64,000 bases of DNA from a virus, in IMG/VR virus record IMGVR_UViG_3300009163_000025, positions 1-64,000 of that record. The stretch is one strand, 5' to 3'. A program made the translations under genes and the position numbers. This document shows positions 1-64,000 of this stretch, in pieces (within the stretch, counting starts at the first letter, position 1; each line of letters begins with the position of its first letter). The notes under the pieces are model-generated. The model had not been told where the DNA came from and ran no database searches. It worked only from the letters and a program-made list of their open reading frames with translations.

Positions 1-2
1 CA

Positions 3-305
3 ACATCAGAGTTTGCATTATCAATTGAGAATCCTGAAGAGATGAATCAGTTGGATTTAGCATCAGATGCAATTATCAATAGCATTGATTATATCTTTGA
101 TGCGGATAATGTGTACAAACGTGAAGACTACACTAAAGAAGAATTGATTGAGTTCATTGATAATCTATCACAAAAACAATACGAAAAACTTTCATCATTT
201 TTTGAAACTATGCCAAAGTTGAAGCACGAAATCAAATGGAAATGTGCTGGCTGTGGGCAAGAAGATCATGTGACGTTGGAGGGTCTTGCAAATTTTTTCG
301 GATAA
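3..305 (+). CDS. gp26: T4 gp26-like baseplate hub subunit (5'-truncated by window edge)
   Basis: C-terminal part with FF.TMPKLKH..KWKCxxCG..VTLEGLANFF, typical of T4-like gp26; frame is open to the window start. Confidence 0.85.
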   Translation, partial: TSEFALSIENPEEMNQLDLASDAIINSIDYIFDADNVYKREDYTKEELIEFIDNLSQKQYEKLSSFFETMPKLKHEIKWKCAGCGQEDHVTLEGLANFFG

Positions 306-325
306 CATTGAGTCAAGAAAGTCTT

Positions 326-493
326 ATGAATTATTATAAGACTAACTTTGCTCTAATGCAACATCATAAATACACTTTAGAGGATTTAGAGAACATGATA
401 CCCTTTGAGAGGGAAATTTACATACTGCTTATTTCTCAACATGTGACTGAAGAAAACGAACGAATGCAAGCACAACAAGCACAGCGTAAATAA
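326..493 (+). CDS. gp51: T4 gp51-like baseplate hub assembly catalyst (may be reached by -1 frameshift from gp26)
   Basis: NYYKTNFALMQHHKYTLEDLENMIPFEREIY motif, characteristic of cyanophage-type gp51; ATG at 326, alternative TTG at 308. Confidence 0.85.
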   Translation: MNYYKTNFALMQHHKYTLEDLENMIPFEREIYILLISQHVTEENERMQAQQAQRK

Positions 494-504
494 GGGTAAC
501 ACAA

Positions 505-1026
505 ATGGCTACAAAAGAAGAAAAAAAAGAAATTAAAGCCGAAGCAAAGGCACAAGAAGATTGGATGACTAAAAAATGGCGTCCAATGATGGCTATCATG
601 TATATGACATGCTGTATATTCGACTTTGCTATATTTCCAATCATGTTTACAGTAGTGCAGTTTTGGGAAACTTCAATTGCTAATGATGCGTTTCGTCAAT
701 GGGCTCCAATCACATTGCAAGGTGGTGGTTTATTTCATGTAGCAATGGGTGCAGTTCTTGGCGTTAGTGCATATGGCCGCACACAAGAGAAAGTTGCTGG
801 CGCAACAACAGTAAATACTGGAGTTGGTTTACAATCTTATCAAGTTGAAATGCCTATGCAACAGCCTTCAATGGAGATGAATCAACCTTCATTCCGTGGC
901 TCTTCTTATAGCAATAACCAAAACTATTCATCACCACAGCCTATGGGCATGATGAGTGGCGGTGTGGCTCCTGCTAGAAGATCATACAATAACATCGATC
1001 CAGATGCAGTCTTAGAGCGTGGTTAA
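505..1026 (+). CDS. 3-TM holin-like membrane protein (GTA_holin_3TM-like)
   Basis: W..KWRP motif, hydrophobic segments and GAVLGVSAYGRTQEK motif. Confidence 0.7.
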   Translation: MATKEEKKEIKAEAKAQEDWMTKKWRPMMAIMYMTCCIFDFAIFPIMFTVVQFWETSIANDAFRQWAPITLQGGGLFHVAMGAVLGVSAYGRTQEKVAGATTVNTGVGLQSYQVEMPMQQPSMEMNQPSFRGSSYSNNQNYSSPQPMGMMSGGVAPARRSYNNIDPDAVLERG

Positions 1027-1028
1027 TA

Positions 1029-4000
1029 ATGGCAATTAAAAATTACGGTAGAGCATTAGGACAACTTGCAACGGAATCTGTTAAAGGATCCGTGAAAGGT
1101 TTTGCAATGGGCATCAAAGGTGCCGCATTGCGTGAAATGCCTGGACTTACTGCTATGTATGGACTTAGCAGAGAAGTTAAAAATCGAGCAAACAAGTTAA
1201 GTGATGCATCAGTAGAAGCATCAGTAAAAGAACAAAGAACAAACAATGTCATTAGCATTGAGATGGTTCGACAACTCAGATCGATCAATAACAACGTTCT
1301 ACAACAAACACGTATCTCTGCACTTCAAGCAAACAATGCAAAACAAGCCGCATTGTTTGCTGAAGAAAATGATAGAGAAAAAGCACAAAGAGACAAAGAA
1401 TTACTAGATGCAATCAAATCACTCAAGGGTGGTGGGGGTGTTGCTGGTGCTTTAGGTTCTGCTGGTGGCGCTGGCGCTGGAGGAAAAGGACTTTTAGGCA
1501 CACTATTTGATGTGCTACAAAATGCAAGTTTGTTAGAGGCTCTTGGTGGCTACTTTGGTGGCAAAGCCATTCTTGACAAAGGTAAAGCAATATTCGGTAA
1601 AGGTGCTGGCGGTGTTCCTACAACTGGTGGCGGTGTTCCTACAACTGGAGGTACTGGAGGTAAACCACCTACTAGTGGATCACCACCTGTTGGCGGTGGC
1701 GGAAAAGTAATTCCATTCCCTGGTGGTAAAGCACCAACTCCTCCTACGGGAGGTGCTGGTGGCGGATGGATGAGAGGGGCTGCCGGCATGGCAGGAAGAG
1801 GCGCATTGCGTTTTATTCCTTATGTTGGTTGGGCGTTACTTGCCGCCGAAGTTGGTTATGAAGCATACAAAATTTTTGGTTCATCCGGTGGGCAAGGACC
1901 AAATAAGAAAAAACCTCAAGGTGATGTTAGTGGTGGCTTTGATGCGATGGGTAATTACACTGGAGGTGGAGAACTTGGTGGTGGATTATCTGAAGCGGCA
2001 CAGACAGTTTTAGGAAAAGGAAAATATGCAATAGGTGGTCCTAGAAGAAGATCAACTGTTGGTGCAGTTAAAGCAAATGCCGCAGAGTTCATTACGGGTA
2101 AAGAAGGATTCAGTAGCACAGCATATAAAGACACTAATAAAATGGCTATTGGTTATGGGCACAATATTACTGACGCAGAAATCAAAGCAGGTGAAATTGA
2201 TTTGGGTGGCGGTGACAAAATCAAGATTTCTGGTGAAGGTGGTAAAGATACTACAGTAACAAAAGAACAAGCAAATAAATTATTCTCTAAAGATTTAGGA
2301 AAATATGAGTCTGTTGTTGTTGCATCTATTGGCCAAGAAGCATATAATAAATTATCAGAAAATCAAAGAACTGCAATTCTAAGTTATGTTTATAACACGG
2401 GTTCAGTACCTAAAGGTTTTGCTGAAGCAATTAAATCTGGAAACTATGCGGCCGCAGCCGCTTCAATTCGCAATGGTGTTGCGAATGTTGATCCTAGTAA
2501 AGTTTCTGGATGGAGCAAAGAAAAGATTGCACAAGTCAATGATAGTCTCAAGAAAAGAAGAGAAGACGAAGCAAAACTATTTGATACTGCTGGTGGCGTA
2601 ACGCCTGAAGGACGTAGTGCTGGTGGAACTACTGGTGGTGCAGTCACAGCAAAAACATCTGGTAATCTTACTCCAGTATCGAGAGTGACAGCCAATGATC
2701 CAACAAATCTTTATACTGAATCAAATGGTCTTCAAGTATTAAAATCTGAATTAGGACAATCAAGAAACACTTCAGGAAGTGGTTTAAAACTATTAAGCGG
2801 TCCTATTCAAGTTGAAGATAAAAAAGCGAATTCTATTGCGGTACAACAACTTAAAGAAACTAAAACAGTTGCTAGAGCAACTTCTGTTGTTTCTAAGATT
2901 ACAACTGCTAGAGAAACATCACGCAAAGAAACTCCTGAACAAAAACTTCTTCGCAGAGCAAATCAAACATTCTTAAATCAATTTCAAAGTACAACTCAAC
3001 GTTTATTGAGTAAAGCAATTTATGATACACTTGTTGTTGGTGCATATGGTAAAGAGGGTTCACGCAATCTTGTAACTAAACAACAAGCACAAGGTGAAAT
3101 GTTCCGTGGCCAACAATTAGCAAATATTGTCGGGTTAAAAACAGGTAGTGAAAAACTTATTTCAAATCTATTTGGTAAACAAATAGGCAAAGCATACGGA
3201 CCAATGTTTGCACAACTTGGTACTGCGTATCTTGAAGTTGGTTCTAGATTCGTTGGGCGTGGATTGTTTAGTGGCGCAGGATTCAACGATAAAGATTCAG
3301 ATGCATTAAGTGGACAGATTTTAGGTAATTTTGCAAGAGGTAATAAGCAAGCCGCCACAGAACAATTACTGTATGGTATGACGGGAATTGCTTCTGGACC
3401 TGAATCTATATTTTTTAAGTATGGATTTAATTCTAGTCAACAAGGCGCAAACTTCTTAGGTGGTGTGGGTGCGGCACAATTGACTGCACCGATTGCTGGA
3501 ATGATGGGTGGTAATCAACCAACATATCGTGGTCCAAATGGACAAACATATGGTGCTGGTCAGTATCCAATGATGCAACCTGCAAATATGCAAGGCGCAT
3601 ATTATACAGGAACAAATGCAAGAGGTAATGAGCAAACATTTGTAAATCCTGCAATGATGCAAACTGCACTTGAAGCAGACAAAGCGTCTAGAGATTCATT
3701 ACCACATATCGCAAAAGGTACTTGGGACGCATTAGATCAAGCAAAAGCGGCTACTAAAGAAGCAGAGAAACAATATCTAGCCGCCGAAGCAGGATCATCT
3801 GAATATCGTATAGCACAAGAGGCTAGAGAACAAGCACAAGTACGTGAAACACAAATCACAAATGATATTCTAAGAACAAAACCAGGTGCTGTTGGTGGTG
3901 GTTCTAGTGCAGGCGGAACCTTCATGTCTAGCATGGGGAATTTTGCATTTGACTTAGGCACATCACTTGTTGCAAGTAAGTTAACGCAAAACATTAAGAA

Positions 4001-5387
4001 TCCATATCTAAAAGCGTTTGCTAATTTTGGTATTTCCTCAGCGGCTAGTTCATTTATTAGACCAATGATATTTGGTGCACCAGCGGCAGCCGGTGCGGCC
4101 GCATCTGCAACACCTTCTTTATTTACTGCTGGTAATGCATCACAATTAGGTCAAAGCGTGATGCCGGGAAGCGCAGTAGGCTTTGCTGGTACCGCAGGAA
4201 ATATTTTAGCAAATTCAGGTTACACAACTGCTGGTAACTTTATGAGCGGTGTTCAATCTGGTATGAATCTTGCATCCGGTACTGCTGAAGGTGTTGGTTA
4301 TGCCGCATCTGGTGTGGGTGGATCATTAGCGGCTGGAGAAACAGTTGGTCAAGTTTTAAGTGCTGTTGCACCTTATGCACCTTATGCGGCCGCAATATTA
4401 CAATTGGCTAAAGGTGATGTTAAAGGTGCGGCTGTGACTGCTGGATTTACGTATGCTGGTCAAGCCATTGGTAACTTTTTCTTTCCGGGAGTTGGCGGTG
4501 TAGTTGGTGGTATTATTGGTTCTATTGTTGGGTCAATATTTGGAAGAAGTAAGCCAAGAACACCAGAACCTGCACTCTTAAGAGTTATTGGTGCATCAGG
4601 AAATGATGTAACTGCTCTCGCAACAACATATACAAATGATAATCCTGATCCATCATGGACAAAATTTGCAGATACGATATTAGTTGCTTTGTTTAATTCG
4701 GCAAAGTTAATGCAACAAATGTCGGGAAAAACTTTGCCGTTTGAAAATATTGGTATTTACTTACACTCTACCGGTGGTATTACTTTATGTTTGTTTCAAA
4801 CAGGTGAGGCAACAAATAATGCAACTCCTAAATGGAATAAAAACTTTGGTGCGTTGAGTGCATGGAAAGCAGGTACTGGTATTACTGGCATGATTGAATA
4901 CATGCGTGATTGTATAAAACAAGGCGCAGATTCGGTTACAGCAGATAAACTAGATAAAGCAACTACAGAATTAAAATCTAAAAACATTACAGCAATCACT
5001 TCTGGTTTACTTACTGAATTGAAGACTGGTGGACAATATGATTTAACTAAAGGTGTTGGGTATAATACAGGTAAACCAACATCTGTTGGTGGCACAGGCG
5101 AGGCAAAAACTAGAGCCGGTGCTGTTAATCTTGGTTCTATTAATAACGCATCTAATGTTACATCATTGACTGCCGCAAGAGCAAACACTTCAGCAACCGC
5201 TTTAGTTCCAACATCAGGTGATACAACAAATGTAAGTACTATGGCTCCAACAAATTCTGTTGTTGCTGTTGGTGGTAGTTCTCAAGTTGACAATTCTATG
5301 AGTGTTACTAATATTAATCAGATTAGTACAATGAATGATCCATGGAGAAGAGGTGGCGTCAATACTGATTATCAATTAGCCGCATAA
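1029..5387 (+). CDS. Large tail protein (tape-measure/baseplate hub-like) with internal GH24 phage lysozyme domain
   Basis: 1452 aa, Gly/Ala-rich and helical; lysozyme motifs EGFSSTAYKD..AIGYGH, LSENQRTAILSYVYNTG, RREDEAKLF at about aa 350-520; follows gp26/gp51. Confidence 0.7.
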   Translation: MAIKNYGRALGQLATESVKGSVKGFAMGIKGAALREMPGLTAMYGLSREVKNRANKLSDASVEASVKEQRTNNVISIEMVRQLRSINNNVLQQTRISALQANNAKQAALFAEENDREKAQRDKELLDAIKSLKGGGGVAGALGSAGGAGAGGKGLLGTLFDVLQNASLLEALGGYFGGKAILDKGKAIFGKGAGGVPTTGGGVPTTGGTGGKPPTSGSPPVGGGGKVIPFPGGKAPTPPTGGAGGGWMRGAAGMAGRGALRFIPYVGWALLAAEVGYEAYKIFGSSGGQGPNKKKPQGDVSGGFDAMGNYTGGGELGGGLSEAAQTVLGKGKYAIGGPRRRSTVGAVKANAAEFITGKEGFSSTAYKDTNKMAIGYGHNITDAEIKAGEIDLGGGDKIKISGEGGKDTTVTKEQANKLFSKDLGKYESVVVASIGQEAYNKLSENQRTAILSYVYNTGSVPKGFAEAIKSGNYAAAAASIRNGVANVDPSKVSGWSKEKIAQVNDSLKKRREDEAKLFDTAGGVTPEGRSAGGTTGGAVTAKTSGNLTPVSRVTANDPTNLYTESNGLQVLKSELGQSRNTSGSGLKLLSGPIQVEDKKANSIAVQQLKETKTVARATSVVSKITTARETSRKETPEQKLLRRANQTFLNQFQSTTQRLLSKAIYDTLVVGAYGKEGSRNLVTKQQAQGEMFRGQQLANIVGLKTGSEKLISNLFGKQIGKAYGPMFAQLGTAYLEVGSRFVGRGLFSGAGFNDKDSDALSGQILGNFARGNKQAATEQLLYGMTGIASGPESIFFKYGFNSSQQGANFLGGVGAAQLTAPIAGMMGGNQPTYRGPNGQTYGAGQYPMMQPANMQGAYYTGTNARGNEQTFVNPAMMQTALEADKASRDSLPHIAKGTWDALDQAKAATKEAEKQYLAAEAGSSEYRIAQEAREQAQVRETQITNDILRTKPGAVGGGSSAGGTFMSSMGNFAFDLGTSLVASKLTQNIKNPYLKAFANFGISSAASSFIRPMIFGAPAAAGAAASATPSLFTAGNASQLGQSVMPGSAVGFAGTAGNILANSGYTTAGNFMSGVQSGMNLASGTAEGVGYAASGVGGSLAAGETVGQVLSAVAPYAPYAAAILQLAKGDVKGAAVTAGFTYAGQAIGNFFFPGVGGVVGGIIGSIVGSIFGRSKPRTPEPALLRVIGASGNDVTALATTYTNDNPDPSWTKFADTILVALFNSAKLMQQMSGKTLPFENIGIYLHSTGGITLCLFQTGEATNNATPKWNKNFGALSAWKAGTGITGMIEYMRDCIKQGADSVTADKLDKATTELKSKNITAITSGLLTELKTGGQYDLTKGVGYNTGKPTSVGGTGEAKTRAGAVNLGSINNASNVTSLTAARANTSATALVPTSGDTTNVSTMAPTNSVVAVGGSSQVDNSMSVTNINQISTMNDPWRRGGVNTDYQLAA

Positions 5388-5412
5388 AAAAAGGGGAGCA
5401 TTTCTGCTCCCC
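5386..5412 (-). terminator. Intrinsic terminator of gp32 transcript
   Basis: GGGGAGCA-GAAA-TGCTCCCC hairpin followed by T7 on the minus strand, between convergent genes. Confidence 0.85.
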
Positions 5413-5442
5413 AAAATCATAACAAACAAAGGAGAAGAGGAA

Positions 5443-6339
5443 TTAATCCTCGGCTAACTTCTCAAAGTAACTCACATCATCTTCATCATCAAATTTGCTA
5501 GACTGCTCTACAGTAGTCTTAGGCTTTGCAACTGGTGCTTGAATTGGTGCGCTAGGCTTAGCAACTGCTTCAGCATATTCACCACTACCTTCAAGACCCA
5601 AAACTTTGTTCAAACGTGCTTTGAGTTCATCATATGATTTGAAATTCTTTTCACTCAAGAATTCAGAAAGCAAATGCTCTGACTTCCAAATCTTTTCCAA
5701 GTCATCTTCATCTTGCGACAAAGGTGCTGGTGATTCAAATTCAGACTTGTCATAGTTCTGATAGCCTTCTACTTTACGAATCTTCAACTTGAAGTTTGCA
5801 CCTTCCCACAAGTCAAACGGATTAACAGGTGTTTCATCCTCAAACTCAGGATTCATCATGTCATTCAACTTGTCGAAAATTTTCTTACCGAATTTAAACA
5901 GTTTAACTGTTCCATCATTGTCAGGATTAGCGGCATCCTTAATGATGTATACGTTTGCAATGTATTGCAATTTACGTTTTTGTTTACGTGCAATGTCTTT
6001 ATTTGCTTCAACGCCAGAGTTCCATAGAACAGTATTGTGTTCTGAAACTGGATCTTTCTTGTTGAGCGTAGTCAACGAATTCTCAATGTACCAACCACCT
6101 GGTCCTTGGAATGAATGACTGAAGACTTGAACCCAAGGTACATCTTCGCCTGCGGGTGCGGGAAGAAAACGGATCGTTGCGAAACCGTTACCTGCTTTAT
6201 CTACTGTGGGTTTCCAGAAGCGGTTGTCTTCATAAGACTTTTTACCTTCTTCTTTATTTCCTAGTTTTGAAATCTCGCTAGTGAGTTTCTCTAGGTCTGC
6301 GTTGCGTGACTTTTTCAAGTCTGCGAATGATGTTGCCAT
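5443..6339 (-). CDS. gp32: Single-stranded DNA-binding protein gp32
   Basis: DNRFWKPTVDKAGNGFATIRFLPAP, GGWYIENSLTTL, FDLWEGANFKLK, NYDKSEF; acidic C-terminus. Confidence 0.97.
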   Translation of the reverse strand: MATSFADLKKSRNADLEKLTSEISKLGNKEEGKKSYEDNRFWKPTVDKAGNGFATIRFLPAPAGEDVPWVQVFSHSFQGPGGWYIENSLTTLNKKDPVSEHNTVLWNSGVEANKDIARKQKRKLQYIANVYIIKDAANPDNDGTVKLFKFGKKIFDKLNDMMNPEFEDETPVNPFDLWEGANFKLKIRKVEGYQNYDKSEFESPAPLSQDEDDLEKIWKSEHLLSEFLSEKNFKSYDELKARLNKVLGLEGSGEYAEAVAKPSAPIQAPVAKPKTTVEQSSKFDDEDDVSYFEKLAED

Positions 6340-6482
6340 ATTAGTATCCTCGTATTAAATGTATTAAATGTATGTTTTTGCTTGTCCACGTTTATCATAA
6401 TCTACTATCTTATATAGTCGATCATAATCCTCTTTCTTGGCTAATAAGATACAAATCTTCTCAGGTTTGTTTACTATTGCCA

Positions 6483-7082
6483 CTATGCTGTTACAATTTC
6501 TCGTAACGTTTTTTTCATCTTTACCGTATCGTAACTTAAGAAGGGCTGGTACTTTTTGCATATCTTACTTACCTCTTTGTAAATTGGATCATGAATCATT
6601 ATATCATACCTCTTCACAAAATGCAACACAGAATTGAGTATTGCCAATGTTTCGAGACTGATATCTCCCCTTAGATATTTTTTGATAATTGGTGGATGAT
6701 CGCCACCTTTAGAATCAAAAAACTCATTCAACTGTTCTGGAGTCCATCCAGAAACAAAATCCATTTCATTCTTAAAGATATAAGTCAAAGACTCTTGCCT
6801 TCGCTTCCATTCTTTATATCTGTCTTCACACTCTTCAGATAATAGTTCACCAACCCACATCTTTGTATCATGTAAGAAGTTAGAGACTAAAAACTCTTCC
6901 AAGTATGCATCTTTTCGATTGCCTAGTTTAGCAAAAAAGATTTTGTCTTTTCGTTTCATAAAAGAATCGTATGTGACATTTACTTTTTTGTTGTACTTGA
7001 ACCAATCATAACTATCTTGCGTAAAGTGATTTTTTATACCCAAATAAACTTTGTACGCATCTATTGCATCCATTTTATTCAA
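6483..7082 (-). CDS. gp59: Helicase loader gp59
   Basis: Y..YLGIKNHFT..YDWFKY, KRKDKIFF, ISLETL motifs; T4 synteny 33-59-32. Confidence 0.92.
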   Translation of the reverse strand: MNKMDAIDAYKVYLGIKNHFTQDSYDWFKYNKKVNVTYDSFMKRKDKIFFAKLGNRKDAYLEEFLVSNFLHDTKMWVGELLSEECEDRYKEWKRRQESLTYIFKNEMDFVSGWTPEQLNEFFDSKGGDHPPIIKKYLRGDISLETLAILNSVLHFVKRYDIMIHDPIYKEVSKICKKYQPFLSYDTVKMKKTLREIVTA

Positions 7083-7321
7083 TCGTCAACCTCAATAGGT
7101 AATCTTGCTCTGTTAATTGTAATCATTCTTGATTTGATAGCCTCACCCTCAATAGATGCTTTCATCTTTGGAGTGATGAGACCAGCCGCAGTTTCTATCT
7201 CAAGATTTCGTTCTTCGCAAAAGAGTAGAACCGCTTCAATCATTGTAATAGGATGTTTCTCTATTACAAGTTTCTTGATATGCGCTTCAAACTCTTTCGG
7301 AGTTAAAATATTCAGACTCAT
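7079..7321 (-). CDS. gp33: Late transcription coactivator gp33
   Basis: 80 aa, IEAVLLFCEERNLEIE..A.LI...K..IE.EA pattern; synteny. Confidence 0.85.
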   Translation of the reverse strand: MSLNILTPKEFEAHIKKLVIEKHPITMIEAVLLFCEERNLEIETAAGLITPKMKASIEGEAIKSRMITINRARLPIEVDD

Positions 7322-7477
7322 TCTGACCTTATTGAAATAATCTTGCCGTTCTGGTAATGTCCGAACTTGTTCTTCTGATTCGTTGGAACCGCAGTACGAT
7401 ATTCGGGGTTGTTTAATTCTTCGGGTGTTGCTGAATAGAATTTAGGATTCACTTTCTTGTTTGAAAAATTCCTAATT

Positions 7478-8023
7478 TTAAATTCTTTCTTTTCTGTTTT
7501 CATAATGTTTAGTCCTATAGAATACATGATCACCAATTTGAACAACTTTCACAGCATGTCTAGCCCAATCAGGTTTGACATATGTTGCGTGGAAATGTGT
7601 TGCTCCCTCTAATAGACTAATTATAGCAGTATCCTTCGATTTTGTCAAGAGCATCTTCGCCACATCATAGCATTCTTTCCATAGTGCTACATTGGGTGGA
7701 GACTTTACATTACCACCAGTGTACCAAGAGAACTGTTGTGGTTCGGTGACAACCGCTTGTATTGTTTTTGGAAATCTATTGTCCTTAAGACGATTAAGTG
7801 TAACGATACCAACTGCAATCTTACCAATGAGTGGTTCTTTACCTGCTTCGTAGTAGATGTTCATTGTTAACCAGTATAGGTCTGCTTTTGATCCATCGTT
7901 ACTTGAAATTAAATCTTTGTATGATATATTTGTTTGTTTTTTATCTTGAGCATATGTTTGATTTGACATTGCCATTAAACAGATAAGTACAAATACTCCA
8001 ACCTTTTTTAAGAAGGTTCCCAT
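7478..8023 (-). CDS. Cell wall hydrolase, SleB/Hydrolase_2 family
   Basis: Signal peptide; NIYYEAGKE, AVGIVTLNR, QFSW, GATHFHA.YVKPDW, IGDHVFY. Confidence 0.9.
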   Translation of the reverse strand: MGTFLKKVGVFVLICLMAMSNQTYAQDKKQTNISYKDLISSNDGSKADLYWLTMNIYYEAGKEPLIGKIAVGIVTLNRLKDNRFPKTIQAVVTEPQQFSWYTGGNVKSPPNVALWKECYDVAKMLLTKSKDTAIISLLEGATHFHATYVKPDWARHAVKVVQIGDHVFYRTKHYENRKERI

Positions 8024-8100
8024 ATTTTCCCCTTTCGTTTAATGAGGTGCTGTTGTAGCACCTCTTACGCACGTAGAATGCGTCCCACAAAAAATGTGGA

Positions 8101-9084
8101 TTAGTTATTTAGTATTTTATTGAGAATTCTCGAATAATCTGACCAAACACTTTCCTTACTGTATGCTTTATACAGAGGTTCTAACGGCGTAGTTCCATTT
8201 GCAATGATTTGCTTAATGCTACTATTTTCAATTAAAACGCTAGGTTTTAAGTCCCAATAGTTTCGCATTTGATGACTACGTGTTACTGCAATAGGGCGTC
8301 CTGCCGCTAGTGCATAGTCTGGACTACTTGCTAGTCCACATCCATCTAGATAATCATAGAAGTAACAGTTAATCGTGTTTTGCGCTAACAAGTCAATAAT
8401 CTGTTGAGTATCTAATAGATCGTGTGTGATGATAACATCAATTCCTGGTTTTGTGATAATGCGTTTAACTTCTTCTGCTCTTGCGAGTGCATTACTTCCT
8501 TTGCGTCCATGAACTTGATCTTCATAGAAGCCAAATGGAATGTGAAGTCGCAATGTTGCTTCATCAAATTCTTCTTGCACTTGATGTGCTAGTCTAGCAA
8601 TGCCTTTGTGTGGAGGACCAAAACCTTGAAAACCAATGATTGGTTTCTCAGGTTCAACATATGATACAGTTGGTTTACCTGGAAGTAAACGATTTGTCGT
8701 AAACACATATGGTGTTTCTTTTACACTAGGGTCATCTGCAATAATGTATTCCCAACCATGATTGAATCGTGGCCAGTATGCATCTGCAATTGATTGGCTC
8801 ATGTCATGCATGATTCGAATGTGTTTAATCTGAGGAAACGTATTTCTCAAATGTGGATGATCCATCCATGGTGTTGTTCCTGGTGCGTAGTTGTAAACAA
8901 TTGCTTCTGGATTGAATGCGAGAATTGCATCTTCTACTGTATTAAGAGTATCCGCATAAACCATCTTGAAATTAAATTCAGGATGTTCAAGCAATACTTT
9001 ACCAGTAACATCTCCCATCAATCCAATACCACAAGCGGCTTTATCACCTAGTGTCTGTGTAACAAATAATATAGTGCGTTTCAT
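8101..9084 (-). CDS. Glycosyltransferase-like protein (paralog of 10518-11444)
   Basis: CGI N-terminal motif, GxASSPDYALAAGRP C-terminal motif; in sugar cluster. Confidence 0.45.
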   Translation of the reverse strand: MKRTILFVTQTLGDKAACGIGLMGDVTGKVLLEHPEFNFKMVYADTLNTVEDAILAFNPEAIVYNYAPGTTPWMDHPHLRNTFPQIKHIRIMHDMSQSIADAYWPRFNHGWEYIIADDPSVKETPYVFTTNRLLPGKPTVSYVEPEKPIIGFQGFGPPHKGIARLAHQVQEEFDEATLRLHIPFGFYEDQVHGRKGSNALARAEEVKRIITKPGIDVIITHDLLDTQQIIDLLAQNTINCYFYDYLDGCGLASSPDYALAAGRPIAVTRSHQMRNYWDLKPSVLIENSSIKQIIANGTTPLEPLYKAYSKESVWSDYSRILNKILNN

Positions 9085-9569
9085 GTTATTGCTTCTCCAT
9101 TTTCATCTACCTCTATCCATGTGTGATCACCTAGATATTTTACTCTAGTTATGTAGTCATAGTCAATAGGTTTCCCACAACTCCAGTCATTTGGACCCAT
9201 TGCTACCAATCGTGTAAGTGTTTTTCTGTTGTCCCAAACTAACCAGTAACAATGTCCATTGCTTAAAATGAATTGATACTCTGCCGAATGAACTGCATCG
9301 GTAATTTCTAATCTTCTTTTAATTTGTTCTGCTTGTTTTTGTAGGACATTAACTAAGTCCATGATTCTGTTATACTCTTGCTGTGCATGTAGCCTAGCAA
9401 TGTTAATCATGATATCTTTTTGTTTAGTTACTGGAACTAAATCAAACTTTGGACCTCCAGCCTCGGTAGGATATTCGCTTACATTACGATTGAAAAATGG
9501 AACAACTAATTCACCAATCTTTATGTCAAAACTATCTCTACCTTTTGCTGAATTATTTTCCTCTGACAT
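9081..9569 (-). CDS. DUF2452-like protein
   Basis: YPTEAGGPKF, A.QEY.RI..LV.VL.KQA..IK.R, D.TW motifs. Confidence 0.6.
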   Translation of the reverse strand: MSEENNSAKGRDSFDIKIGELVVPFFNRNVSEYPTEAGGPKFDLVPVTKQKDIMINIARLHAQQEYNRIMDLVNVLQKQAEQIKRRLEITDAVHSAEYQFILSNGHCYWLVWDNRKTLTRLVAMGPNDWSCGKPIDYDYITRVKYLGDHTWIEVDENGEAIT

Positions 9570-10521
9570 TAAAATTAATCCACCGATAGGTTTCTTTCAG
9601 TCCTTCTTTCAGATTTTGGCTTGGGCGCCAATTTAATTTTTCTTCTATTAACTCATTATTACTGTTACGCCCACGCACACCTGTTGGACCATCAATGTGT
9701 TTCTTGCGAATTGTTTTACCTGCAATCTGTGCAACAAGATCAACTGTATCATTAATGCTAATCATTTGATCTGCACCAATGTTAACTGGACCGTGAAACG
9801 TTTCGCTATTCATCAAGTGTCTAACACCTTCAATGCAATCATCAATGTATAGAAAACTTCTAGTCTGTTCACCATCACCCCAAATTTCAATTTCATCGCC
9901 ATCATTTGCTTTTGCAATCTTTCTGCAAATGGCAGCCGGAAACTTCTCTTTACCTCCTTCCCATGTACCATATGGACCAAAGATATTATGAAATCTAGCA
10001 ACTTTGTTTTGCATACCATGTTGACGATTGTATGCGTGAAACAATCTTTCGGAGAATAACTTCTCCCATCCATATTCAGAATCGGGATGTGCTGGATATG
10101 CACTTGATTCTCTGCAATCAGGATTTACATTTGATGATTGTAGTTCTTCATTGTATACACATGCGCTACTGCTGAAGAATACTTTTTTGATCTGCATTTC
10201 TTTGCATCTATGAAGTACATTCAAATTAATTGTTGCGCTATTGTGCATTACATCTGCATCATATAAATTCGTATTGATATAACCTGCACCACCCATATCG
10301 GCAGCCAGTTGATATACTTCATCGAAATGTATATCATCGATAACTCTTCGCACATCAGATTGTGAAGTTAAATCTGCAAGTTGAAAATCATCTGCGTGAC
10401 TGTATTCATGTTCATGCAGTTTTTTATCTACGCCACGAACCCAATAGCCTTCTGATTTCAAACGCTTAACCATGTGACCGCCAATAAAGCCACCTGCGCC
10501 TAGTACTAATGCAGTTTTCAT
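9553..10521 (-). CDS. NAD-dependent epimerase, GDP-mannose 3,5-epimerase-like
   Basis: GAGGFIG, LAADMGGAGYI, SSSACVY, YGWEK, WGDGEQTRSF, GVRGRNS. Confidence 0.9.
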   Translation of the reverse strand: MKTALVLGAGGFIGGHMVKRLKSEGYWVRGVDKKLHEHEYSHADDFQLADLTSQSDVRRVIDDIHFDEVYQLAADMGGAGYINTNLYDADVMHNSATINLNVLHRCKEMQIKKVFFSSSACVYNEELQSSNVNPDCRESSAYPAHPDSEYGWEKLFSERLFHAYNRQHGMQNKVARFHNIFGPYGTWEGGKEKFPAAICRKIAKANDGDEIEIWGDGEQTRSFLYIDDCIEGVRHLMNSETFHGPVNIGADQMISINDTVDLVAQIAGKTIRKKHIDGPTGVRGRNSNNELIEEKLNWRPSQNLKEGLKETYRWINFNVRGK

Positions 10522-11444
10522 TTGTCTAGTAATCCTTCATACAATGTCAATAATTCATTTGGATTCCAAGCATCATAGAATTCTTGGAATGGTTCGATAC
10601 CACCAGCAACAATATCTTTAATTGATGTTTTTGTTAAATCATTAAACTCTTTACGTGTATGAGATAAGAACGTAGAATCATTAACACCAAAAGGTTTCTT
10701 TGATGCTAACGCACGATCTACTGATCCACTCACACCAGGAACGTTAGGTGTCTTATACCAATACAGATTAATGTCGTTTTGATTTAACCACGTAATCAAA
10801 TCTTTCTTATTAAAGAATTCTTGAGTCACATTAATTTGAACATTACTCTTAGCAAGTTTTCTACATGCACGTTCTAATGAATTTGAAAGCCCACCGCTTG
10901 GATCAACATAAGCACCATTTGCTAAGTGAAGATTTAAAATAACATCTTCGCTAAACTGTTCGTTTATTAAACCAATGATTTGTTCTAGATTTTTTGTTAC
11001 GTTACTGATACCGCTTGTGCCAATCTTTAATACACCATTAGGTTTTGAATATTGAATGTTATCGTAGTATGTGATTGGAGGAACGCCAGCGTATTCATCA
11101 CCTGATGTTTCTTTTCTAGGGTCAGTAAAGATATAAGAACTAACTCCAGTAAATTTATTAACATGTTCATGTCCAACAATTGCTAACTGTTTAATCTGCG
11201 TTAAATTTCCAATTGGTCTTGTTACACCATTGTTAAGCCAAGCCAACGTAGAAGGATGATGATTGTATATTACTGCATAGGGAGAAGTTTCGTTAACATA
11301 GTTATTGAAATGGTCACTTGAACCTGTTGCAAAAAATTCAAAATCATATCTCTTAGAAGTTTTAAGAATTTCAAATACTGAATCTGCATATTGAAATATG
11401 CCACATTCTTTAGTTGGTCCTGTGACCAAGATTACTTTTTTCAT
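10518..11444 (-). CDS. Glycosyltransferase-like protein (paralog of 8101-9084)
   Basis: ECGIFQY, IYNHHP.TL.W, GVSGSVDRALASKKP. Confidence 0.45.
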   Translation of the reverse strand: MKKVILVTGPTKECGIFQYADSVFEILKTSKRYDFEFFATGSSDHFNNYVNETSPYAVIYNHHPSTLAWLNNGVTRPIGNLTQIKQLAIVGHEHVNKFTGVSSYIFTDPRKETSGDEYAGVPPITYYDNIQYSKPNGVLKIGTSGISNVTKNLEQIIGLINEQFSEDVILNLHLANGAYVDPSGGLSNSLERACRKLAKSNVQINVTQEFFNKKDLITWLNQNDINLYWYKTPNVPGVSGSVDRALASKKPFGVNDSTFLSHTRKEFNDLTKTSIKDIVAGGIEPFQEFYDAWNPNELLTLYEGLLDK

Positions 11445-12361
11445 AATATTTGTTTAGTTGGTTTTCTATTAGATATGTATGTGGGTTTCAAGATCAAATC
11501 TGATATGATTCTAATTGCAACTTGATCGTCTATTGTATCACTAAAATATGAGTTTGTCAAATACTCACCTTCACCCATCAAGCAATCACGCATCTTATGG
11601 CTAAAGCACATGAAGGTTTGTTCTGGATTGTTCATGTTTGTTTTAGTGTGTGCATATGTGAATGGACCACTATTCTTGCCAACAATAAGTTTAGCAAATT
11701 GACTGATGTATCCAATCTGATTTAGATTGCCTGTTGGAGCACCAAAAATACTATCGGTACAGATTAAATTATTTTTAGTGATTCCAATGTCATGTGTGAT
11801 TAAAAATGCGTAGTCTGGAAAACTAGATGATAGCGAATCAATGATATTTTTCATATCACCCATGCTACTCTGTTCGCTTTGCTGAACACCATTACAAATG
11901 AGAATTAAATTCTTTGGAACAATTGTTCTCAGATATGAGTCACATTCACTCAAATCAAAACGATACCAATCAATCTTTGGTAGATAGAAGAAGTAATCAC
12001 CCCTCATTTCAAGTTCTAATGCATTGAAAATTTCTTTCCACATCGTATGAAGACAATGAAAATTAGCATGATCTTTTTCTGCTAAGTGTTTACCAATCCA
12101 ACAACCAACCCAAGTATTGATGTACAACGTATTAGGTTCATTCTGTGAAACTGCTAAAGGCACAAAGGTGCCAATAGCAGGAATCTCGTTAAGTGTTACG
12201 TGCTTACAATTTAAATCCGAAACAATGTTCGGATGATTGTTGTGTGCATATAAGAATTCAACATTAGGGAAACGGCTAATGATATCACGAACATATTCTT
12301 TGTTTATGAAACAGTCGCCGTTTCTCCATTGATTGAAGAAAATGATCTTAGTGAAATTCAT
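11441..12361 (-). CDS. Hypothetical protein, possible GT9-like glycosyltransferase
   Basis: N-terminal NGD and C-terminal IVGKNSGP resemble GT9 motifs (GD, GxDSGP). Confidence 0.4.
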   Translation of the reverse strand: MNFTKIIFFNQWRNGDCFINKEYVRDIISRFPNVEFLYAHNNHPNIVSDLNCKHVTLNEIPAIGTFVPLAVSQNEPNTLYINTWVGCWIGKHLAEKDHANFHCLHTMWKEIFNALELEMRGDYFFYLPKIDWYRFDLSECDSYLRTIVPKNLILICNGVQQSEQSSMGDMKNIIDSLSSSFPDYAFLITHDIGITKNNLICTDSIFGAPTGNLNQIGYISQFAKLIVGKNSGPFTYAHTKTNMNNPEQTFMCFSHKMRDCLMGEGEYLTNSYFSDTIDDQVAIRIISDLILKPTYISNRKPTKQIL

Positions 12362-13581
12362 TTCGAAATAATTTCAAAGATTGGACATGGAACAATGAAT
12401 GAACCGCCCGCATCTAAGAATGCTTTTTCTCTTGTTTGAAATTCGCTAATGAAGTGCCATGGAAGAACCAAAGCATAATCAGGATTTGCTTTACGCATTT
12501 CTTCTTCGCTGATAATTGGAATGTTTGTTCCAATTGTTTTGTAACCAAACTTGTAAGGGCTACGTTCTGCAATAGCATCAATGTGAGTACCATCTAAACC
12601 AAAGTACTGTAGCAAAGTATTGCCTTTAGTGCTTGCGCCATAACCATAAACACTTTTACCTGAAGATTTTGCTTCTTCAATGAATGTAAGAACATCATTC
12701 TTCAAATCGTCAAGTCGAACTTTGAATGCATCCCAAATCAAAGGATTTGAAATATCGATAACAGTATTTTCATATTCAAGAATACTATTCACACGATAGT
12801 CGCACACATCACGCAATGGGGATGTACCAAAACTCGCAACGTTTGCTGTATATTTTTGGAAGTAAACTCTGAAACTACCACCATTCGTATCATTCAAACT
12901 GCAATCAACAAGATTGAATCCATGCTGAGAAAACAACTTACTGATACTCTTTAAATCATAATAGTAAACGTGTTCGTGACAGATATTATCAAATGCCAAT
13001 TGATTAATCATCAAAGGTGTGTAACTCATTTGCAAAACAGCAATCCCGTCATCATCAAGAATATCATACATGTCTTGTACGAATGGATGTGGATTGTCTA
13101 AGTCATAAAACATTGCAATGCAAGTGATGACCTTTGCTTTTTTATCTGCAAACTTTGTTTTCTTCCATGCATCTTTGCTAAAGTAATCTTGTACGACAGT
13201 AGCAACTTTACTGCTTTCTGCATAGAACGAATCATCGCACGGATCAATACCAACTTTATTAATATTGTCTGGTACTGCTTTCAATAGAGTACCATCGTTA
13301 CATGCAATGTCAAGCCAAATGTCATCATCTTTCAACTTAACTCTGGATGTGATTTCTTTAACAATGCCTTGAAGTTCAAGTGTCATGCTAGTATTGATTG
13401 CGCTACGATACCAATACTTACCCCACATTGTGGATGCTGGTGCAACATCTTTCAATCGTGGTGCGCCCAACTCTTCGTCAAGATACAAATCAAGACTGTA
13501 CTTTTTACGTCCAGCCATTTCGCTATCATCTTTAATAAAATCGCTTACGTAGTGATCGCCAAGTTCAAGTAGTTTTTTCAT
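12358..13581 (-). CDS. NDP-hexose C-methyltransferase
   Basis: DIACNDGTLL, FDNICHEH..YY, NGGSFR, YGASTKGNTLLQ, LPWHF. Confidence 0.9.
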   Translation of the reverse strand: MKKLLELGDHYVSDFIKDDSEMAGRKKYSLDLYLDEELGAPRLKDVAPASTMWGKYWYRSAINTSMTLELQGIVKEITSRVKLKDDDIWLDIACNDGTLLKAVPDNINKVGIDPCDDSFYAESSKVATVVQDYFSKDAWKKTKFADKKAKVITCIAMFYDLDNPHPFVQDMYDILDDDGIAVLQMSYTPLMINQLAFDNICHEHVYYYDLKSISKLFSQHGFNLVDCSLNDTNGGSFRVYFQKYTANVASFGTSPLRDVCDYRVNSILEYENTVIDISNPLIWDAFKVRLDDLKNDVLTFIEEAKSSGKSVYGYGASTKGNTLLQYFGLDGTHIDAIAERSPYKFGYKTIGTNIPIISEEEMRKANPDYALVLPWHFISEFQTREKAFLDAGGSFIVPCPIFEIISK

Positions 13582-13582
13582 A

Positions 13583-13960
13583 TTATTCCTCATGAGATTT
13601 TTCTTCAACCAATTCCGAATTGCAAAGAATGTTTATTTCTTTTTTGATTCGGCTTCGTTCATCGTTTGTTTTATAAATTTTTCTTGCAGTATCAATAAAA
13701 GGTTCTTTGAAATTTAATTCTTTTTCATATCGCCTAATATCTTCTTCAAGATGCCACAATGCATAGTTCACCTTCAACAAATCTTGATATTGATTTAAAA
13801 TTTGACTGTAGTAATGTATATATTCGGGTAAAGAAGTAAGAACGTCATATTCTTTTTGAACGTTCTTTAATTTAGATGCATCCTTAATCTCAAGTGTCTT
13901 GATTTTAAGAATGGTAATTTTGTCTATAAGTTCGCCAATGCTTGCTGGTATGAATATCAT
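13583..13960 (-). CDS. DUF6165-like protein
   Basis: S.GELIDKITILKIK...LW..EEDIR...ND.R..IK..IN....S.L.EEKS. Confidence 0.75.
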   Translation of the reverse strand: MIFIPASIGELIDKITILKIKTLEIKDASKLKNVQKEYDVLTSLPEYIHYYSQILNQYQDLLKVNYALWHLEEDIRRYEKELNFKEPFIDTARKIYKTNDERSRIKKEINILCNSELVEEKSHEE

Positions 13961-14838
13961 TTTCTTTCAATGTCCTCTTCAATGCAATTTTCGCCATATT
14001 GAATTTCAATAACCCTCAACGGCTCATCTGTTTCATTGCAAAGTTTGTGCCATTGTTCTTTACTAATATGTAGACTGTCAAATTTATTGTAAGTCCCAAC
14101 TAAGTCCATATCTGTGCCAGCATTTAGTGTGTATACTGTAGCGGTACCTTCAGCAACAAACCAATGTTCTGCACGATCTTTATGTCGTTGCATACTCAAA
14201 CAAGTTTTAGCACCAACAGTCAATTCTTTAACTTTGATTTCTTTACCTTGTTCATGTAGCACTCTGTAGTAACCCCATGCTCTGCTAGTCTTAGGTGCTT
14301 TCCACTCTTCAAGAATCCATGAAGATGAATTCATTTTGTTATCACCACCAACAGAGAATACAAATTCTAAATTTTCTTTGTATCGTATATCATCAAGCAA
14401 ACTCATTTCAGGAATGTTTTCTGCTGTTCGATCTCCACCATTTGCAAAAATAATCTTTGCACCAGGAAATGTTTGAGTCGCTTGCTTGATTGCATTGATA
14501 GAATTGTTTTCGTCATCATTAAATTCGATAACGTAATCTACCATTTCTAAATTCTTAATCAACTGAAAACGTTCATCCCAAGTATAGAACGAACGTCCTT
14601 TTTTTCTTTTCAACCAAGAATCAGAATTGATACCAACAACAAGTGTATCACCCAATGCTTTAGCCGCTTTGAAGTATGCAAGATGCCCTGAGTGAAGTGG
14701 ATCAAATCCACCTGTCACTAGAACAACTTTTTTCTCAGCAGATTTAACTAAGACTCTGAAGTTTGGCGGTGTACCAAAGTCTCTAGCATAAACTGTTTTA
14801 CCGCCATCAGGACTTTCGTAAATTTTACGTGTTTCCAT
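13957..14838 (-). CDS. Cytidylyltransferase-like nucleotidyltransferase fused to mannose-6-phosphate isomerase type II cupin
   Basis: TGGFDPLHSGH (HxGH), FANGGDR; C-terminal R.WGYY, LSMQRH..RAEHW, IEIQYG..C.EEDIER. Confidence 0.88.
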   Translation of the reverse strand: METRKIYESPDGGKTVYARDFGTPPNFRVLVKSAEKKVVLVTGGFDPLHSGHLAYFKAAKALGDTLVVGINSDSWLKRKKGRSFYTWDERFQLIKNLEMVDYVIEFNDDENNSINAIKQATQTFPGAKIIFANGGDRTAENIPEMSLLDDIRYKENLEFVFSVGGDNKMNSSSWILEEWKAPKTSRAWGYYRVLHEQGKEIKVKELTVGAKTCLSMQRHKDRAEHWFVAEGTATVYTLNAGTDMDLVGTYNKFDSLHISKEQWHKLCNETDEPLRVIEIQYGENCIEEDIERK

Positions 14839-15856
14839 TTTGTTGAATCCTCATTTCACTTTCGCACATATCAAACACCAAGTCTTTGAATGTATACTCT
14901 GGTGTCCAACCCAAAACAGTTTTTGCTTTAGTGCAATCACCAAAGATCGTTGGCACTTCTGCTGGACGATAAAAGTCTTTGTTCACTTTGATGATAGTCT
15001 TACCCGTAGACTTATTGATGCCGACTTCATCTAAACCTTCACCACGCCATTCAATTTCAAATCCAAGATATGTCGCAACATCATTACAGAAGTCTTTTAC
15101 TGAATGCTCTTCACCACTAGAGATTGCATAGTCATCTGGTTTGTCTTGTTGCAGAATCAACCACATCGCACGAACGTAATCTTTAGCATGTCCCCAATCA
15201 CGCCTTGCTGTTAGATTTCCTAGTTCTAGAATATCTTGCAAACCGAGATGAGTGCGAATCATACCTAGTACAATTTTACGTGTAACAAATTCAGGACCTC
15301 TACGTGGGCTTTCGTGATTAAACAAAATACCATTGCATGAGAATAGATTAAAACTTTCACGATAGTTTACTGTGATCCAATAACCATACATCTTAGCAAC
15401 AGCATAAGGTGAACGTGGATAGAATGGAGTGTTTTCTGTTTGTGGAGTTTCTTTTACCTTACCATACAACTCACTAGTTGATGCTTGATAAAATTTGACT
15501 TGCTTTTCTTTGGCCAATCGTTTGACTGCTTCAAGCAATTTGAGTACGCCAAGAGCATTAACATCACCCGTATATGTTGGGCAATCATAACTTACGCTAA
15601 CGTGGCTTTGTGCGCCTAAGTTATAAACTTCATCTGGTCGCACTTTGATAACAATACTTTCAAGATTAGCCGCATCTGTTAGATCGCTATAGTGAAATGT
15701 AATTCGATGTTTGATATGGTTGATGTTTGCAGTATTGTTTCCTGTACTTGATCGGCGTACAAGACCATGCACATCATAACCTTTTTCAAGTAGAAGTTCT
15801 GCTAGGTAACTTCCATCTTGTCCTGTAATACCCGTAATCAAGGCAGTTTTTTGCAT
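14825..15856 (-). CDS. gmd: GDP-mannose 4,6-dehydratase
   Basis: ITGITGQDGSYLAE, YQASTSELYG, PRSPYAVAK, RDWGHAKDYV. Confidence 0.97.
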   Translation of the reverse strand: MQKTALITGITGQDGSYLAELLLEKGYDVHGLVRRSSTGNNTANINHIKHRITFHYSDLTDAANLESIVIKVRPDEVYNLGAQSHVSVSYDCPTYTGDVNALGVLKLLEAVKRLAKEKQVKFYQASTSELYGKVKETPQTENTPFYPRSPYAVAKMYGYWITVNYRESFNLFSCNGILFNHESPRRGPEFVTRKIVLGMIRTHLGLQDILELGNLTARRDWGHAKDYVRAMWLILQQDKPDDYAISSGEEHSVKDFCNDVATYLGFEIEWRGEGLDEVGINKSTGKTIIKVNKDFYRPAEVPTIFGDCTKAKTVLGWTPEYTFKDLVFDMCESEMRIQQNGNT

Positions 15857-15884
15857 ATTGTATTCATCCTATTTTATTGTGAAA

Positions 15885-16215
15885 TTAGTGACAGGTTATT
15901 CTGTTACGAGGAAACCTGTCGAAACCCTAAGCCGAGTTTAGGCGGCTAATGCGAAACGTGAGTCGTTTGCGTTTACTTTTTTTGCTTGATTAACGGTCAT
16001 CGCCTACCGTGCTGTCCACTCTGTTACTTGTTGCCCTGTCGAATCTAGATCAAGCCCATCATAAAAAGAATAAAAAAAACCAAAATAATAATACTCACTA
16101 CCCCGCAGGTATATTGGTATTTTACTTCAGGATCCATATAGTCTCCTTATGGTGGACTTGGGGGGATTCGCACCCCCGTCCAGGTCACTTTTCTCTTTGC
16201 TTCATACAGCAATAA
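15885..16215 (-). ncRNA. ssrA: Two-piece (circularly permuted) tmRNA, tag ANDSRFALAA
   Basis: Acceptor piece ends ...GGGGGTGCGAATCCCCCCAAGTCCACCA at 16150; coding piece starts GGGCTTGATCTAGATTCGAC at 16057; acceptor stem GGGCTTG/CAAGTCC has the G3:U70 Ala identity pair; tag ORF 15970-15938; outer ends approximate. Confidence 0.92.
16045..16137 (-). CDS. 30-aa single-TM peptide in the tmRNA intervening segment
   Basis: AGGAG SD 5 nt before ATG; MDPEVKYQYTCGVVSIIILVFFILFMMGLI*. Confidence 0.55.
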   Translation of the reverse strand: MDPEVKYQYTCGVVSIIILVFFILFMMGLI

Positions 16216-16216
16216 C

Positions 16217-16420
16217 TTACTCTCTACCCCATTTGATTTTCAACCAAATTCGTTCATGTATATAGTAGTCAACACTTAGCATAATATGCAATGCAGTTGC
16301 AAATCCAGTAGCATTACCTATATCACCGGTAAACAAATAAGTCCAAAAAATTGTAAACGCCCATGCAGTAACACGATATGTTAACATTCTCACTACGGTT
16401 CTTTTCTTTGTTTCAATCAT
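16217..16420 (-). CDS. DUF2061-like small membrane protein
   Basis: ET.KRT......YR....YY.HERIW.KI.WG pattern. Confidence 0.75.
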   Translation of the reverse strand: MIETKKRTVVRMLTYRVTAWAFTIFWTYLFTGDIGNATGFATALHIMLSVDYYIHERIWLKIKWGRE

Positions 16421-16448
16421 TATATCATTCTTTAATAAATTTTGCAAG

Positions 16449-17117
16449 TTATTCGTTCAAAAGTTCTTCATATGTTTCACGATAAACAATAAAATCTTTA
16501 ATGTAGTCATTGCGTTTTTTGATGAACACTTGTGGATGTTCGGAATCAACGGCAATCATAATTACAATTTGTGGCACTGGTATACCAGTTCGTTCTTCGT
16601 ACATAACTGCATAGGCAGAACATTGCATGAAGTATCCTTTAATCCAACTCTCTTCTTTTAACTTGCTTGAAGTCTTGAAATCGATTATGGATAACTTGCC
16701 ATCATATTCTGCAATACAGTCAACTCTACCAGCAACTTTTAGATGATGGGAATACAAAGGAATCTCTAGTGCATGAATGTTGTTCACATGTTCATCTAAT
16801 AGAGGTTGTATAGACTTGAACATAACAACAGAATCTGGCATCGTCTTACGTGCGTAGTCTTCTTCGTTGTTCAAATAGTTTTCGCAAATCTTGTGTACTC
16901 TAGTTCCACGGCTGGATGCTTTAGTTGAAATACGATTTGCTTCTTCCTCACCCACACGTTTTCTCCATTCAAGGATTTTATCTTTGCCGTGTTGCGAGGT
17001 AATAGTAGTCACAGAGGGATATAACAATCCCTCTGGAGTTTTGTAAAATCTTTTGCCGTTTACTGTTTCAGTTTCAAGATCATAATCAATGTCACATCCA
17101 ATATGTTTAAAGTTCAC
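16449..17117 (-). CDS. PD-(D/E)XK exonuclease (phage Cas4-like/exonuclease A)
   Basis: YPSVTT, RGTRVH, AGRVDCI, IIDFKTS, QCSAYA. Confidence 0.9.
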   Translation of the reverse strand: MNFKHIGCDIDYDLETETVNGKRFYKTPEGLLYPSVTTITSQHGKDKILEWRKRVGEEEANRISTKASSRGTRVHKICENYLNNEEDYARKTMPDSVVMFKSIQPLLDEHVNNIHALEIPLYSHHLKVAGRVDCIAEYDGKLSIIDFKTSSKLKEESWIKGYFMQCSAYAVMYEERTGIPVPQIVIMIAVDSEHPQVFIKKRNDYIKDFIVYRETYEELLNE

Positions 17118-17147
17118 TTTGCATAATCCTGTAGTTATAATGATATT

Positions 17148-17936
17148 TTATTTAGCATTCCAACTAGCCGCCTCCACCCCATCTTCATACTGTAACTTGG
17201 CAAGAATGTAATCTTTTACTAATGAGGAACGAACGATATCGTCCACGGTAAATTCAATCTTTGTAAATGCATTCATGTGATATGCAATGTCAAAGAATTT
17301 AAGAATACCCGACACATCATTTTTCTTTTTGGTCAAGTCTGTTTGGCGATAATCACCACACCAAATAATTTTAGAACGATAACCAACCCGTGTCATAACG
17401 GTGTCAATTTCTTCATACGTCATGTTTTGCATTTCATCCACAATGATGATAGCATCATCGAATGACATACCACGAATGAATGATGTTGAAATGAATTCAA
17501 TATGACCTTGTTCTTCTAATCTATCCCATGCATCTTTGCGACCAAATAATGTTTCGCAGATTTGACGATATGGTTGTTGATAGATTTCCATTTTCTCATT
17601 TACGTCACCTGGCAAATGTCCAATTTCTCGGCTTTGAACAGCAGAACGTACTATGATAATTTTGTTGAATGGATTAGATTTATCCATCACTTCTTCGATT
17701 GCTTTATACAATGCACAGAATGTTTTGCCTGTACCTGCAACGCCATGTAGTGCTACAAAATAGTCACCACGTTTGTATGCTTCGAAAAAGAGTTTTTGGT
17801 TTTCTGTTAACGGATCAAAAGTTTTTAAATCATCTAGTCTGAGTCTGAGTGTGTTATTAACTGCTTTGAGTTTTGGGATTGCGGAAAGTTCTGGTTCGGT
17901 GTTAGCAGTTCTGACTGCGGCAGATTTTCTTGCCAT
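17148..17936 (-). CDS. phoH: PhoH-like ATPase
   Basis: GVAGTGKT Walker A, IGHLPG..EK, FIRGMSF, IVDEMQN, GD..Q.D. Confidence 0.95.
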   Translation of the reverse strand: MARKSAAVRTANTEPELSAIPKLKAVNNTLRLRLDDLKTFDPLTENQKLFFEAYKRGDYFVALHGVAGTGKTFCALYKAIEEVMDKSNPFNKIIIVRSAVQSREIGHLPGDVNEKMEIYQQPYRQICETLFGRKDAWDRLEEQGHIEFISTSFIRGMSFDDAIIIVDEMQNMTYEEIDTVMTRVGYRSKIIWCGDYRQTDLTKKKNDVSGILKFFDIAYHMNAFTKIEFTVDDIVRSSLVKDYILAKLQYEDGVEAASWNAK

Positions 17937-17973
17937 GGGTGCCCTTTTACTTGTAGTATGATGTAACCCCATA

Positions 17974-18210
17974 TTAGAATGTATTAACATCACCTTTAGG
18001 ATGAGCCGCCTTTGCCTTCGCAAGGACTTCTCTAAATCCGTTGTCTGGCTTTCGGATGCCTAACCTAATAGGATCACCTAATGATGGAGCGCCTAGCATA
18101 ACAGATTCATATTGAGGATTCTGTTCAAGGAATTCCTCTCTATCAGCAATTTTAAAAAGTTTCTCAATTATCTCGCCAGTCTCACGGTGGCGAAAGTTGT
18201 ATGTTGGCAT
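17974..18210 (-). CDS. Conserved T4-like hypothetical protein
   Basis: MPTYNF....TGE, KPD.GF.EVL pattern commonly found next to phoH. Confidence 0.7.
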   Translation of the reverse strand: MPTYNFRHRETGEIIEKLFKIADREEFLEQNPQYESVMLGAPSLGDPIRLGIRKPDNGFREVLAKAKAAHPKGDVNTF

Positions 18211-18757
18211 GTTTTGTTCCTTCTTCGAACCAAGAAGGCATTTGTCTTTTGGTCCATTTTGCAAATCTTACTTTATCATGTATATAGTAATTGTGGTATG
18301 ATGTGACCGAATCATTTCTCACTTTATACTCATCAGGCATTGCTGGAGTCGGTTCAGTAAAAATTCCTTTAGGAATATTTATAGGATACAAGTAAAGTGC
18401 GCCCATTAATTTTTCACATGCATGTCTCTTACCATATCTATATGTATACTCTTGCAAAAGATAAAACCACATGCGATAAAGCCAACGATAATTTTCTTTC
18501 GATTGTCTTACCCAAATATTAGATGGATGATTAATGTGGCTTGCTTTATACAAAGTCTTTTCGGACAATTCATCTTTCATGCGCCAACGTTGAATGTTAC
18601 GATTATTGGCAGTCTTATCGGTATATTGTTCGCCATCAAGCATACGGTGTGCGGTTGACATGAGTTGTGCATACTCAATGATCATTTTGACAACGTGTTT
18701 ATCTAAGTGCATTTTAGCGCACGTAGACGGATCAGGATCAAGATAAAAGATATTCAT
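18182..18757 (-). CDS. Pyrimidine-dimer DNA glycosylase/DenV-like protein
   Basis: MNIFYLD..P..CA..H.DKHVVKMI.E.AQL, H.NHPS..W. Confidence 0.75.
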   Translation of the reverse strand: MNIFYLDPDPSTCAKMHLDKHVVKMIIEYAQLMSTAHRMLDGEQYTDKTANNRNIQRWRMKDELSEKTLYKASHINHPSNIWVRQSKENYRWLYRMWFYLLQEYTYRYGKRHACEKLMGALYLYPINIPKGIFTEPTPAMPDEYKVRNDSVTSYHNYYIHDKVRFAKWTKRQMPSWFEEGTKHANIQLSPP

Positions 18758-19248
18758 TTATTTGGACAGTAATAATTTAATTTACGAATTGTTTCATCTA
18801 CGTCTTTATGTAGAATTGAAATGCCGCCTGCTTTATAGAAGCCTGCGGCAACATCTTCAGTATCATCAATTAAAATTGTAGATGCATTTGCGTATGCAGA
18901 TTTCAACGCACGACCAGGAACAGTATTCACTTTATAGGGAATGCCACGTTCACATAACCACATAGTCTTTTGCATTGTCACTTCAGCATGGTATTTATTT
19001 CCACCGCTAGAAGATAGAATTTCAATTGTCACATTTGGAATTGATTCTACAAACTGTAAGAGTTTATGTGCGCCTTCTTGCCAATCTAAACTAGCAAAAT
19101 TTTTACCTTCAATAAATTGTGTCCAATTGGAAGAGAATTCTTTTCTGTCTCTAGATGTTCCTGGAGTTTCGTTAAAGAGTTCAATGTATCGCTTTTCAAA
19201 CGAACAAAGAACACCATCCATATCTAGGTAAATTGTTTCTATAGCCAT
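18754..19248 (-). CDS. HAD-family 5'(3')-deoxyribonucleotidase-like protein
   Basis: YLDMDGVL motif I, ILIDD motif IV. Confidence 0.85.
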   Translation of the reverse strand: MAIETIYLDMDGVLCSFEKRYIELFNETPGTSRDRKEFSSNWTQFIEGKNFASLDWQEGAHKLLQFVESIPNVTIEILSSSGGNKYHAEVTMQKTMWLCERGIPYKVNTVPGRALKSAYANASTILIDDTEDVAAGFYKAGGISILHKDVDETIRKLNYYCPNK

Positions 19249-19533
19249 GCCATCACCAATGCGATAATAACTACAATCATTACTGAATATTCCATCAGAG
19301 TGAAATTAGATATAATTCTAACATACCAATCATACTTGGTCAATCTCTCATGCAATGATAATTTCATTCTGACATCCTTGTGATTAATGCTTGCAGTACG
19401 GGTTCAATTTTAAACGCAGGAAGGCCTGCCATGTATTGAACATATGGAACTACGTCAATACCAGTCAAGCCTTTATCCCATGCCTCTAATATATAAGATT
19501 CAATTAGAGTAGTTTCATCCATAAGTCACCATG

Positions 19534-19995
19534 TTACATTGCTCCGCTAACGTAGCCTTTAGCGTATTCACGATCTTCGAAATCTTCAATACTAGTATCG
19601 ATTTCGTCCAAAACATCAATTGGTTTACGCTTGACCATATTGGCCATTGCGTCTTCAATAGAATCCTGTTTAAGCACAGGTTTGGAAACCGCTTTTGCTT
19701 TAGCCGTAGGAGCCTTTGCAACTGGTGTTTTTGTAACAACTGGTTTTGTCACTTTAGCAACTGGTGCTTTAGCGACAGGTGCAGTACCATTGCCAACTAG
19801 TTCATAACTAACAACGGCACGACCATCACGATTTGCACGGACAGCGAAGCCCGTATTTTTCTTGATTTCCCACAGATAAGTAGAAAGTCGAGTAGGAACG
19901 ATTCCATCAATCGCCTTCACTTGGCTAACTGTCATCGGACCTTTAGCGGTTTGGAGGGCTTCGAAAACTTTCACATATTGCAAAGATTTAGTCAT
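19534..19995 (-). CDS. Hypothetical protein, possible N-terminal winged-HTH with Ala/Lys/Pro-rich linker
   Basis: ORF with SD; low-complexity APVAK repeats. Confidence 0.55.
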   Translation of the reverse strand: MTKSLQYVKVFEALQTAKGPMTVSQVKAIDGIVPTRLSTYLWEIKKNTGFAVRANRDGRAVVSYELVGNGTAPVAKAPVAKVTKPVVTKTPVAKAPTAKAKAVSKPVLKQDSIEDAMANMVKRKPIDVLDEIDTSIEDFEDREYAKGYVSGAM

Positions 19996-20057
19996 AATAT
20001 AATTTCCTTAAAAAGAGTTAACTAAGAGATACATGGTAACACACCATGGGGTGTTTG

Positions 20058-20477
20058 TCAAGCACTAACCACAAAAGGTTTGTCGTATTTGCCAACATTG
20101 ATATGAGCATAGTAAGCGGTATCGAAATAGTCCGTCATCGCATCGCTACGGTCATAATAATCACCAGAATAAATCGCAGTAACGATTTTGGTCATTAATT
20201 CTTTTGCCTTACCAGAGTAATGATCCTGATAATAATAATGATTCACTTGGTCGTAACCAGTCGTATTAGGTTGAAAACCACGGGCAACTTGATAAGAGTC
20301 ACGGCCGCAAGTTTCGTTTGCGTTTGCAATAAAGTCAACAGGTGCGGACTTGATTGTGCATGTAATAGAAAGACTATCGCAACGCAAGGAATACTTAACA
20401 CCAGTGCCTTTCAGCGCCTTGTCAAGGTTTGCTTTGATTTTCGCTTTGCGTTCTTGATTCATATAAGCCATGTTCAA
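20058..20477 (-). CDS. Conserved phage early hypothetical protein
   Basis: AYMNQE.K..I and YYDRSDAMTDYF.TAYY..INVG motifs. Confidence 0.7.
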   Translation of the reverse strand: MNMAYMNQERKAKIKANLDKALKGTGVKYSLRCDSLSITCTIKSAPVDFIANANETCGRDSYQVARGFQPNTTGYDQVNHYYYQDHYSGKAKELMTKIVTAIYSGDYYDRSDAMTDYFDTAYYAHINVGKYDKPFVVSA

Positions 20478-20679
20478 TTCACTCCATAAAAAATACAGTC
20501 TTCATCATACGATTCTGATTCATACGTCATCATATCGTGGTAAGCATTCATTGTATCACGGAATGCTTGGTAAGTCAAGTCGATTTCATCTTGTTGTTGG
20601 GTTAAAGCAACATCTTGAAGTTCAACATTAATCAAATCAATATTCATAATTAGTCCTTAATCTCACAACCAACACCCTT

Positions 20680-20741
20680 AGTATACCGCACCTTCCGGCG
20701 AAAGTCAAGTGTTTTTTCGGTAATGTTGCAAAAAAACGACA
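20680..20741 (-). promoter_or_regulatory. Sigma70-type early promoter with upstream TGTTG-N8-CAACA box
   Basis: TTGACT(20708-20703)-17-TATACT(20685-20680); box 20724-20741. Confidence 0.8.
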
Positions 20742-20783
20742 GAATTAGGGCGGCTTTGGGCGGTTTTTCGCTATAAGTCAATG

Positions 20784-21100
20784 CTAGAGTACGTCCGAAC
20801 CATCAGAGTCGCCCAAACGGCGGTCTAAGGCGTCAATATCGTGATCCAAACGGCTATGGAAAGAGTCTTCTCCATCATCTCCAGAAACCAACCAGTCGAT
20901 TCTCTGCACATAAATTTGTGCTAATAAAAGTGTCATATGAGCCAGTTTAAATTTTGCAATAGTTTCTGGTGAAAAATGCCAGCCCAAACTAGAGCCATTT
21001 ACATCTTTTTCTTGTAAGTCATTACTTAGGATAATATGCTCAATTTCATCCGCAATACGTCCTAGTTCATATTGTTTATAATCAAAATGTCCGCCGCTCA
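20784..21100 (-). CDS. Hypothetical protein
   Basis: MSGGHFDY...RIDWLVSGDDGEDSF..RL, a recurrent phage ORF pattern; start approximate. Confidence 0.6.
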
Positions 21101-22448
21101 TAATTATCTTCCTGTAATAAATCCGACAACAAAACCAAACGTTCGAATACACCAAACTTTGAAACGAAATCTTTTGTTTATGCCATTTCGTTTTGCATCA
21201 TTGTATCGATTACGAAATATTGGACTCACACGGTTCCTCCGTAATATGGAATCAGCAATTCTAAAGCGGAAATAAGTTTAATGTTATTTGCAACATCTTC
21301 TGGATGCAACCATTTTCCTTCTTTAAAATCTTCAAGTTCTTTTTGCAAATACTTTAATTGGTCTTGCATAGTCAGCAAAGTAATTTTATCTGCAATATCA
21401 TAGTCAAGTGTAAGTCCTTTACTCATATTCTACCTCAAAAATGTTTTAGCAATTTTATCTGCACAGTAATGTCCATCTTTACCATTGTCGCCCATATCTT
21501 CGCAAATGTTTAGGCACTCTTGAATAATCAATTCAGCAAATTTATGAATGTCAATGTAACCGTGAAACAAACGGGGTGACGATATAGAAACTTCGGATTC
21601 TTGCAATAGTTCTTTAATTCGTTGGTTCATTCTTCTTCTCCAAACTCTTGTGTTACTTGATTCACCATATCACACATGCAACTAAAACAAGTTGGGCAGA
21701 ATGATACACTTAGCATACCAAAGTAGCCGTGTATGCCGCCTTCGTCATCGGTGAATGAGCAATTACAAACACTACATTTGTTCATGCGAATTCCTCAATG
21801 TCAAATTTAGTCATAACTGTTTGCTTTACACCTTTAACTTTAATTGTCTTAGGATAAAAGTATTCGGGGAAACTTGTAGAACCATCTTCGTTCACTTGAA
21901 GAATTTTGCCAATTGCAATCCATTCTTTGATTGACATTTCCTCACCAGTAAATTGTTCAAGATATTCTTTGCATTGGTCAAATGTCTCAAATTCTTTTGA
22001 GAACATTAAATTCATAATTTTTGGTTTTGCGAGTAACATAATTTATTCCTTATAAACAAGTGAGGAGGTACCATCGTAACGTGAAATGTCTTCGTTCCAT
22101 GAAGGTGGTTGTCCGCATTCAAAATGCGCTACATCACGGCCTTCAATGTCTTCTTCAACATCTAGAATATCAACTTCATCGGTGTAATGCCAATCGTGGC
22201 ACCATTCACAATAGACTTTGAATCTATCTTGTGCCATTAGTCGTTTGCTTTGAAAGCCTGTCATTGATCTACCACTCCAAATAGTTCTTGAATGTTTTCA
22301 ATACATGCACGAATATCTACGCCGATATTTGAACAAGCCATATTGTATCCTTTATCCCAATCATCTTTGGGTTTAGTCCTTTGATCGGCAACTCTATCTT
22401 CCAATTCGTATAAAAATTCCAATACTTTAGAATAGTTTTTCTTCATGT

Positions 22449-22877
22449 TCACTCCGCAGAAATTGGATCTAAACAAAATTGTGCAAAGTCTTCCCACGTA
22501 CCATCAAATATAATTTGATTGTGTCCGCTATCGTATCCGTAACCACAATTCTGCACAATCACTTTGTCTTCATACACATGGTATTCATAGTCTTGGCTGT
22601 AGTCACGACCAAGCACAGGTGCGTGAATATAAATTCCACCAACACCGTGTTTTAACTGAACAACTAATTGTGCGGCAAGACAACTCATGCCATTTGCTTC
22701 AATTGAATTCTGTTCACCATAGCCATTGACAAGGGTTTTAGAATTCAAAAACTGAGCAAGTTCATGTCCGTGCCCTGAGGGATATCCATCGTATTGACGA
22801 TAGATGCACATGATTGGTTCAGATTCACCATTGTCACCACTAGAATCATAAACATAAGTTAAAGACCGAGTACCCAT
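22449..22877 (-). CDS. Conserved phage hypothetical protein
   Basis: MGTRSLT...YRQYDGYP.GHG, NGM.CLAAQL. Confidence 0.7.
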   Translation of the reverse strand: MGTRSLTYVYDSSGDNGESEPIMCIYRQYDGYPSGHGHELAQFLNSKTLVNGYGEQNSIEANGMSCLAAQLVVQLKHGVGGIYIHAPVLGRDYSQDYEYHVYEDKVIVQNCGYGYDSGHNQIIFDGTWEDFAQFCLDPISAE

Positions 22878-23434
22878 TACATATTCTCCTTTGCCATATC
22901 ATAACCATTCATAAAATCAGCATCGGAAAACAATGTATCGTTCCAACGCTTCTCAACTATCACTTCAACCCATTCAACTGGACAACCAACTTGCGCCGCA
23001 ATGTCTTCACAAAGCATAACTGTAGTATCCAGCAATTCATTAATTTCAATTTCAATATCGCTCATTATGCATCCTCACGAATTACACTAACACCAATCAA
23101 CATGCCGATTAGACCGCCAATCGCAACCATCATTAGGGTCAACAAGTCGGCATCGGGATTCACTTCAATACCACCAACGGCACCAAAGACAATTAGAAAA
23201 CTAACAAGCATTATAATAGAACCACGCATTAATTCCAACTCCTAACATTAAGTACTTCAATTTCAACAAATTCATCCTCAATATCATCAGGTATTTGCTT
23301 TTCAATGGTATTAGCAAAATACACAGCGGCATCATTATTATCAAATGCCTTCAAATTGACCCAACCATTCTCAGGACCAAAACTCTTAACGATATAAACT
23401 TCCATTTTAATCTCTTTTCAACTGAACAAATTCT

Positions 23435-23496
23435 AGTATAGCACAATGGGCAGGTAAGTCAACAACTATTTTCAAGACTGTTGTTTTCTAGCAACA
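23435..23496 (-). promoter_or_regulatory. Early promoter with operator-like box
   Basis: TTGACT-16-TATACT (extended -10); TGTTG-TTTTCTAG-CAACA at 23479-23496. Confidence 0.8.
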
Positions 23497-24144
23497 TCAA
23501 TAATAACTTTGAGTTAGTGATTTATTATTGGACATATATGAAATAAAAAATAATAGTGTTAATCTACAGTCATCTTTATTACTTCCAAAAAACATATTTT
23601 CTTTATGGAAAGTTTGTGAATTATACAAAAATAATCTATTATATACATTTGACACATCTAGCGTCTTTATAAAACATGAATTATGATCAATTCTATTTTT
23701 ATTTACGACTGAAATATCAATTAATTCATCATTGTAAAATTTCTGCTTTATATCTTCACCAAGATTATTTTGATTGGCAAATTCATCTAAAACATAAAGT
23801 GACGTTCCAGCATTAATTGGTGCATTCGGTGTTAAATATATTACACCAGCGATATCAAATTTTGGACCATCATGGTGCACCCAACCTTCTTGATATTTAC
23901 CAAAAGATTGTTGAAACATCATTTCGACATAATAATTTACTTTGTGTTCTTTTAAATCGAATAAAAACGATAATGCTTTTTTGATAACAAAGTCATTAAA
24001 TTTTGAATCTAGTATATTCATAAATGAAGTTCTAACTCCAGGAATTATTTCACCAGATTTTCTTTCATATGGTAAAGTTAAAGCATAATCTCTAACTAGT
24101 GTTGGAGATTCAAAAAAATTATCCACTATAATATTTGGTGTCAT
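23497..24144 (-). CDS. DUF6445-like / 2OG-Fe(II) oxygenase-fold protein
   Basis: IVDNFF..P..VR..AL, PG.RT, HHD, AGVIYLTP....GT, YNRL.LY...H, RLT..FF. Confidence 0.7.
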   Translation of the reverse strand: MTPNIIVDNFFESPTLVRDYALTLPYERKSGEIIPGVRTSFMNILDSKFNDFVIKKALSFLFDLKEHKVNYYVEMMFQQSFGKYQEGWVHHDGPKFDIAGVIYLTPNAPINAGTSLYVLDEFANQNNLGEDIKQKFYNDELIDISVVNKNRIDHNSCFIKTLDVSNVYNRLFLYNSQTFHKENMFFGSNKDDCRLTLLFFISYMSNNKSLTQSYY

Positions 24145-24606
24145 TTTTAAACCCCCAATCTGTTGGTTTTAGCAACACCAGAAATTTGCCACAATTTTTC
24201 TTCACCTTCATAATCGTGTGCATAAACAGAAAGTTTTTGCCCATATACTTCAATAGTGCCCCAATTATCATAAACATTATACGGGTCTGGTTCTACAGTA
24301 ACGTTCCGCATAATTTCACAATAACCATTTCGCCACGTAGGCAATTTCTGTTTAAAATACTTATCGTTTTCACGTTGAATAACAAAGATTTTAGATTTCA
24401 TTTTATTTCACTTCAAAAAAAAAGGGGGAAAACATTACGCAACACAAGTCCGCCTAGCGGTAGGGCTAGTTTTCCCCTCAAGGATATTCTTTACAATTTT
24501 ATCTGTCATAATTACACCACCATATGCACGGCGATAAATTTCAGCACATTCTTTAATTCCAAAAACTAAAACTTTACCAGTTGGCATGAGGAGGGTGTAA
24601 TTCATT

Positions 24607-25356
24607 TTAAGCCGCCATTAATATAAGAGTAGGATACTTTACAAAACCAGTGGTGTCTTTTTTTGCTTTGCCTTTTGCATACAAACCAACAACAACACCT
24701 TTAGGATCAAGGAAACGCAAATCGGATTCGTCACCATTGAAAACTGGCATACCCATATAAGTCTCAGGCATTGGCAAAGTTTTCTTAATACCAAACACGG
24801 TAGCAACATTATAACCTTGTTGAATTGCTTTTGCAACATCAACATCATTGCCGTCAGCGGCAGAAAATGTCAAATGGTAGTTAGCGATATCAACAATTTT
24901 ACGACCAAGAATCTTGGTGTAGTCATAGAATTGGACTTCAGGAAAAGCGGTGAACATGTTACGAAACAATTGACCGTTACGGACAACTTCATACTTTTCA
25001 AACGCAAGGTCGGAAGTACCATTCAAACGGAATACAGGAATCAGGTTCATCCGTTTGCTTTGCTTAATTGCTAATTCAATATCGGCAACCAGCAGGTTCA
25101 TAAATTGAATACGGTCTTCGAAAAACATTTTGGTTTTGCGAATGCGGGCTTGTTGAATAACGTTAGTGGTTTCGCCACGCTTAAACATACCGCCACGACC
25201 AGCGAGGTTCAAACAAGCGGCAGTACAACCAGCGGTACGCTTGGCGCAAGTTTCATAGCCACTCAAATCTGCTGGCGCAAGGTGCAGAATGTAGGTATTG
25301 TAACCTTGTGACATTCCTTTAAGAACTTTGGGGTTTCCAGTAGATAGAAGTTTCAT
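24607..25356 (-). CDS. GP88-like protein with Cys cluster
   Basis: CAKRTAGCTAACL, RLNGTSD, FYDYTK, GDESDLRFLD. Confidence 0.75.
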   Translation of the reverse strand: MKLLSTGNPKVLKGMSQGYNTYILHLAPADLSGYETCAKRTAGCTAACLNLAGRGGMFKRGETTNVIQQARIRKTKMFFEDRIQFMNLLVADIELAIKQSKRMNLIPVFRLNGTSDLAFEKYEVVRNGQLFRNMFTAFPEVQFYDYTKILGRKIVDIANYHLTFSAADGNDVDVAKAIQQGYNVATVFGIKKTLPMPETYMGMPVFNGDESDLRFLDPKGVVVGLYAKGKAKKDTTGFVKYPTLILMAA

Positions 25357-25391
25357 AAAATTTCCTTTTGTTTTCTCACTCAACAGAATCT

Positions 25392-25473
25392 ATTGTACAC
25401 CGTTCCGAACGTAAGTCAAGGGTTATTTTTGCTGTGGGGTAAAAACAACAATAGGTGTTGCAAAAAAACAACG
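25392..25473 (-). promoter_or_regulatory. Early promoter with two upstream boxes
   Basis: TTGACT-16-TACAAT; boxes at 25433-25450 and 25456-25473. Confidence 0.78.
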
Positions 25474-26127
25474 CAAAAAACCGCCTTTTGGGCGGTTTTT
25501 CTAGTCTAGGAGGGGTCTGAGTACAGTCTAGGACGAAGAGCCGCCCAAAAGCCGCCCTATACTGTCTTCTGATGCCAACTGCGAAGTGCTTTATCCAAGT
25601 TTCGGAATGCTTCCTCTTCCTCATCGGTTGTTTTATCATATGCGTATGATGTTGTACTTCCACCCAAATCTAATGGAGCGGTTGTATAAGTTGGTGGTTG
25701 ATAATTATTCATTGTACTCATTGCGCTAAAATCATATTTAACTTCATTTTTTTCATCCCTAACTGCATCAAATACAGTTTGAAATTTTTCATACAATGTA
25801 GAATCGATATCGTCAATCATACCTTCAAGTGTATAGATTGCAGATTGCACCACTTTCATATCTACATCATTCTCTGCGCCAGCAACAAGAAGTTTAAAGA
25901 GATTTTTAAACTCCCCAACTCGGATGATTGCAGATTCCAGTTCAGTTAGTTCAGCCCAATGTTTCATATTGACTCCAGTTTAATAGGTTTTGGTGCAGGT
26001 TGTTCTTGCACCGATTCTTTAATAACGCCTTGAAAATTATTTACCGATTTATCAATCAATTTTGCAATGCCAGTTGTACCAGCAGTTGCAAGAAAGATTC
26101 CAAACGCAATACCAAATGCAAAATTTA

Positions 26128-26436
26128 TCATGCTGTGATCCAATCAATATCATCACGAATTTCTACAGATTCAGCACCATCATATTCGTGAATACGAAAA
26201 GCAGTACCGACAGGCAACCATTGAACTTTTAAATCACCTGCACCACCACAGTATGTGTCTGGATATTTGGCTTCGCAATATTGTGTAATTGTTTCAGAAT
26301 TTGTTCCGTCTTCAATCATCTCTACAATAGTTGGATCAAACAACAATTCTGAATTAGAATTCCATGTTGACCAACCAGCACCAAATCCTGGAGATACAAG
26401 TACTGCAACTTTTCCATCACGAATAACTTTGTTCAT
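26128..26436 (-). CDS. Conserved phage hypothetical protein
   Basis: KVAVLVSPGFGAGWSTW...F.I.EYDGAES. Confidence 0.7.
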   Translation of the reverse strand: MNKVIRDGKVAVLVSPGFGAGWSTWNSNSELLFDPTIVEMIEDGTNSETITQYCEAKYPDTYCGGAGDLKVQWLPVGTAFRIHEYDGAESVEIRDDIDWITA

Positions 26437-26653
26437 AACATAAATTTCCTAAGAACTTTTTTTGCATCCGAAAACTCACTAATCATTGATTCATCAATCA
26501 ATTCATGTAAGATCAATTTCATTAGCACATCACTCATTCTTTTATCACCATCAGTTAAAGATTCATACCACTCAAGATATTCATCTTCTTTATCGATTGA
26601 CCACATAGCATCTAGCAATTCAACTTGATGTTCTGTCAAATTTTCGATTTTAA

Positions 26654-27493
26654 TCATACTTCAATCACCTTTGCAAAATATGGTTCTTTATCATTGCTTT
26701 CACGTTCGTAGTTAACGTAGCCTCTTGGATTGCAAACAACTCTAGTACTACCAATCATGTAATCAAACACTTCATGCGTATGCCCATGCGTCCACAGTTT
26801 AATTTCAGGATGATCTAAAATAAAATCATTTAAATCGCTAGAGTATGCACCATTCATCATAGTCTCATGTTTATAACGTGGATGAGTAGATTGTTTGCTA
26901 GGTGCATGATGCCCAACAACAACATACTTGTTAGATTTACCCATCAAAGAAATCATCAATCGAATGTACTCAAGCATTTTTCTATGATCTTCAACTGAAT
27001 CTTCTGGTGTAAAACGTGGCGGTCTTGTTTTTGTATGAATACGATTGCTGTTTGTAACACAACGGAAGTCATTCATAATACCTTTGATATTATACAGAGT
27101 AAGTCCATCTTCTTTGTTCATATCTGTCCAAAGTGTTCCGCCAATGAAAGTAACGTCATCAATAGTCACATGTGATTTGTCAAGAAACTTTACACCAATA
27201 TCGTGACATGCACTACCTAGGATAGTTGCAGTTGTTGCAAAGTCTCCATTATAGTGTTCGTGATTACCCATAATATAAAGAACATGTTTATATTCTTTAA
27301 CACAATTTTTCAAGAATTCAATGAACCTATGTCCTTTGTATTCTATGGTTTGATTGGGATCACCAACTGCGTTTTCAACTTCATTGGCAGTCATAATATC
27401 ACCACTTAGAATGAGAACGTCAGCATTCTCAGGATTGACTGGATACCAGTCTCCAAATTCCAAGTGTATATCTGATGTAATTGCAACTTTCAT
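26654..27493 (-). CDS. Calcineurin-like metallophosphoesterase
   Basis: SDIHLE, GD, GNHE, HH.P, HGHTH. Confidence 0.9.
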   Translation of the reverse strand: MKVAITSDIHLEFGDWYPVNPENADVLILSGDIMTANEVENAVGDPNQTIEYKGHRFIEFLKNCVKEYKHVLYIMGNHEHYNGDFATTATILGSACHDIGVKFLDKSHVTIDDVTFIGGTLWTDMNKEDGLTLYNIKGIMNDFRCVTNSNRIHTKTRPPRFTPEDSVEDHRKMLEYIRLMISLMGKSNKYVVVGHHAPSKQSTHPRYKHETMMNGAYSSDLNDFILDHPEIKLWTHGHTHEVFDYMIGSTRVVCNPRGYVNYERESNDKEPYFAKVIEV

Positions 27494-28104
27494 TAGTCTA
27501 CCTTCATTGCATTTAATTCGCTAATCTTTTGTGTTTCAATCTTATCTGTTTGTTTATCTAACTCACGAAAAGATTTAGATGCACGTAACTGAGCATAGAG
27601 TGCGGCGTTACGTTGTACTTCAGCAAGCATGATCTTGTTTGATTCGTCAGCAGAGAAACGCAGTCTAACGAATGTACGAAAGCCACTACCTTCTTTTACT
27701 GTCATAAAGTTAACACGTTGTACACCAACTAAATTTACTTTAGAAACAATCAATCGTGTAGTACGTTCAATGTCAGCATTAGCAACACCTTTACCTAACA
27801 CACCAGATTCAACTGCAAAGTCTTTCATCATAGCACTAGTGTATGAAGAATAGTTAGATGCAAGTTCACGTTTAGCAGACAACATTGCTTTGTCTACAGA
27901 GAACTGAAAATCGTTTGAGTATTCAGTACCAACACCATAGATAGCAGAATCATCTTTCTTTGGTGCATCAGCATACCACTTAGGATAGTCAACTTCATTA
28001 CTAAACATTTTTGTTTCACTCACACTCGGACCATCTTTGATAGTACTACATGCGCTTAATGAAATTACAAACGGCACCACAATATAACAGAGTAATTTTT
28101 CCAT
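27493..28104 (-). CDS. Lipoprotein (LPP20-like)
   Basis: Lipobox LSAC; P.WY, G.G.....A.DKA...AK.ELA. Confidence 0.65.
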   Translation of the reverse strand: MEKLLCYIVVPFVISLSACSTIKDGPSVSETKMFSNEVDYPKWYADAPKKDDSAIYGVGTEYSNDFQFSVDKAMLSAKRELASNYSSYTSAMMKDFAVESGVLGKGVANADIERTTRLIVSKVNLVGVQRVNFMTVKEGSGFRTFVRLRFSADESNKIMLAEVQRNAALYAQLRASKSFRELDKQTDKIETQKISELNAMKVD

Positions 28105-28107
28105 GAT

Positions 28108-28236
28108 TTATTTTCCCACATTCTTAATGTATTGACCTGCTTGATTCAAGTCTTGTCCAGCACCTTGCAAAGTGCCACCCACAGTACCACAGCCAGTTAA
28201 GACTATCAGTACACCCATAATAAAAAGAGACTTCAT
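28108..28236 (-). CDS. Entericidin EcnA/B-like small lipoprotein (42 aa)
   Basis: Manual translation MKSLFIMGVLIVLTGCGTVGGTLQGAGQDLNQAGQYIKNVGK; lipobox LTGC and G.GQD motif. Confidence 0.65.
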   Translation of the reverse strand: MKSLFIMGVLIVLTGCGTVGGTLQGAGQDLNQAGQYIKNVGK

Positions 28237-28238
28237 AC

Positions 28239-28967
28239 TTACCTCATAATGTTAATTTGATGATTTACAAGTTTCCTTCCTAAGAAAGGAAGACTCATTA
28301 CCAACTGATCAAACTCAAGTGTACTATACTTCGGTTGAAATGTCAAGTTATCTTCGGTAAACAAAAACACTAGAACTTCTTTTGATTGTTGTTTTGTTAT
28401 TGGCAATAATGCTTCGAACTTTTGATTTGCCGTTGGCAAAGTAAATTCTTTGTTTGGCAATTTAACAGAGTACTGGTGTATTAGTCGGTATTCATTGCCT
28501 GTCATGTTGAATACCGCAAGTTTACCAGCACGATTGATAACAGCATTGAATGCAAATCTATCACCATGTTTGTACTCTGTTTTGCCGTCTACTTTGAATT
28601 GAATTTGATTTGTGACCTTTTCTACATCTGCAACAATGTCAACAAAACAAATTGTTTGCTTATGTTGTGGTGCTGTGTAACGATTCTTGCTAATGACGTT
28701 TTTGACTTCGCCGCTTGTCTCCGAAAAGTATTTTCGATACGATGTACAATACTCATCCTTACAAATTTCGTTTGTTGAATGTTCAATTAGTTCACCAACA
28801 AATTTCTCAATAGCATCTTTCTTAGCACGTTCTTCTGCTAGACTACATGCAATGTTTTCTGCTGTTTCTGGACCGAAACGATACTCACCATTTCCTACGA
28901 CTGTCGCATTTGCCGAGAGTCCTCCGAGTATTGCAAGTATTGCGAGGGAAAGTTTTGCCTTAACCAT
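28239..28967 (-). CDS. Secreted hypothetical protein
   Basis: Signal peptide, several Cys; in operon with lipoproteins. Confidence 0.6.
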   Translation of the reverse strand: MVKAKLSLAILAILGGLSANATVVGNGEYRFGPETAENIACSLAEERAKKDAIEKFVGELIEHSTNEICKDEYCTSYRKYFSETSGEVKNVISKNRYTAPQHKQTICFVDIVADVEKVTNQIQFKVDGKTEYKHGDRFAFNAVINRAGKLAVFNMTGNEYRLIHQYSVKLPNKEFTLPTANQKFEALLPITKQQSKEVLVFLFTEDNLTFQPKYSTLEFDQLVMSLPFLGRKLVNHQINIMR

Positions 28968-29072
28968 GATATAGCATCCTGTTCATTATCAAAATATGGA
29001 CCAATAATTCGAGTGTTTTGCATCCAAAAATAAGTATAGGTTGCCATTTGTGCATCCCTATACTTTATCAAT

Positions 29073-29543
29073 TCAAGCAATTTTCAATCCTTTAAGTCTA
29101 TCTGCGGCATATGATGCGGCAAACGCTTTTGGTTTCACCATAGGAATTACATTACATGTTCCACGAATGTAACCAATTGCTTCTTGAAGAACACATGAAG
29201 AACCAAACATTTCATTCGGATTAATATCCAAATGAACTTCAACTTCTCTATCTTCTAATACGTCAAAAAGTTTCAAGTATAACTCCGAAAGTTTATATGC
29301 TTCGTTCATTAAACGATAGCGTGGTTTACTAACTTTTTTATCAAAATCTTTTTCACGTATCACTTCACCAAAAAGTTTACATCCATGTTTACCATCGATA
29401 TGAACAACGATTGCAAGTATGTAGTCTGCGTACCAAACACCATCAACACGCAATCTTTCAGAATCGCACCCCAAATAGATTTTAGTCTCAGGCGTCTGTT
29501 TTTCAATGAACTCTTTTACTTCTTCTAAATTTAATTTTGCCAC
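29073..29543 (-). CDS. RNase H-like YkuK family protein
   Basis: IYLGCDS, EVHLDIN, KP.AFAASYAAD. Confidence 0.8.
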   Translation of the reverse strand: MAKLNLEEVKEFIEKQTPETKIYLGCDSERLRVDGVWYADYILAIVVHIDGKHGCKLFGEVIREKDFDKKVSKPRYRLMNEAYKLSELYLKLFDVLEDREVEVHLDINPNEMFGSSCVLQEAIGYIRGTCNVIPMVKPKAFAASYAADRLKGLKIA

Positions 29544-29603
29544 AATATTTCCTAAGTCATGACTACATTATTGCACAATAACAATTGCCTGTCAAGTTAT
29601 TTA

Positions 29604-29677
29604 TGGCATCCCGCCAGGGATTCGAACCCCGATCAACGGTTTTGGAGACCGCTATGTTGCCTTTACACTAGCGAGAT
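29604..29677 (-). tRNA. tRNA-Trp(CCA)
   Basis: Cloverleaf, loop CTCCAAA, encoded CCA. Confidence 0.9.
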
Positions 29678-29679
29678 AT

Positions 29680-29754
29680 TGGTGGGCTTAAGTGGATTCG
29701 AACCACTACCTTATCAATTATGAGTTGACGGCACTACCTTTATGCTATAAGCCC
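29680..29754 (-). tRNA. tRNA-Ile2(CAT), probably lysidine-modified
   Basis: Loop CTCATAA, GGGCTTA acceptor with paired 1:72; Ile2 versus Met assignment is inferred. Confidence 0.75.
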
Positions 29755-29757
29755 AAT

Positions 29758-29842
29758 TGGTATGAGTAGCCGGAATCGAACCGGCATGCCTTGCGGCGAG
29801 AGATTTTAAGTCTCTTGCGTCTACCTATTTCGCCATACTCAC
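29758..29842 (-). tRNA. tRNA-Leu(TAA)
   Basis: Loop CTTAAAA, long variable arm, CCA. Confidence 0.9.
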
Positions 29843-31111
29843 TCAACTACCATCATTTGCGATTTGAAGCCTCAACTCTTGCAGTTGGTGTAAGGTAATT
29901 TTATCGAAAAATCCATAGCCGAAGTGTGTATCAGAATCCATGATTTTAAAATTCTTTTCGTTGAAAACAAAACTTAGCGATCTGTAGTAATTTCTTGAGT
30001 CACCAAAACGCATTGCATGAATGAAATCATGAAACGCATCACTTTCTTCTAAGATTTTTTGCGCTGGTTCTTTAATTCCATTCCAGAATGGTGTATCGTG
30101 AATACTGCCATCACGATACATGTATGCGATAACAGTAGCAACATTATTAATTTCAGCAGATATTACCGCATTTGCTCCTTCTTTTGATCCACCATATGCA
30201 ATATACCCAACAATTGCACGATTGATTGTGTCATATAAGTGTAGTGAATTTGCAAATAGCGGTTCGAAAAATACAGCACGATTACCATTCTTAAAAATTC
30301 TTTTACCAATAATTTGTTTAGCACGATATGAATTGAATTTGTATTCAATATTTTGCAACTCTTCTACAGGAACACCAATCTCTTTAGAGAAATTTTGAAG
30401 TGCTTCTTCTTTCGTTGTTATTGTATCATTAAAAAGATATCCATAACTTTTTCTATTGGTTAATGGCACACCAAACATCCATCCATCCGGTGTCGCTCTA
30501 TGTAATGTATATTTCCATCCTTCTTTATCATCCTCTTGAACATTATGAACAAGGCAATGATTGACTGTTTGAACGGGCATCAAACTGTAATCTTCATATG
30601 ATTTTGGAAACCCACGACAATCTACAACAAAATCGTAATTGTGTTCTTCACCATCGATAACCATAGTGACTTTATCATCATGCTCCGTCATTGAATCGAC
30701 TGTACCAACTACTTCTTTAAATTTTTCACGCCAAACTTTTTTGAGTCTAGGTATTGCAAATTCTCTAAGTTTAAATGTATTAAAATGAATCGCCGCACTA
30801 CCATTAATTAATGGATTGTGAAAGTCGTGTTCACGCCAATTTTCAAATTTTGTTGTTAGTTTTAATGTTGCGTCTAATTCTTCTAAATTATCATACAAAT
30901 TAAATCGTGTACCATATTCAAGCGCAGTAATGAATGTTGGATTTGTACTCTCACCAATTCCTACAATAGGAATAGATGGATCATGAATTGACACAACCTC
31001 AAATTCAAGCCCATCAAGCCAAGCAAGAAAAAAAGATAATGACTGAATGCCAGCACTACCAGTTCCAATAACTGCAACTTTTTTCTTTATGATTTCTTTT
31101 ACACTATGCAT
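29843..31111 (-). CDS. Flavin-dependent tryptophan-halogenase-family protein
   Basis: GTGSAG, VGIGEST.P, AT.K, VDCRGF, GWMFGVP, FFEPL. Confidence 0.8.
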   Translation of the reverse strand: MHSVKEIIKKKVAVIGTGSAGIQSLSFFLAWLDGLEFEVVSIHDPSIPIVGIGESTNPTFITALEYGTRFNLYDNLEELDATLKLTTKFENWREHDFHNPLINGSAAIHFNTFKLREFAIPRLKKVWREKFKEVVGTVDSMTEHDDKVTMVIDGEEHNYDFVVDCRGFPKSYEDYSLMPVQTVNHCLVHNVQEDDKEGWKYTLHRATPDGWMFGVPLTNRKSYGYLFNDTITTKEEALQNFSKEIGVPVEELQNIEYKFNSYRAKQIIGKRIFKNGNRAVFFEPLFANSLHLYDTINRAIVGYIAYGGSKEGANAVISAEINNVATVIAYMYRDGSIHDTPFWNGIKEPAQKILEESDAFHDFIHAMRFGDSRNYYRSLSFVFNEKNFKIMDSDTHFGYGFFDKITLHQLQELRLQIANDGS

Positions 31112-31136
31112 TATTTCTCCTTAACGAATTTTATAA

Positions 31137-31742
31137 TTATTCAACTTTTTTCATCGTATTAAAACTAATAATCACTCTATTCTTAGTTTGATTTTGTTCA
31201 TAGTTTGACCCATGCTTTAACCAACTAGGAAAGAATAAAATATCTCCCGCACCAACTTTAATAGTCCAAAGATCGACAGTATACATTGTTTTGATTTTAG
31301 TTGGTGTTAAACATTTTATTTGATTCAATGGCGCATCAAATGTTATACCTGTACTATCCTCATCAACATTAATGTATATAGCGGCTGATGCCCAACTATC
31401 TGGATGATAATGTTGTTTTAAAACGCTACCTTCATGCTGTATTGCATACCATGAATTTGTGATAGCCAATCGATACATTCCAAATTTTTCTGCGTATTCA
31501 TTAATGCCATTTTCAAGAAATTCATACAGCCCATGACAACTTGGAATATTTTTTTCTAATTCTTGAATGAATAATGTTTCTTCAAGATAACTTGTCCTAA
31601 CGTTTCCAGTTAAAGTGTCGTGTGAAGTGCCGTGTGGTTTTGCCATTATATATTCAAATATATCTTTTCGGCGCTGTTCTTCAATGACACCTCTGTGCCA
31701 TCTAACCAAAGTTGGGAATATATCAAAGTCTATTGTTTCCAT
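31137..31742 (-). CDS. 2OG-Fe(II) oxygenase (TIGR02466-like)
   Basis: HxH..S..SA..Y, FFPSWL.H, R..ISFN. Confidence 0.85.
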   Translation of the reverse strand: METIDFDIFPTLVRWHRGVIEEQRRKDIFEYIMAKPHGTSHDTLTGNVRTSYLEETLFIQELEKNIPSCHGLYEFLENGINEYAEKFGMYRLAITNSWYAIQHEGSVLKQHYHPDSWASAAIYINVDEDSTGITFDAPLNQIKCLTPTKIKTMYTVDLWTIKVGAGDILFFPSWLKHGSNYEQNQTKNRVIISFNTMKKVE

Positions 31743-31743
31743 A

Positions 31744-32265
31744 TCAAACGAAAAATGTAAATGTTAATCGGGAATCTTCAATTGTAGTTCCAAAAAATCT
31801 TTGTGGACGATGAAGTATATTCTTATATAGCACAAGTCGGTTAAATTTATTTTCAACTACAATTTCTTTACCATTTGAAACCAAAATCGTTCCACTATTA
31901 GGTTCAGGTGTTTTATTTAGATAGATCACACCAGCACAAGAACATTGATCTGTGTGCCACCAATGCCGAACTGGTATATCATAATTAGCAAATTCTGGAA
32001 TGATTGCAAGATATGCACTTGCCTTTGTGTAATCGAATTTAACTGACTTTGATACTATTTGTTTCAATGTATCAATTTGAGTCTTACTGATATCCGTAGA
32101 ACGATATCCACGCCACATTGCAGGCGGCCGTGAAGGTTCATTGGAGTCAATTTGAACTCCATCAATAATCCTGTCTTCAAATGTATAATAAGTTGCAATC
32201 CTTGAAAGTGCGACTAATTGATCTGGATCAGATAAAATGTTATCAACTACAATATAATCATTCAT
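31744..32265 (-). CDS. DUF6445-like 2OG-Fe(II) oxygenase-fold protein
   Basis: HTD, AGVIYL....GT, FNRLVLY...H, RLT.TFF. Confidence 0.65.
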   Translation of the reverse strand: MNDYIVVDNILSDPDQLVALSRIATYYTFEDRIIDGVQIDSNEPSRPPAMWRGYRSTDISKTQIDTLKQIVSKSVKFDYTKASAYLAIIPEFANYDIPVRHWWHTDQCSCAGVIYLNKTPEPNSGTILVSNGKEIVVENKFNRLVLYKNILHRPQRFFGTTIEDSRLTFTFFV

Positions 32266-32270
32266 AATTA

Positions 32271-32345
32271 TGGCCCGACCTGAGGGAATCGAACCCCCAT
32301 AATGACTTTAGAAGAATCATGTCCTATCCGTTGAACGAAGGTCGG
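32271..32345 (-). tRNA. tRNA-Arg(TCT)
   Basis: Loop CTTCTAA, CCA. Confidence 0.85.
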
Positions 32346-32352
32346 AATAAAT

Positions 32353-32426
32353 TGGAGCGGGATATGAGAATCGAACTCATAACTGAAGTTTGGAAGACTG
32401 CCGTTTTACCACTAAACTAATCCCGC
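32353..32426 (-). tRNA. tRNA-Gly(TCC)
   Basis: Loop CTTCCAA, U73, CCA. Confidence 0.9.
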
Positions 32427-32429
32427 AAT

Positions 32430-32504
32430 TGGTGGAGATGGAGAGAATCGAACTCTCAATTTCTGGTTGCAAACCAGATGTGTTCCCATTAGCACTACAC
32501 CCCC
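32430..32504 (-). tRNA. tRNA-Ala(TGC)
   Basis: Loop TTTGCAA, G3:U70. Confidence 0.9.
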
Positions 32505-33086
32505 TTAAATATCTTTCTTAACGTAATGACAATTAATTGCAATACTCAATCTATCTTCATCACTACGATTTTCATTTACATAATGCATTAGCCAACTAGG
32601 AAAAATCAAAAGTGTTCCTGCGTTAGGTGCTACAACAAATATACTGCTGTTGAATTCATTATAACTACTAATAATTTCGTCGGAATAAGAATGCAATGCG
32701 GCCGCATTTGGTGTTGTAAATTCTATAGTTCCAAATTCTTTTTTTCCTATTGGATAATAAACCGCACTAAAAAAAGAAGTTGGATGTGTATGAGGTTTGC
32801 TTGTTACATAACAATTATTTATTGTACACCAAGCCTCTCTAATTTTTAAAAAATATTCATCACTAAATCCATATCGTTTGTATACTTCATTAAATTTATT
32901 TTCAACATGATCGAATAAGTCTTTGATAACACCACTAACATTTTCTTGTCTTATCCAAGATTGATGATCCGACATACGATTTTTTTCTGTGATAAGATTT
33001 TTACGACAAAAATTAACAATTGACTCATTGTCCAATGATAATTGATCCACCGCTAAAAATGTTGTAAATATGTTCGTATATTGCAT
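32505..33086 (-). CDS. 2OG-Fe(II) oxygenase (TIGR02466-like)
   Basis: HTHP.S.FSAVYY, IFPSWL.H.V, RLSIA.N. Confidence 0.85.
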   Translation of the reverse strand: MQYTNIFTTFLAVDQLSLDNESIVNFCRKNLITEKNRMSDHQSWIRQENVSGVIKDLFDHVENKFNEVYKRYGFSDEYFLKIREAWCTINNCYVTSKPHTHPTSFFSAVYYPIGKKEFGTIEFTTPNAAALHSYSDEIISSYNEFNSSIFVVAPNAGTLLIFPSWLMHYVNENRSDEDRLSIAINCHYVKKDI

Positions 33087-33106
33087 AAATTCCCCACAAA
33101 ATAAAT

Positions 33107-33180
33107 TGGTCTCGATGGCAAGAATCGAACTTGCGCCTCATGGTCCCAAACCACGAATGATACCATTTCACCACACCGAG
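33107..33180 (-). tRNA. tRNA-Pro(TGG)
   Basis: Loop TTTGGGA, C1:G72, CCA. Confidence 0.9.
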
Positions 33181-33213
33181 TTTTCTCTATTATACATCAA
33201 TCTGCTATCAATG

Positions 33214-33957
33214 TCAAAGCAAATTGATTATATTCTTTACCAGACTGTCTACGTCATTTCTTGTTTTGCCGCCAAGAACAACAATTGCAAATCTGTCTTC
33301 TCTTTTATGTACAATCATCACAACGCATTTACCAGCAAGATTTGTTGTTCCGGTCTTGGACATTTCAATCACATCAAATTTAGATAACAAATTTTTATTT
33401 GTGCTATTGATTTCAATCAATCGCTCTCTATTCTTTTTATCATACACATGAAGATCATATTCACGCAATGATGCAATTTCTTTTATCTTCTCAATGTTAT
33501 ACGCATAATTCAGTAGTGTAACTAACTCAACTGCATTACTCACATTCTTTGGACTCAATCCAGATGGGTCATCAAACTTTGTATTAACCATTCCTAACAT
33601 TTCTGCTTTACGATTCATTTGATATACGAACCATGCTTTACCATGATTGCTATCTGCTAATGCATCGGCTGCCTTGTTGTCACTTTTAACTAATAACAAA
33701 TTCAACAATTCTTCTCTAGTAAATTTTTTGCTAGAGAAAAACATTCCCCTATATGTAACTTTCTCATCCAATGGCAGTCCACTCTCCATGATAACAATAG
33801 CAGTCATCAATTTCGTAATACTTGCAATTGGTTTTACATCATAAATTTCAGAGTCAACTATTGGAATATCTTTTGTTATGTTATGTGCGTAAACTGTTAT
33901 TGCATTTGCATTCATACACATAAAAACTGTGAGTATGCAATATAGTATTTTTTTCAT
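33214..33957 (-). CDS. D-alanyl-D-alanine peptidase, peptidase S11 (PBP5/PBP7-like)
   Basis: SxxK (ASITKLMT), SxN (SDN), KTG motifs; signal peptide. Confidence 0.9.
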   Translation of the reverse strand: MKKILYCILTVFMCMNANAITVYAHNITKDIPIVDSEIYDVKPIASITKLMTAIVIMESGLPLDEKVTYRGMFFSSKKFTREELLNLLLVKSDNKAADALADSNHGKAWFVYQMNRKAEMLGMVNTKFDDPSGLSPKNVSNAVELVTLLNYAYNIEKIKEIASLREYDLHVYDKKNRERLIEINSTNKNLLSKFDVIEMSKTGTTNLAGKCVVMIVHKREDRFAIVVLGGKTRNDVDSLVKNIINLL

Positions 33958-33967
33958 ATTTACTTTC

Positions 33968-34042
33968 TGGTACCTTGTGACAGGATCGAACTGCCGACCT
34001 TCTCCGTGTAAAGGAGTTACTCTACCGCTGAGTTAACAAGGC
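33968..34042 (-). tRNA. tRNA-Val(TAC)
   Basis: Loop TTTACAC, CCA. Confidence 0.9.
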
Positions 34043-34047
34043 GTTAT

Positions 34048-34121
34048 TGGTGCCCCTTGACAGAATCGAACTGCCGTAACCTGATTACAAAACAGGCGTA
34101 ATACCATTATACTAAAGGGGC
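34048..34121 (-). tRNA. tRNA-Thr(TGT)
   Basis: Loop TTTGTAA, CCA. Confidence 0.9.
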
Positions 34122-34140
34122 TCATACTTTATATATCTAT

Positions 34141-34214
34141 TGGCAGAGGGTACAAGAATCGAACTTGTGACAACGGAATCAAAATCCGTGGTTATACCAT
34201 TTAACTAACCCCCA
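34141..34214 (-). tRNA. tRNA-Gln(TTG)
   Basis: Loop TTTTGAT; U1:U72 mismatch; CCA. Confidence 0.88.
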
Positions 34215-34219
34215 ACATT

Positions 34220-34309
34220 TGGTGGAAGCGGTGAGATTCGAACTCACGGACCCTTTCGGATCGACAGTTTTCAAGACTGTTGCCATAAACCTGACTCGAC
34301 CACGCTTCC
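34220..34309 (-). tRNA. tRNA-Ser(TGA)
   Basis: Loop CTTGAAA, long variable arm. Confidence 0.9.
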
Positions 34310-34315
34310 ATTAAT

Positions 34316-34390
34316 TGGCACCCAATGAAGGAATCAAACCTCCAACTCCTCGTTCGTAGCAAGGTGTGATATTCATTTCACTAATCGGGT
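34316..34390 (-). tRNA. tRNA-Arg(ACG)
   Basis: Loop CTACGAA; variant T-loop TTTGATT. Confidence 0.85.
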
Positions 34391-34393
34391 AAT

Positions 34394-34476
34394 TGGTGCC
34401 CCAAGAGAGACTTGAACTCTCACGCACTAGGCACTGGCTTCTAAGACCAGCGTGTCTACCATTCCACCATCGGGGC
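34394..34476 (-). tRNA. tRNA-Leu(TAG)
   Basis: Loop CTTAGAA, long variable arm. Confidence 0.9.
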
Positions 34477-34484
34477 AATATACT

Positions 34485-34558
34485 TGGTACCCAGTAGAGG
34501 TATCGATCCTCTGATTAACGCTTATCAAGCGTTTGTTATACCATTTAACTAACCGGGC
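34485..34558 (-). tRNA. tRNA-Ile(GAT)
   Basis: Loop TTGATAA; T-loop ATCGATA. Confidence 0.85.
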
Positions 34559-34563
34559 ATATT

Positions 34564-34639
34564 TGGTACCGACTTCAGGTTACGATCCTGATTCTCTGGT
34601 TTTTCAAACCAGCGCAATGACCACACTTGCTCAATCGGC
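34564..34639 (-). tRNA. tRNA-Phe(GAA)
   Basis: Loop TTGAAAA; T-loop ATCGTAA; 5' end overlaps the stop of the upstream CDS. Confidence 0.82.
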
Positions 34640-35215
34640 AGAACCATTTCCGTTCTTAAATCCTACTACACCACCTTCTTCTTTGATGCGTTTGATAACG
34701 TCTTCAAAAAGAATTGGCGTGTAATCTGTTTGTTCTACACATACACAATAGTATCTTGGATCGGGAACTGGAACACCATACTTACCTACTGGTTGCATCA
34801 TCACTCTGTTAGAATGTAGATGCCCATGAATGTTCACACCGAATCTTCCAAGACTGTCTACGTGAATAGGAATGTGAGAAAGAATCATTCCGTTCATTAC
34901 ATGATAAGCACGTAACTCTCTAAAATATTTTCTATACTCATCATCACGAAAAATATCGTGATTACCACGAATTAAAACTTTGTCACCATTTAGCCTACTC
35001 ATAATGCCTAGACTTTTACGATTGATAACAACATCGCCTAGATGATAAACTTTATCGTTAGGGCGAACTCTATCATTCCAGCGCCTAACCATTTCTTCAT
35101 CCATCTCATCTGCATTATCCCATGGACGTAGTTTTGTCACACCATCATTACGCATGAATCTACACACACCAGTGTGACCAAAGTGTGTGTCACTAACTAA
35201 AAATACTGATGGCAT
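34631..35215 (-). CDS. Calcineurin-like phosphoesterase
   Basis: SDTHFGH, YHLGD, GNHD, SH.P, HGHLH. Confidence 0.9.
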   Translation of the reverse strand: MPSVFLVSDTHFGHTGVCRFMRNDGVTKLRPWDNADEMDEEMVRRWNDRVRPNDKVYHLGDVVINRKSLGIMSRLNGDKVLIRGNHDIFRDDEYRKYFRELRAYHVMNGMILSHIPIHVDSLGRFGVNIHGHLHSNRVMMQPVGKYGVPVPDPRYYCVCVEQTDYTPILFEDVIKRIKEEGGVVGFKNGNGSAD

Positions 35216-35229
35216 ATATTACTCCTTTG

Positions 35230-35304
35230 TGGGGTGTCTAATGAGGATCGAACTCATACGGAGGGAATCACAATCCCTAATGCTACCACTACATCATAGA
35301 CACC
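35230..35304 (-). tRNA. tRNA-His(GTG)
   Basis: Loop TTGTGAT, encoded G-1:C73. Confidence 0.9.
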
Positions 35305-35312
35305 ATAAAAAT

Positions 35313-35387
35313 TGGTAGGGGCACCGAGAATCGAACTCGGATTAATAGGTTAAAAGCCTACTACTTTAGCCGTTAAGTTATGCCCCC
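35313..35387 (-). tRNA. tRNA-Lys(TTT)
   Basis: Loop CTTTTAA, CCA. Confidence 0.9.
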
Positions 35388-35391
35388 ATAT

Positions 35392-35466
35392 TGGTGGTTC
35401 AGGTTGGATTCGAGCCAACGACCTACTCCGTATGAAGGAGTTGCACTACCGCTGTGCTACTGAACC
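35392..35466 (-). tRNA. tRNA-Met(CAT), elongator
   Basis: Loop TTCATAC, fully paired acceptor stem. Confidence 0.8.
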
Positions 35467-35469
35467 GAT

Positions 35470-35555
35470 TGGTGGAGAATCAGGGATTCGAACCCCGTAT
35501 ACCTTAAGGTGACAGATTTACAGTCTGCTGAAGTCGCCAATGCTTCTCATTCTCC
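35470..35555 (-). tRNA. tRNA-Tyr(GTA)
   Basis: Loop CTGTAAA, long variable arm. Confidence 0.9.
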
Positions 35556-35561
35556 GTTGTT

Positions 35562-35640
35562 TGGCTCCGAGTAAGAGAATCGAACTCTTCTAACCAGTGA
35601 TTAACAGTCACGCCCATGCACCTTGCTCGGGTTTCTCGGA
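35562..35640 (-). tRNA. tRNA-Asn(GTT)
   Basis: Loop CTGTTAA; enlarged D-arm. Confidence 0.85.
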
Positions 35641-35644
35641 ATAA

Positions 35645-35857
35645 ATGCTTTCTCTCTGCGGCGGTAATTATAGTACTAATGGACTCTGAGGACGTCTGTT
35701 TTACCAGACACTCATACCACGTACCCTCCACCCGCTCCCCGACCAGAGAAAACTCTCGTATTGCCAACGCTACTTTGGTAAGAGTAGTACCACACTTGAG
35801 TAACGAACTCACTTCACTTCCTGCGTGTCACAGTAGCCAGACGTTACTCCAGCGGGT
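35645..35857 (-). ncRNA. Unidentified ~210-nt structured RNA between tRNA-fMet and tRNA-Asn
   Basis: GC-rich, multiple nested and pseudoknot-type pairings; no credible ORF. Confidence 0.65.
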
Positions 35858-35858
35858 T

Positions 35859-35931
35859 TGGTTGCAGGTAGTGGTAACGCTCCACTCTCGCTATGGCTTA
35901 TGAGACCATGCGGGTCCTTGACCTACCTGCG
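35859..35931 (-). tRNA. Initiator-type tRNA-fMet(CAT), atypical
   Basis: Loop CTCATAA, C1:A72 mismatch, A73-CCA; short D-arm, T-loop AGCGTTA. Confidence 0.75.
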
Positions 35932-35934
35932 ATA

Positions 35935-36390
35935 TTACTTTATAACTTGTAGATACTCGTAATTAACTGTATCTTCGTTTTCTCTAAACACTATTGCACC
36001 ATTACGTGTATGAAACCTTTTGGCTAAATCAGTCTTTGGTGATAGTGTCACAAATCGTTTAATGTCTGGATTGTTTTCTTTGATAGATTTTACCGCTTCA
36101 AATATCAATGTGCGACCTGCTCCTGGTGCGTAACTCCATATCGTATAGAATACAGCAACATCTGGCGTATCACAAATCTCAAACAACTCAGATTCTTTTG
36201 TTGGAATCATGTTTTGATAACTAACACATGTCATTGCTTTCACTTCATCTTGTTCATTGCGGAACACAAAGATATCTCTGTTCTTTCCGATTCTATCAAC
36301 GTGAGGAATGTTTGGGCGAACTGGATCGTCAATCAAAAATTCAAAAAACTTATCAGTCAATTCTTTTATAGTACGTATCATATTATTCAT
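35935..36390 (-). CDS. Hypothetical protein resembling the GNAT-fold malonyl-CoA decarboxylase C-terminal domain
   Basis: AVFYTIWS, GAGR.LI, KRFVTLSP motifs. Confidence 0.5.
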   Translation of the reverse strand: MNNMIRTIKELTDKFFEFLIDDPVRPNIPHVDRIGKNRDIFVFRNEQDEVKAMTCVSYQNMIPTKESELFEICDTPDVAVFYTIWSYAPGAGRTLIFEAVKSIKENNPDIKRFVTLSPKTDLAKRFHTRNGAIVFRENEDTVNYEYLQVIK

Positions 36391-36414
36391 TTCTTAAAAT
36401 TATAAATCGTCATA

Positions 36415-36422
36415 TATTTATA
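36415..36422 (-). promoter_or_regulatory. T4-type late promoter inside tRNA array
   Basis: TATAAATA on the minus strand, 24 nt upstream of the 36390 ATG. Confidence 0.55.
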
Positions 36423-36429
36423 TAAAATC

Positions 36430-36505
36430 TGGCGGTCTTAGGGGGTAACGATCCCCACTCTTATGGCGTGACAAGCCATCGTGCGTCCATGAACACTTTA
36501 AGACC
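36430..36505 (-). tRNA. tRNA-Asp(GTC)
   Basis: Loop TTGTCAC, G73, CCA. Confidence 0.88.
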
Positions 36506-36510
36506 AATCT

Positions 36511-36598
36511 TGGCGGAGAGTATCAGATTCGAACTGATGCATCGCTTTCGCAATGACGGTTTAGCAAACCGCTGGTTTAACCACTCACCCAACTCTCC
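36511..36598 (-). tRNA. tRNA-Ser(GCT)
   Basis: Loop TTGCTAA, long variable arm. Confidence 0.9.
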
Positions 36599-36604
36599 TT
36601 TGTT

Positions 36605-36681
36605 TGGAATAGGTGACAGGACTCGAACCTGCATGAAACGGATTTGCAATCCGTAGCCTAACCATTCGGCGACACACCTAC
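36605..36681 (-). tRNA. tRNA-Cys(GCA)
   Basis: Loop TTGCAAA, U73. Confidence 0.9.
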
Positions 36682-36692
36682 GTATCTAATTC

Positions 36693-36820
36693 TACCATTT
36701 GTTTTGCTGACGCACTATTTGCAAAGCCTCAACGGAATTGGTGGCCACACTACCGTTTATTGACAGAGTTACTCAAGGTTGACGTTTACCTCATGGCTTA
36801 CGTCAGCAAAACAAATGGTA
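36693..36820 (-). ncRNA. Unidentified ~125-nt RNA closed by a perfect 20-bp inverted repeat
   Basis: 36693-36712 is the exact reverse complement of 36801-36820; internal hairpins. Confidence 0.6.
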
Positions 36821-36890
36821 CTCGGTAGGGGAATCGAACCCCTCTTTCCGGCGTGAAAGGCCAGCGTCCTAACCGATAGACGAACCGAGC
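36816..36890 (-). tRNA. tRNA-Glu(TTC)
   Basis: Loop CTTTCAC, CCA. Confidence 0.9.
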
Positions 36891-36905
36891 ATTTGACAGG
36901 CAAAT

Positions 36906-36936
36906 TGTTAAAGAACATTTGATTGATTTCTCAATC
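36906..36936 (-). promoter_or_regulatory. rrn-like antitermination signal boxB-boxA
   Basis: Hairpin GATTGA-GAAA-TCAATC (36936-36921), then TGTTCTTTAACA (36917-36906); rrn boxA is TGCTCTTTAACA. Confidence 0.7.
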
Positions 36937-36945
36937 TATGAATAG

Positions 36946-37008
36946 AGTATAACACGATACGCTATCCATGTCAACAATATTTTTTGGTACTGTTGTTTTT
37001 TGTAAACA
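36946..37008 (-). promoter_or_regulatory. Sigma70 promoter of tRNA array with upstream box
   Basis: TTGACA(36974-36969)-17-TATACT(36951-36946); degenerate box 36991-37008. Confidence 0.8.
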
Positions 37009-37009
37009 C

Positions 37010-37044
37010 AAATAAAAATCCCCTAGTTTTTTAGGCTAGGGGGC
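37010..37044 (-). terminator. Intrinsic terminator (attenuator)
   Basis: CCCCTAG-loop-CTAGGGG followed by ATTTTTATTT. Confidence 0.85.
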
Positions 37045-37072
37045 TTTTGTTTGCATTTAAGGTTTTTGGTCC

Positions 37073-37186
37073 TCAGGTGCAAGCCCCCATTCCAGGTGTG
37101 TGGCAATCGGCAATCTCAAAGCGAGAATTACCCTGCCAACTTGATGGCATATAATTCGTCTTTGACTGTACCGATAATAGTTTCAT
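37073..37186 (-). CDS. 37-aa leader peptide containing all 20 amino acids (putative attenuator leader)
   Basis: MKLLSVQSKTNYMPSSWQGNSRFEIADCHTPGMGACT*; TAATG overlap with the mazG-like stop; 3' codons complementary to the terminator 5' arm. Confidence 0.75.
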   Translation of the reverse strand: MKLLSVQSKTNYMPSSWQGNSRFEIADCHTPGMGACT

Positions 37187-37464
37187 TAAATTTTCTCTTT
37201 AGTAAAAATGTCTGACCACGTTTGTAATTTCTTACGTTTGTTTTGTGAAGCCTGTTCTACTTCATCAATGTTGATGATTTTATTTTCAATCATCAATTGA
37301 ATCATGCAAAACAAATCTCCAACTTCTTCTGTTAACCTTTGCCGATTGGTGCGATCCAAATGAACTGCATCAATGCCAAATCGAAAAACTTTGCTAATCG
37401 CTTGTGTCACTTCCGCACATTCTTCCTGTGCAATCAGCAATACTTCTTTTTCGACCTCATTCAT
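37186..37464 (-). CDS. MazG-like nucleotide pyrophosphohydrolase
   Basis: EECAEV.QAISK ... EEVGDL motifs; AAGGA SD before ATG 37464. Confidence 0.8.
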   Translation of the reverse strand: MNEVEKEVLLIAQEECAEVTQAISKVFRFGIDAVHLDRTNRQRLTEEVGDLFCMIQLMIENKIINIDEVEQASQNKRKKLQTWSDIFTKEKI

Positions 37465-37484
37465 TATATATCCTTTTTCTTTCA

Positions 37485-37513
37485 ATTATACACTTGTTCG
37501 AGCAAATTGTCAA
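37485..37513 (-). promoter_or_regulatory. Consensus sigma70 promoter for mazG-leader unit
   Basis: TTGACA(37513-37508)-17-TATAAT(37490-37485). Confidence 0.8.
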
Positions 37514-38396
37514 GAACTTTTTTTGTTTCTTTGCTTGTCGCACCATAAATCTTAAATTGATCTGCTAGTGACATTACGCCTTGAACTAACATTTCTTTCG
37601 GCTCGCCTTTATTGTATTCATACATCACTCGCTTATTCAAGAATGACGCAACCTTTTCAATTACGATTCTTGGAAACTCATCTGTTTTTAAATTCCATTG
37701 ATTAGCACTCAAATCAACACTAATGTTTGTTCGAATCGCAATATTTGGATGCGGTTTATTGATATTCATTCTACAAATTTCCTTACAAGAAAACGTTTTA
37801 CATCATAACACTTTTTAAAATATACTGAAGATCGTTTGTTATTAATTGACAACTTCACTTCAATATTCTTCGGTGATTTCACAACAACTGCACCATAACA
37901 ATTTTTGTTCAACCCAAATGGTATCACATAACCATCACCTCTGTCAAGTTTTTTCTTTGCATATCCGTTTGCGCCTTTGATCTTATCCAAAGCACCAAAA
38001 CGAATTGTGTCCAAAACTTCTACGGCAATAGATTGTCTCGGACCCATGCCTTCAATATACATATTGTTCCTTGTGCTTTGGTTCTCTCTTACGTTTGTCT
38101 TCAACCACACGCATACGATACTTAGGGCTACGCAAGTCCTTTGCTACCATATTACGTGGCTTTGATCTACAAACTTTCACCGTAATCACCATAGTCCTCA
38201 TTTGTTCCCATTCCTGCTGAAGCCATAGCGGAATCAAAATCTCCGTCCATGCTTTCATTATACTCTACATCCATAAAACTTGCAACAAAATCATCTACCA
38301 ATTCTACTGGTATACTAAGCATTGTTGCAATCGTGAATTCATTGTATCCTTGTGTATACAATTGTTCAATCTCCATAGCCAACTCGCTCATCCTAC

Positions 38397-38741
38397 TCAT
38401 GCTAGTTCCTTTTGTTTATCCAAAACTTCCTGATACGTCATTGTGGGTTCTTTGCTAGTGATAGCACCATCAAACTGTAACTGAGACCTCTCAAACCATG
38501 AAAGGTAATCATCACTTTCCATAGACCAATCAGTCATGTACTCGCTGGAATAATCTGTATCTGTTTCAATGCCAGTCAAGGTGAACTTCACAAACTCATT
38601 ATAGTCTATGTTAAGCGGAACGTCAAGTATCTTATACTCGGAACCGCCTTTTGCTTTCCAATACTGAGGACACTCACCCACACCATCCCAATCATGTGCG
38701 CCATAATTTTCGTGGTACTGAGTGCGGATAACTATCATCAT
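38397..38741 (-). CDS. Conserved phage hypothetical protein
   Basis: TQY.ENYGAHDWDG.GECPQYWK.KGG. Confidence 0.7.
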   Translation of the reverse strand: MMIVIRTQYHENYGAHDWDGVGECPQYWKAKGGSEYKILDVPLNIDYNEFVKFTLTGIETDTDYSSEYMTDWSMESDDYLSWFERSQLQFDGAITSKEPTMTYQEVLDKQKELA

Positions 38742-39235
38742 ATATTTAGTCCTTTAATAACTTTGGTGTGAATGACCTATTGCGAACAATGGAGCACCAT
38801 CGTTGTCATCGCCAGCAGGCCGTGGCAAAAAACAATCCGCAAAATCGTCATAACAATAATAACCAGTCTGTGTCACAACCAACCGAGCATCGGCTGGCAA
38901 AGCGGACAAAGCGGCAATCATATCTGCAACATTAATAAAATTAGTCATATTATCTCTCCTTAAAACCTAATTCAAATTCCATCATCAACATTTTGGCAAT
39001 ATTGATATACTGCCTTGCATCATTCAACGCACGTTCACTACCCGACTGCATCACTTCCTGTGCATCAGAAAGGTAACTTGCAATCACCATACCAGGACCA
39101 GAAAATTTGAAACTGATTGAATCCGTAACGGACTCAAGAATTTCGGATTTCTTAGCACCGTATGCTTGGATTTCCCAGAGGGTTTGTTCGTTTGCTGTTC
39201 TCATTTCAATGTCCTTTATCAACTCAACAGAATTA

Positions 39236-39297
39236 ATTATACACGGTTCGGAGGGTAAGTCAACAACTATTTTTGATAGTGTTGTTATTCTGCAACA
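39236..39297 (-). promoter_or_regulatory. Early promoter with box
   Basis: TTGACT-16-TATAAT; TGTTG-TTATTCTG-CAACA at 39280-39297. Confidence 0.8.
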
Positions 39298-40210
39298 GTT
39301 GCAAACATCTTGCGGCCGTCAACCATGAACCGCTCGAATGCTTCCATAGTCTTTTCAGAGTAAACCATCTTACCTTCACGTTGGATATCTTGCAACAACT
39401 CCAAGAAACCCAAGCCTAAAAATTCACGTTCTTTATTCAGAATACCAATTGCTGTTTCGATTTTCATTTTATTTCCTTAATCAAAAAAGTTGCCAGACTG
39501 ACACGAAAATGCATTCTGGCCAGCATCAAACCAAGCCATAGGATGCAAATCTAATTTATCAATCACTTGACGATTGCACATTTCCATCGCATTCAGTTTA
39601 GACTCTGCGGTGAATTCATAAACATCTTTACCAACATAAAATTTGTATGTAATCATATTAAGCACCATAAAAGTCAGAAGTAAAACCACAAGTATTGTAG
39701 ACACATTCCCGAACATCTGTGTCCATTGCTTCACCAAATTTGCTGTAATCATTTTTGGCTAACATGTTGAGACACTTGTAAGTTTCTGGCCATGTCAGGT
39801 TCATTGTTACTGCGGCAACAACAACACCATGAACGGCTAAGTTACCAACTTCGCTAAACATTCCGTAAGAGATATCATGTGATAATGTAGTCATTTTATT
39901 TCCTTAAATCAAATCAACTTGAACTTGCGTACCAACTTGCGAGGTATTGTAACTTGTCATACCAACACCAGTGGGAACCAACGCACCATCTTTTTGTGCC
40001 ATGTAACGCATGTAAGACAAACGCAACAGAGCATCATTGGCCGCTTGTGAATGAGTGTATGTAGCAAACACACTAGACACACCAGCAACGGTGGTGTAGA
40101 CACCAATTCCGTCAAACATCACACGAATTTTCTGTGAATTTTTGAAGCCTTGGATGTAGGTTTTAGTACGCATTTCAAATTTCCTTTTCTTTTCTCAATC
40201 TCTAGACTCT

Positions 40211-40272
40211 AGTATACCACAATGGGTACATATGTCAACAACTATTTTCAATTCTGTTGTTTTTATGCAACT
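40211..40272 (-). promoter_or_regulatory. Early promoter with box
   Basis: TTGACA-16-TATACT; box 40255-40272. Confidence 0.8.
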
Positions 40273-40286
40273 GAATACTTTGGTAT

Positions 40287-40619
40287 TCACATTGCTCCCA
40301 TCCAACGAACATTCTGAAAAGTCCGTGCCATCGTGTTTCCACGGGCAAAATTCTTAGCGGGACTTGCCCATCCAGCGGCTTTCAAAATGTCGCCTTTAGT
40401 GAATTTGCCCATGTCACGGAGACAAACAAACGAATGCACGGAACGACCGCTACCTTTGCGACCAGTAATTACTTTGATGTAACTGCGACCAACTTCAAAT
40501 GACAGGCTATCGCAAAAATCTTGCGCCATTGCCTTTTGGGTTTCAGTAGGTGTTGCACCTTGCCACTTAATGTAGTCAGCCTTGATGCATTCCAGATATT
40601 CGTTAAAACCGTCAATCAT
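40287..40619 (-). CDS. Conserved phage early hypothetical protein
   Basis: G.SYIKV...SVHSFV...GDILKAAGWASPAKNFARGN. Confidence 0.7.
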   Translation of the reverse strand: MIDGFNEYLECIKADYIKWQGATPTETQKAMAQDFCDSLSFEVGRSYIKVITGRKGSGRSVHSFVCLRDMGKFTKGDILKAAGWASPAKNFARGNTMARTFQNVRWMGAM

Positions 40620-40654
40620 TTTGTTTCCTTTAGTTTTCTCACTCAACAGATACA

Positions 40655-40735
40655 AGTATACTCGCTTCGGAGGGTAAGTCAAGGGTTTTTTGATGTGTTG
40701 CACAAATACAACATATTTGTGGGGAAAAAACAACG
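40655..40735 (-). promoter_or_regulatory. Early promoter with two boxes
   Basis: TTGACT-16-TATACT; boxes 40696-40713 and 40718-40735. Confidence 0.8.
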
Positions 40736-41023
40736 CCCTAGAACCGGTTTTAGGCGGTTTCTAGGGCTAAGGAGGGGTGTCAGTACATTAGACGGCTTGA
40801 GCCGTCCTAGAGGGCGGTTTAGAACGCTATTTTACATCATCAAAGTCTTCAAATTCATCCCACTCATCCTCTTTAATATTTTTAGGATCAATGAATCGAA
40901 TTTGCTTACGGAATTTATCTTTTTGCTTTTGTGATTCGCTCACGTTTTTAGATTTCTTTTTTGGACGATCATCGTCCTCATAAAATTCTCGAAACGTGTT
41001 ATACTTTTTGCTTGTCATGGAAT

Positions 41024-41464
41024 TTATTTTTCCCCTAGAAAAACTTCTGGCAATGCTTCTTCAACAAGTTTGCGTGAGAAGCCTTTGTAGGACAATTTCT
41101 TGTCTTTGATTTGAAGAATGAGTTTTGCCTCTTCTGGCGAAACTGATTCTAAAATTTCAATGAAGATTTTTTCACGTTTAATTGTATTGACGTTATATGT
41201 CGCAAGCAAATATTCAAACTTACGCATTTCTTTCGGCAATCTATTGTGTCCCCAATTGTCAGGTGTTTCCATAGGTTTGTATGGAGGTGCACCTTCGGGC
41301 AAATCAAATTTTACATCATTGCGATAAACGTACCACAAAAGAACTTTTACGTCTTTTCGTAGATTCCCAATTTGTTTCAGCGCATCAACTCTTTTACCTG
41401 CCGATAAATCGGATACGTGTTTAAGTATTTCGGGCAAAGTCATTTTATCAACATTAATAGCCAT
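41024..41464 (-). CDS. Conserved T4-like hypothetical protein next to rnh
   Basis: LPEG.PPY, KRE.IFI.ILE.V..EEA.L....KDK.L pattern. Confidence 0.7.
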   Translation of the reverse strand: MAINVDKMTLPEILKHVSDLSAGKRVDALKQIGNLRKDVKVLLWYVYRNDVKFDLPEGAPPYKPMETPDNWGHNRLPKEMRKFEYLLATYNVNTIKREKIFIEILESVSPEEAKLILQIKDKKLSYKGFSRKLVEEALPEVFLGEK

Positions 41465-41465
41465 G

Positions 41466-42332
41466 TTAAAATTCCTGTATGTGTTCCATCAGCATCTTCA
41501 AACGATACTTGATAAAGTAATTAAAAATCTTGTCCCTGCTATTTTCATTAGCGGAGTCATAATGTTCTAGAATTTTGTCCTGAATTTCTTGTGGAATTTT
41601 AGAGAGATCAATAAGCATTTCATTACGTTTATAGTTTCTCAGCATAATTTCATCACAAAAAGTCTCAGGTTCTTGTTCTAGCCAACTATTTAGTTTTTTT
41701 TCAGTTACAGGTTTCTGGCGGCTTTCTGCGACAAACGTATCATCGGAAGACAAGAAGTTAGGAATGCCATCACTTCGATCACCCTTAAGAATGTGTTCTT
41801 TTAGGAATTTGTCTGCGCTATTTGTGCGTAGGAATTTCTTGCCCATCGGGCTGTATTGTTCCACATTGACAAACTTTTGCAATTGCATAAAGTCTTTATC
41901 ACTAGAGAGAATAAGAATTTTTTCAGTCGCATCATTTTTAAGTTGTGTTCCGAACTTGTGGCAGAGTGTGCCGATAATGTCATCGGCTTCTGTTTTATCA
42001 ACTTGGATAACTTTATATGGTAAGTGTTCCTTGATTTCATCACGCACTCTGTTTAGCGTTTCAAAAATTAGATTCCAATCAAACGGAGATGCTTCTCTGT
42101 CTTTCTTACGTCCTGCTTTGTAGTAAGGAAAGAAGTCTCTGCGCCAATACTTCTTGTCATCGCTACAGATAACAATATCACCATACTGTTCTTTGAATTT
42201 AGTATTGTACATTCGAATGCTGTTAAGCACCATGTGACGAATTAGATTTTCATCTAACGGTGTTGATGCATTAGAACCAATCTGCATCATCAGATTGGAA
42301 ATCATTACCTGATTCAAGTCAATCAAAATCAT
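41466..42332 (-). CDS. rnh: T4 RNase H (5'-3' flap exonuclease)
   Basis: MILIDLNQ, YWRR..FPYYKA.RK, EADDII, SSDKDF.QL, GDRSDGIPN. Confidence 0.95.
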   Translation of the reverse strand: MILIDLNQVMISNLMMQIGSNASTPLDENLIRHMVLNSIRMYNTKFKEQYGDIVICSDDKKYWRRDFFPYYKAGRKKDREASPFDWNLIFETLNRVRDEIKEHLPYKVIQVDKTEADDIIGTLCHKFGTQLKNDATEKILILSSDKDFMQLQKFVNVEQYSPMGKKFLRTNSADKFLKEHILKGDRSDGIPNFLSSDDTFVAESRQKPVTEKKLNSWLEQEPETFCDEIMLRNYKRNEMLIDLSKIPQEIQDKILEHYDSANENSRDKIFNYFIKYRLKMLMEHIQEF

Positions 42333-42535
42333 TTTATATTCTCAATAGTTCTGAACAATCCAAGCAGATAGTTCTTTAACTCGGGATTCAAGTACCGAGA
42401 TTGCGGTATGAATGTGTCCAGTATCATGGTCTTCTATTCGGCTTTTTAAGATTTCAATTTCATCTTTAAGTGCCTCAACATGCTTAACACGATCATGCAC
42501 TTCACTTGTAGTAACGATTGCCATAATGTATTCCT

Positions 42536-43654
42536 TTAATTTAATACTCTAACAATGATTGTATCAGAATTAATACGTCCTGTCAACTCGCTAGGTTTGG
42601 TAGACAAACCATCTAGGAGTTTTTTCAACACAATCTTGCCACCATCAAGTACTTGCTTAACAGTCACTTCAGGCTTACGCAAACGTTTGCCAATGGACGT
42701 TTCAACATTAAAGTTTTGAATTGTCGTACCTTTGATCGTCAAACCTTTTGCGTTATCTGCATTGTACATGCCAAGCAATTTAGTTTTGGTATTATACAAC
42801 CACACTTGATTCGCACCAATAATCTTTTCGGGTAGAACACTCTTCAAATTCAACTCAGCAAAATCTTTCATGTATTGCACTTTGGCGGCAACTACACTTG
42901 CTGGTTTCTCTTTTACTTTACGTGCTTTACGGGTAGGTTTCTTTTCTGCGCCACGATTTGTTTCTGCAACAATCGCATCATAAAATTCTTTAATCTTACG
43001 CAATTGTACTTTGCTGAAATTAGAATAACCTTCTTTGATATCAGCATCGGTTGTATTCATCGCATCTTCAAACTCTTTAGAACGTTTAATGAACACTTCA
43101 CACATACGCTTTTGCACAACGGAAGATAAGTCTTTGCTTTTCAGATATGATTGCATGTCTGGTGCAGATTTGCATCCACCAGCAATGAAGTCATCCACAA
43201 GCCCCTCAATTTCGCCAACTTCTTCAAGTGCCTTCTCATGTATACGATCTTGAATGTTAACAGTTATTACTGCAATGTGCTGTGCGGTTTTGGCTTTTGC
43301 TTTTGTTTTCTTTGCAGTTTCAAGAACATTCTTAAACTCTTTGACAAAGAATTTCTTGAATGATTCGGAAGGTTCGTAGCCCATACACATCATACGTGCT
43401 ACCCAACCAAGTTGCACTGGAATAGATGCGTCACTTGATGCGACTAGAGCAATTTCTTCCTTCGGTCTATCAATGCTATCCATGTATTCGATAACAAACG
43501 TTTTTGCTTGCTTGTTGTCACAAAAATAATTATACCAATTCAATGCACGAATTTCTTCGCTTCTAAGATTAGTCATCTCGGCTTGATTGGTCCAAGAAGG
43601 TTCCATGCCATATGCTTTTGCATCGGCACCAGGATTAATCTTGGAAAATTTCAT
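42536..43654 (-). CDS. Conserved T4-like hypothetical protein
   Basis: 372-aa ORF; ALNWYNY, LRKPE, GRIN motifs. Confidence 0.7.
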   Translation of the reverse strand: MKFSKINPGADAKAYGMEPSWTNQAEMTNLRSEEIRALNWYNYFCDNKQAKTFVIEYMDSIDRPKEEIALVASSDASIPVQLGWVARMMCMGYEPSESFKKFFVKEFKNVLETAKKTKAKAKTAQHIAVITVNIQDRIHEKALEEVGEIEGLVDDFIAGGCKSAPDMQSYLKSKDLSSVVQKRMCEVFIKRSKEFEDAMNTTDADIKEGYSNFSKVQLRKIKEFYDAIVAETNRGAEKKPTRKARKVKEKPASVVAAKVQYMKDFAELNLKSVLPEKIIGANQVWLYNTKTKLLGMYNADNAKGLTIKGTTIQNFNVETSIGKRLRKPEVTVKQVLDGGKIVLKKLLDGLSTKPSELTGRINSDTIIVRVLN

Positions 43655-43657
43655 AGT

Positions 43658-43971
43658 TTATTCACCCAATGTAAATGATACAGATTTAATAGAATCGTAA
43701 CGGAATGAACGCCATTCGTTTTTCTCTAAGTCAACTACAGAGATAGACTCATCAGTTGAAGTGATGCGAACACGCTCGGTTTTCTTTTCATATACTGGAA
43801 TTGCAGATTCTTCTAGTGTGCATTTCATGGTACGCATTGTGCCATCTTTCTTTTGAAAGTCAACAGTCACAGGACCAAATTTGAGGTGGCTAACAAGCCA
43901 CTTCCGAAATGCTTTTTGTTCACTTGTATTAGCACTCGCATAATAAAAATTCGTCATATCAAAGTTCTCCA
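43658..43971 (-). CDS. WYL-like/SH3-fold (DUF2693-like) protein
   Basis: V.F.KKDGT.R.MKCTL...DLEKNEWRSFR; start approximate. Confidence 0.65.
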
Positions 43972-44025
43972 TGTTAAAAATAACGTTTGTCAATGTTTCT
44001 AGTATACTCACAACTCGGTGGATTG

Positions 44026-44280
44026 TCAAGTGTCATCTTCATCATTATCCAATTTTGTTAATTCATGTAGATGGTCATACAACTCTTTTAGCCCGCCAAT
44101 ATAATTAAGCCCATGATATACGTGAGGTATTTGCTTCGTTTCTGGATGCAATCTTAGCAATTGATTTACAGTATAGTGCTTGCCGATAAGAAAAATTTTA
44201 TATTGTTGGTGAGATGCCAGCAATAAATTTTCTGCTTTATCTGTAGCCCTACTATTTTCTGCTCCGTATATGTAGAACAT
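44026..44280 (-). CDS. Glutaredoxin-fold protein lacking CxxC
   Basis: IYG....(SRAT)KA..LL, QIPHV...YIGG..EL. Confidence 0.55.
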   Translation of the reverse strand: MFYIYGAENSRATDKAENLLLASHQQYKIFLIGKHYTVNQLLRLHPETKQIPHVYHGLNYIGGLKELYDHLHELTKLDNDEDDT

Positions 44281-44660
44281 TATCGACCTTGTTGAATTTT
44301 GATAAACTCACCAGGGTCATAATTTAATTTTGTTGACATAATTTTTCCTTTATAGTCGTAAGTAACGTAATATCCACTCAATACATTTTGAGTTTCATTT
44401 TCGTATACGATTCTACAAGAAATTTGATTCGGAGTCACTATGGTAATTGAATTATCGAATCTATCATAATGAGTCCGCTGTTGGATTTTATTGCACACTT
44501 GCCGTGATACAAGTCTATCCTGTTTATCAAACACAAGTTCCTTAGTTAGAATTTTTGCTTGATACGTTCCATTCTCAGCAGAATCGGATACAACATTCAC
44601 TTCTGCATGTACTGCATTAATGAATGCTATCAGTAATACTGCTTTTATATATGCTTTCAT
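44280..44660 (-). CDS. Secreted YcfJ-like protein
   Basis: Signal peptide; C...C pair, GYYVTYDYKG. Confidence 0.5.
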   Translation of the reverse strand: MKAYIKAVLLIAFINAVHAEVNVVSDSAENGTYQAKILTKELVFDKQDRLVSRQVCNKIQQRTHYDRFDNSITIVTPNQISCRIVYENETQNVLSGYYVTYDYKGKIMSTKLNYDPGEFIKIQQGR

Positions 44661-45004
44661 TCTATTACATAAATTCGTTTAACAACTTTAATTGGTACTC
44701 TCATTGCAGGTTCTTTAGCCAATTTTACTGTACGCAATTCTCCATCATACTCAATTGTCACATTGTATCCAATTGGTGTAGTATAATACATCTTATCATG
44801 ATATGTGGTGCAACTTTGTTTTTCCTGATTGGTACCAACTTGCATAATTGTGGTGCATGATTGTCGTGGTACAGTATTGAAACCAGTCTTTAGAATTGGA
44901 TCAACATTGACAACCCTAGCATAGTCATACTGAACAACTTCCTGTGCGGATGCAATAGCCGCAAATGATGCAAGCAAGGCAAAGGCTAAAGTTTTGTATT
45001 TCAC
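44657..45004 (-). CDS. Secreted YcfJ-like protein (paralog)
   Basis: YARVVNV.P, PRQSC...C, GYNVTIEYDG; start approximate. Confidence 0.5.
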   Translation of the reverse strand: MKYKTLAFALLASFAAIASAQEVVQYDYARVVNVDPILKTGFNTVPRQSCTTIMQVGTNQEKQSCTTYHDKMYYTTPIGYNVTIEYDGELRTVKLAKEPAMRVPIKVVKRIYVIE

Positions 45005-45419
45005 GATTTTTCCTTTAAAAAAGTTTATCTGCAAGTGCCGCCGCATTCCATGCTGAAAAGAATATATTCAGCCATCCCATTTTATTGTTTCCATTTTCAA
45101 AGTCAATTGTTGCAAACTTCCAACACATTACCATAAACAATACATTGAGTACAATAAACATATTCATGATTTCATTCCTTTAATCATAGAACCGACTAGG
45201 AATTGTAAATACGCTAATGCTAAAATAGTTTCCAAGTCAAAGGAAATTGAAGTTAAAAATACAGTATTGATTGCCCATATCGTAATCGCAGAGGATATAA
45301 TAACGGCAACAAACATGCCTGCTAAAAATACCAAAATGGCAGTTAGTGTCATTTCTTTAGTGTTCATAAAATCTCCATTCATATTTAACATCTTAACATA
45401 CTTGAATTGGCATGTCAAG

Positions 45420-45737
45420 TCAGAATGTATTTAAGGTTGGTTCGCATTCTGCTATCAACTCACGTTCCCTTTGGTGGGCTGGTTTGCGTCCACGAATGAT
45501 TTCCATCACTTCGTATTGCCACTTTGCGCCAGACAATTCACGCAATGCATTACACATTGCCCAATCTTTGTCTTCGCACTTTGCACGGCTCACATGCTTT
45601 TGCCACCGAACTTTTACGGAACGCAAGTAGGCTTGACCCTGTGCAACAGTCAAGCCGATGTATGTATCACCTGTATCCACGCAAGTAACTCTGTACAGAA
45701 CGTGGTTTCTATCAGAACGTTTTTTTCTCATTACCAT
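45420..45737 (-). CDS. Small GIY-YIG nuclease-family protein
   Basis: VLY.VT....G.TYIGLT, RW..H, E.ELI motifs. Confidence 0.75.
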   Translation of the reverse strand: MVMRKKRSDRNHVLYRVTCVDTGDTYIGLTVAQGQAYLRSVKVRWQKHVSRAKCEDKDWAMCNALRELSGAKWQYEVMEIIRGRKPAHQRERELIAECEPTLNTF

Positions 45738-45743
45738 ACTTAC

Positions 45744-45838
45744 AGTATAGCATAGTGAGGATGTAAGTCAAGTACTTTCCACATTGTTGCACAAAAACAA
45801 CAAAATCCCCCTACAGAAAGTGTTGTTTTTACGCAACA
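45744..45838 (-). promoter_or_regulatory. Early promoter with two boxes at the strand switch
   Basis: TTGACT-16-TATACT; boxes 45785-45802 and 45821-45838. Confidence 0.8.
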
Positions 45839-45895
45839 TCCTAGGACTTGGTTTACCATAAATAAAGGCACTATAATCCTAGGGAGGGAATAGTT

Positions 45896-46045
45896 ATGGA
45901 CATGGTAGAAATACTTTTAAAAGCATGGCCAGTTTTTTTAGCGTTTATTACTCTCGTTATTGTTTTAGCAAAAATGGATGTGCGAATTGGTGTCTTAGAA
46001 GACAAAGTAAAATCGCTTTTCGATTTATATAACAAAGGAAAGTAA
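45896..46045 (+). CDS. Small membrane protein (49 aa)
   Basis: GGAGG SD; MDMVEILLKAWPVFLAFITLVIVLAKMDVRIGVLEDKVKSLFDLYNKGK; CATAAATA late-like promoter at 45857-45864. Confidence 0.65.
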   Translation: MDMVEILLKAWPVFLAFITLVIVLAKMDVRIGVLEDKVKSLFDLYNKGK

Positions 46046-46046
46046 A

Positions 46047-46391
46047 ATGGCAGAAGAAAATAAAGAAAGTGCTAAAGGCGCTTTCATAGAGAAACTATTG
46101 TTTGCTCTACTCCCCCTACTAATTGGTTCAACGGGATACTTAATTCAAGCATTGGGTTCTATTCAACACGATGTAACTATTTTGAATCAAAAAGTTAGTT
46201 TAGTTGTTACAACAGATAATAAACAAGCAAGTAACAGCGGTGCTGAATTAGCCCGTGAAAAACTACGTCAAGACTTAGAAAAAGAAATTCAAAAGAACCG
46301 TGATGCTATCATGGAAAATCGCCAACATATTGCCGTCTTGGAAGATAGATTAGGTTTTGGTTCAAAGAAAATTGGCTCAATGAAAGATTAA
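46047..46391 (+). CDS. Membrane-anchored coiled-coil hypothetical protein
   Basis: One TM segment followed by coiled coil. Confidence 0.6.
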   Translation: MAEENKESAKGAFIEKLLFALLPLLIGSTGYLIQALGSIQHDVTILNQKVSLVVTTDNKQASNSGAELAREKLRQDLEKEIQKNRDAIMENRQHIAVLEDRLGFGSKKIGSMKD

Positions 46392-46409
46392 AGAAAGTAA
46401 AATACTATA

Positions 46410-47150
46410 ATGGTAACAAAAAAAGTTATAGCGAAACCAACTACAAAAAAAGCAACACCTGTTAAAAAGGCAACAGTAAAAAGAACAGTTAAAAAAGTAT
46501 CACCTGCACCAACATCAGTAATTAGTGTTGATGTGAGTGGTGCTACAAAATCTGCATCTTCTATGGTAGATAAGGCTATTGATTTAATTAAGTGGGTTGA
46601 CACGCCGTTCAAATTGTTTGAAGTTATTCTTCTCGCTAGTATATTCTTTTTTGGATACTTTGCATGGGATAGTAGAGTTGTAATTCTAAATGCAATTACA
46701 CAATCAAGTCATGTGACAAATCTTAAAGAAGTGAACCATCTTGTTCCAGTTGCAGGGAGTTTACAAAAAGATTTAGAAGCAACAACTGTAATTGTACACA
46801 AAGCATCTCTTAATGTGAATACAAGAAAAACAATGTTAGCGTTTGGTCCAAAAGGAAGAGATAATTCATTAGATGGATTAAATTCTAGTTTGTTTAGTAA
46901 AGATCAATCTAGAAATGCTGGCATCATTGGTATGTTAAATGGTGAAGTTGTTTGCGATAAAATAAGTGTGCTTGATAAATCTTCTGAATGGGAATCTAAA
47001 CAAGGCGTGACATTTGTTTGCCGTGGTGGTATTCCTCCTGAGATTGGAGACTTTGATGGGTATGTTGCTGTGGGATGGAAAAAGGAACCTAGTGATCTAA
47101 CAATAGTGAAAACTAGAATTAACCTAGCATCGTCTGAAATGTCGCAATGA
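46410..47150 (+). CDS. Single-TM protein with large C-terminal domain
   Basis: Lys-rich N-terminus, TM at about aa 65-85. Confidence 0.6.
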   Translation: MVTKKVIAKPTTKKATPVKKATVKRTVKKVSPAPTSVISVDVSGATKSASSMVDKAIDLIKWVDTPFKLFEVILLASIFFFGYFAWDSRVVILNAITQSSHVTNLKEVNHLVPVAGSLQKDLEATTVIVHKASLNVNTRKTMLAFGPKGRDNSLDGLNSSLFSKDQSRNAGIIGMLNGEVVCDKISVLDKSSEWESKQGVTFVCRGGIPPEIGDFDGYVAVGWKKEPSDLTIVKTRINLASSEMSQ

Positions 47151-47425
47151 AATGGATTATTCTATTCGTAGGAATGTCTGCGTTGATTGTTGGGTCAACA
47201 GCGCAGGTACCATGTGATCTCGGTGAGTTTAAAACTATTGCGTTAACTACGCATCATCCCTATGAACGTAAGGCAAAAATAATAGAGTGGTTGAAATCAA
47301 AAGGACCACAATGCGACAAAGAACAAGTCTCAAAGATATATAATAATTTAGCACACCTATTGGGAACTTCGGATGATGCAGAAGTTCGTGCTGTGACATA
47401 TGAAATGTACCGGAATGCAAAATAA
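47147..47425 (+). CDS. Small secreted protein with two Cys
   Basis: Signal-like N-terminus; overlaps upstream stop (ATGA). Confidence 0.6.
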   Translation: MKWIILFVGMSALIVGSTAQVPCDLGEFKTIALTTHHPYERKAKIIEWLKSKGPQCDKEQVSKIYNNLAHLLGTSDDAEVRAVTYEMYRNAK

Positions 47426-47664
47426 ATGGACGCCGTTCGATGGTTTCCAATCGTTGCGCCAAGTTATGCAAATGTAGATGGCATACTAGCCGATGTTCAT
47501 GCAAGAAAAAATGAAGAACGTTGGGACGAATATAATAAACAGTTAATTGAAAAAATACATCTTAGAGATTATTTGTATGATTTGTATTCGAAAAGATCAC
47601 ATGAGAATCACATACGCATGGAAATATACAATGTCAGCACTATAGATTTTTACGTTTAATTAAA

Positions 47665-48438
47665 ATGGATCCAATCACACTATTTGCCATGGCTAATGCC
47701 GCTGTGTCAGCGGTTAAAAAAGGATGCCAACTATACAAAGATATTAAAGGTGCGGCTGGTGATGTTAAAGCAGTACTCAAAGATTTAGATGAACAGTTTC
47801 ATAATAACCACAAAGACAAGCCAGCAACAGTTACGCAACGTAATGCTTACATAGTAGAAAATAATCGTGTTATAGAAGTAAACAAACGAGATGGTGAAAC
47901 TGTTGGTATCTATACAGAAATTGGAAATCATCTTGGCACATACTATGATAACTTAAATAAATGCATGGCTATCTTTGCAGAAGAAGAACGTAGAAGTAAA
48001 GAGGAGTTATATGAAGGTGATGATAGTTTAGGTAAACGTGCGCTACAGCGTGTTCTGATGAAAAAACAATTGGAACAAATGGGGACCGAATTACGTGAAT
48101 TGATGGTGTATCAAAGCCCACCTGAGTTAGGTGCTTTGTATACTGAAGTAGAAGAGATGATGAAAGTTATGGGTAAAGAACAAAAAATACTTATGACAAT
48201 TAAGATGAGAGCAGAAGAAGTGCAATCAAAAAGAAGAGCCGCACAGATAAAACAGTTAAGGCAAGATGCTATAATAGGTCTGGTTATTTTAATAGTAATA
48301 TTTACTATGGGCGCAATGTTTATGTGGGTTGCATACGATAGACAACAAAAATATCCTCAATACGGTGATGAGTTATTTCCTAAGAGTGAACGTCAACGAC
48401 AGCGAGAAAGAGAACCACAGGTATATATAGGTAGATAA
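47665..48438 (+). CDS. Coiled-coil membrane-anchored hypothetical protein
   Basis: MDPITLFAMANAA start; C-terminal TM. Confidence 0.65.
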   Translation: MDPITLFAMANAAVSAVKKGCQLYKDIKGAAGDVKAVLKDLDEQFHNNHKDKPATVTQRNAYIVENNRVIEVNKRDGETVGIYTEIGNHLGTYYDNLNKCMAIFAEEERRSKEELYEGDDSLGKRALQRVLMKKQLEQMGTELRELMVYQSPPELGALYTEVEEMMKVMGKEQKILMTIKMRAEEVQSKRRAAQIKQLRQDAIIGLVILIVIFTMGAMFMWVAYDRQQKYPQYGDELFPKSERQRQREREPQVYIGR

Positions 48439-48460
48439 TAATAAAAGGGGAGATATAATT

Positions 48461-49192
48461 ATGGCAGGCGAAGCGGCAGAAAGACAAGAATCTGGAGTAG
48501 TTAAGGCTATTAAAGATGCTGTTAAAAAAAATAAAAATAATCCAATAACTATAGTTGCGGGCAAAACAACAATCGCTGGAGTTATTAATGCGGAAAAATT
48601 TACTGGTCGACAAGAAAGTGGATCCGAACCATATACGGATGTACAACTTTTCATTTACAATAAAAAAGAACCAATTAATCTTTCGCTAAAAGGGGAATCA
48701 GCACCATCACTTGCTGGTGGTGGTTTACGTGGACTTGAATTGGCCGTTCCAGGAATAGCAAAAAAATTTATGAAAGCCGCATTTGAACATTTAACAAAAA
48801 AAGTTAAGTTGAAACCCGGAGATAAAGTTCCTGATGTATTTGGTAAAATTGGAGGACCCGCAAAATTGAAAATTGTTGTTGGTAATAAAGCCATGGGGGG
48901 ACCAATTGATTATATGTACATTGGACCCATGAATGTTGTTGCGCCATATGATATGAAAAAAAACATAGTAAAATTTAATGGTGCATTAACTGGTGCAGTT
49001 GAGTATGCAAAAACTCATGATTTGTATTTTAGATTTAGGGCTAGAAGAGAAGATCAAAGATTTGATCCAACCGCAAAAGATGCAGACGGAACTCCAAAGA
49101 TATATGGAAAATCTCCCTCTAGGGGAGATTCAGCAGGAAGAATAGTTGTCACCGATAAAGTTTCAGGCAAAGGTGAATTAGTCAATATATAA
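48461..49192 (+). CDS. Hypothetical protein, possible PD-(D/E)XK nuclease fold
   Basis: E..E, EPYTDV...NLSLK pattern. Confidence 0.4.
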   Translation: MAGEAAERQESGVVKAIKDAVKKNKNNPITIVAGKTTIAGVINAEKFTGRQESGSEPYTDVQLFIYNKKEPINLSLKGESAPSLAGGGLRGLELAVPGIAKKFMKAAFEHLTKKVKLKPGDKVPDVFGKIGGPAKLKIVVGNKAMGGPIDYMYIGPMNVVAPYDMKKNIVKFNGALTGAVEYAKTHDLYFRFRARREDQRFDPTAKDADGTPKIYGKSPSRGDSAGRIVVTDKVSGKGELVNI

Positions 49193-49414
49193 CTAATATA
49201 TTACTTTACAGGCTTCTTTTTTGAGTAATTTCTAGCCGCAGGTTTTTTGACAGGACTTGCTGGAACTGGTTTAGGTTCTTCAATCTTTGCAACAACTGGC
49301 TCTGGAGCCTTCGGCACTTCAACAACTGGCTCTGGATGTGGCCAATTTGTTGATTGTTCAACAGGTTTAGTTCCTAGAACCCAATCTTTAATTTTCTTAA
49401 ACATAAACTTTCCT

Positions 49415-50035
49415 TCAAGTTAAAATTTCAATCGCATGATTGTAATGATTGATACGATCTTCAAGTCCAATGTAACCGCCATTAATGCGTTTAGTCATCA
49501 ACTTCAAGTCTCCGATATCTGCTAAATCATTTAACTTAGCGGCAGTCCAAAACCAACCTGCTGAGTGAATTGCATATTCTGGATCAAGCAACATGTCTGG
49601 ATTCTGTACTAAAGAATCATCTTCAAACATATTCTGCGACACTTTTATATAGTTATTTTTTCCTGTGATTTGAACAATTCCTCGACCACGATAAGTCCAT
49701 CCATCATTACTACGTTCATCACCATTGCCCATACGATTTGCATAAACTCTATTTGCAATCTTTTGAGGTTGTCTTTCGTATTGCTTTGCAATCTCATCTG
49801 TTGGGAAGTATTTACCAAACGTTCCTCTGAGTCCCTTTGCACTATAGTTTAGGTTCTCTTGCATGAGAGTAAATCCACCCGATTCATGTCCACATTGTGC
49901 CATGAATGCCGCAACTCTTTGGGGCGTGTCGATATCGTAATCAGGTAAAATTGTGCTTAACAATTCATACCATTGATCAAAATTCTTTACTTTCGGCATC
50001 AATTGTTTTGCCGCTTCTGGTGTAAAAAAGTCCAT
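49415..50035 (-). CDS. Endolysin, glycoside hydrolase family 19
   Basis: AAFMAQCGHESGG, ENLNYS, YRGRG.VQITGKNNY, TKRINGG..GL.DR. Confidence 0.92.
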   Translation of the reverse strand: MDFFTPEAAKQLMPKVKNFDQWYELLSTILPDYDIDTPQRVAAFMAQCGHESGGFTLMQENLNYSAKGLRGTFGKYFPTDEIAKQYERQPQKIANRVYANRMGNGDERSNDGWTYRGRGIVQITGKNNYIKVSQNMFEDDSLVQNPDMLLDPEYAIHSAGWFWTAAKLNDLADIGDLKLMTKRINGGYIGLEDRINHYNHAIEILT

Positions 50036-50041
50036 TGCTGT

Positions 50042-50072
50042 CTCCTATTTTATAATCATAGGAGTATTTATA
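50042..50072 (-). promoter_or_regulatory. T4 late promoter plus SD-sequestering hairpin of endolysin
   Basis: TATAAATA (50072-50065), then CTCCTAT...ATAGGAG stem containing the SD. Confidence 0.75.
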
Positions 50073-50073
50073 T

Positions 50074-50745
50074 TCAATCCCAAAGTGCTTGATAGTATTT
50101 TCCGAACAAACGAAATCCGTTCTTGATTCGTTCCTCAACAATTGCCATGCCGTCATAGTCACATTTGTATGTGTGTTTGGGACCTTCTTCCAATCTAAAC
50201 ATTTTTGGCTTACCATTTTCATCCCACTCACAAGCAACCGACTTATGATCAAATTCACCTGACCGATATCCTTCTTCCCACTCTTTATTGATGTGGTGAT
50301 CGAATGCAAAAATCATTTCATCCATGACCCAATCCCAACGCTTGAAATGGTTGTCATCGGTGTCCCATTCATTTTCTTTTGCTGGCGCTGAAGTAGACTT
50401 CAATTCTTCTGGCACATCTTCATCATCAACAAAAGGCGCACCATGCTTTTTATCTTTCAACTGTTTCAACATAGGCAAAGCAATTTGACCAAGAGTATGA
50501 TCCATAGACCAAGTATCCCAATAGTCAATCTTCACATAGTCAATCTTAGGGTGAATTACATCCAAGACTTTTGCAATCACTTTGCAGATAGGGTCTAAAA
50601 AATTAACCCACTTCTCGTATGGTGCGTTAGGCTTGTCTTCGAGATTATAGAACACATCATTAGTTTTTTCCCAAAAGCAAACAAACTCTAAGATGTGATA
50701 TGGACTTAGCCAGTGATTACGATATCCGCTGATGTAGACTTTCAT
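50074..50745 (-). CDS. Conserved phage hypothetical protein
   Basis: WDTWSMDHTL..I..PML.QL, RWDWV.DEMIFAF, GF.LFGKYY..LWD. Confidence 0.75.
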   Translation of the reverse strand: MKVYISGYRNHWLSPYHILEFVCFWEKTNDVFYNLEDKPNAPYEKWVNFLDPICKVIAKVLDVIHPKIDYVKIDYWDTWSMDHTLGQIALPMLKQLKDKKHGAPFVDDEDVPEELKSTSAPAKENEWDTDDNHFKRWDWVMDEMIFAFDHHINKEWEEGYRSGEFDHKSVACEWDENGKPKMFRLEEGPKHTYKCDYDGMAIVEERIKNGFRLFGKYYQALWD

Positions 50746-52217
50746 ATTGGTTGGTATTCGTTGATTTGTTTAAGGAATTCTTTATGATCTAATGCTTGAG
50801 TTGCAGTCAAAGCATCAATTATTTCTCTATACTCTTGTGGTGATGGACGAACATTCTCAAAGCCCTTAATATTGATAGGCTTTTCAAATATTTCAAGTCC
50901 ATAACCAACTTGAAGATAACTATACAAAGCAAAGTATACATTGATACGCATGTTTGGAATGTTATAGGGACGTAGATTTCCATCTTTAAGAAATGGAATC
51001 AAATTTCTAATATATTCTGGTGGAGGATTTTTCTCCACAAACTCAGTCCAAAATGGGCTATCTTTTCGTTTTGTGAGATAGTGAAAGTATACAAACCCCA
51101 TAGTGTCATCCATGTTGTTTCTTGCAATATCGTTAAACACTTTGATACTATTCTCATCGGGATTGTCAATCTCATTAATGAATTGACGGAAAGTATCTAA
51201 CTCACCGACAGACAAAAAGATAGACGTTGATTCTAATGGTTCAATAAAACTAGAAGACAATCCAACTGCAAGACAGTTTTTGATCCAATAGTTTTCAAAG
51301 CGACCTGGATTCAGATCAATAACTTTACGCACCTTGATTTCTTGCCCTAAGTATTCTTCAACTTCAGCCTTTGCTTGTTCTACTGTGATATAATCGGAAT
51401 CGAAAACATAACCTGCACCTGTACGATGTTGCAGAGGAATTTGCCACATCCATCCATACTTCATTGCAATTGCAGAAGTGTATGGTTTGAGTTCAGTCTC
51501 TTGAATCCAAAATGGAATCGCTTTCTTCATTGGCAGATATTTTGAATACGATACCCATTCGTCTTTATACACTCCACCAATCAACAGTCTAGCCATGCCA
51601 GAACAATCAAAAACAAAGTCTACGGGAACACTACGCCCATCTTCAAGATTCAATGCTTTAATATACTCACGTTCATCTTGTGTTGCGTGAGTATACACAC
51701 CTTCAACAATTTCAATACCACGTTCAACACCTTTTTCGGATAAATATTTTGAAAATTCATTCGTATCGAAATGAATTGCCCATTCCGTTCTATGCAAATC
51801 AATTTTATTATCGTATGCTAGATGAATTTGATAATTGTAATCTTCTAAACTCAAACCTTCAGCAATACATTTCTTCAAAAAGAAATCTTGCCCGTCTACA
51901 CCAAATGTAGGTTGAACTGAGAAGTCTGTGACTTTATCACAAAATCCATGCATGTAACGTTTCTCATCGCCATTCCAATTTTCAAAATTAATTCCACTCT
52001 TAATCGTGCCTTTAGTGCTTCGAATCAAATCGATGATATCAATATTAATTTGCGAAAGAAACGCAACGATGTTTGGTGTTGTCGCTTCACCAACACCAAT
52101 GATACCAATTTCTTTGCTTTGAACGACAGTAATTTTATCATTTGGAAAAACTGTATGTGCATACAATGCAGTCAACCAACCAGCGGTACCGCCACCCAAT
52201 ACTACGATATTTCTCAT
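50742..52217 (-). CDS. Tryptophan 7-halogenase-family protein
   Basis: GGGTAGW, IGVGEATTP, GTIKSGINF, FDCSG, GWMWQIP, FIEPLESTSI. Confidence 0.9.
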   Translation of the reverse strand: MRNIVVLGGGTAGWLTALYAHTVFPNDKITVVQSKEIGIIGVGEATTPNIVAFLSQINIDIIDLIRSTKGTIKSGINFENWNGDEKRYMHGFCDKVTDFSVQPTFGVDGQDFFLKKCIAEGLSLEDYNYQIHLAYDNKIDLHRTEWAIHFDTNEFSKYLSEKGVERGIEIVEGVYTHATQDEREYIKALNLEDGRSVPVDFVFDCSGMARLLIGGVYKDEWVSYSKYLPMKKAIPFWIQETELKPYTSAIAMKYGWMWQIPLQHRTGAGYVFDSDYITVEQAKAEVEEYLGQEIKVRKVIDLNPGRFENYWIKNCLAVGLSSSFIEPLESTSIFLSVGELDTFRQFINEIDNPDENSIKVFNDIARNNMDDTMGFVYFHYLTKRKDSPFWTEFVEKNPPPEYIRNLIPFLKDGNLRPYNIPNMRINVYFALYSYLQVGYGLEIFEKPINIKGFENVRPSPQEYREIIDALTATQALDHKEFLKQINEYQPI

Positions 52218-52575
52218 GCTAACTCCATTTTTTTATTTCGTTTTTCTATTTCTATAATATTTAATAGTCTTTTCGCTTCTTTATGAACTTCGCTAGTAAC
52301 TGCCCACCCGAATCCTTCTGGATGCAATAAGTTTTCTAAAAAATGCACAACCTCATCATACGTCTTTTGATTCATCATATATCCTTGTAAATGGACTGTT
52401 AACAACAAAATCTTCAGGCAATGCTTCTACAATCTTTGTGAAATGATATGGATCCGGATAGTGCCTTAGAATACTTCTCGCACGTTCACGCACGTATTTA
52501 GGCACTTTTGGTGTTACTTTGGGATTCAATAAATCTAAAAGTAATTGTTGTCCGCATCTCAACGAACGATATCTT

Positions 52576-53064
52576 TCATCGGGTAGAGTCATAATTATCT
52601 TTCCGAATGTGTTCGTCCATTGTGGTAAAAAATGTTTTCTTTTTCAACTCATCATTCCATACTTTTGCGTAATCATTGTCTTTGTCGCACAATGCAAGTG
52701 CTTCTTCTTCAGTCACAATACGATGTGACATAATAGTTTCACCCAAATGTTCTTGTGAAAATTCTTTTGCTTCACTTAGAGTAACAGTATCAAGTGCCCA
52801 CTCCGATTTATCTTTACCATAGCGATCTGTGCCAATAGGAACTTCTACCATGTAGCGTTCACGGAACATAGAAACGGCTTCAACAAGAACCCATTGTGTT
52901 TCTTTCTTTCTCATAGTCCAACTCCCATCACCATTGTCAATCCAATCTAAAGTGTCGCCAGTTTGCCAACCAGTTCCTGCAAGTATTTCATCATTCAATG
53001 GAAGAATCAAGTCACCAGTTTCGGCGTCTTTTTCCAACGTTATAATCCAAGATTTGTTTTCCAT
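52576..53064 (-). CDS. AbrB-like N-terminal domain protein
   Basis: GDLILPL...IL..TGW..GDTL.W.DNGDGSW. Confidence 0.55.
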   Translation of the reverse strand: MENKSWIITLEKDAETGDLILPLNDEILAGTGWQTGDTLDWIDNGDGSWTMRKKETQWVLVEAVSMFRERYMVEVPIGTDRYGKDKSEWALDTVTLSEAKEFSQEHLGETIMSHRIVTEEEALALCDKDNDYAKVWNDELKKKTFFTTMDEHIRKDNYDSTR

Positions 53065-53409
53065 AGGTACTCCTTAAGCGAATACATTCATTATAACTTA
53101 ACAACTGTGGAATGTCAAGCCATGAGCATTCGTGCTAAACCAATGCTATCGATTGTCGTTAGCAATATGTAGTTAGCAAGCATCCCAAATGATTTCCGAG
53201 TATAACTAGCCCAAGCATAGATACCACAGCCGATGATCCAAATAGGGTACAAAGTAAGTAGGGGCGGATTTGGGACTGTGACAGCCATGGTAATTGAACA
53301 GCCAATAGAAATAGCCCAAGCAAGACACTCAGCAACAAAACGAATACGATTACTATACCAGTCATCTTTAATCCAATCTACAGTAGGTCTAAACAAATCA
53401 ATAATCATA

Positions 53410-54225
53410 TCAATCTAAATGAAAAAGTTGTGGATGATGTTTCATAAAATGTTCACGCAATACTGCCCAATACTGATACATTTGCGGTGAATCCATTTTG
53501 AGTGAAAGTTCTTTAATCTCATTCAATACAACAAGCGGTTTTTCAAACTCACCAGTATTGTAAACACTAAAATCAACTGGTTGACTATAAACTTTGTATT
53601 CGGGATGTAAATGTAGAAACGTAGAGAACAATCTTTCAACAATGAAAGGAAACATGCTGAGATTTTTATCTCTGCTGTAGTTTGCGCTACCATGATAAAT
53701 CTCTGCATTCTCTCCAGTCAATGCTTCAAGTCTATCATAAATGTCTCTAACAAAATCTAAGTAATCTCGCCAAAAAACTTTTGTTGCAACAAAGTAACTT
53801 GAGTAACACACGTTCTTTGTCATAATAACATCTAGAATTTTTTCATTGTAACCTGCGGCTTTCAATGCGGCCGCAGTTACTTGTTTAATTCCTTTGTGAA
53901 ATATTTCACCATGTTCCCAAACGTTATATGTAAATGCGCTAACAACCCTTGCATGATTGAATACGTACACATCATGTCCTGGATTATCATCAATTGAATT
54001 CATAATCACTTCAGATGAGTATCTAAGTTTTTGTTGCCAACGTGGACCGAAAACGCCCCATGCATCTAGACCATCTGCAACGTTTTCTTTTTCAATTCTA
54101 TCAAAAGAATGAAACTCACGCAACTCAGGTCTTTCATTTGATGTATTATCAAATGGCTTAAGTAAAGGATCAACTTTAGAGATTTGATCCTTGTCGAAAC
54201 AAATTTGAAAAATTTCGTATTTCAA
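53410..54225 (-). CDS. Glycosyltransferase-associated hypothetical protein
   Basis: YQI/DN..ERPELRE, F.VERLFS motifs seen in polysaccharide loci. Confidence 0.45.
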   Translation of the reverse strand: MKYEIFQICFDKDQISKVDPLLKPFDNTSNERPELREFHSFDRIEKENVADGLDAWGVFGPRWQQKLRYSSEVIMNSIDDNPGHDVYVFNHARVVSAFTYNVWEHGEIFHKGIKQVTAAALKAAGYNEKILDVIMTKNVCYSSYFVATKVFWRDYLDFVRDIYDRLEALTGENAEIYHGSANYSRDKNLSMFPFIVERLFSTFLHLHPEYKVYSQPVDFSVYNTGEFEKPLVVLNEIKELSLKMDSPQMYQYWAVLREHFMKHHPQLFHLD

Positions 54226-54992
54226 TCTGACACCTGTGTACCGTTAGGCGCAATACCACCTTCAATTCCGATCTTATCAGGAACACGAATTTGTGTGGGA
54301 TTTAAATAGTTAAAAAGCAAATGTTCAATGTCAATGTATCCGCCATTGTTAATTCGTGTTACCATGTGTGCATACATTGCTTGATAGCATTCTGTAATGT
54401 AGTTTATAAGACTAGTATCAAAACTCCATAAACGGCTCATATACTGTCTTGTAATTCCTCCAGTTGTTTCTGGTGGGAATTGACTTGTATACGGACCACG
54501 TATCACAATGCCATGTTTGGTTTTATTGTGAAAATCAAAATCGAAATTATCATTCAGAATATATCTACCGCTTACTTTAAAAACTCTTGAATATTCTTTT
54601 TTAATTTGTTCTGCATTTTGTGTAAAGAACGTTCCATACATCAAAATTTCAATTGCATTTTTTACGATATCTTGACTCGGTACTGCTTGAATGCCTTTAA
54701 CCTCTGTCTCATCTGTATACGAAATGAAACGGCTCATGCTACCCCTGAGAATATCTTTTTCACTATCAGATAGGTGTTTATATCCACCATCTAAAATAAT
54801 AATGTCGGAATTAGGAACCTTTGTTTTAATTGAATCGCAAGTTGCAATCGTTTGATTCAATCTTTCTTCCGCACTATAGATTCCGTGTTTAGCGTGTATT
54901 GCTGAAGATATGAGAAATAGTGACTTACTCTTTAGTTGCTCGTTTTGCTGGAGTTCGTTTTGTTGGGGGTTTTGTTGATTTTGATTTTGCAT
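54222..54992 (-). CDS. Hypothetical protein, possible glycosyltransferase
   Basis: ISSAI...ERL.QT..T..SI, FKVSGRY, DIEH motifs. Confidence 0.45.
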   Translation of the reverse strand: MQNQNQQNPQQNELQQNEQLKSKSLFLISSAIHAKHGIYSAEERLNQTIATCDSIKTKVPNSDIIILDGGYKHLSDSEKDILRGSMSRFISYTDETEVKGIQAVPSQDIVKNAIEILMYGTFFTQNAEQIKKEYSRVFKVSGRYILNDNFDFDFHNKTKHGIVIRGPYTSQFPPETTGGITRQYMSRLWSFDTSLINYITECYQAMYAHMVTRINNGGYIDIEHLLFNYLNPTQIRVPDKIGIEGGIAPNGTQVSD

Positions 54993-55575
54993 TTTTCACC
55001 TTATCAATTGCATCATTCTTTTTGCCGAGTCGTTTGACAACATCGTCTGCACTCATCCAAATGTCTTTATTATCTAGTATAGATTTAATTTCATCTTCTG
55101 TCAAAAAGTCTGCATAAACATTACGCATCATTTTATCTGACCATTTACGTTCATATACTAATTCATCATACATCTCACCACCCTTACCGATGGTACCACC
55201 AGAGTAGTTGTGAAACATAAACATAGCATGTTCTGAGATTTCATATGCGCCAGCACTTAAGAAAATCATTGTTGCGGCTGACATACAAGCACCTTCAACC
55301 GATGCAACGATTGTAGCAGGAGTTTCTGCCATCACTCGCATAAACTGTACTGCTGTGAATAGATCACCACCAGGAGAATTGATATGTAGTCTAACAACAT
55401 CACTTTCTGATGTATTACGCATAGTCTCAAATATTTCAATATAATCTTCTGCTTCAGTAATTGCACCAGACAAATAGATTGAGTATACATGTCCAATCGG
55501 TTTAGGTTGTCTAGGTTTTTTACTGTCGTTTAAATTAAATAATTGTGACGTTACCTGTTCTTCTTCCATTTTCAT
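54925..55575 (-). CDS. clpP: ClpP-like protease
   Basis: INSPGGD, ACMSAAT (catalytic Ser), MFH, WMSA. Confidence 0.85.
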   Translation of the reverse strand: MKMEEEQVTSQLFNLNDSKKPRQPKPIGHVYSIYLSGAITEAEDYIEIFETMRNTSESDVVRLHINSPGGDLFTAVQFMRVMAETPATIVASVEGACMSAATMIFLSAGAYEISEHAMFMFHNYSGGTIGKGGEMYDELVYERKWSDKMMRNVYADFLTEDEIKSILDNKDIWMSADDVVKRLGKKNDAIDKVKNAKSKSTKPPTKRTPAKRATKE

Positions 55576-55610
55576 AAATTCTCACTTTCTGCTAGAATAT
55601 CTATTATACT

Positions 55611-56174
55611 CTATTGGGTTTCAGTTGTCAACTTATCTACTCCATACTTACATATCCAGTAAGCATCAATCAAATCGGAAGACGGATTCCATTGCTTCTC
55701 TGTCATATGTAGTTCTTCTTTAAGCCGAATGTTTGTGTTCTCTTCAAAAACTTCTTGCATTCTTGCCTTATCTGCATTACCTTTACCAGTGGCAAACTTC
55801 TTAATCACGGTAGGTGGTATAGTTTCAAATGTGACATGAAAGTTCCATAATCTATATTTAAACACGCCTGTGTTTTCGGCTATATGAAAAACTCTGCCCT
55901 TTGAACCCATTGAATAATCTTCAATGAAAACTTTAACTTCATCGTCTAGTTCTAAGATTCTATCGATAAAAAAACTAGAGATGATATCGTATCTTTGCAT
56001 CTCATTTGTATATTCAAAAAAATAACCTTTTACATTTTTAAATTTAACATCATATTTTTTGCTTTGCGTCATGTAGTGCAAATCACAATTTTCAAATTTA
56101 AAATCATTACTCTCAATATTGTATAAACATATTGCAGGTGAAGTCATTGAATAGTCAACGCCAGCAACATACAT
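55611..56174 (-). CDS. RuvC-like Holliday junction resolvase/nuclease
   Basis: GVDYS, IEDY, KKFATGKGNADK, D..DAY. Confidence 0.75.
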   Translation of the reverse strand: MYVAGVDYSMTSPAICLYNIESNDFKFENCDLHYMTQSKKYDVKFKNVKGYFFEYTNEMQRYDIISSFFIDRILELDDEVKVFIEDYSMGSKGRVFHIAENTGVFKYRLWNFHVTFETIPPTVIKKFATGKGNADKARMQEVFEENTNIRLKEELHMTEKQWNPSSDLIDAYWICKYGVDKLTTETQ

Positions 56175-56383
56175 TATTCTTTCCAATCATCAACATCGTC
56201 TAAGCCTTCTTCGGATAACTTATCCCAATCATTCTCATCTTCATCGTATTCTTTTATCAAATCATCGTTTAATGTTTCACCACAATATGCACAATGTGCT
56301 GGTGGATCAATATTGATTCCATCCAATGACGTTACTGAGTATTCAGCGTCACACGATTCACAAACTACTTCGTATGTTGGCAT
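56174..56383 (-). CDS. Zinc-ribbon protein
   Basis: MPTYE..CESC...CAYCG, acidic tail. Confidence 0.7.
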   Translation of the reverse strand: MPTYEVVCESCDAEYSVTSLDGINIDPPAHCAYCGETLNDDLIKEYDEDENDWDKLSEEGLDDVDDWKE

Positions 56384-56393
56384 TTTTTTCTCC

Positions 56394-57026
56394 TTATTCG
56401 TACATTATTGTATCTGCATCACCAATCGCCCATTTTGGATTTTGCTCTACAATGTATTTTTTTGTGCAGACTTTAAAGTCCGGAAATAGCATCTCTTTCG
56501 GATTGCTTGCGGCATCAAGAAATATGCAACGATTGTTCGGCTGTGCCGCATACTGTCCGTTGTCTAGTTCAAGAAAGTTATATGATTTATGATCTTCTGG
56601 ATTCTCGCTATCACCCATATCTAGATGTTCATCTGATGCACAATTGTCAACAGTAAACATATAATTACCTTGATACCATTGTTTATCTTTAGCATAAAAT
56701 TTGCCACTTAGATTTAATAGAAATGATTTTTGTATTACAGTAAGGTCATACGATAAACAATCCCATATCTGTAAATGATCTAGAGGCAGAAATTTATCTC
56801 TATCTAAATCGTGATTTCTACTCACATACGCTTCTAATGGAAGTTTATCATACAATGCTCCATACTCAGGCAAATACGATTCGATGAAGAATGCCCTACG
56901 GCTCATTGATTTGATTGATATCCAAATACAAGGTACGTATTCACCAAAGCCTTTTTCAAAATTATAAAGAAATTCTTTTCTTATATAACATCTAACTCTT
57001 GGTGTGTTTGCAACTAAAAAACTCAT
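56394..57026 (-). CDS. Conserved hypothetical protein
   Basis: YGALYDKLP, LQIWDC, LDNGQYAAQPNNR. Confidence 0.7.
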   Translation of the reverse strand: MSFLVANTPRVRCYIRKEFLYNFEKGFGEYVPCIWISIKSMSRRAFFIESYLPEYGALYDKLPLEAYVSRNHDLDRDKFLPLDHLQIWDCLSYDLTVIQKSFLLNLSGKFYAKDKQWYQGNYMFTVDNCASDEHLDMGDSENPEDHKSYNFLELDNGQYAAQPNNRCIFLDAASNPKEMLFPDFKVCTKKYIVEQNPKWAIGDADTIMYE

Positions 57027-57485
57027 ATATTTTTACCAATGCCTTATAACGCCTGCTACAATAAACAGATTCGTTATTATATAGCAAAGTACAATAGTTG
57101 TTCTAATAATTGCAACTTTATCCGATTCTTTATCACACTCACTAGATTTGTGTCCTAGTGCTTTTGCCCACAGTCGCCACATGGTTATTGAGTGCAAGTT
57201 CTTTCACGATAGATTCTTCCATCGGATTGCTGAATTTCTTTCCAATCAGTACACACTTGAGGTGACTGTTGAATTATAACGGGCTGTTGTTGTACATATA
57301 TTGGTTGCGGTTGAACATATATGGGTTGTTGTCTTGCAATTTCATATCCAATGACACCGCCGATGATTGTAGGTCCAATCCAACTGTATGGTCTAATTCC
57401 ATAGCCGTGATGACGGCCGTGATGATGTTGTGCAAATGCTGAAGCAGACACCATCAACAAAAATATAGTTAATAGTTTTTTCATG

Positions 57486-57956
57486 TTATTCACACCAAGA
57501 AGTTTTTGCTTCGCCGTAGTATTCACGGGCTAGCCCGTTTGCAATCAATGCTTGGCGTAAACTTTTTCCGTCTAAGATAACATCACCAAGAAGACGGCCA
57601 CCATACTTGTCCCAATCCATTACAATGACTTGGCGTTTCTTTGCAGAAGTAACTGCTTTTTTTGTGAATTCAGTAGCCTTTTGTCCCATCACATCTTCTT
57701 TTGGGCATTGCGCTCTGAATCCTTTTTCTGGTGTGTCAACACCAAAGACACGGATGCTCAATTCTTTTTTGAGTGGGTCTGGAAGCCAAGGCGCTTCAAC
57801 CGCAACAGTATCCCCGTCAATCACTCTAGTGATCACAGCGTCATACAAAACTCCTGGTTTTTGTTTTCCTGTTTGTGCGTGTGCATTCAATGCAGAAAAT
57901 GTAAATCCTGCAACAATCAATGCAAGAGCAAAAAATACATATGTTAATTGTTTCAT
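57486..57956 (-). CDS. Thermonuclease (SNase family), secreted
   Basis: RVIDGDT, IRVFGVDTPE, DKYGGRLLG, GLAR.Y. Confidence 0.9.
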   Translation of the reverse strand: MKQLTYVFFALALIVAGFTFSALNAHAQTGKQKPGVLYDAVITRVIDGDTVAVEAPWLPDPLKKELSIRVFGVDTPEKGFRAQCPKEDVMGQKATEFTKKAVTSAKKRQVIVMDWDKYGGRLLGDVILDGKSLRQALIANGLAREYYGEAKTSWCE

Positions 57957-58945
57957 GCCGCTTTACCCCATACGTCTGCCCAATCACCTTTTGTAGCACC
58001 CTTTGCATAATCGGTTGCTCTGTTCTCAAAGAAATTAGTATGCGTTGGCGCATTAATCATTTCTTCAACCCAAGGTAATGGATTTCTTTTAACTTTAAAA
58101 ATGCCTTTTAGTCCAAGACTGATAAGGCGCCTGTCTGCAATATAACGAATGTACTTCTTAACTTCTTCTGAGGTGAGTCCTTCCATCTCATTGATGCCGA
58201 ATGCCAAGTCAATAAACTTATCTTCAAGTTCAACCATTCTTTCTGCAATAGTATATATCTTTGATTTAAGTTCATCATTCCAAATTTCAGGGTTTTCTTC
58301 TATGTATGTACGAAATAGTTTAATCATACCTTCGCAATGTTGAGTTTCATCAACGATTGACCAAGTTACAATTTGCCCCATGCCTTTCATCTTACCTGTG
58401 CGTGGAAAATTCAAAAGCATAATGAATGAAGAGAACAACTGCATACCTTCCGTGAATGCTGAAAATACTGCAATATGTGTAGCAGTAGATTGCAAGTCAC
58501 CATTCTTATCTGAAATGTCTAACACATAATCGTGTTTGTCTTTCATTTCTTGATATGCTAAGAATTCGTTATATGTTGTATCTGGCAGACCCAATGTTTC
58601 AATAAGGTGTGAGTATGCGGCAACGTGCAATGCTTCTCTAGCGGCAAAGCCAAGCAACATCATACGTACTTCTGGTTGCTTGAAGTATGGCAGATAGTTT
58701 TTTACATAACCACCAGCAACGTCAATGTCACCTTGAGTAAAGAATCTAAAGATGTTTGTGAGAAAATGTTTCTCTTCTGCACTAAGTTTTTTCTTCCAAT
58801 CTTTTACGTCTTCAGCCATAGGCACTTCAGTATGCAACCAATGTGATTGTTCATGCTTAAGCCAAGCATCATAAGCCCAAGGATAGTTAAATGGTTTGAA
58901 ACTATTTCTGTCTTCTAACAAACTACTATTCTTCTTTTTAACCAT
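57953..58945 (-). CDS. nrdB: Ribonucleotide reductase class Ia beta subunit
   Basis: FFTQGD, REALH..AYS, EGMQLFSSF, DET.H, NFFE. Confidence 0.95.
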   Translation of the reverse strand: MVKKKNSSLLEDRNSFKPFNYPWAYDAWLKHEQSHWLHTEVPMAEDVKDWKKKLSAEEKHFLTNIFRFFTQGDIDVAGGYVKNYLPYFKQPEVRMMLLGFAAREALHVAAYSHLIETLGLPDTTYNEFLAYQEMKDKHDYVLDISDKNGDLQSTATHIAVFSAFTEGMQLFSSFIMLLNFPRTGKMKGMGQIVTWSIVDETQHCEGMIKLFRTYIEENPEIWNDELKSKIYTIAERMVELEDKFIDLAFGINEMEGLTSEEVKKYIRYIADRRLISLGLKGIFKVKRNPLPWVEEMINAPTHTNFFENRATDYAKGATKGDWADVWGKAA

Positions 58946-59183
58946 TTAAAAACTCCGTTAATTTTTCTTTTGTTTGCATACCAATAAGTCTTCCAACTTC
59001 AGTATTATTTTCGTCTAACTTGATCAGCGTTGGAACACCACGCACACCATAAAACATTGGTATGTCAGTAGATTGATCGATATCAATCACTTCAATTGGA
59101 ATATTTGTTTCGATATCAGCAAGTGTCATTGCTAATCCTTTGCATGGTTGACACCATGATGCTGTAAATCTAAGTACTTTCAT
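58938..59183 (-). CDS. Thioredoxin
   Basis: WCQPCK, GVPTL. Confidence 0.9.
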   Translation of the reverse strand: MKVLRFTASWCQPCKGLAMTLADIETNIPIEVIDIDQSTDIPMFYGVRGVPTLIKLDENNTEVGRLIGMQTKEKLTEFLNG

Positions 59184-59197
59184 TTTTTACCCTTAAG

Positions 59198-59917
59198 TTA
59201 TTTCCAGTATTTTGAATAATCAATATTATTCCAATACTTTTCATTATTACGATTCCAAAAATTCTTAATAAGATACCAAGTCATACCTGTATATCCCATT
59301 ATTTCAAATCTTCTACTATCTTGACCAAAATGATGATTCATTAATTTAAATTTTTTCGGATCATATTTTTTCGATAGAAAAAAATCTTCGCTTACTTTAT
59401 ACTTCTCAGAAAATCCATCAAATTCTCTAAATTTATCTGTTCTAGTTAACATGAAAGCACCAACAGCAAAAGGAACTTTATATTTCATAATACTGTTGAT
59501 TGTGTTAAACAATGTAAATCCAATTTGTGTTCTAACATTTCCATCATAGCATTTAATTTTTAATCCTATAAGATCCAAATTTTTTGATTCAATTGTATTG
59601 ACAGCATCTCGTATTGCATTATTCTTAAAGAAACGAACATCCGCATCGAGAAATAGTATATATGGTGTCGTAACTAACTTGGCACCACTATTCTTAGCAA
59701 ATGAAACTGTACCACCGTCAATAATTTCAACGTTCAACTCACCTTTCATCATTTGAATAACCCATCGTGTATTGTCCGTGGAACAATCGGCAATAATGAT
59801 TCTTGTATTTCCAATTTCTTGTAGACGCAAAGATTCTAATAAATGATGAATATAATTTTCTTCATTTTTACAAGGAACAACTATTGTAATTTTTTCTTCT
59901 ACGATACTTCTTGACAT
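59198..59917 (-). CDS. Glycosyltransferase family 2
   Basis: IVVPCKNEE, STDNT, FLDAD, SED. Confidence 0.9.
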   Translation of the reverse strand: MSRSIVEEKITIVVPCKNEENYIHHLLESLRLQEIGNTRIIIADCSTDNTRWVIQMMKGELNVEIIDGGTVSFAKNSGAKLVTTPYILFLDADVRFFKNNAIRDAVNTIESKNLDLIGLKIKCYDGNVRTQIGFTLFNTINSIMKYKVPFAVGAFMLTRTDKFREFDGFSEKYKVSEDFFLSKKYDPKKFKLMNHHFGQDSRRFEIMGYTGMTWYLIKNFWNRNNEKYWNNIDYSKYWK

Positions 59918-60678
59918 TTTGTTTGATCTTCTACAGTTACTATTTTTTCCCAATGAATAATTTCCCACGTACCATTCATGTTTTCAACCAATGCTGTACA
60001 AGATTCTACCCAATCACCATCATTCATATAAATGATTCCGTCTATTTCTTTTATTTCTGCATGATGTATATGTCCACATATAACACCATCATAACCACGC
60101 TTCTTACAGTAGCCCGCTAAATTCTTTTCGAACTGAAATATAAAATCTACTGCTTTTTTGACTTTGTGCTTAAGGAATTTACTAAGACTAAAGTACCCAA
60201 AACCAAAACGATGACGTATCCAATTGAACTTACTATTGAGCGATAAAATGAAATCATATGCTTTATCTCCTAAAAATGCTAGCCACGGTGCTAATCTTGT
60301 TATACCATCAAACAAGTCACCGTGAGTAACAAGATAATGTTTACCATCAATACCAATGTGTTCTATTTGATTGTGTATTTCTACTAAACCAAAACTAAAA
60401 CCATATGGTATCATCGGTCTTAGAAATTCATCATGGTTGCCCGCAATGTAAAGAACTCTAGTACCACGTTTAGCATGACCTAATACTCTACGAACAACAT
60501 TCGTATGACTTTGTTTCCATCGCCATTTGTTCTGTTGAATTCGCCACGCATCTATTATATCACCGACAAGATAAAGTGTATCACACTTATTATGTTTCAA
60601 AAAATTATTTAAAAAATCCGCTTTACAGTCATTCGTACCCAAATGCACATCACTAATGAATATGCTTTTGTATTTCAT
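59899..60678 (-). CDS. UDP-2,3-diacylglucosamine hydrolase (LpxH/YbbF-like) metallophosphoesterase
   Basis: ISDVHLG, GDIID, GNHDE, HGD.FD, CGHIH, NDGDWVES. Confidence 0.88.
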   Translation of the reverse strand: MKYKSIFISDVHLGTNDCKADFLNNFLKHNKCDTLYLVGDIIDAWRIQQNKWRWKQSHTNVVRRVLGHAKRGTRVLYIAGNHDEFLRPMIPYGFSFGLVEIHNQIEHIGIDGKHYLVTHGDLFDGITRLAPWLAFLGDKAYDFILSLNSKFNWIRHRFGFGYFSLSKFLKHKVKKAVDFIFQFEKNLAGYCKKRGYDGVICGHIHHAEIKEIDGIIYMNDGDWVESCTALVENMNGTWEIIHWEKIVTVEDQTKCQEVS

Positions 60679-60680
60679 TT

Positions 60681-62462
60681 TTAACCTTCACATGCAAGAC
60701 ACGCATCGCCATCAATAAGTGCTTTCATATCTAATTCTTTAATTACTTCACGTTCAATGCGTTTTGATACTTTGTCTGCTTTACCAATCTTTTCTGAACG
60801 GCAATAGTACAATGTCTTCAAGCCTTGTTTCCACGCTTGAAAGTGTACTGCATGTAAATATTTAATGTTTACATCAGGACGAAAAAACAAATTCAATGAT
60901 TGTGCTTGGTCAATATACTCTTGTCTATCTGCGGCATGATTGACTAACCAACGTTGGTCAATCTCCATAGATGTTTTGAATACATCTTTCTGCCAATCAT
61001 CTAAAATATCTAAGTGCTGTACGCTACCATCATTTGCGATAATACTAGACCAGACTGTTTGATATTCATCATCTGATTTTACTACACTCTTGATGATTCT
61101 GTCAAGCCACTTGTTCTTGGCTAATGATGACCCCGATAAAGTGTCCTGACGATAAGCATTAGCACGATAAGGTTCGATACTAGGGCTAGTATTTCCCATG
61201 ATGATAGACGAAGAAGCATTTGGAGCAACAGCCATAAGATGACTGAAACGTTGACCAGTGCCAACAGCATCAAGAGCCTCGCCTCGCTCTTTACCCAATT
61301 TAAGATTCGCATCATTGAGTTGTTCCCTTATGTGTTTGAAGATTTGTTTGTTTCTTCCGACTGCAAGTGCGGATTCGAACGGCACGTTATTTCGTTGTAG
61401 ATAAGCATGAAACCCAAGAGCGCCGATGCCAATACTGCGCTCACGTATGGCAGAGAACCTTGCACGTTCAACGGCGGCAGGAGCATTATCGATAAAATAC
61501 TGAAGAACATTATCAAGCATTTCTGCAATATCAGCAAGGAATAGAGGATCATTTTTCCACTCATCATAGTACTCCAAGTTAACTGAAGACAAACAACATA
61601 CTGCTGTTCTATCTTTATCTGTAGGCAAAATAATTTCAGAACAAAGATTACTTTGCTTAATACTTAGTCCCAAGTCTTTTTGAAACTGTGGCATAGCACG
61701 ATTGCTTGCGTCAATGAAGTGTAGATATGGTTCACCAGTCTGCATACGAATGTCAAGTATACGTTGCCACAAATCTTTAGCAGAAACAACTTCACGCAAT
61801 TCATTACTGTGTGGGTCTCTTAATTCCCAAGAATCATCTGCGTCTTTATCTTGCATACAATTCTCAACGATTTGCATGAATGAATCTGGAATGTTGATGC
61901 CGTGATGCAAGTTCAATGTACGTAAATTGGGATCGCCCGTAGGCTTTCTCATTTCAAGAAATAGAAGAATGTCTGGATGAGAAATATCAAGATAAGTAGC
62001 ATAGGAACCACGGCGAGTCCTACCTTGTCTATAAGCGAGAGATGATGCGTCATATGTGCGAAGGTGCGGCATGACTCCAACCGATTTATCATCCGAACTG
62101 CGAATGCCGACACCGATGCCGACACCACCACCCAACATCGATAACCAATTGACTTCAGCGAGGCAATTGACAAGCCCTTCTGCACTATCGTGTAGATATG
62201 GAAGAAAACATGAAATAGGGAGCCCACGACTACTGCGACCAAAAGAAAGAATGGGAGTAGAATAAGACAACCAATGCCTACTGCTGTATTCGTATAATCG
62301 CTGTGCGTGTTCTGGATTGGAACCAAACGCTTTTGATACATGTGCAAATCTTTCTTGTGGAGAAGTTTCATCTTCTCTCATATAACTTTCTTTTAATCGT
62401 TTAATTCCTAATTCATCAAACAATGAATCTCTACTATAATCGATTACGATTTCTTTTGTCAT
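60681..62462 (-). CDS. nrdA: Ribonucleotide reductase class Ia alpha subunit (no ATP cone)
   Basis: PISCF, QG.TRRG, SNLCSEI, APNASSS, KTLYY, C-terminal CLACEG. Confidence 0.95.
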   Translation of the reverse strand: MTKEIVIDYSRDSLFDELGIKRLKESYMREDETSPQERFAHVSKAFGSNPEHAQRLYEYSSRHWLSYSTPILSFGRSSRGLPISCFLPYLHDSAEGLVNCLAEVNWLSMLGGGVGIGVGIRSSDDKSVGVMPHLRTYDASSLAYRQGRTRRGSYATYLDISHPDILLFLEMRKPTGDPNLRTLNLHHGINIPDSFMQIVENCMQDKDADDSWELRDPHSNELREVVSAKDLWQRILDIRMQTGEPYLHFIDASNRAMPQFQKDLGLSIKQSNLCSEIILPTDKDRTAVCCLSSVNLEYYDEWKNDPLFLADIAEMLDNVLQYFIDNAPAAVERARFSAIRERSIGIGALGFHAYLQRNNVPFESALAVGRNKQIFKHIREQLNDANLKLGKERGEALDAVGTGQRFSHLMAVAPNASSSIIMGNTSPSIEPYRANAYRQDTLSGSSLAKNKWLDRIIKSVVKSDDEYQTVWSSIIANDGSVQHLDILDDWQKDVFKTSMEIDQRWLVNHAADRQEYIDQAQSLNLFFRPDVNIKYLHAVHFQAWKQGLKTLYYCRSEKIGKADKVSKRIEREVIKELDMKALIDGDACLACEG

Positions 62463-63170
62463 TCAATTTCCTTCTCTTATACTTTTAATTATTGGAAATA
62501 CATTTGCAATTACTTCTGCACATGCTCTTGCAATCTCTGCGTGTTCTTTTTGTGTTCCATTACCATCTCTCAAATCAATGTAGTGAATCCATGATCTAAG
62601 TGTACCATTCACATACAATCTTGATACAGTAAGTCCTTCTGGCAATACTGCTCTTGCTTGTTCTTTTGCAATACCATTCTTAATCGCCCACTCATATTCT
62701 TTTTTAACTGCGTATAGCACTCGCTTTTGAGAACGTTCCCAGTCATATGCTAATAGTCTTTGCTTTTCATCAGACATATCAAGTTCTACAGAATTCTGAC
62801 GATTCTTTGTATCCTGCATTCTCGCTTCACGCAAAACAAATGCGTTATCTAACTCTGCTGTTGGATCTGCGTATCGTTGACTAAATTCTTGAAACGAAAA
62901 ACTTCTATGTCTCAAGAGTTGTCTTGCAATGTCTCTTGTTGTCTCAACTTCAATACATGCGGAGACCATTTCCAGTGGACTCCAATGCTTGTGTTTGATG
63001 AGGTATTTGATGAGTCTTTCTGAAGTTTCAGAATTGACTTGATTGGAGGGATTAGAGACTCTTGCACAATATGCAACGAGGTCTTGTAAGTTTGGTAGTT
63101 CGAATTCAAATTCATCTTGTTTACTCGGATCGATTGCTTGTTGTGAATAACTTATTAATTTTACGCTCAT
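62463..63170 (-). CDS. thyX: Flavin-dependent thymidylate synthase
   Basis: HWSPLE, RQLLRHRSFSFQEFSQRY, AR.VLP. Confidence 0.95.
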   Translation of the reverse strand: MSVKLISYSQQAIDPSKQDEFEFELPNLQDLVAYCARVSNPSNQVNSETSERLIKYLIKHKHWSPLEMVSACIEVETTRDIARQLLRHRSFSFQEFSQRYADPTAELDNAFVLREARMQDTKNRQNSVELDMSDEKQRLLAYDWERSQKRVLYAVKKEYEWAIKNGIAKEQARAVLPEGLTVSRLYVNGTLRSWIHYIDLRDGNGTQKEHAEIARACAEVIANVFPIIKSIREGN

Positions 63171-64000
63171 CTTAACTTCCATATGTTGAATTCGAGTAAT
63201 GCTTTGGGACCAGAAAAAGTATTTTTATTTATTGTCTCAATGATTTCATCTTGAGTTTTATCTGCAAGAATCATCTCATTAATATCTTTTTCTTTGTATG
63301 ATTTAGGCCAAATACAGACGCTTGCGCCTGCATCAATTGCATCTCCAATTTCTTTTACGATTTCTTTATTTCTAGGTTCATTGTCATAGATAAGAACTAA
63401 CTTATCTTTAGGCAAATGATTTAATGCATACTTTAAATTAGAGTTTCCAACTGCGACTGCATTTGGAAGAAACAAACTATCAATAGGTCCTTCAGTAACA
63501 AAAATAGTCTGTGATCTATCTATCCCATTCATATTGTAAATCATAGGCAAATCATCTTTTATTTTCACTACAAGATATCTTTGTTTCTCACCACGCAATG
63601 CACGGCACGAAAGTCCAACTAGTTCGTTTTCACTATCATAAAAAGGCAATACAAGTCTAGGCTCATTCGTTACAATTTTATCATCATAGTTTGGTGAAAA
63701 TAACTTTAACTTTTGAACATCTTCAACATAGTATAAAGTCTTTAATTTATCATTTGGGATTTTTCTAGAACGTGCGTAAACAAGGGATTCATGATTCTCA
63801 TTAAATTTAATTATCGCAGTCAATACGCCTTTGAAGTTATCAGACTTATTACTACCGAATACGACAGGCTTAAAAATGAATCCGTGTTCTTTGTGTGCTT
63901 TGCGACCCGTGTCACCTTCTTTGTATCGTTCTAAACAATACTCTTTATATAAGTTGGGATCAATGGCTTTGATAAGATTTCCGAGTGACATACTAGCCGA
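63167..64000 (-). CDS. gp61: DNA primase gp61 (5'-truncated by window edge)
   Basis: Toprim EGPIDS, YDNEPRN, KDINEM. Confidence 0.93.
   Translation of the reverse strand, partial: SASMSLGNLIKAIDPNLYKEYCLERYKEGDTGRKAHKEHGFIFKPVVFGSNKSDNFKGVLTAIIKFNENHESLVYARSRKIPNDKLKTLYYVEDVQKLKLFSPNYDDKIVTNEPRLVLPFYDSENELVGLSCRALRGEKQRYLVVKIKDDLPMIYNMNGIDRSQTIFVTEGPIDSLFLPNAVAVGNSNLKYALNHLPKDKLVLIYDNEPRNKEIVKEIGDAIDAGASVCIWPKSYKEKDINEMILADKTQDEIIETINKNTFSGPKALLEFNIWKLR

Follow-up and report, generated by a model that had tools for sequence, protein, structure and literature searches.

Expression of the tRNA array of an uncultured lake phage appears to be governed by a ribosome-mediated (leader-peptide) transcription attenuator, which would sense the supply of charged tRNA and gate read-through of RNA polymerase into the array; the probability of this reading is put at about 0.7. 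The DNA in question, here called the window, is the whole stretch of 64,000 nucleotides that was analysed (positions 1 to 64,000 of IMG/VR record IMGVR_UViG_3300009163_000025), and the features concerned are listed in Table 1. Transcripts starting from the promoter at 37513 would carry mazG and, coupled to it through TAATG, the 37-codon leader. A ribosome that reaches the leader stop codon would cover GGGGGCUU, upon which the hairpin CCCCUAG/CUAGGGG with its U-tract would form and transcription would end. If the ribosome is delayed for lack of a charged tRNA, or is absent, GGGGGCUU would instead pair with AAGCCCCC, the terminator would be blocked, and RNA polymerase would pass the boxA-like element into the tRNA genes. 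Since the leader contains every amino acid, the array would be transcribed more when nearly any charged tRNA is in short supply, and would be turned off once the supply is restored, i.e., a negative feedback on tRNA supply. Thus, the phage probably makes more tRNA when ribosomes slow at almost any codon; the physiological trigger may be starvation or a host defence that cleaves tRNA.

On balance, it is also likely that this arrangement is a general one, in which many uncultured, tRNA-rich phages have a “pangram” leader: a translated test gene that selection has stocked with every amino acid its array serves (all 20 for full arrays, the isotypes of the block in multi-block giant phages), wired to a terminator/antiterminator switch and an rrn-like boxA. 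Such a leader would make the tRNA supply self-correcting in the face of starvation or tRNA-cleaving host defences, and its codons would co-evolve with the gain and loss of tRNA genes.

Table 1. Features of the attenuator locus and tRNA array in the window (positions are those of the window).
Feature	Position	Strand	Remarks
Sigma-70-type promoter, TTGACA-17-TATAAT	37485..37513	-	12/12 matches; drives mazG and leader
mazG-like nucleoside triphosphate pyrophosphohydrolase gene	37186..37464	-	stop TAA overlaps leader ATG (TAATG)
Leader ORF, 37 codons and stop	37073..37186	-	20 amino-acid kinds complete by codon 29
Mid-ORF hairpin UGCCA-N6-UGGCA	37134..37149	-	from fold; single Trp codon in 3′ arm
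Antiterminator 5′ strand (strand 2), GGGGGCTT	37081..37088	-	in codons 33-36; from sequence, folds and covariation
Antiterminator 3′ strand (region 3), AAGCCCCC	37039..37046	-	overlaps terminator 5′ arm CCCCTAG (37042-37036)
Intrinsic terminator: CCCCTAG, 9-nt loop, CTAGGGG (37026-37020), A, TTTTT (37018-37014)	37014..37042	-	from sequence and masked fold
Second promoter, TTGACA-17-TATACT, TG-extended	36946..36974	-	11/12 matches; between terminator and array
boxA-like element, TTCTTTAACAATTTG	36901..36915	-	11 nt before tRNA-Glu; single match in window
23 co-oriented tRNA genes, 19 isotypes, no Asn, ORFs between	29604..36890	-	from ARAGORN and Rfam

The attenuator was first proposed in a reading made from the letters of the window alone (the sequence-only reading), and is supported by the persistence of the ORF and of its completeness in relatives, by covariation and by masked folds. 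The anatomy described there was found again in each part: the two promoters, the start of the leader overlapping the stop of the upstream gene, the complementarity of GGGGGCTT to AAGCCCCC across the terminator, and the terminator arms with their T-run. A program scan lists the terminator hairpin on the + strand only. The upstream gene is mazG-like, as had been said, by its matches to PF03819 (25.3 bits against a cut-off of 22) and phrog_4856 (E 6e-24). The boxA-like element has 13 consecutive bases, TCTTTAACAATTT, in common with the text of an rrnB boxA primer printed in PMC2176067; at this length, blastn found nothing similar in E. coli genomes. The description of the array fared less well. 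It had been called a complete set of 25 tRNAs, 23 of which were used by the leader codons; neither statement was reproduced, because ARAGORN finds 23 tRNA genes of 19 isotypes (the 88-kb contig as a whole has no more than those of the window), and the 21 tRNAs found by Rfam include none beyond these. ARAGORN finds no tRNA-Asn in the 88-kb contig, and the leader has two Asn codons. The leader lacks AGR codons, as had been noticed, and tRNA-Arg(tct) is the AGR reader. A tmRNA in two pieces, of the beta type, suggests that the host is a betaproteobacterium.

The leader ORF (37186-37073, minus strand) encodes the peptide MKLLSVQSKTNYMPSSWQGNSRFEIADCHTPGMGACT. Residues 4-29 comprise 20 of the 20 amino-acid kinds, in agreement with the claim that the set is complete by codon 29, and the end of His29 does lie 11 nt before the antiterminator strand. 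In the six frames of the window, the leader is the only site at which 29 stop-free codons contain 20 kinds, for which the probability is 1.3e-4 (M fixed, protein composition of the window); for the whole 37-codon ORF it is 8.7e-3 in composition-matched shuffles. Spans of 32 codons with 20 kinds occur at three places in the window, one of them across tRNA-Pro. Given the many places searched, the window by itself is weak evidence for completeness and is not decisive; the signal for completeness comes from the relatives. The same figures could be read as those of a chance ORF next to a MazG terminator: with the window taken singly, a 37-codon ORF would hold 20 kinds with a probability of about 3e-3 to 9e-3, and several spans of 35-40 codons elsewhere in the window also hold 20 kinds. 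However, the comparative data contradict this: the arrangement is found again at every one of the 90 tRNA-linked sites and across six peptide clusters, with a combined P of 1e-7 when the cluster of the window is omitted, and chance is left with next to no credence. As for its presence in RNA, parts of the stretch were found in seven metatranscriptome runs (as assembled contigs); the contigs of four of these were placed on it, and one 151-nt contig identical to 37096-37246 joins the end of MazG to most of the leader, although assembled contigs give no ends, strand or level, and the libraries may contain DNA. The possibility that the leader ORF is a degenerate tRNA or a tRNA-like 3′ end (GGACCA) was rejected, as no tRNA model matches it.

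Related sites were collected by two pattern scans that were blind to ORFs and by MazG-based fetches, and all loci were then scanned again with both patterns. This gave 129 switch-like sites. The sequence-only reading had named as a check that related phages should have a short ORF upstream of the array, and at all 90 sites with a tRNA gene within 2.5 kb downstream an ATG-initiated ORF runs through the GGGG strand and stops 11-22 nt past the start of that strand. At 28 sites no tRNA follows although 1 kb or more of sequence is available downstream. Such an ORF is lacking at 13 of these; one site has an ORF of 42 codons, and the remainder have ORFs of 10-21 codons or the C-terminal ends of long proteins. 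The same distance of 11-22 nt from the first G of the strand to the stop codon holds for all 40 distinct leaders, and in the window the stop codon starts 13 nt past the first base of strand 2. Judged by the established size of the ribosome footprint, the leaders end where a terminating ribosome would cover the antiterminator 5′ strand. In aligned relatives, changes in length within the leader ORF are multiples of three.

The way in which ribosomes and RNA polymerase would reach the leader differs between lineages. In the lineage of the window, the leader has a weak Shine-Dalgarno sequence of its own and relies on its coupling to MazG. Wherever an upstream ORF abuts the leader in the MazG-linked lineages (40 of 40 distinct contexts), the leader ATG is at -7 to +4 nt from the MazG stop; a further five lineages have a promoter whose end lies 6-24 nt 5′ of the leader ATG. 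A promoter with at least 10 of 12 matches is found directly 5′ of mazG in only 8 of 40 distinct related contexts. Behind the terminator, a promoter of this quality follows 30 of 39 distinct related leaders and was not seen in 9; thus, in most loci the attenuator would be a second input to the array. Within the phage genome collection, searches with the window, L312, L319 and L314 found nothing related to the leader or switch, be it as DNA or as peptide, and the MazG relatives are less than 60% identical. The MazG of L113 as query revealed no further members of its lineage.

The amino-acid completeness of the leader peptide has been selected. The 40 distinct leaders contain 20 kinds (23 leaders), 19 kinds (12), 18 kinds (4) or 15 kinds (1). 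As controls, 966 ORFs of 31-46 codons were taken from the same loci; one of these contains 20 kinds, and 31 contain at least 19. At 50% identity the peptides fall into six clusters, five of which have members with 20 kinds. Completeness therefore persists despite divergence, with 10-39% identity between clusters, which was another check that the sequence-only reading had put forward. For representatives of the five clusters the probability of 20 kinds is 3e-4 to 9e-3 in composition-matched shuffles, and Fisher's combined P is 1.1e-8 for the six clusters and 1.1e-7 without the cluster of the window.

Completeness is also related to what lies downstream. Leaders with all 20 kinds precede near-complete arrays, i.e., their codons are those of the amino acids which the arrays serve, the exceptions being Val, Phe and Asn: Val is absent from the L259 and L251 leaders, and Phe from the L088 leader (on the same contig as L006), and the corresponding tRNA is nonetheless present downstream. 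The leader with 15 kinds (L314) was considered as a counter-example to completeness and was dismissed as such upon comparison with its array, since it has 19 consecutive residues that all belong to the 8 isotypes served by the tRNA block behind it (P 6e-9), and it is read as a block-specific leader. In the L005 group, a Phe tRNA is present in 19 of the 22 loci whose leader has Phe and in none of the 12 in which Phe has changed to Ser or Leu; in the three remaining Phe-containing cases, there is no Phe tRNA within the part of the locus seen. Leader codons thus appear, from these sequence comparisons, to co-evolve with tRNA gene content.

The position of the amino acids within the leader sets a limit on the mechanism. 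In just 8 of the 39 complete leaders, every one of the 20 kinds has a codon that ends at least 10 nt before the strand; in the other 31, at least one kind is confined to codons no more than 10 nt from the strand or inside it, and Gly, Ala or Leu is often found in the strand itself only. Because a ribosome stalled near or in the strand would itself mask the strand, the part of the sequence-only reading in which a stall at any codon leads to read-through is too strong, whereas the attenuator reading behind it is supported. The same observation fits a switch that is a general sensor of translation, answering to the timely arrival of any ribosome (be it affected by shortage, inhibitors or host shut-off), with the composition of the peptide being secondary. 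Such a sensor would also be in keeping with the folds described below, in which the antiterminator forms without a ribosome in 12 of 12 truncated transcripts, so that absence of translation alone would give read-through, and with the whiB7-type uORF attenuators, which respond to many translation stresses according to the accessible part of PMC10274678. Yet it leaves unexplained why 20 kinds are kept in five of six unrelated-looking peptide clusters, why the L314 leader is written in the isotypes of its own block, and why loss of the Phe codon accompanies loss of the Phe tRNA gene, and is considered unlikely.

The switch itself is conserved at the level of RNA. The antiterminator helix shares a strand with the terminator (GGGGGCUU/AAGCCCCC versus the arm CCCCUAG), and of its nine pairs seven are fixed by the search patterns and two are unforced. 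At these pattern-free positions GGGGNCUU/AAGNCCCC covaries, as the sequence-only reading had anticipated for relatives, through G-C, A-U, U-A and U.G: pair 5 is GC in 11 sequences, AU in 2, UA in 2, UG in 1 and other in 2, and pair 9 is GC in 10, AU in 3 and other in 5. The covariation score is 0.146, compared with 0.062 in shuffles, and was reached by 0 of 500 shuffles. In the alignment of 18 sequences, 83% of the terminator cells are paired, the presence of a terminator in relatives being required by the search patterns. The minimum-free-energy fold of the window has the GGGGGCUU/AAGCCCCC helix lengthened by UGCA/UGCA, i.e., the inner extension that had been suggested, and upon masking of the stop-codon region the 3′ part refolds as the terminator, as had been expected. 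All 12 representatives, when folded as transcripts that end at the terminator loop, have strand 2 paired with region 3, at -15.7 to -28.1 kcal/mol. Of their full-length minimum-free-energy folds, just three retain the antiterminator (the window, L307 and L319); the terminator wins in the other 9, so the choice of helix would have to be kinetic. No helix of the 1:2 type was found in the switch, for which reason read-through, and not termination, is expected of a leader that is not translated.

Within the ORF, 38 of 39 distinct leaders with a Trp codon before the strand have this codon paired in a hairpin equivalent to that of the window, which may serve for pausing or timing. The 25-bp hairpin in the ORF of the window was rejected as a conserved element, because relatives have disrupted outer stems and retain the inner Trp hairpin alone. 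Structure of this kind could belong to an untranslated RNA switch, in which the binding of a protein, a small molecule or, as in T-boxes, a tRNA decides between the helices and the ORF is a by-product, since the strand and the mid-ORF hairpin are conserved as RNA and read in different frames (for GGGGNCTT there are three, giving MGA, WGL or GGL in different lineages) and the leader region folds well (z = -4.4). But an ATG, an open frame and a stop 11-22 nt past the first base of the strand are found at 90 of 90 sites and in six clusters, ORF lengths in aligned relatives differ by multiples of three, and completeness in amino acids would be meaningless for an untranslated RNA. Furthermore, Rfam on 36700-37600 gives only tRNA-Glu above its gathering score and no T-box at E up to 10; with no other family at threshold, and no match to the T-box covariance model (specifier loop and T-box sequence), such a switch is quite improbable.

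Alternatively, the ORF could encode a small protein with a function of its own, in which case the terminator would be an ordinary one of the operon and the alternative pairing incidental. Peptides in the cluster of the window share a conserved core M-P-x-x-W-Q and some further conserved residues, as would suit a protein; the conserved core, however, coincides with the RNA hairpin that has compensatory changes, identity between clusters is just 10-39%, and the stop is always just behind the strand. No Pfam family matches the peptide, and a profile of it has only 3 matches in the protein database, among 75 candidates; gene callers almost never call the ORF (these 3 database proteins). A role as a protein is thus regarded as very improbable, and the attenuator that senses charged tRNA is the reading which is retained.

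The attenuator reading bears on why phages carry tRNA arrays and on how the arrays are expressed. If it is true, the switch in front of the array is a feedback sensor with which phages gauge their capacity for decoding and replenish it as needed. Attenuation would then respond to the complete decoding set instead of a single amino acid specific to one pathway, and its output would shift from biosynthetic enzymes to tRNA genes. The joint loss of Phe codon and Phe tRNA, and the leader written in 8 isotypes, would be a rare case of a regulatory “specification” that can be read from sequence. The switch, of about 180 nt, is a directly testable part, and could be a compact reporter for shortage of any charged tRNA.

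In the enterobacterial attenuators trpL, hisL and pheL and the multivalent thrL and ilvL, the leader has runs of between one and three amino acids, whose biosynthesis is what the attenuator controls. The phage locus is like them in having a short leader ORF, an intrinsic terminator and a mutually exclusive antiterminator, with the position of the ribosome (here predicted) selecting the helix. It differs in that each of the 20 amino acids occurs about once or twice and the genes controlled are tRNA genes, in that the leader of the window is coupled to an upstream gene rather than being the first in its transcript, and in that no 1:2-type helix was found. T-box riboswitches also sense tRNA charging through a choice between terminator and antiterminator, and do so untranslated, by binding one uncharged tRNA directly. 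The phage switch would share the signal and the choice with T-boxes, but not the direct binding of a tRNA by an untranslated RNA, and no T-box model matched the phage region.

pheL is also mentioned in PMC3082878. According to the accessible text of PMC10274678, stalling in the uORF of mycobacterial whiB7 (wblC) leads to antitermination, and loss of many amino acids, tRNAs and synthetases activates it; the coding sequence, which is enriched in alanine, sets what is sensed, and a bacterial transcription factor is controlled. This resembles what is proposed for the phage leader, in which stalling would also give antitermination and composition would also set the signal; as far as that text describes whiB7, the phage leader differs in being flat and complete, in having phage tRNA genes as output and in having no sequence relation to it. 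In the tylosin-dependent stalling system of B. subtilis, an antibiotic-responsive leader ORF attenuates a resistance gene (PMC6851288, from the portion available). There, as proposed for the phage, a stall in a leader ORF turns a downstream gene on, but the stall described is caused by the drug acting on a particular nascent peptide and not by shortage of charged tRNA.

In the literature searched, which did not extend to subscription journals or supplementary files, no account was found of a leader-peptide attenuator before tRNA genes. The term search of the 2021 Anabaena paper (PMC8421152), within the text available, gave no “attenuat”, “leader peptide” or “terminator”. By the parts available of that paper and of PMC10272220, the long tRNA operon of Anabaena 7120 is induced under translational stress and is controlled by a transcriptional repressor, TrcR. 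The two systems would be alike in that an accessory tRNA array is turned on when translation falters, and would differ in the device that turns it on: the repressor TrcR in Anabaena, and the proposed attenuator in the phage.

The window comprises the first 64 kb of an 88-kb IMG/VR viral contig (37% G+C), which is estimated to be about half complete. The elements described in the sequence-only reading, i.e., a promoter, a MazG-like gene upstream, the TAATG overlap, the GGGGGCTT and AAGCCCCC strands, and the terminator arms with their T-run, were all found as claimed, and translation of 37186-37073 (minus strand) bears out that the leader peptide, MKLLSVQSKTNYMPSSWQGNSRFEIADCHTPGMGACT, has used every one of the 20 amino acids by codon 29. 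The observation is thus real, the tRNA count excepted: where 25 downstream tRNAs had been reported, ARAGORN finds 23, representing 19 isotypes (amino-acid specificities), both within the window and over the full contig. A search with Rfam added none to these, and tRNA genes of relatives used as queries found no counterpart of tRNA-Asn in the contig.

Features of the locus and of the halogenase-like ORFs in the window
Feature	Position	Strand	Basis
Sigma-70-type promoter, perfect	37513-37485	-	promoter scan
MazG-like gene, 92 codons	37464-37186	-	protein family matches
Leader ORF, 37 codons; ATG overlaps MazG stop as TAATG	37186-37073	-	sequence
GGGGGCTT, antiterminator 5' strand, within leader codons 33-36	37088-37081	-	sequence
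Leader stop TGA	37075-37073	-	sequence
AAGCCCCC, overlaps terminator arms CCCCTAG / CTAGGGG	37046-37039	-	sequence
T-run after terminator arms	37018-37014	-	sequence
Second promoter, between terminator and array	36974-36946	-	promoter scan
boxA-like TTCTTTAACAATTTG, 11 nt before first tRNA, behind both promoters	36901-36915	-	motif match
23 co-oriented tRNA genes	36890-29604	-	ARAGORN
Tryptophan-halogenase-like ORF	29843-31111	-	Pfam Trp_halogenase, phrog_2928
Tryptophan-halogenase-like ORF	50742-52217	-	phrog_2928

The boxA-like element has 13 consecutive bases in common with the rrnB boxA primer printed in PMC2176067, and motifs resembling it stand ahead of the first tRNA in relatives from several lineages, which suggests that rrn-style processive antitermination may operate through the array. 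The first halogenase-like ORF lies within the array, flanked by tRNA-Leu(taa) and tRNA-Arg(tct). The array promoter type recurs at 40191-40264 (minus strand), ahead of a protein gene, in a second copy (AAAACAACA..GTTGTTGACA-17-TATACT with TG) that is 73% identical to 36999-36927; the two look like a shared early-promoter module. The phage also encodes a permuted (two-piece) tmRNA of betaproteobacterial type, with the tag ANDSRFALAA (15847-16242, minus strand), which is a hint as to the host.

Taken by itself, the window's leader is only weakly beyond chance, and luck is possible when oddities are sought in 64 kb. An estimate based on the window's protein composition gave P = 1.3e-4 for 20 kinds of amino acid in 29 codons and P = 3e-3 in 37 codons; shuffling the leader ORF's own nucleotides gave P = 8.7e-3. 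Across the six frames of the window, the leader is the sole 29-codon span covering 20 kinds; 20-kind spans of 32 codons occur in two other places, and those of 35-40 codons are commoner.

Relatives were gathered from viral and metagenome contigs by MazG similarity and by two DNA patterns that define only the two helices. Among all loci collected, 129 sites match one of the two general patterns. A tRNA lies within 2.5 kb downstream of 90 of these, and all 90 have an ATG ORF running through the GGGG strand, with its stop 11-22 nt after the strand's first G. Another 28 sites, most of them from contigs rich in G+C or from a gut-metagenome family, have no tRNA although 1 kb or more of sequence is available downstream; 13 of them lack such an ORF, and the others have ORFs of 10-21 codons, protein C-termini or, once, a 42-codon ORF. 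The downstream sequence of the other 11 is too short to score tRNAs. Matches to the pattern include an unrelated G+C-rich family (L235, L244, L249, L257 and about ten further metagenome loci, several from gut), in which a 57-58-nt stretch follows an ORF ending in ..WGLV and no tRNAs lie downstream.

The 90 sites yield 40 distinct peptides (one cut by a contig end, a few with a doubtful upstream start), of which 23 hold 20 kinds, 12 hold 19, four hold 18 and one holds 15; among 31-46-codon ORFs taken as controls at these loci (n=966), one reaches 20 kinds and 31 reach at least 19. By single-linkage clustering at 50% identity, the peptides fall into six clusters with 10-39% identity between them, of which the window's comprises 33 peptides. 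The other clusters are exemplified by MMKQTVSIAKPENRMPGNWQVTYHGCAFTIDMGGLT, MTLRNCKPSLHLQPTLGGLAYWSMFANTVINSDRESGGLS, MQSITLHSRSNCTYAKPFVGSRTPAIWEDQFGGLD (taken from its Shine-Dalgarno-preceded ATG), MHLCSKQTVSISWNLRSDEAGYPFISGSCKL (whose first 24 residues already hold 20 kinds) and MNMFTQGTPKPQTRTYQRYCGRYVQNLGALS. All 20 kinds are reached in five of the six clusters, so that completeness is retained despite divergence, as the sequence-only reading had proposed to check, and this points to selection for it. In composition-matched shuffles that kept the ATG and strand codons fixed, the probability of 20 kinds was 8.7e-3, 1.6e-3, 7.6e-3, 1.8e-3 and 3.2e-4 for the five complete clusters and 0.68 for the sixth. 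Fisher's combination gives P = 1.1e-8 for all six, and P = 1.1e-7 when the window's cluster is omitted because it was chosen for completeness itself. Within that cluster, 17 of the 37 positions of the L103 peptide are changed relative to the window's, and it still keeps 20 kinds, with Tyr and Cys positions swapped and Phe, Val and Arg relocated.

The strand, GGGGNCUU, is translated as M-G-A, W-G-L or G-G-L depending on the lineage; because it is read in different frames, its conservation lies in the RNA and not in the peptide. The antiterminator helix has nine pairs, seven fixed by the search patterns and two free. In 18 representatives, free pair 5 is G-C in 11, A-U in two, U-A in two, U.G in one and unpaired in two, and free pair 9 is G-C in 10, A-U in three and unpaired in five. 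The predicted covariation was borne out at both: their score was matched by none of 500 shuffles, and every slid register scored lower; the two pairs also covary across 37 distinct switch sequences. In folds of transcripts ending in the terminator loop, the strand pairs with region 3, the antiterminator 3' strand, in 12 of 12 representatives, and the terminator forms when the stop-codon region is masked, mimicking a terminating ribosome. Folded at full length without masking, the window, L307 and L319 retain the antiterminator and the other nine prefer the terminator; the choice of helix must therefore be co-transcriptional, as it is in classical attenuators. A small mid-ORF hairpin (37134-37149, minus strand, in the window) holds the leader's only Trp codon in its 3' arm, as in 38 of the 39 distinct leaders having a Trp codon, usually 42-58 nt before the strand and with compensatory variants (UGCCA/UGGCA, UGCCAG/CUGGCA, UGUCAA/UUGGCA, UAGGC/GCCUA with CCAA/UUGG). 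The hairpin may serve for pausing or timing.

Every array isotype has a codon in its own leader in the 15 loci compared. The 15-kind leader of the giant-phage locus L314 (333-kb contig) directly precedes a block of Lys, Pro, Arg, Tyr, Gln, Thr, Cys and Gly tRNAs, and its residues 5-23 (TQGTPKPQTRTYQRYCGRY), 19 in succession, comprise only these eight kinds (P 6e-9, given a background share of 0.37). In this giant-phage case (L314, 7850-8045, plus strand, and L306), with its block-specific leader, the tRNA block begins 16 nt past the terminator, with no second promoter. In the L005 group, restricted to loci showing nine or more tRNAs, a Phe tRNA accompanies Phe after Ser-Arg in the leader in 19 of 22 loci, and Ser (TCA) or Leu there in 0 of 12 (Fisher P 8e-7, which overstates the evidence because the loci are related). 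Where Ser is present, tRNA-Ser(tga) occupies the place of tRNA-Phe in others, and two apparent joint losses of Phe codon and Phe tRNA were counted. There are, however, counter-cases: L006 and L088 (one contig) have a Phe tRNA with the codon changed to Ile, for three Phe leaders the observed part of the locus contains no Phe tRNA, Val is absent from two leaders although their arrays have tRNA-Val, and the window's leader has Asn codons in a contig without tRNA-Asn.

The proposal that a stall at any codon would be sensed has limits. If the count is restricted to codons ending 10 nt or more ahead of the strand, such that a stalled ribosome would leave it free, all 20 kinds occur in eight of 39 complete leaders, the window's included, and 11-19 in the others. 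A stall at kinds present only in or beside the strand would go unsensed.

In MazG-linked lineages, the leader ATG lies -7 to +4 nt from the MazG stop in 40 of 40 distinct contexts with an abutting upstream ORF (TAATG, TAAAATG or ATGA); only 8 of 40 have a promoter (at least 10/12) immediately 5' of MazG. Five other lineages have a promoter-like site ending 6-24 nt ahead of the leader ATG, which may put several leaders on transcripts that are leaderless or almost so. In L312, L307 and L319 the -10 box ends 6-9 nt ahead, and these may be translated from such transcripts.

Judged by sequence, the anatomy is that of a putative leader-peptide attenuator in every respect, and the comparative evidence supports the attenuator reading, from which we infer the function. 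It would be a form of the known leader-peptide attenuation, placed ahead of phage tRNA genes; a literature search gave no account of such a leader there. An Anabaena tRNA operon is induced by translational stress, its control being reported as a repressor (PMC8421152, PMC10272220). The nearest functional parallel found in the literature is the whiB7 uORF attenuator (PMC10274678), which responds when many different amino acids, tRNAs or synthetases are lost. Compared with the leaders of amino-acid operons, leaders of the window's type are flat and complete in composition, have tRNA genes as their target and are without a 1:2-type helix, and that of the window is coupled to MazG.
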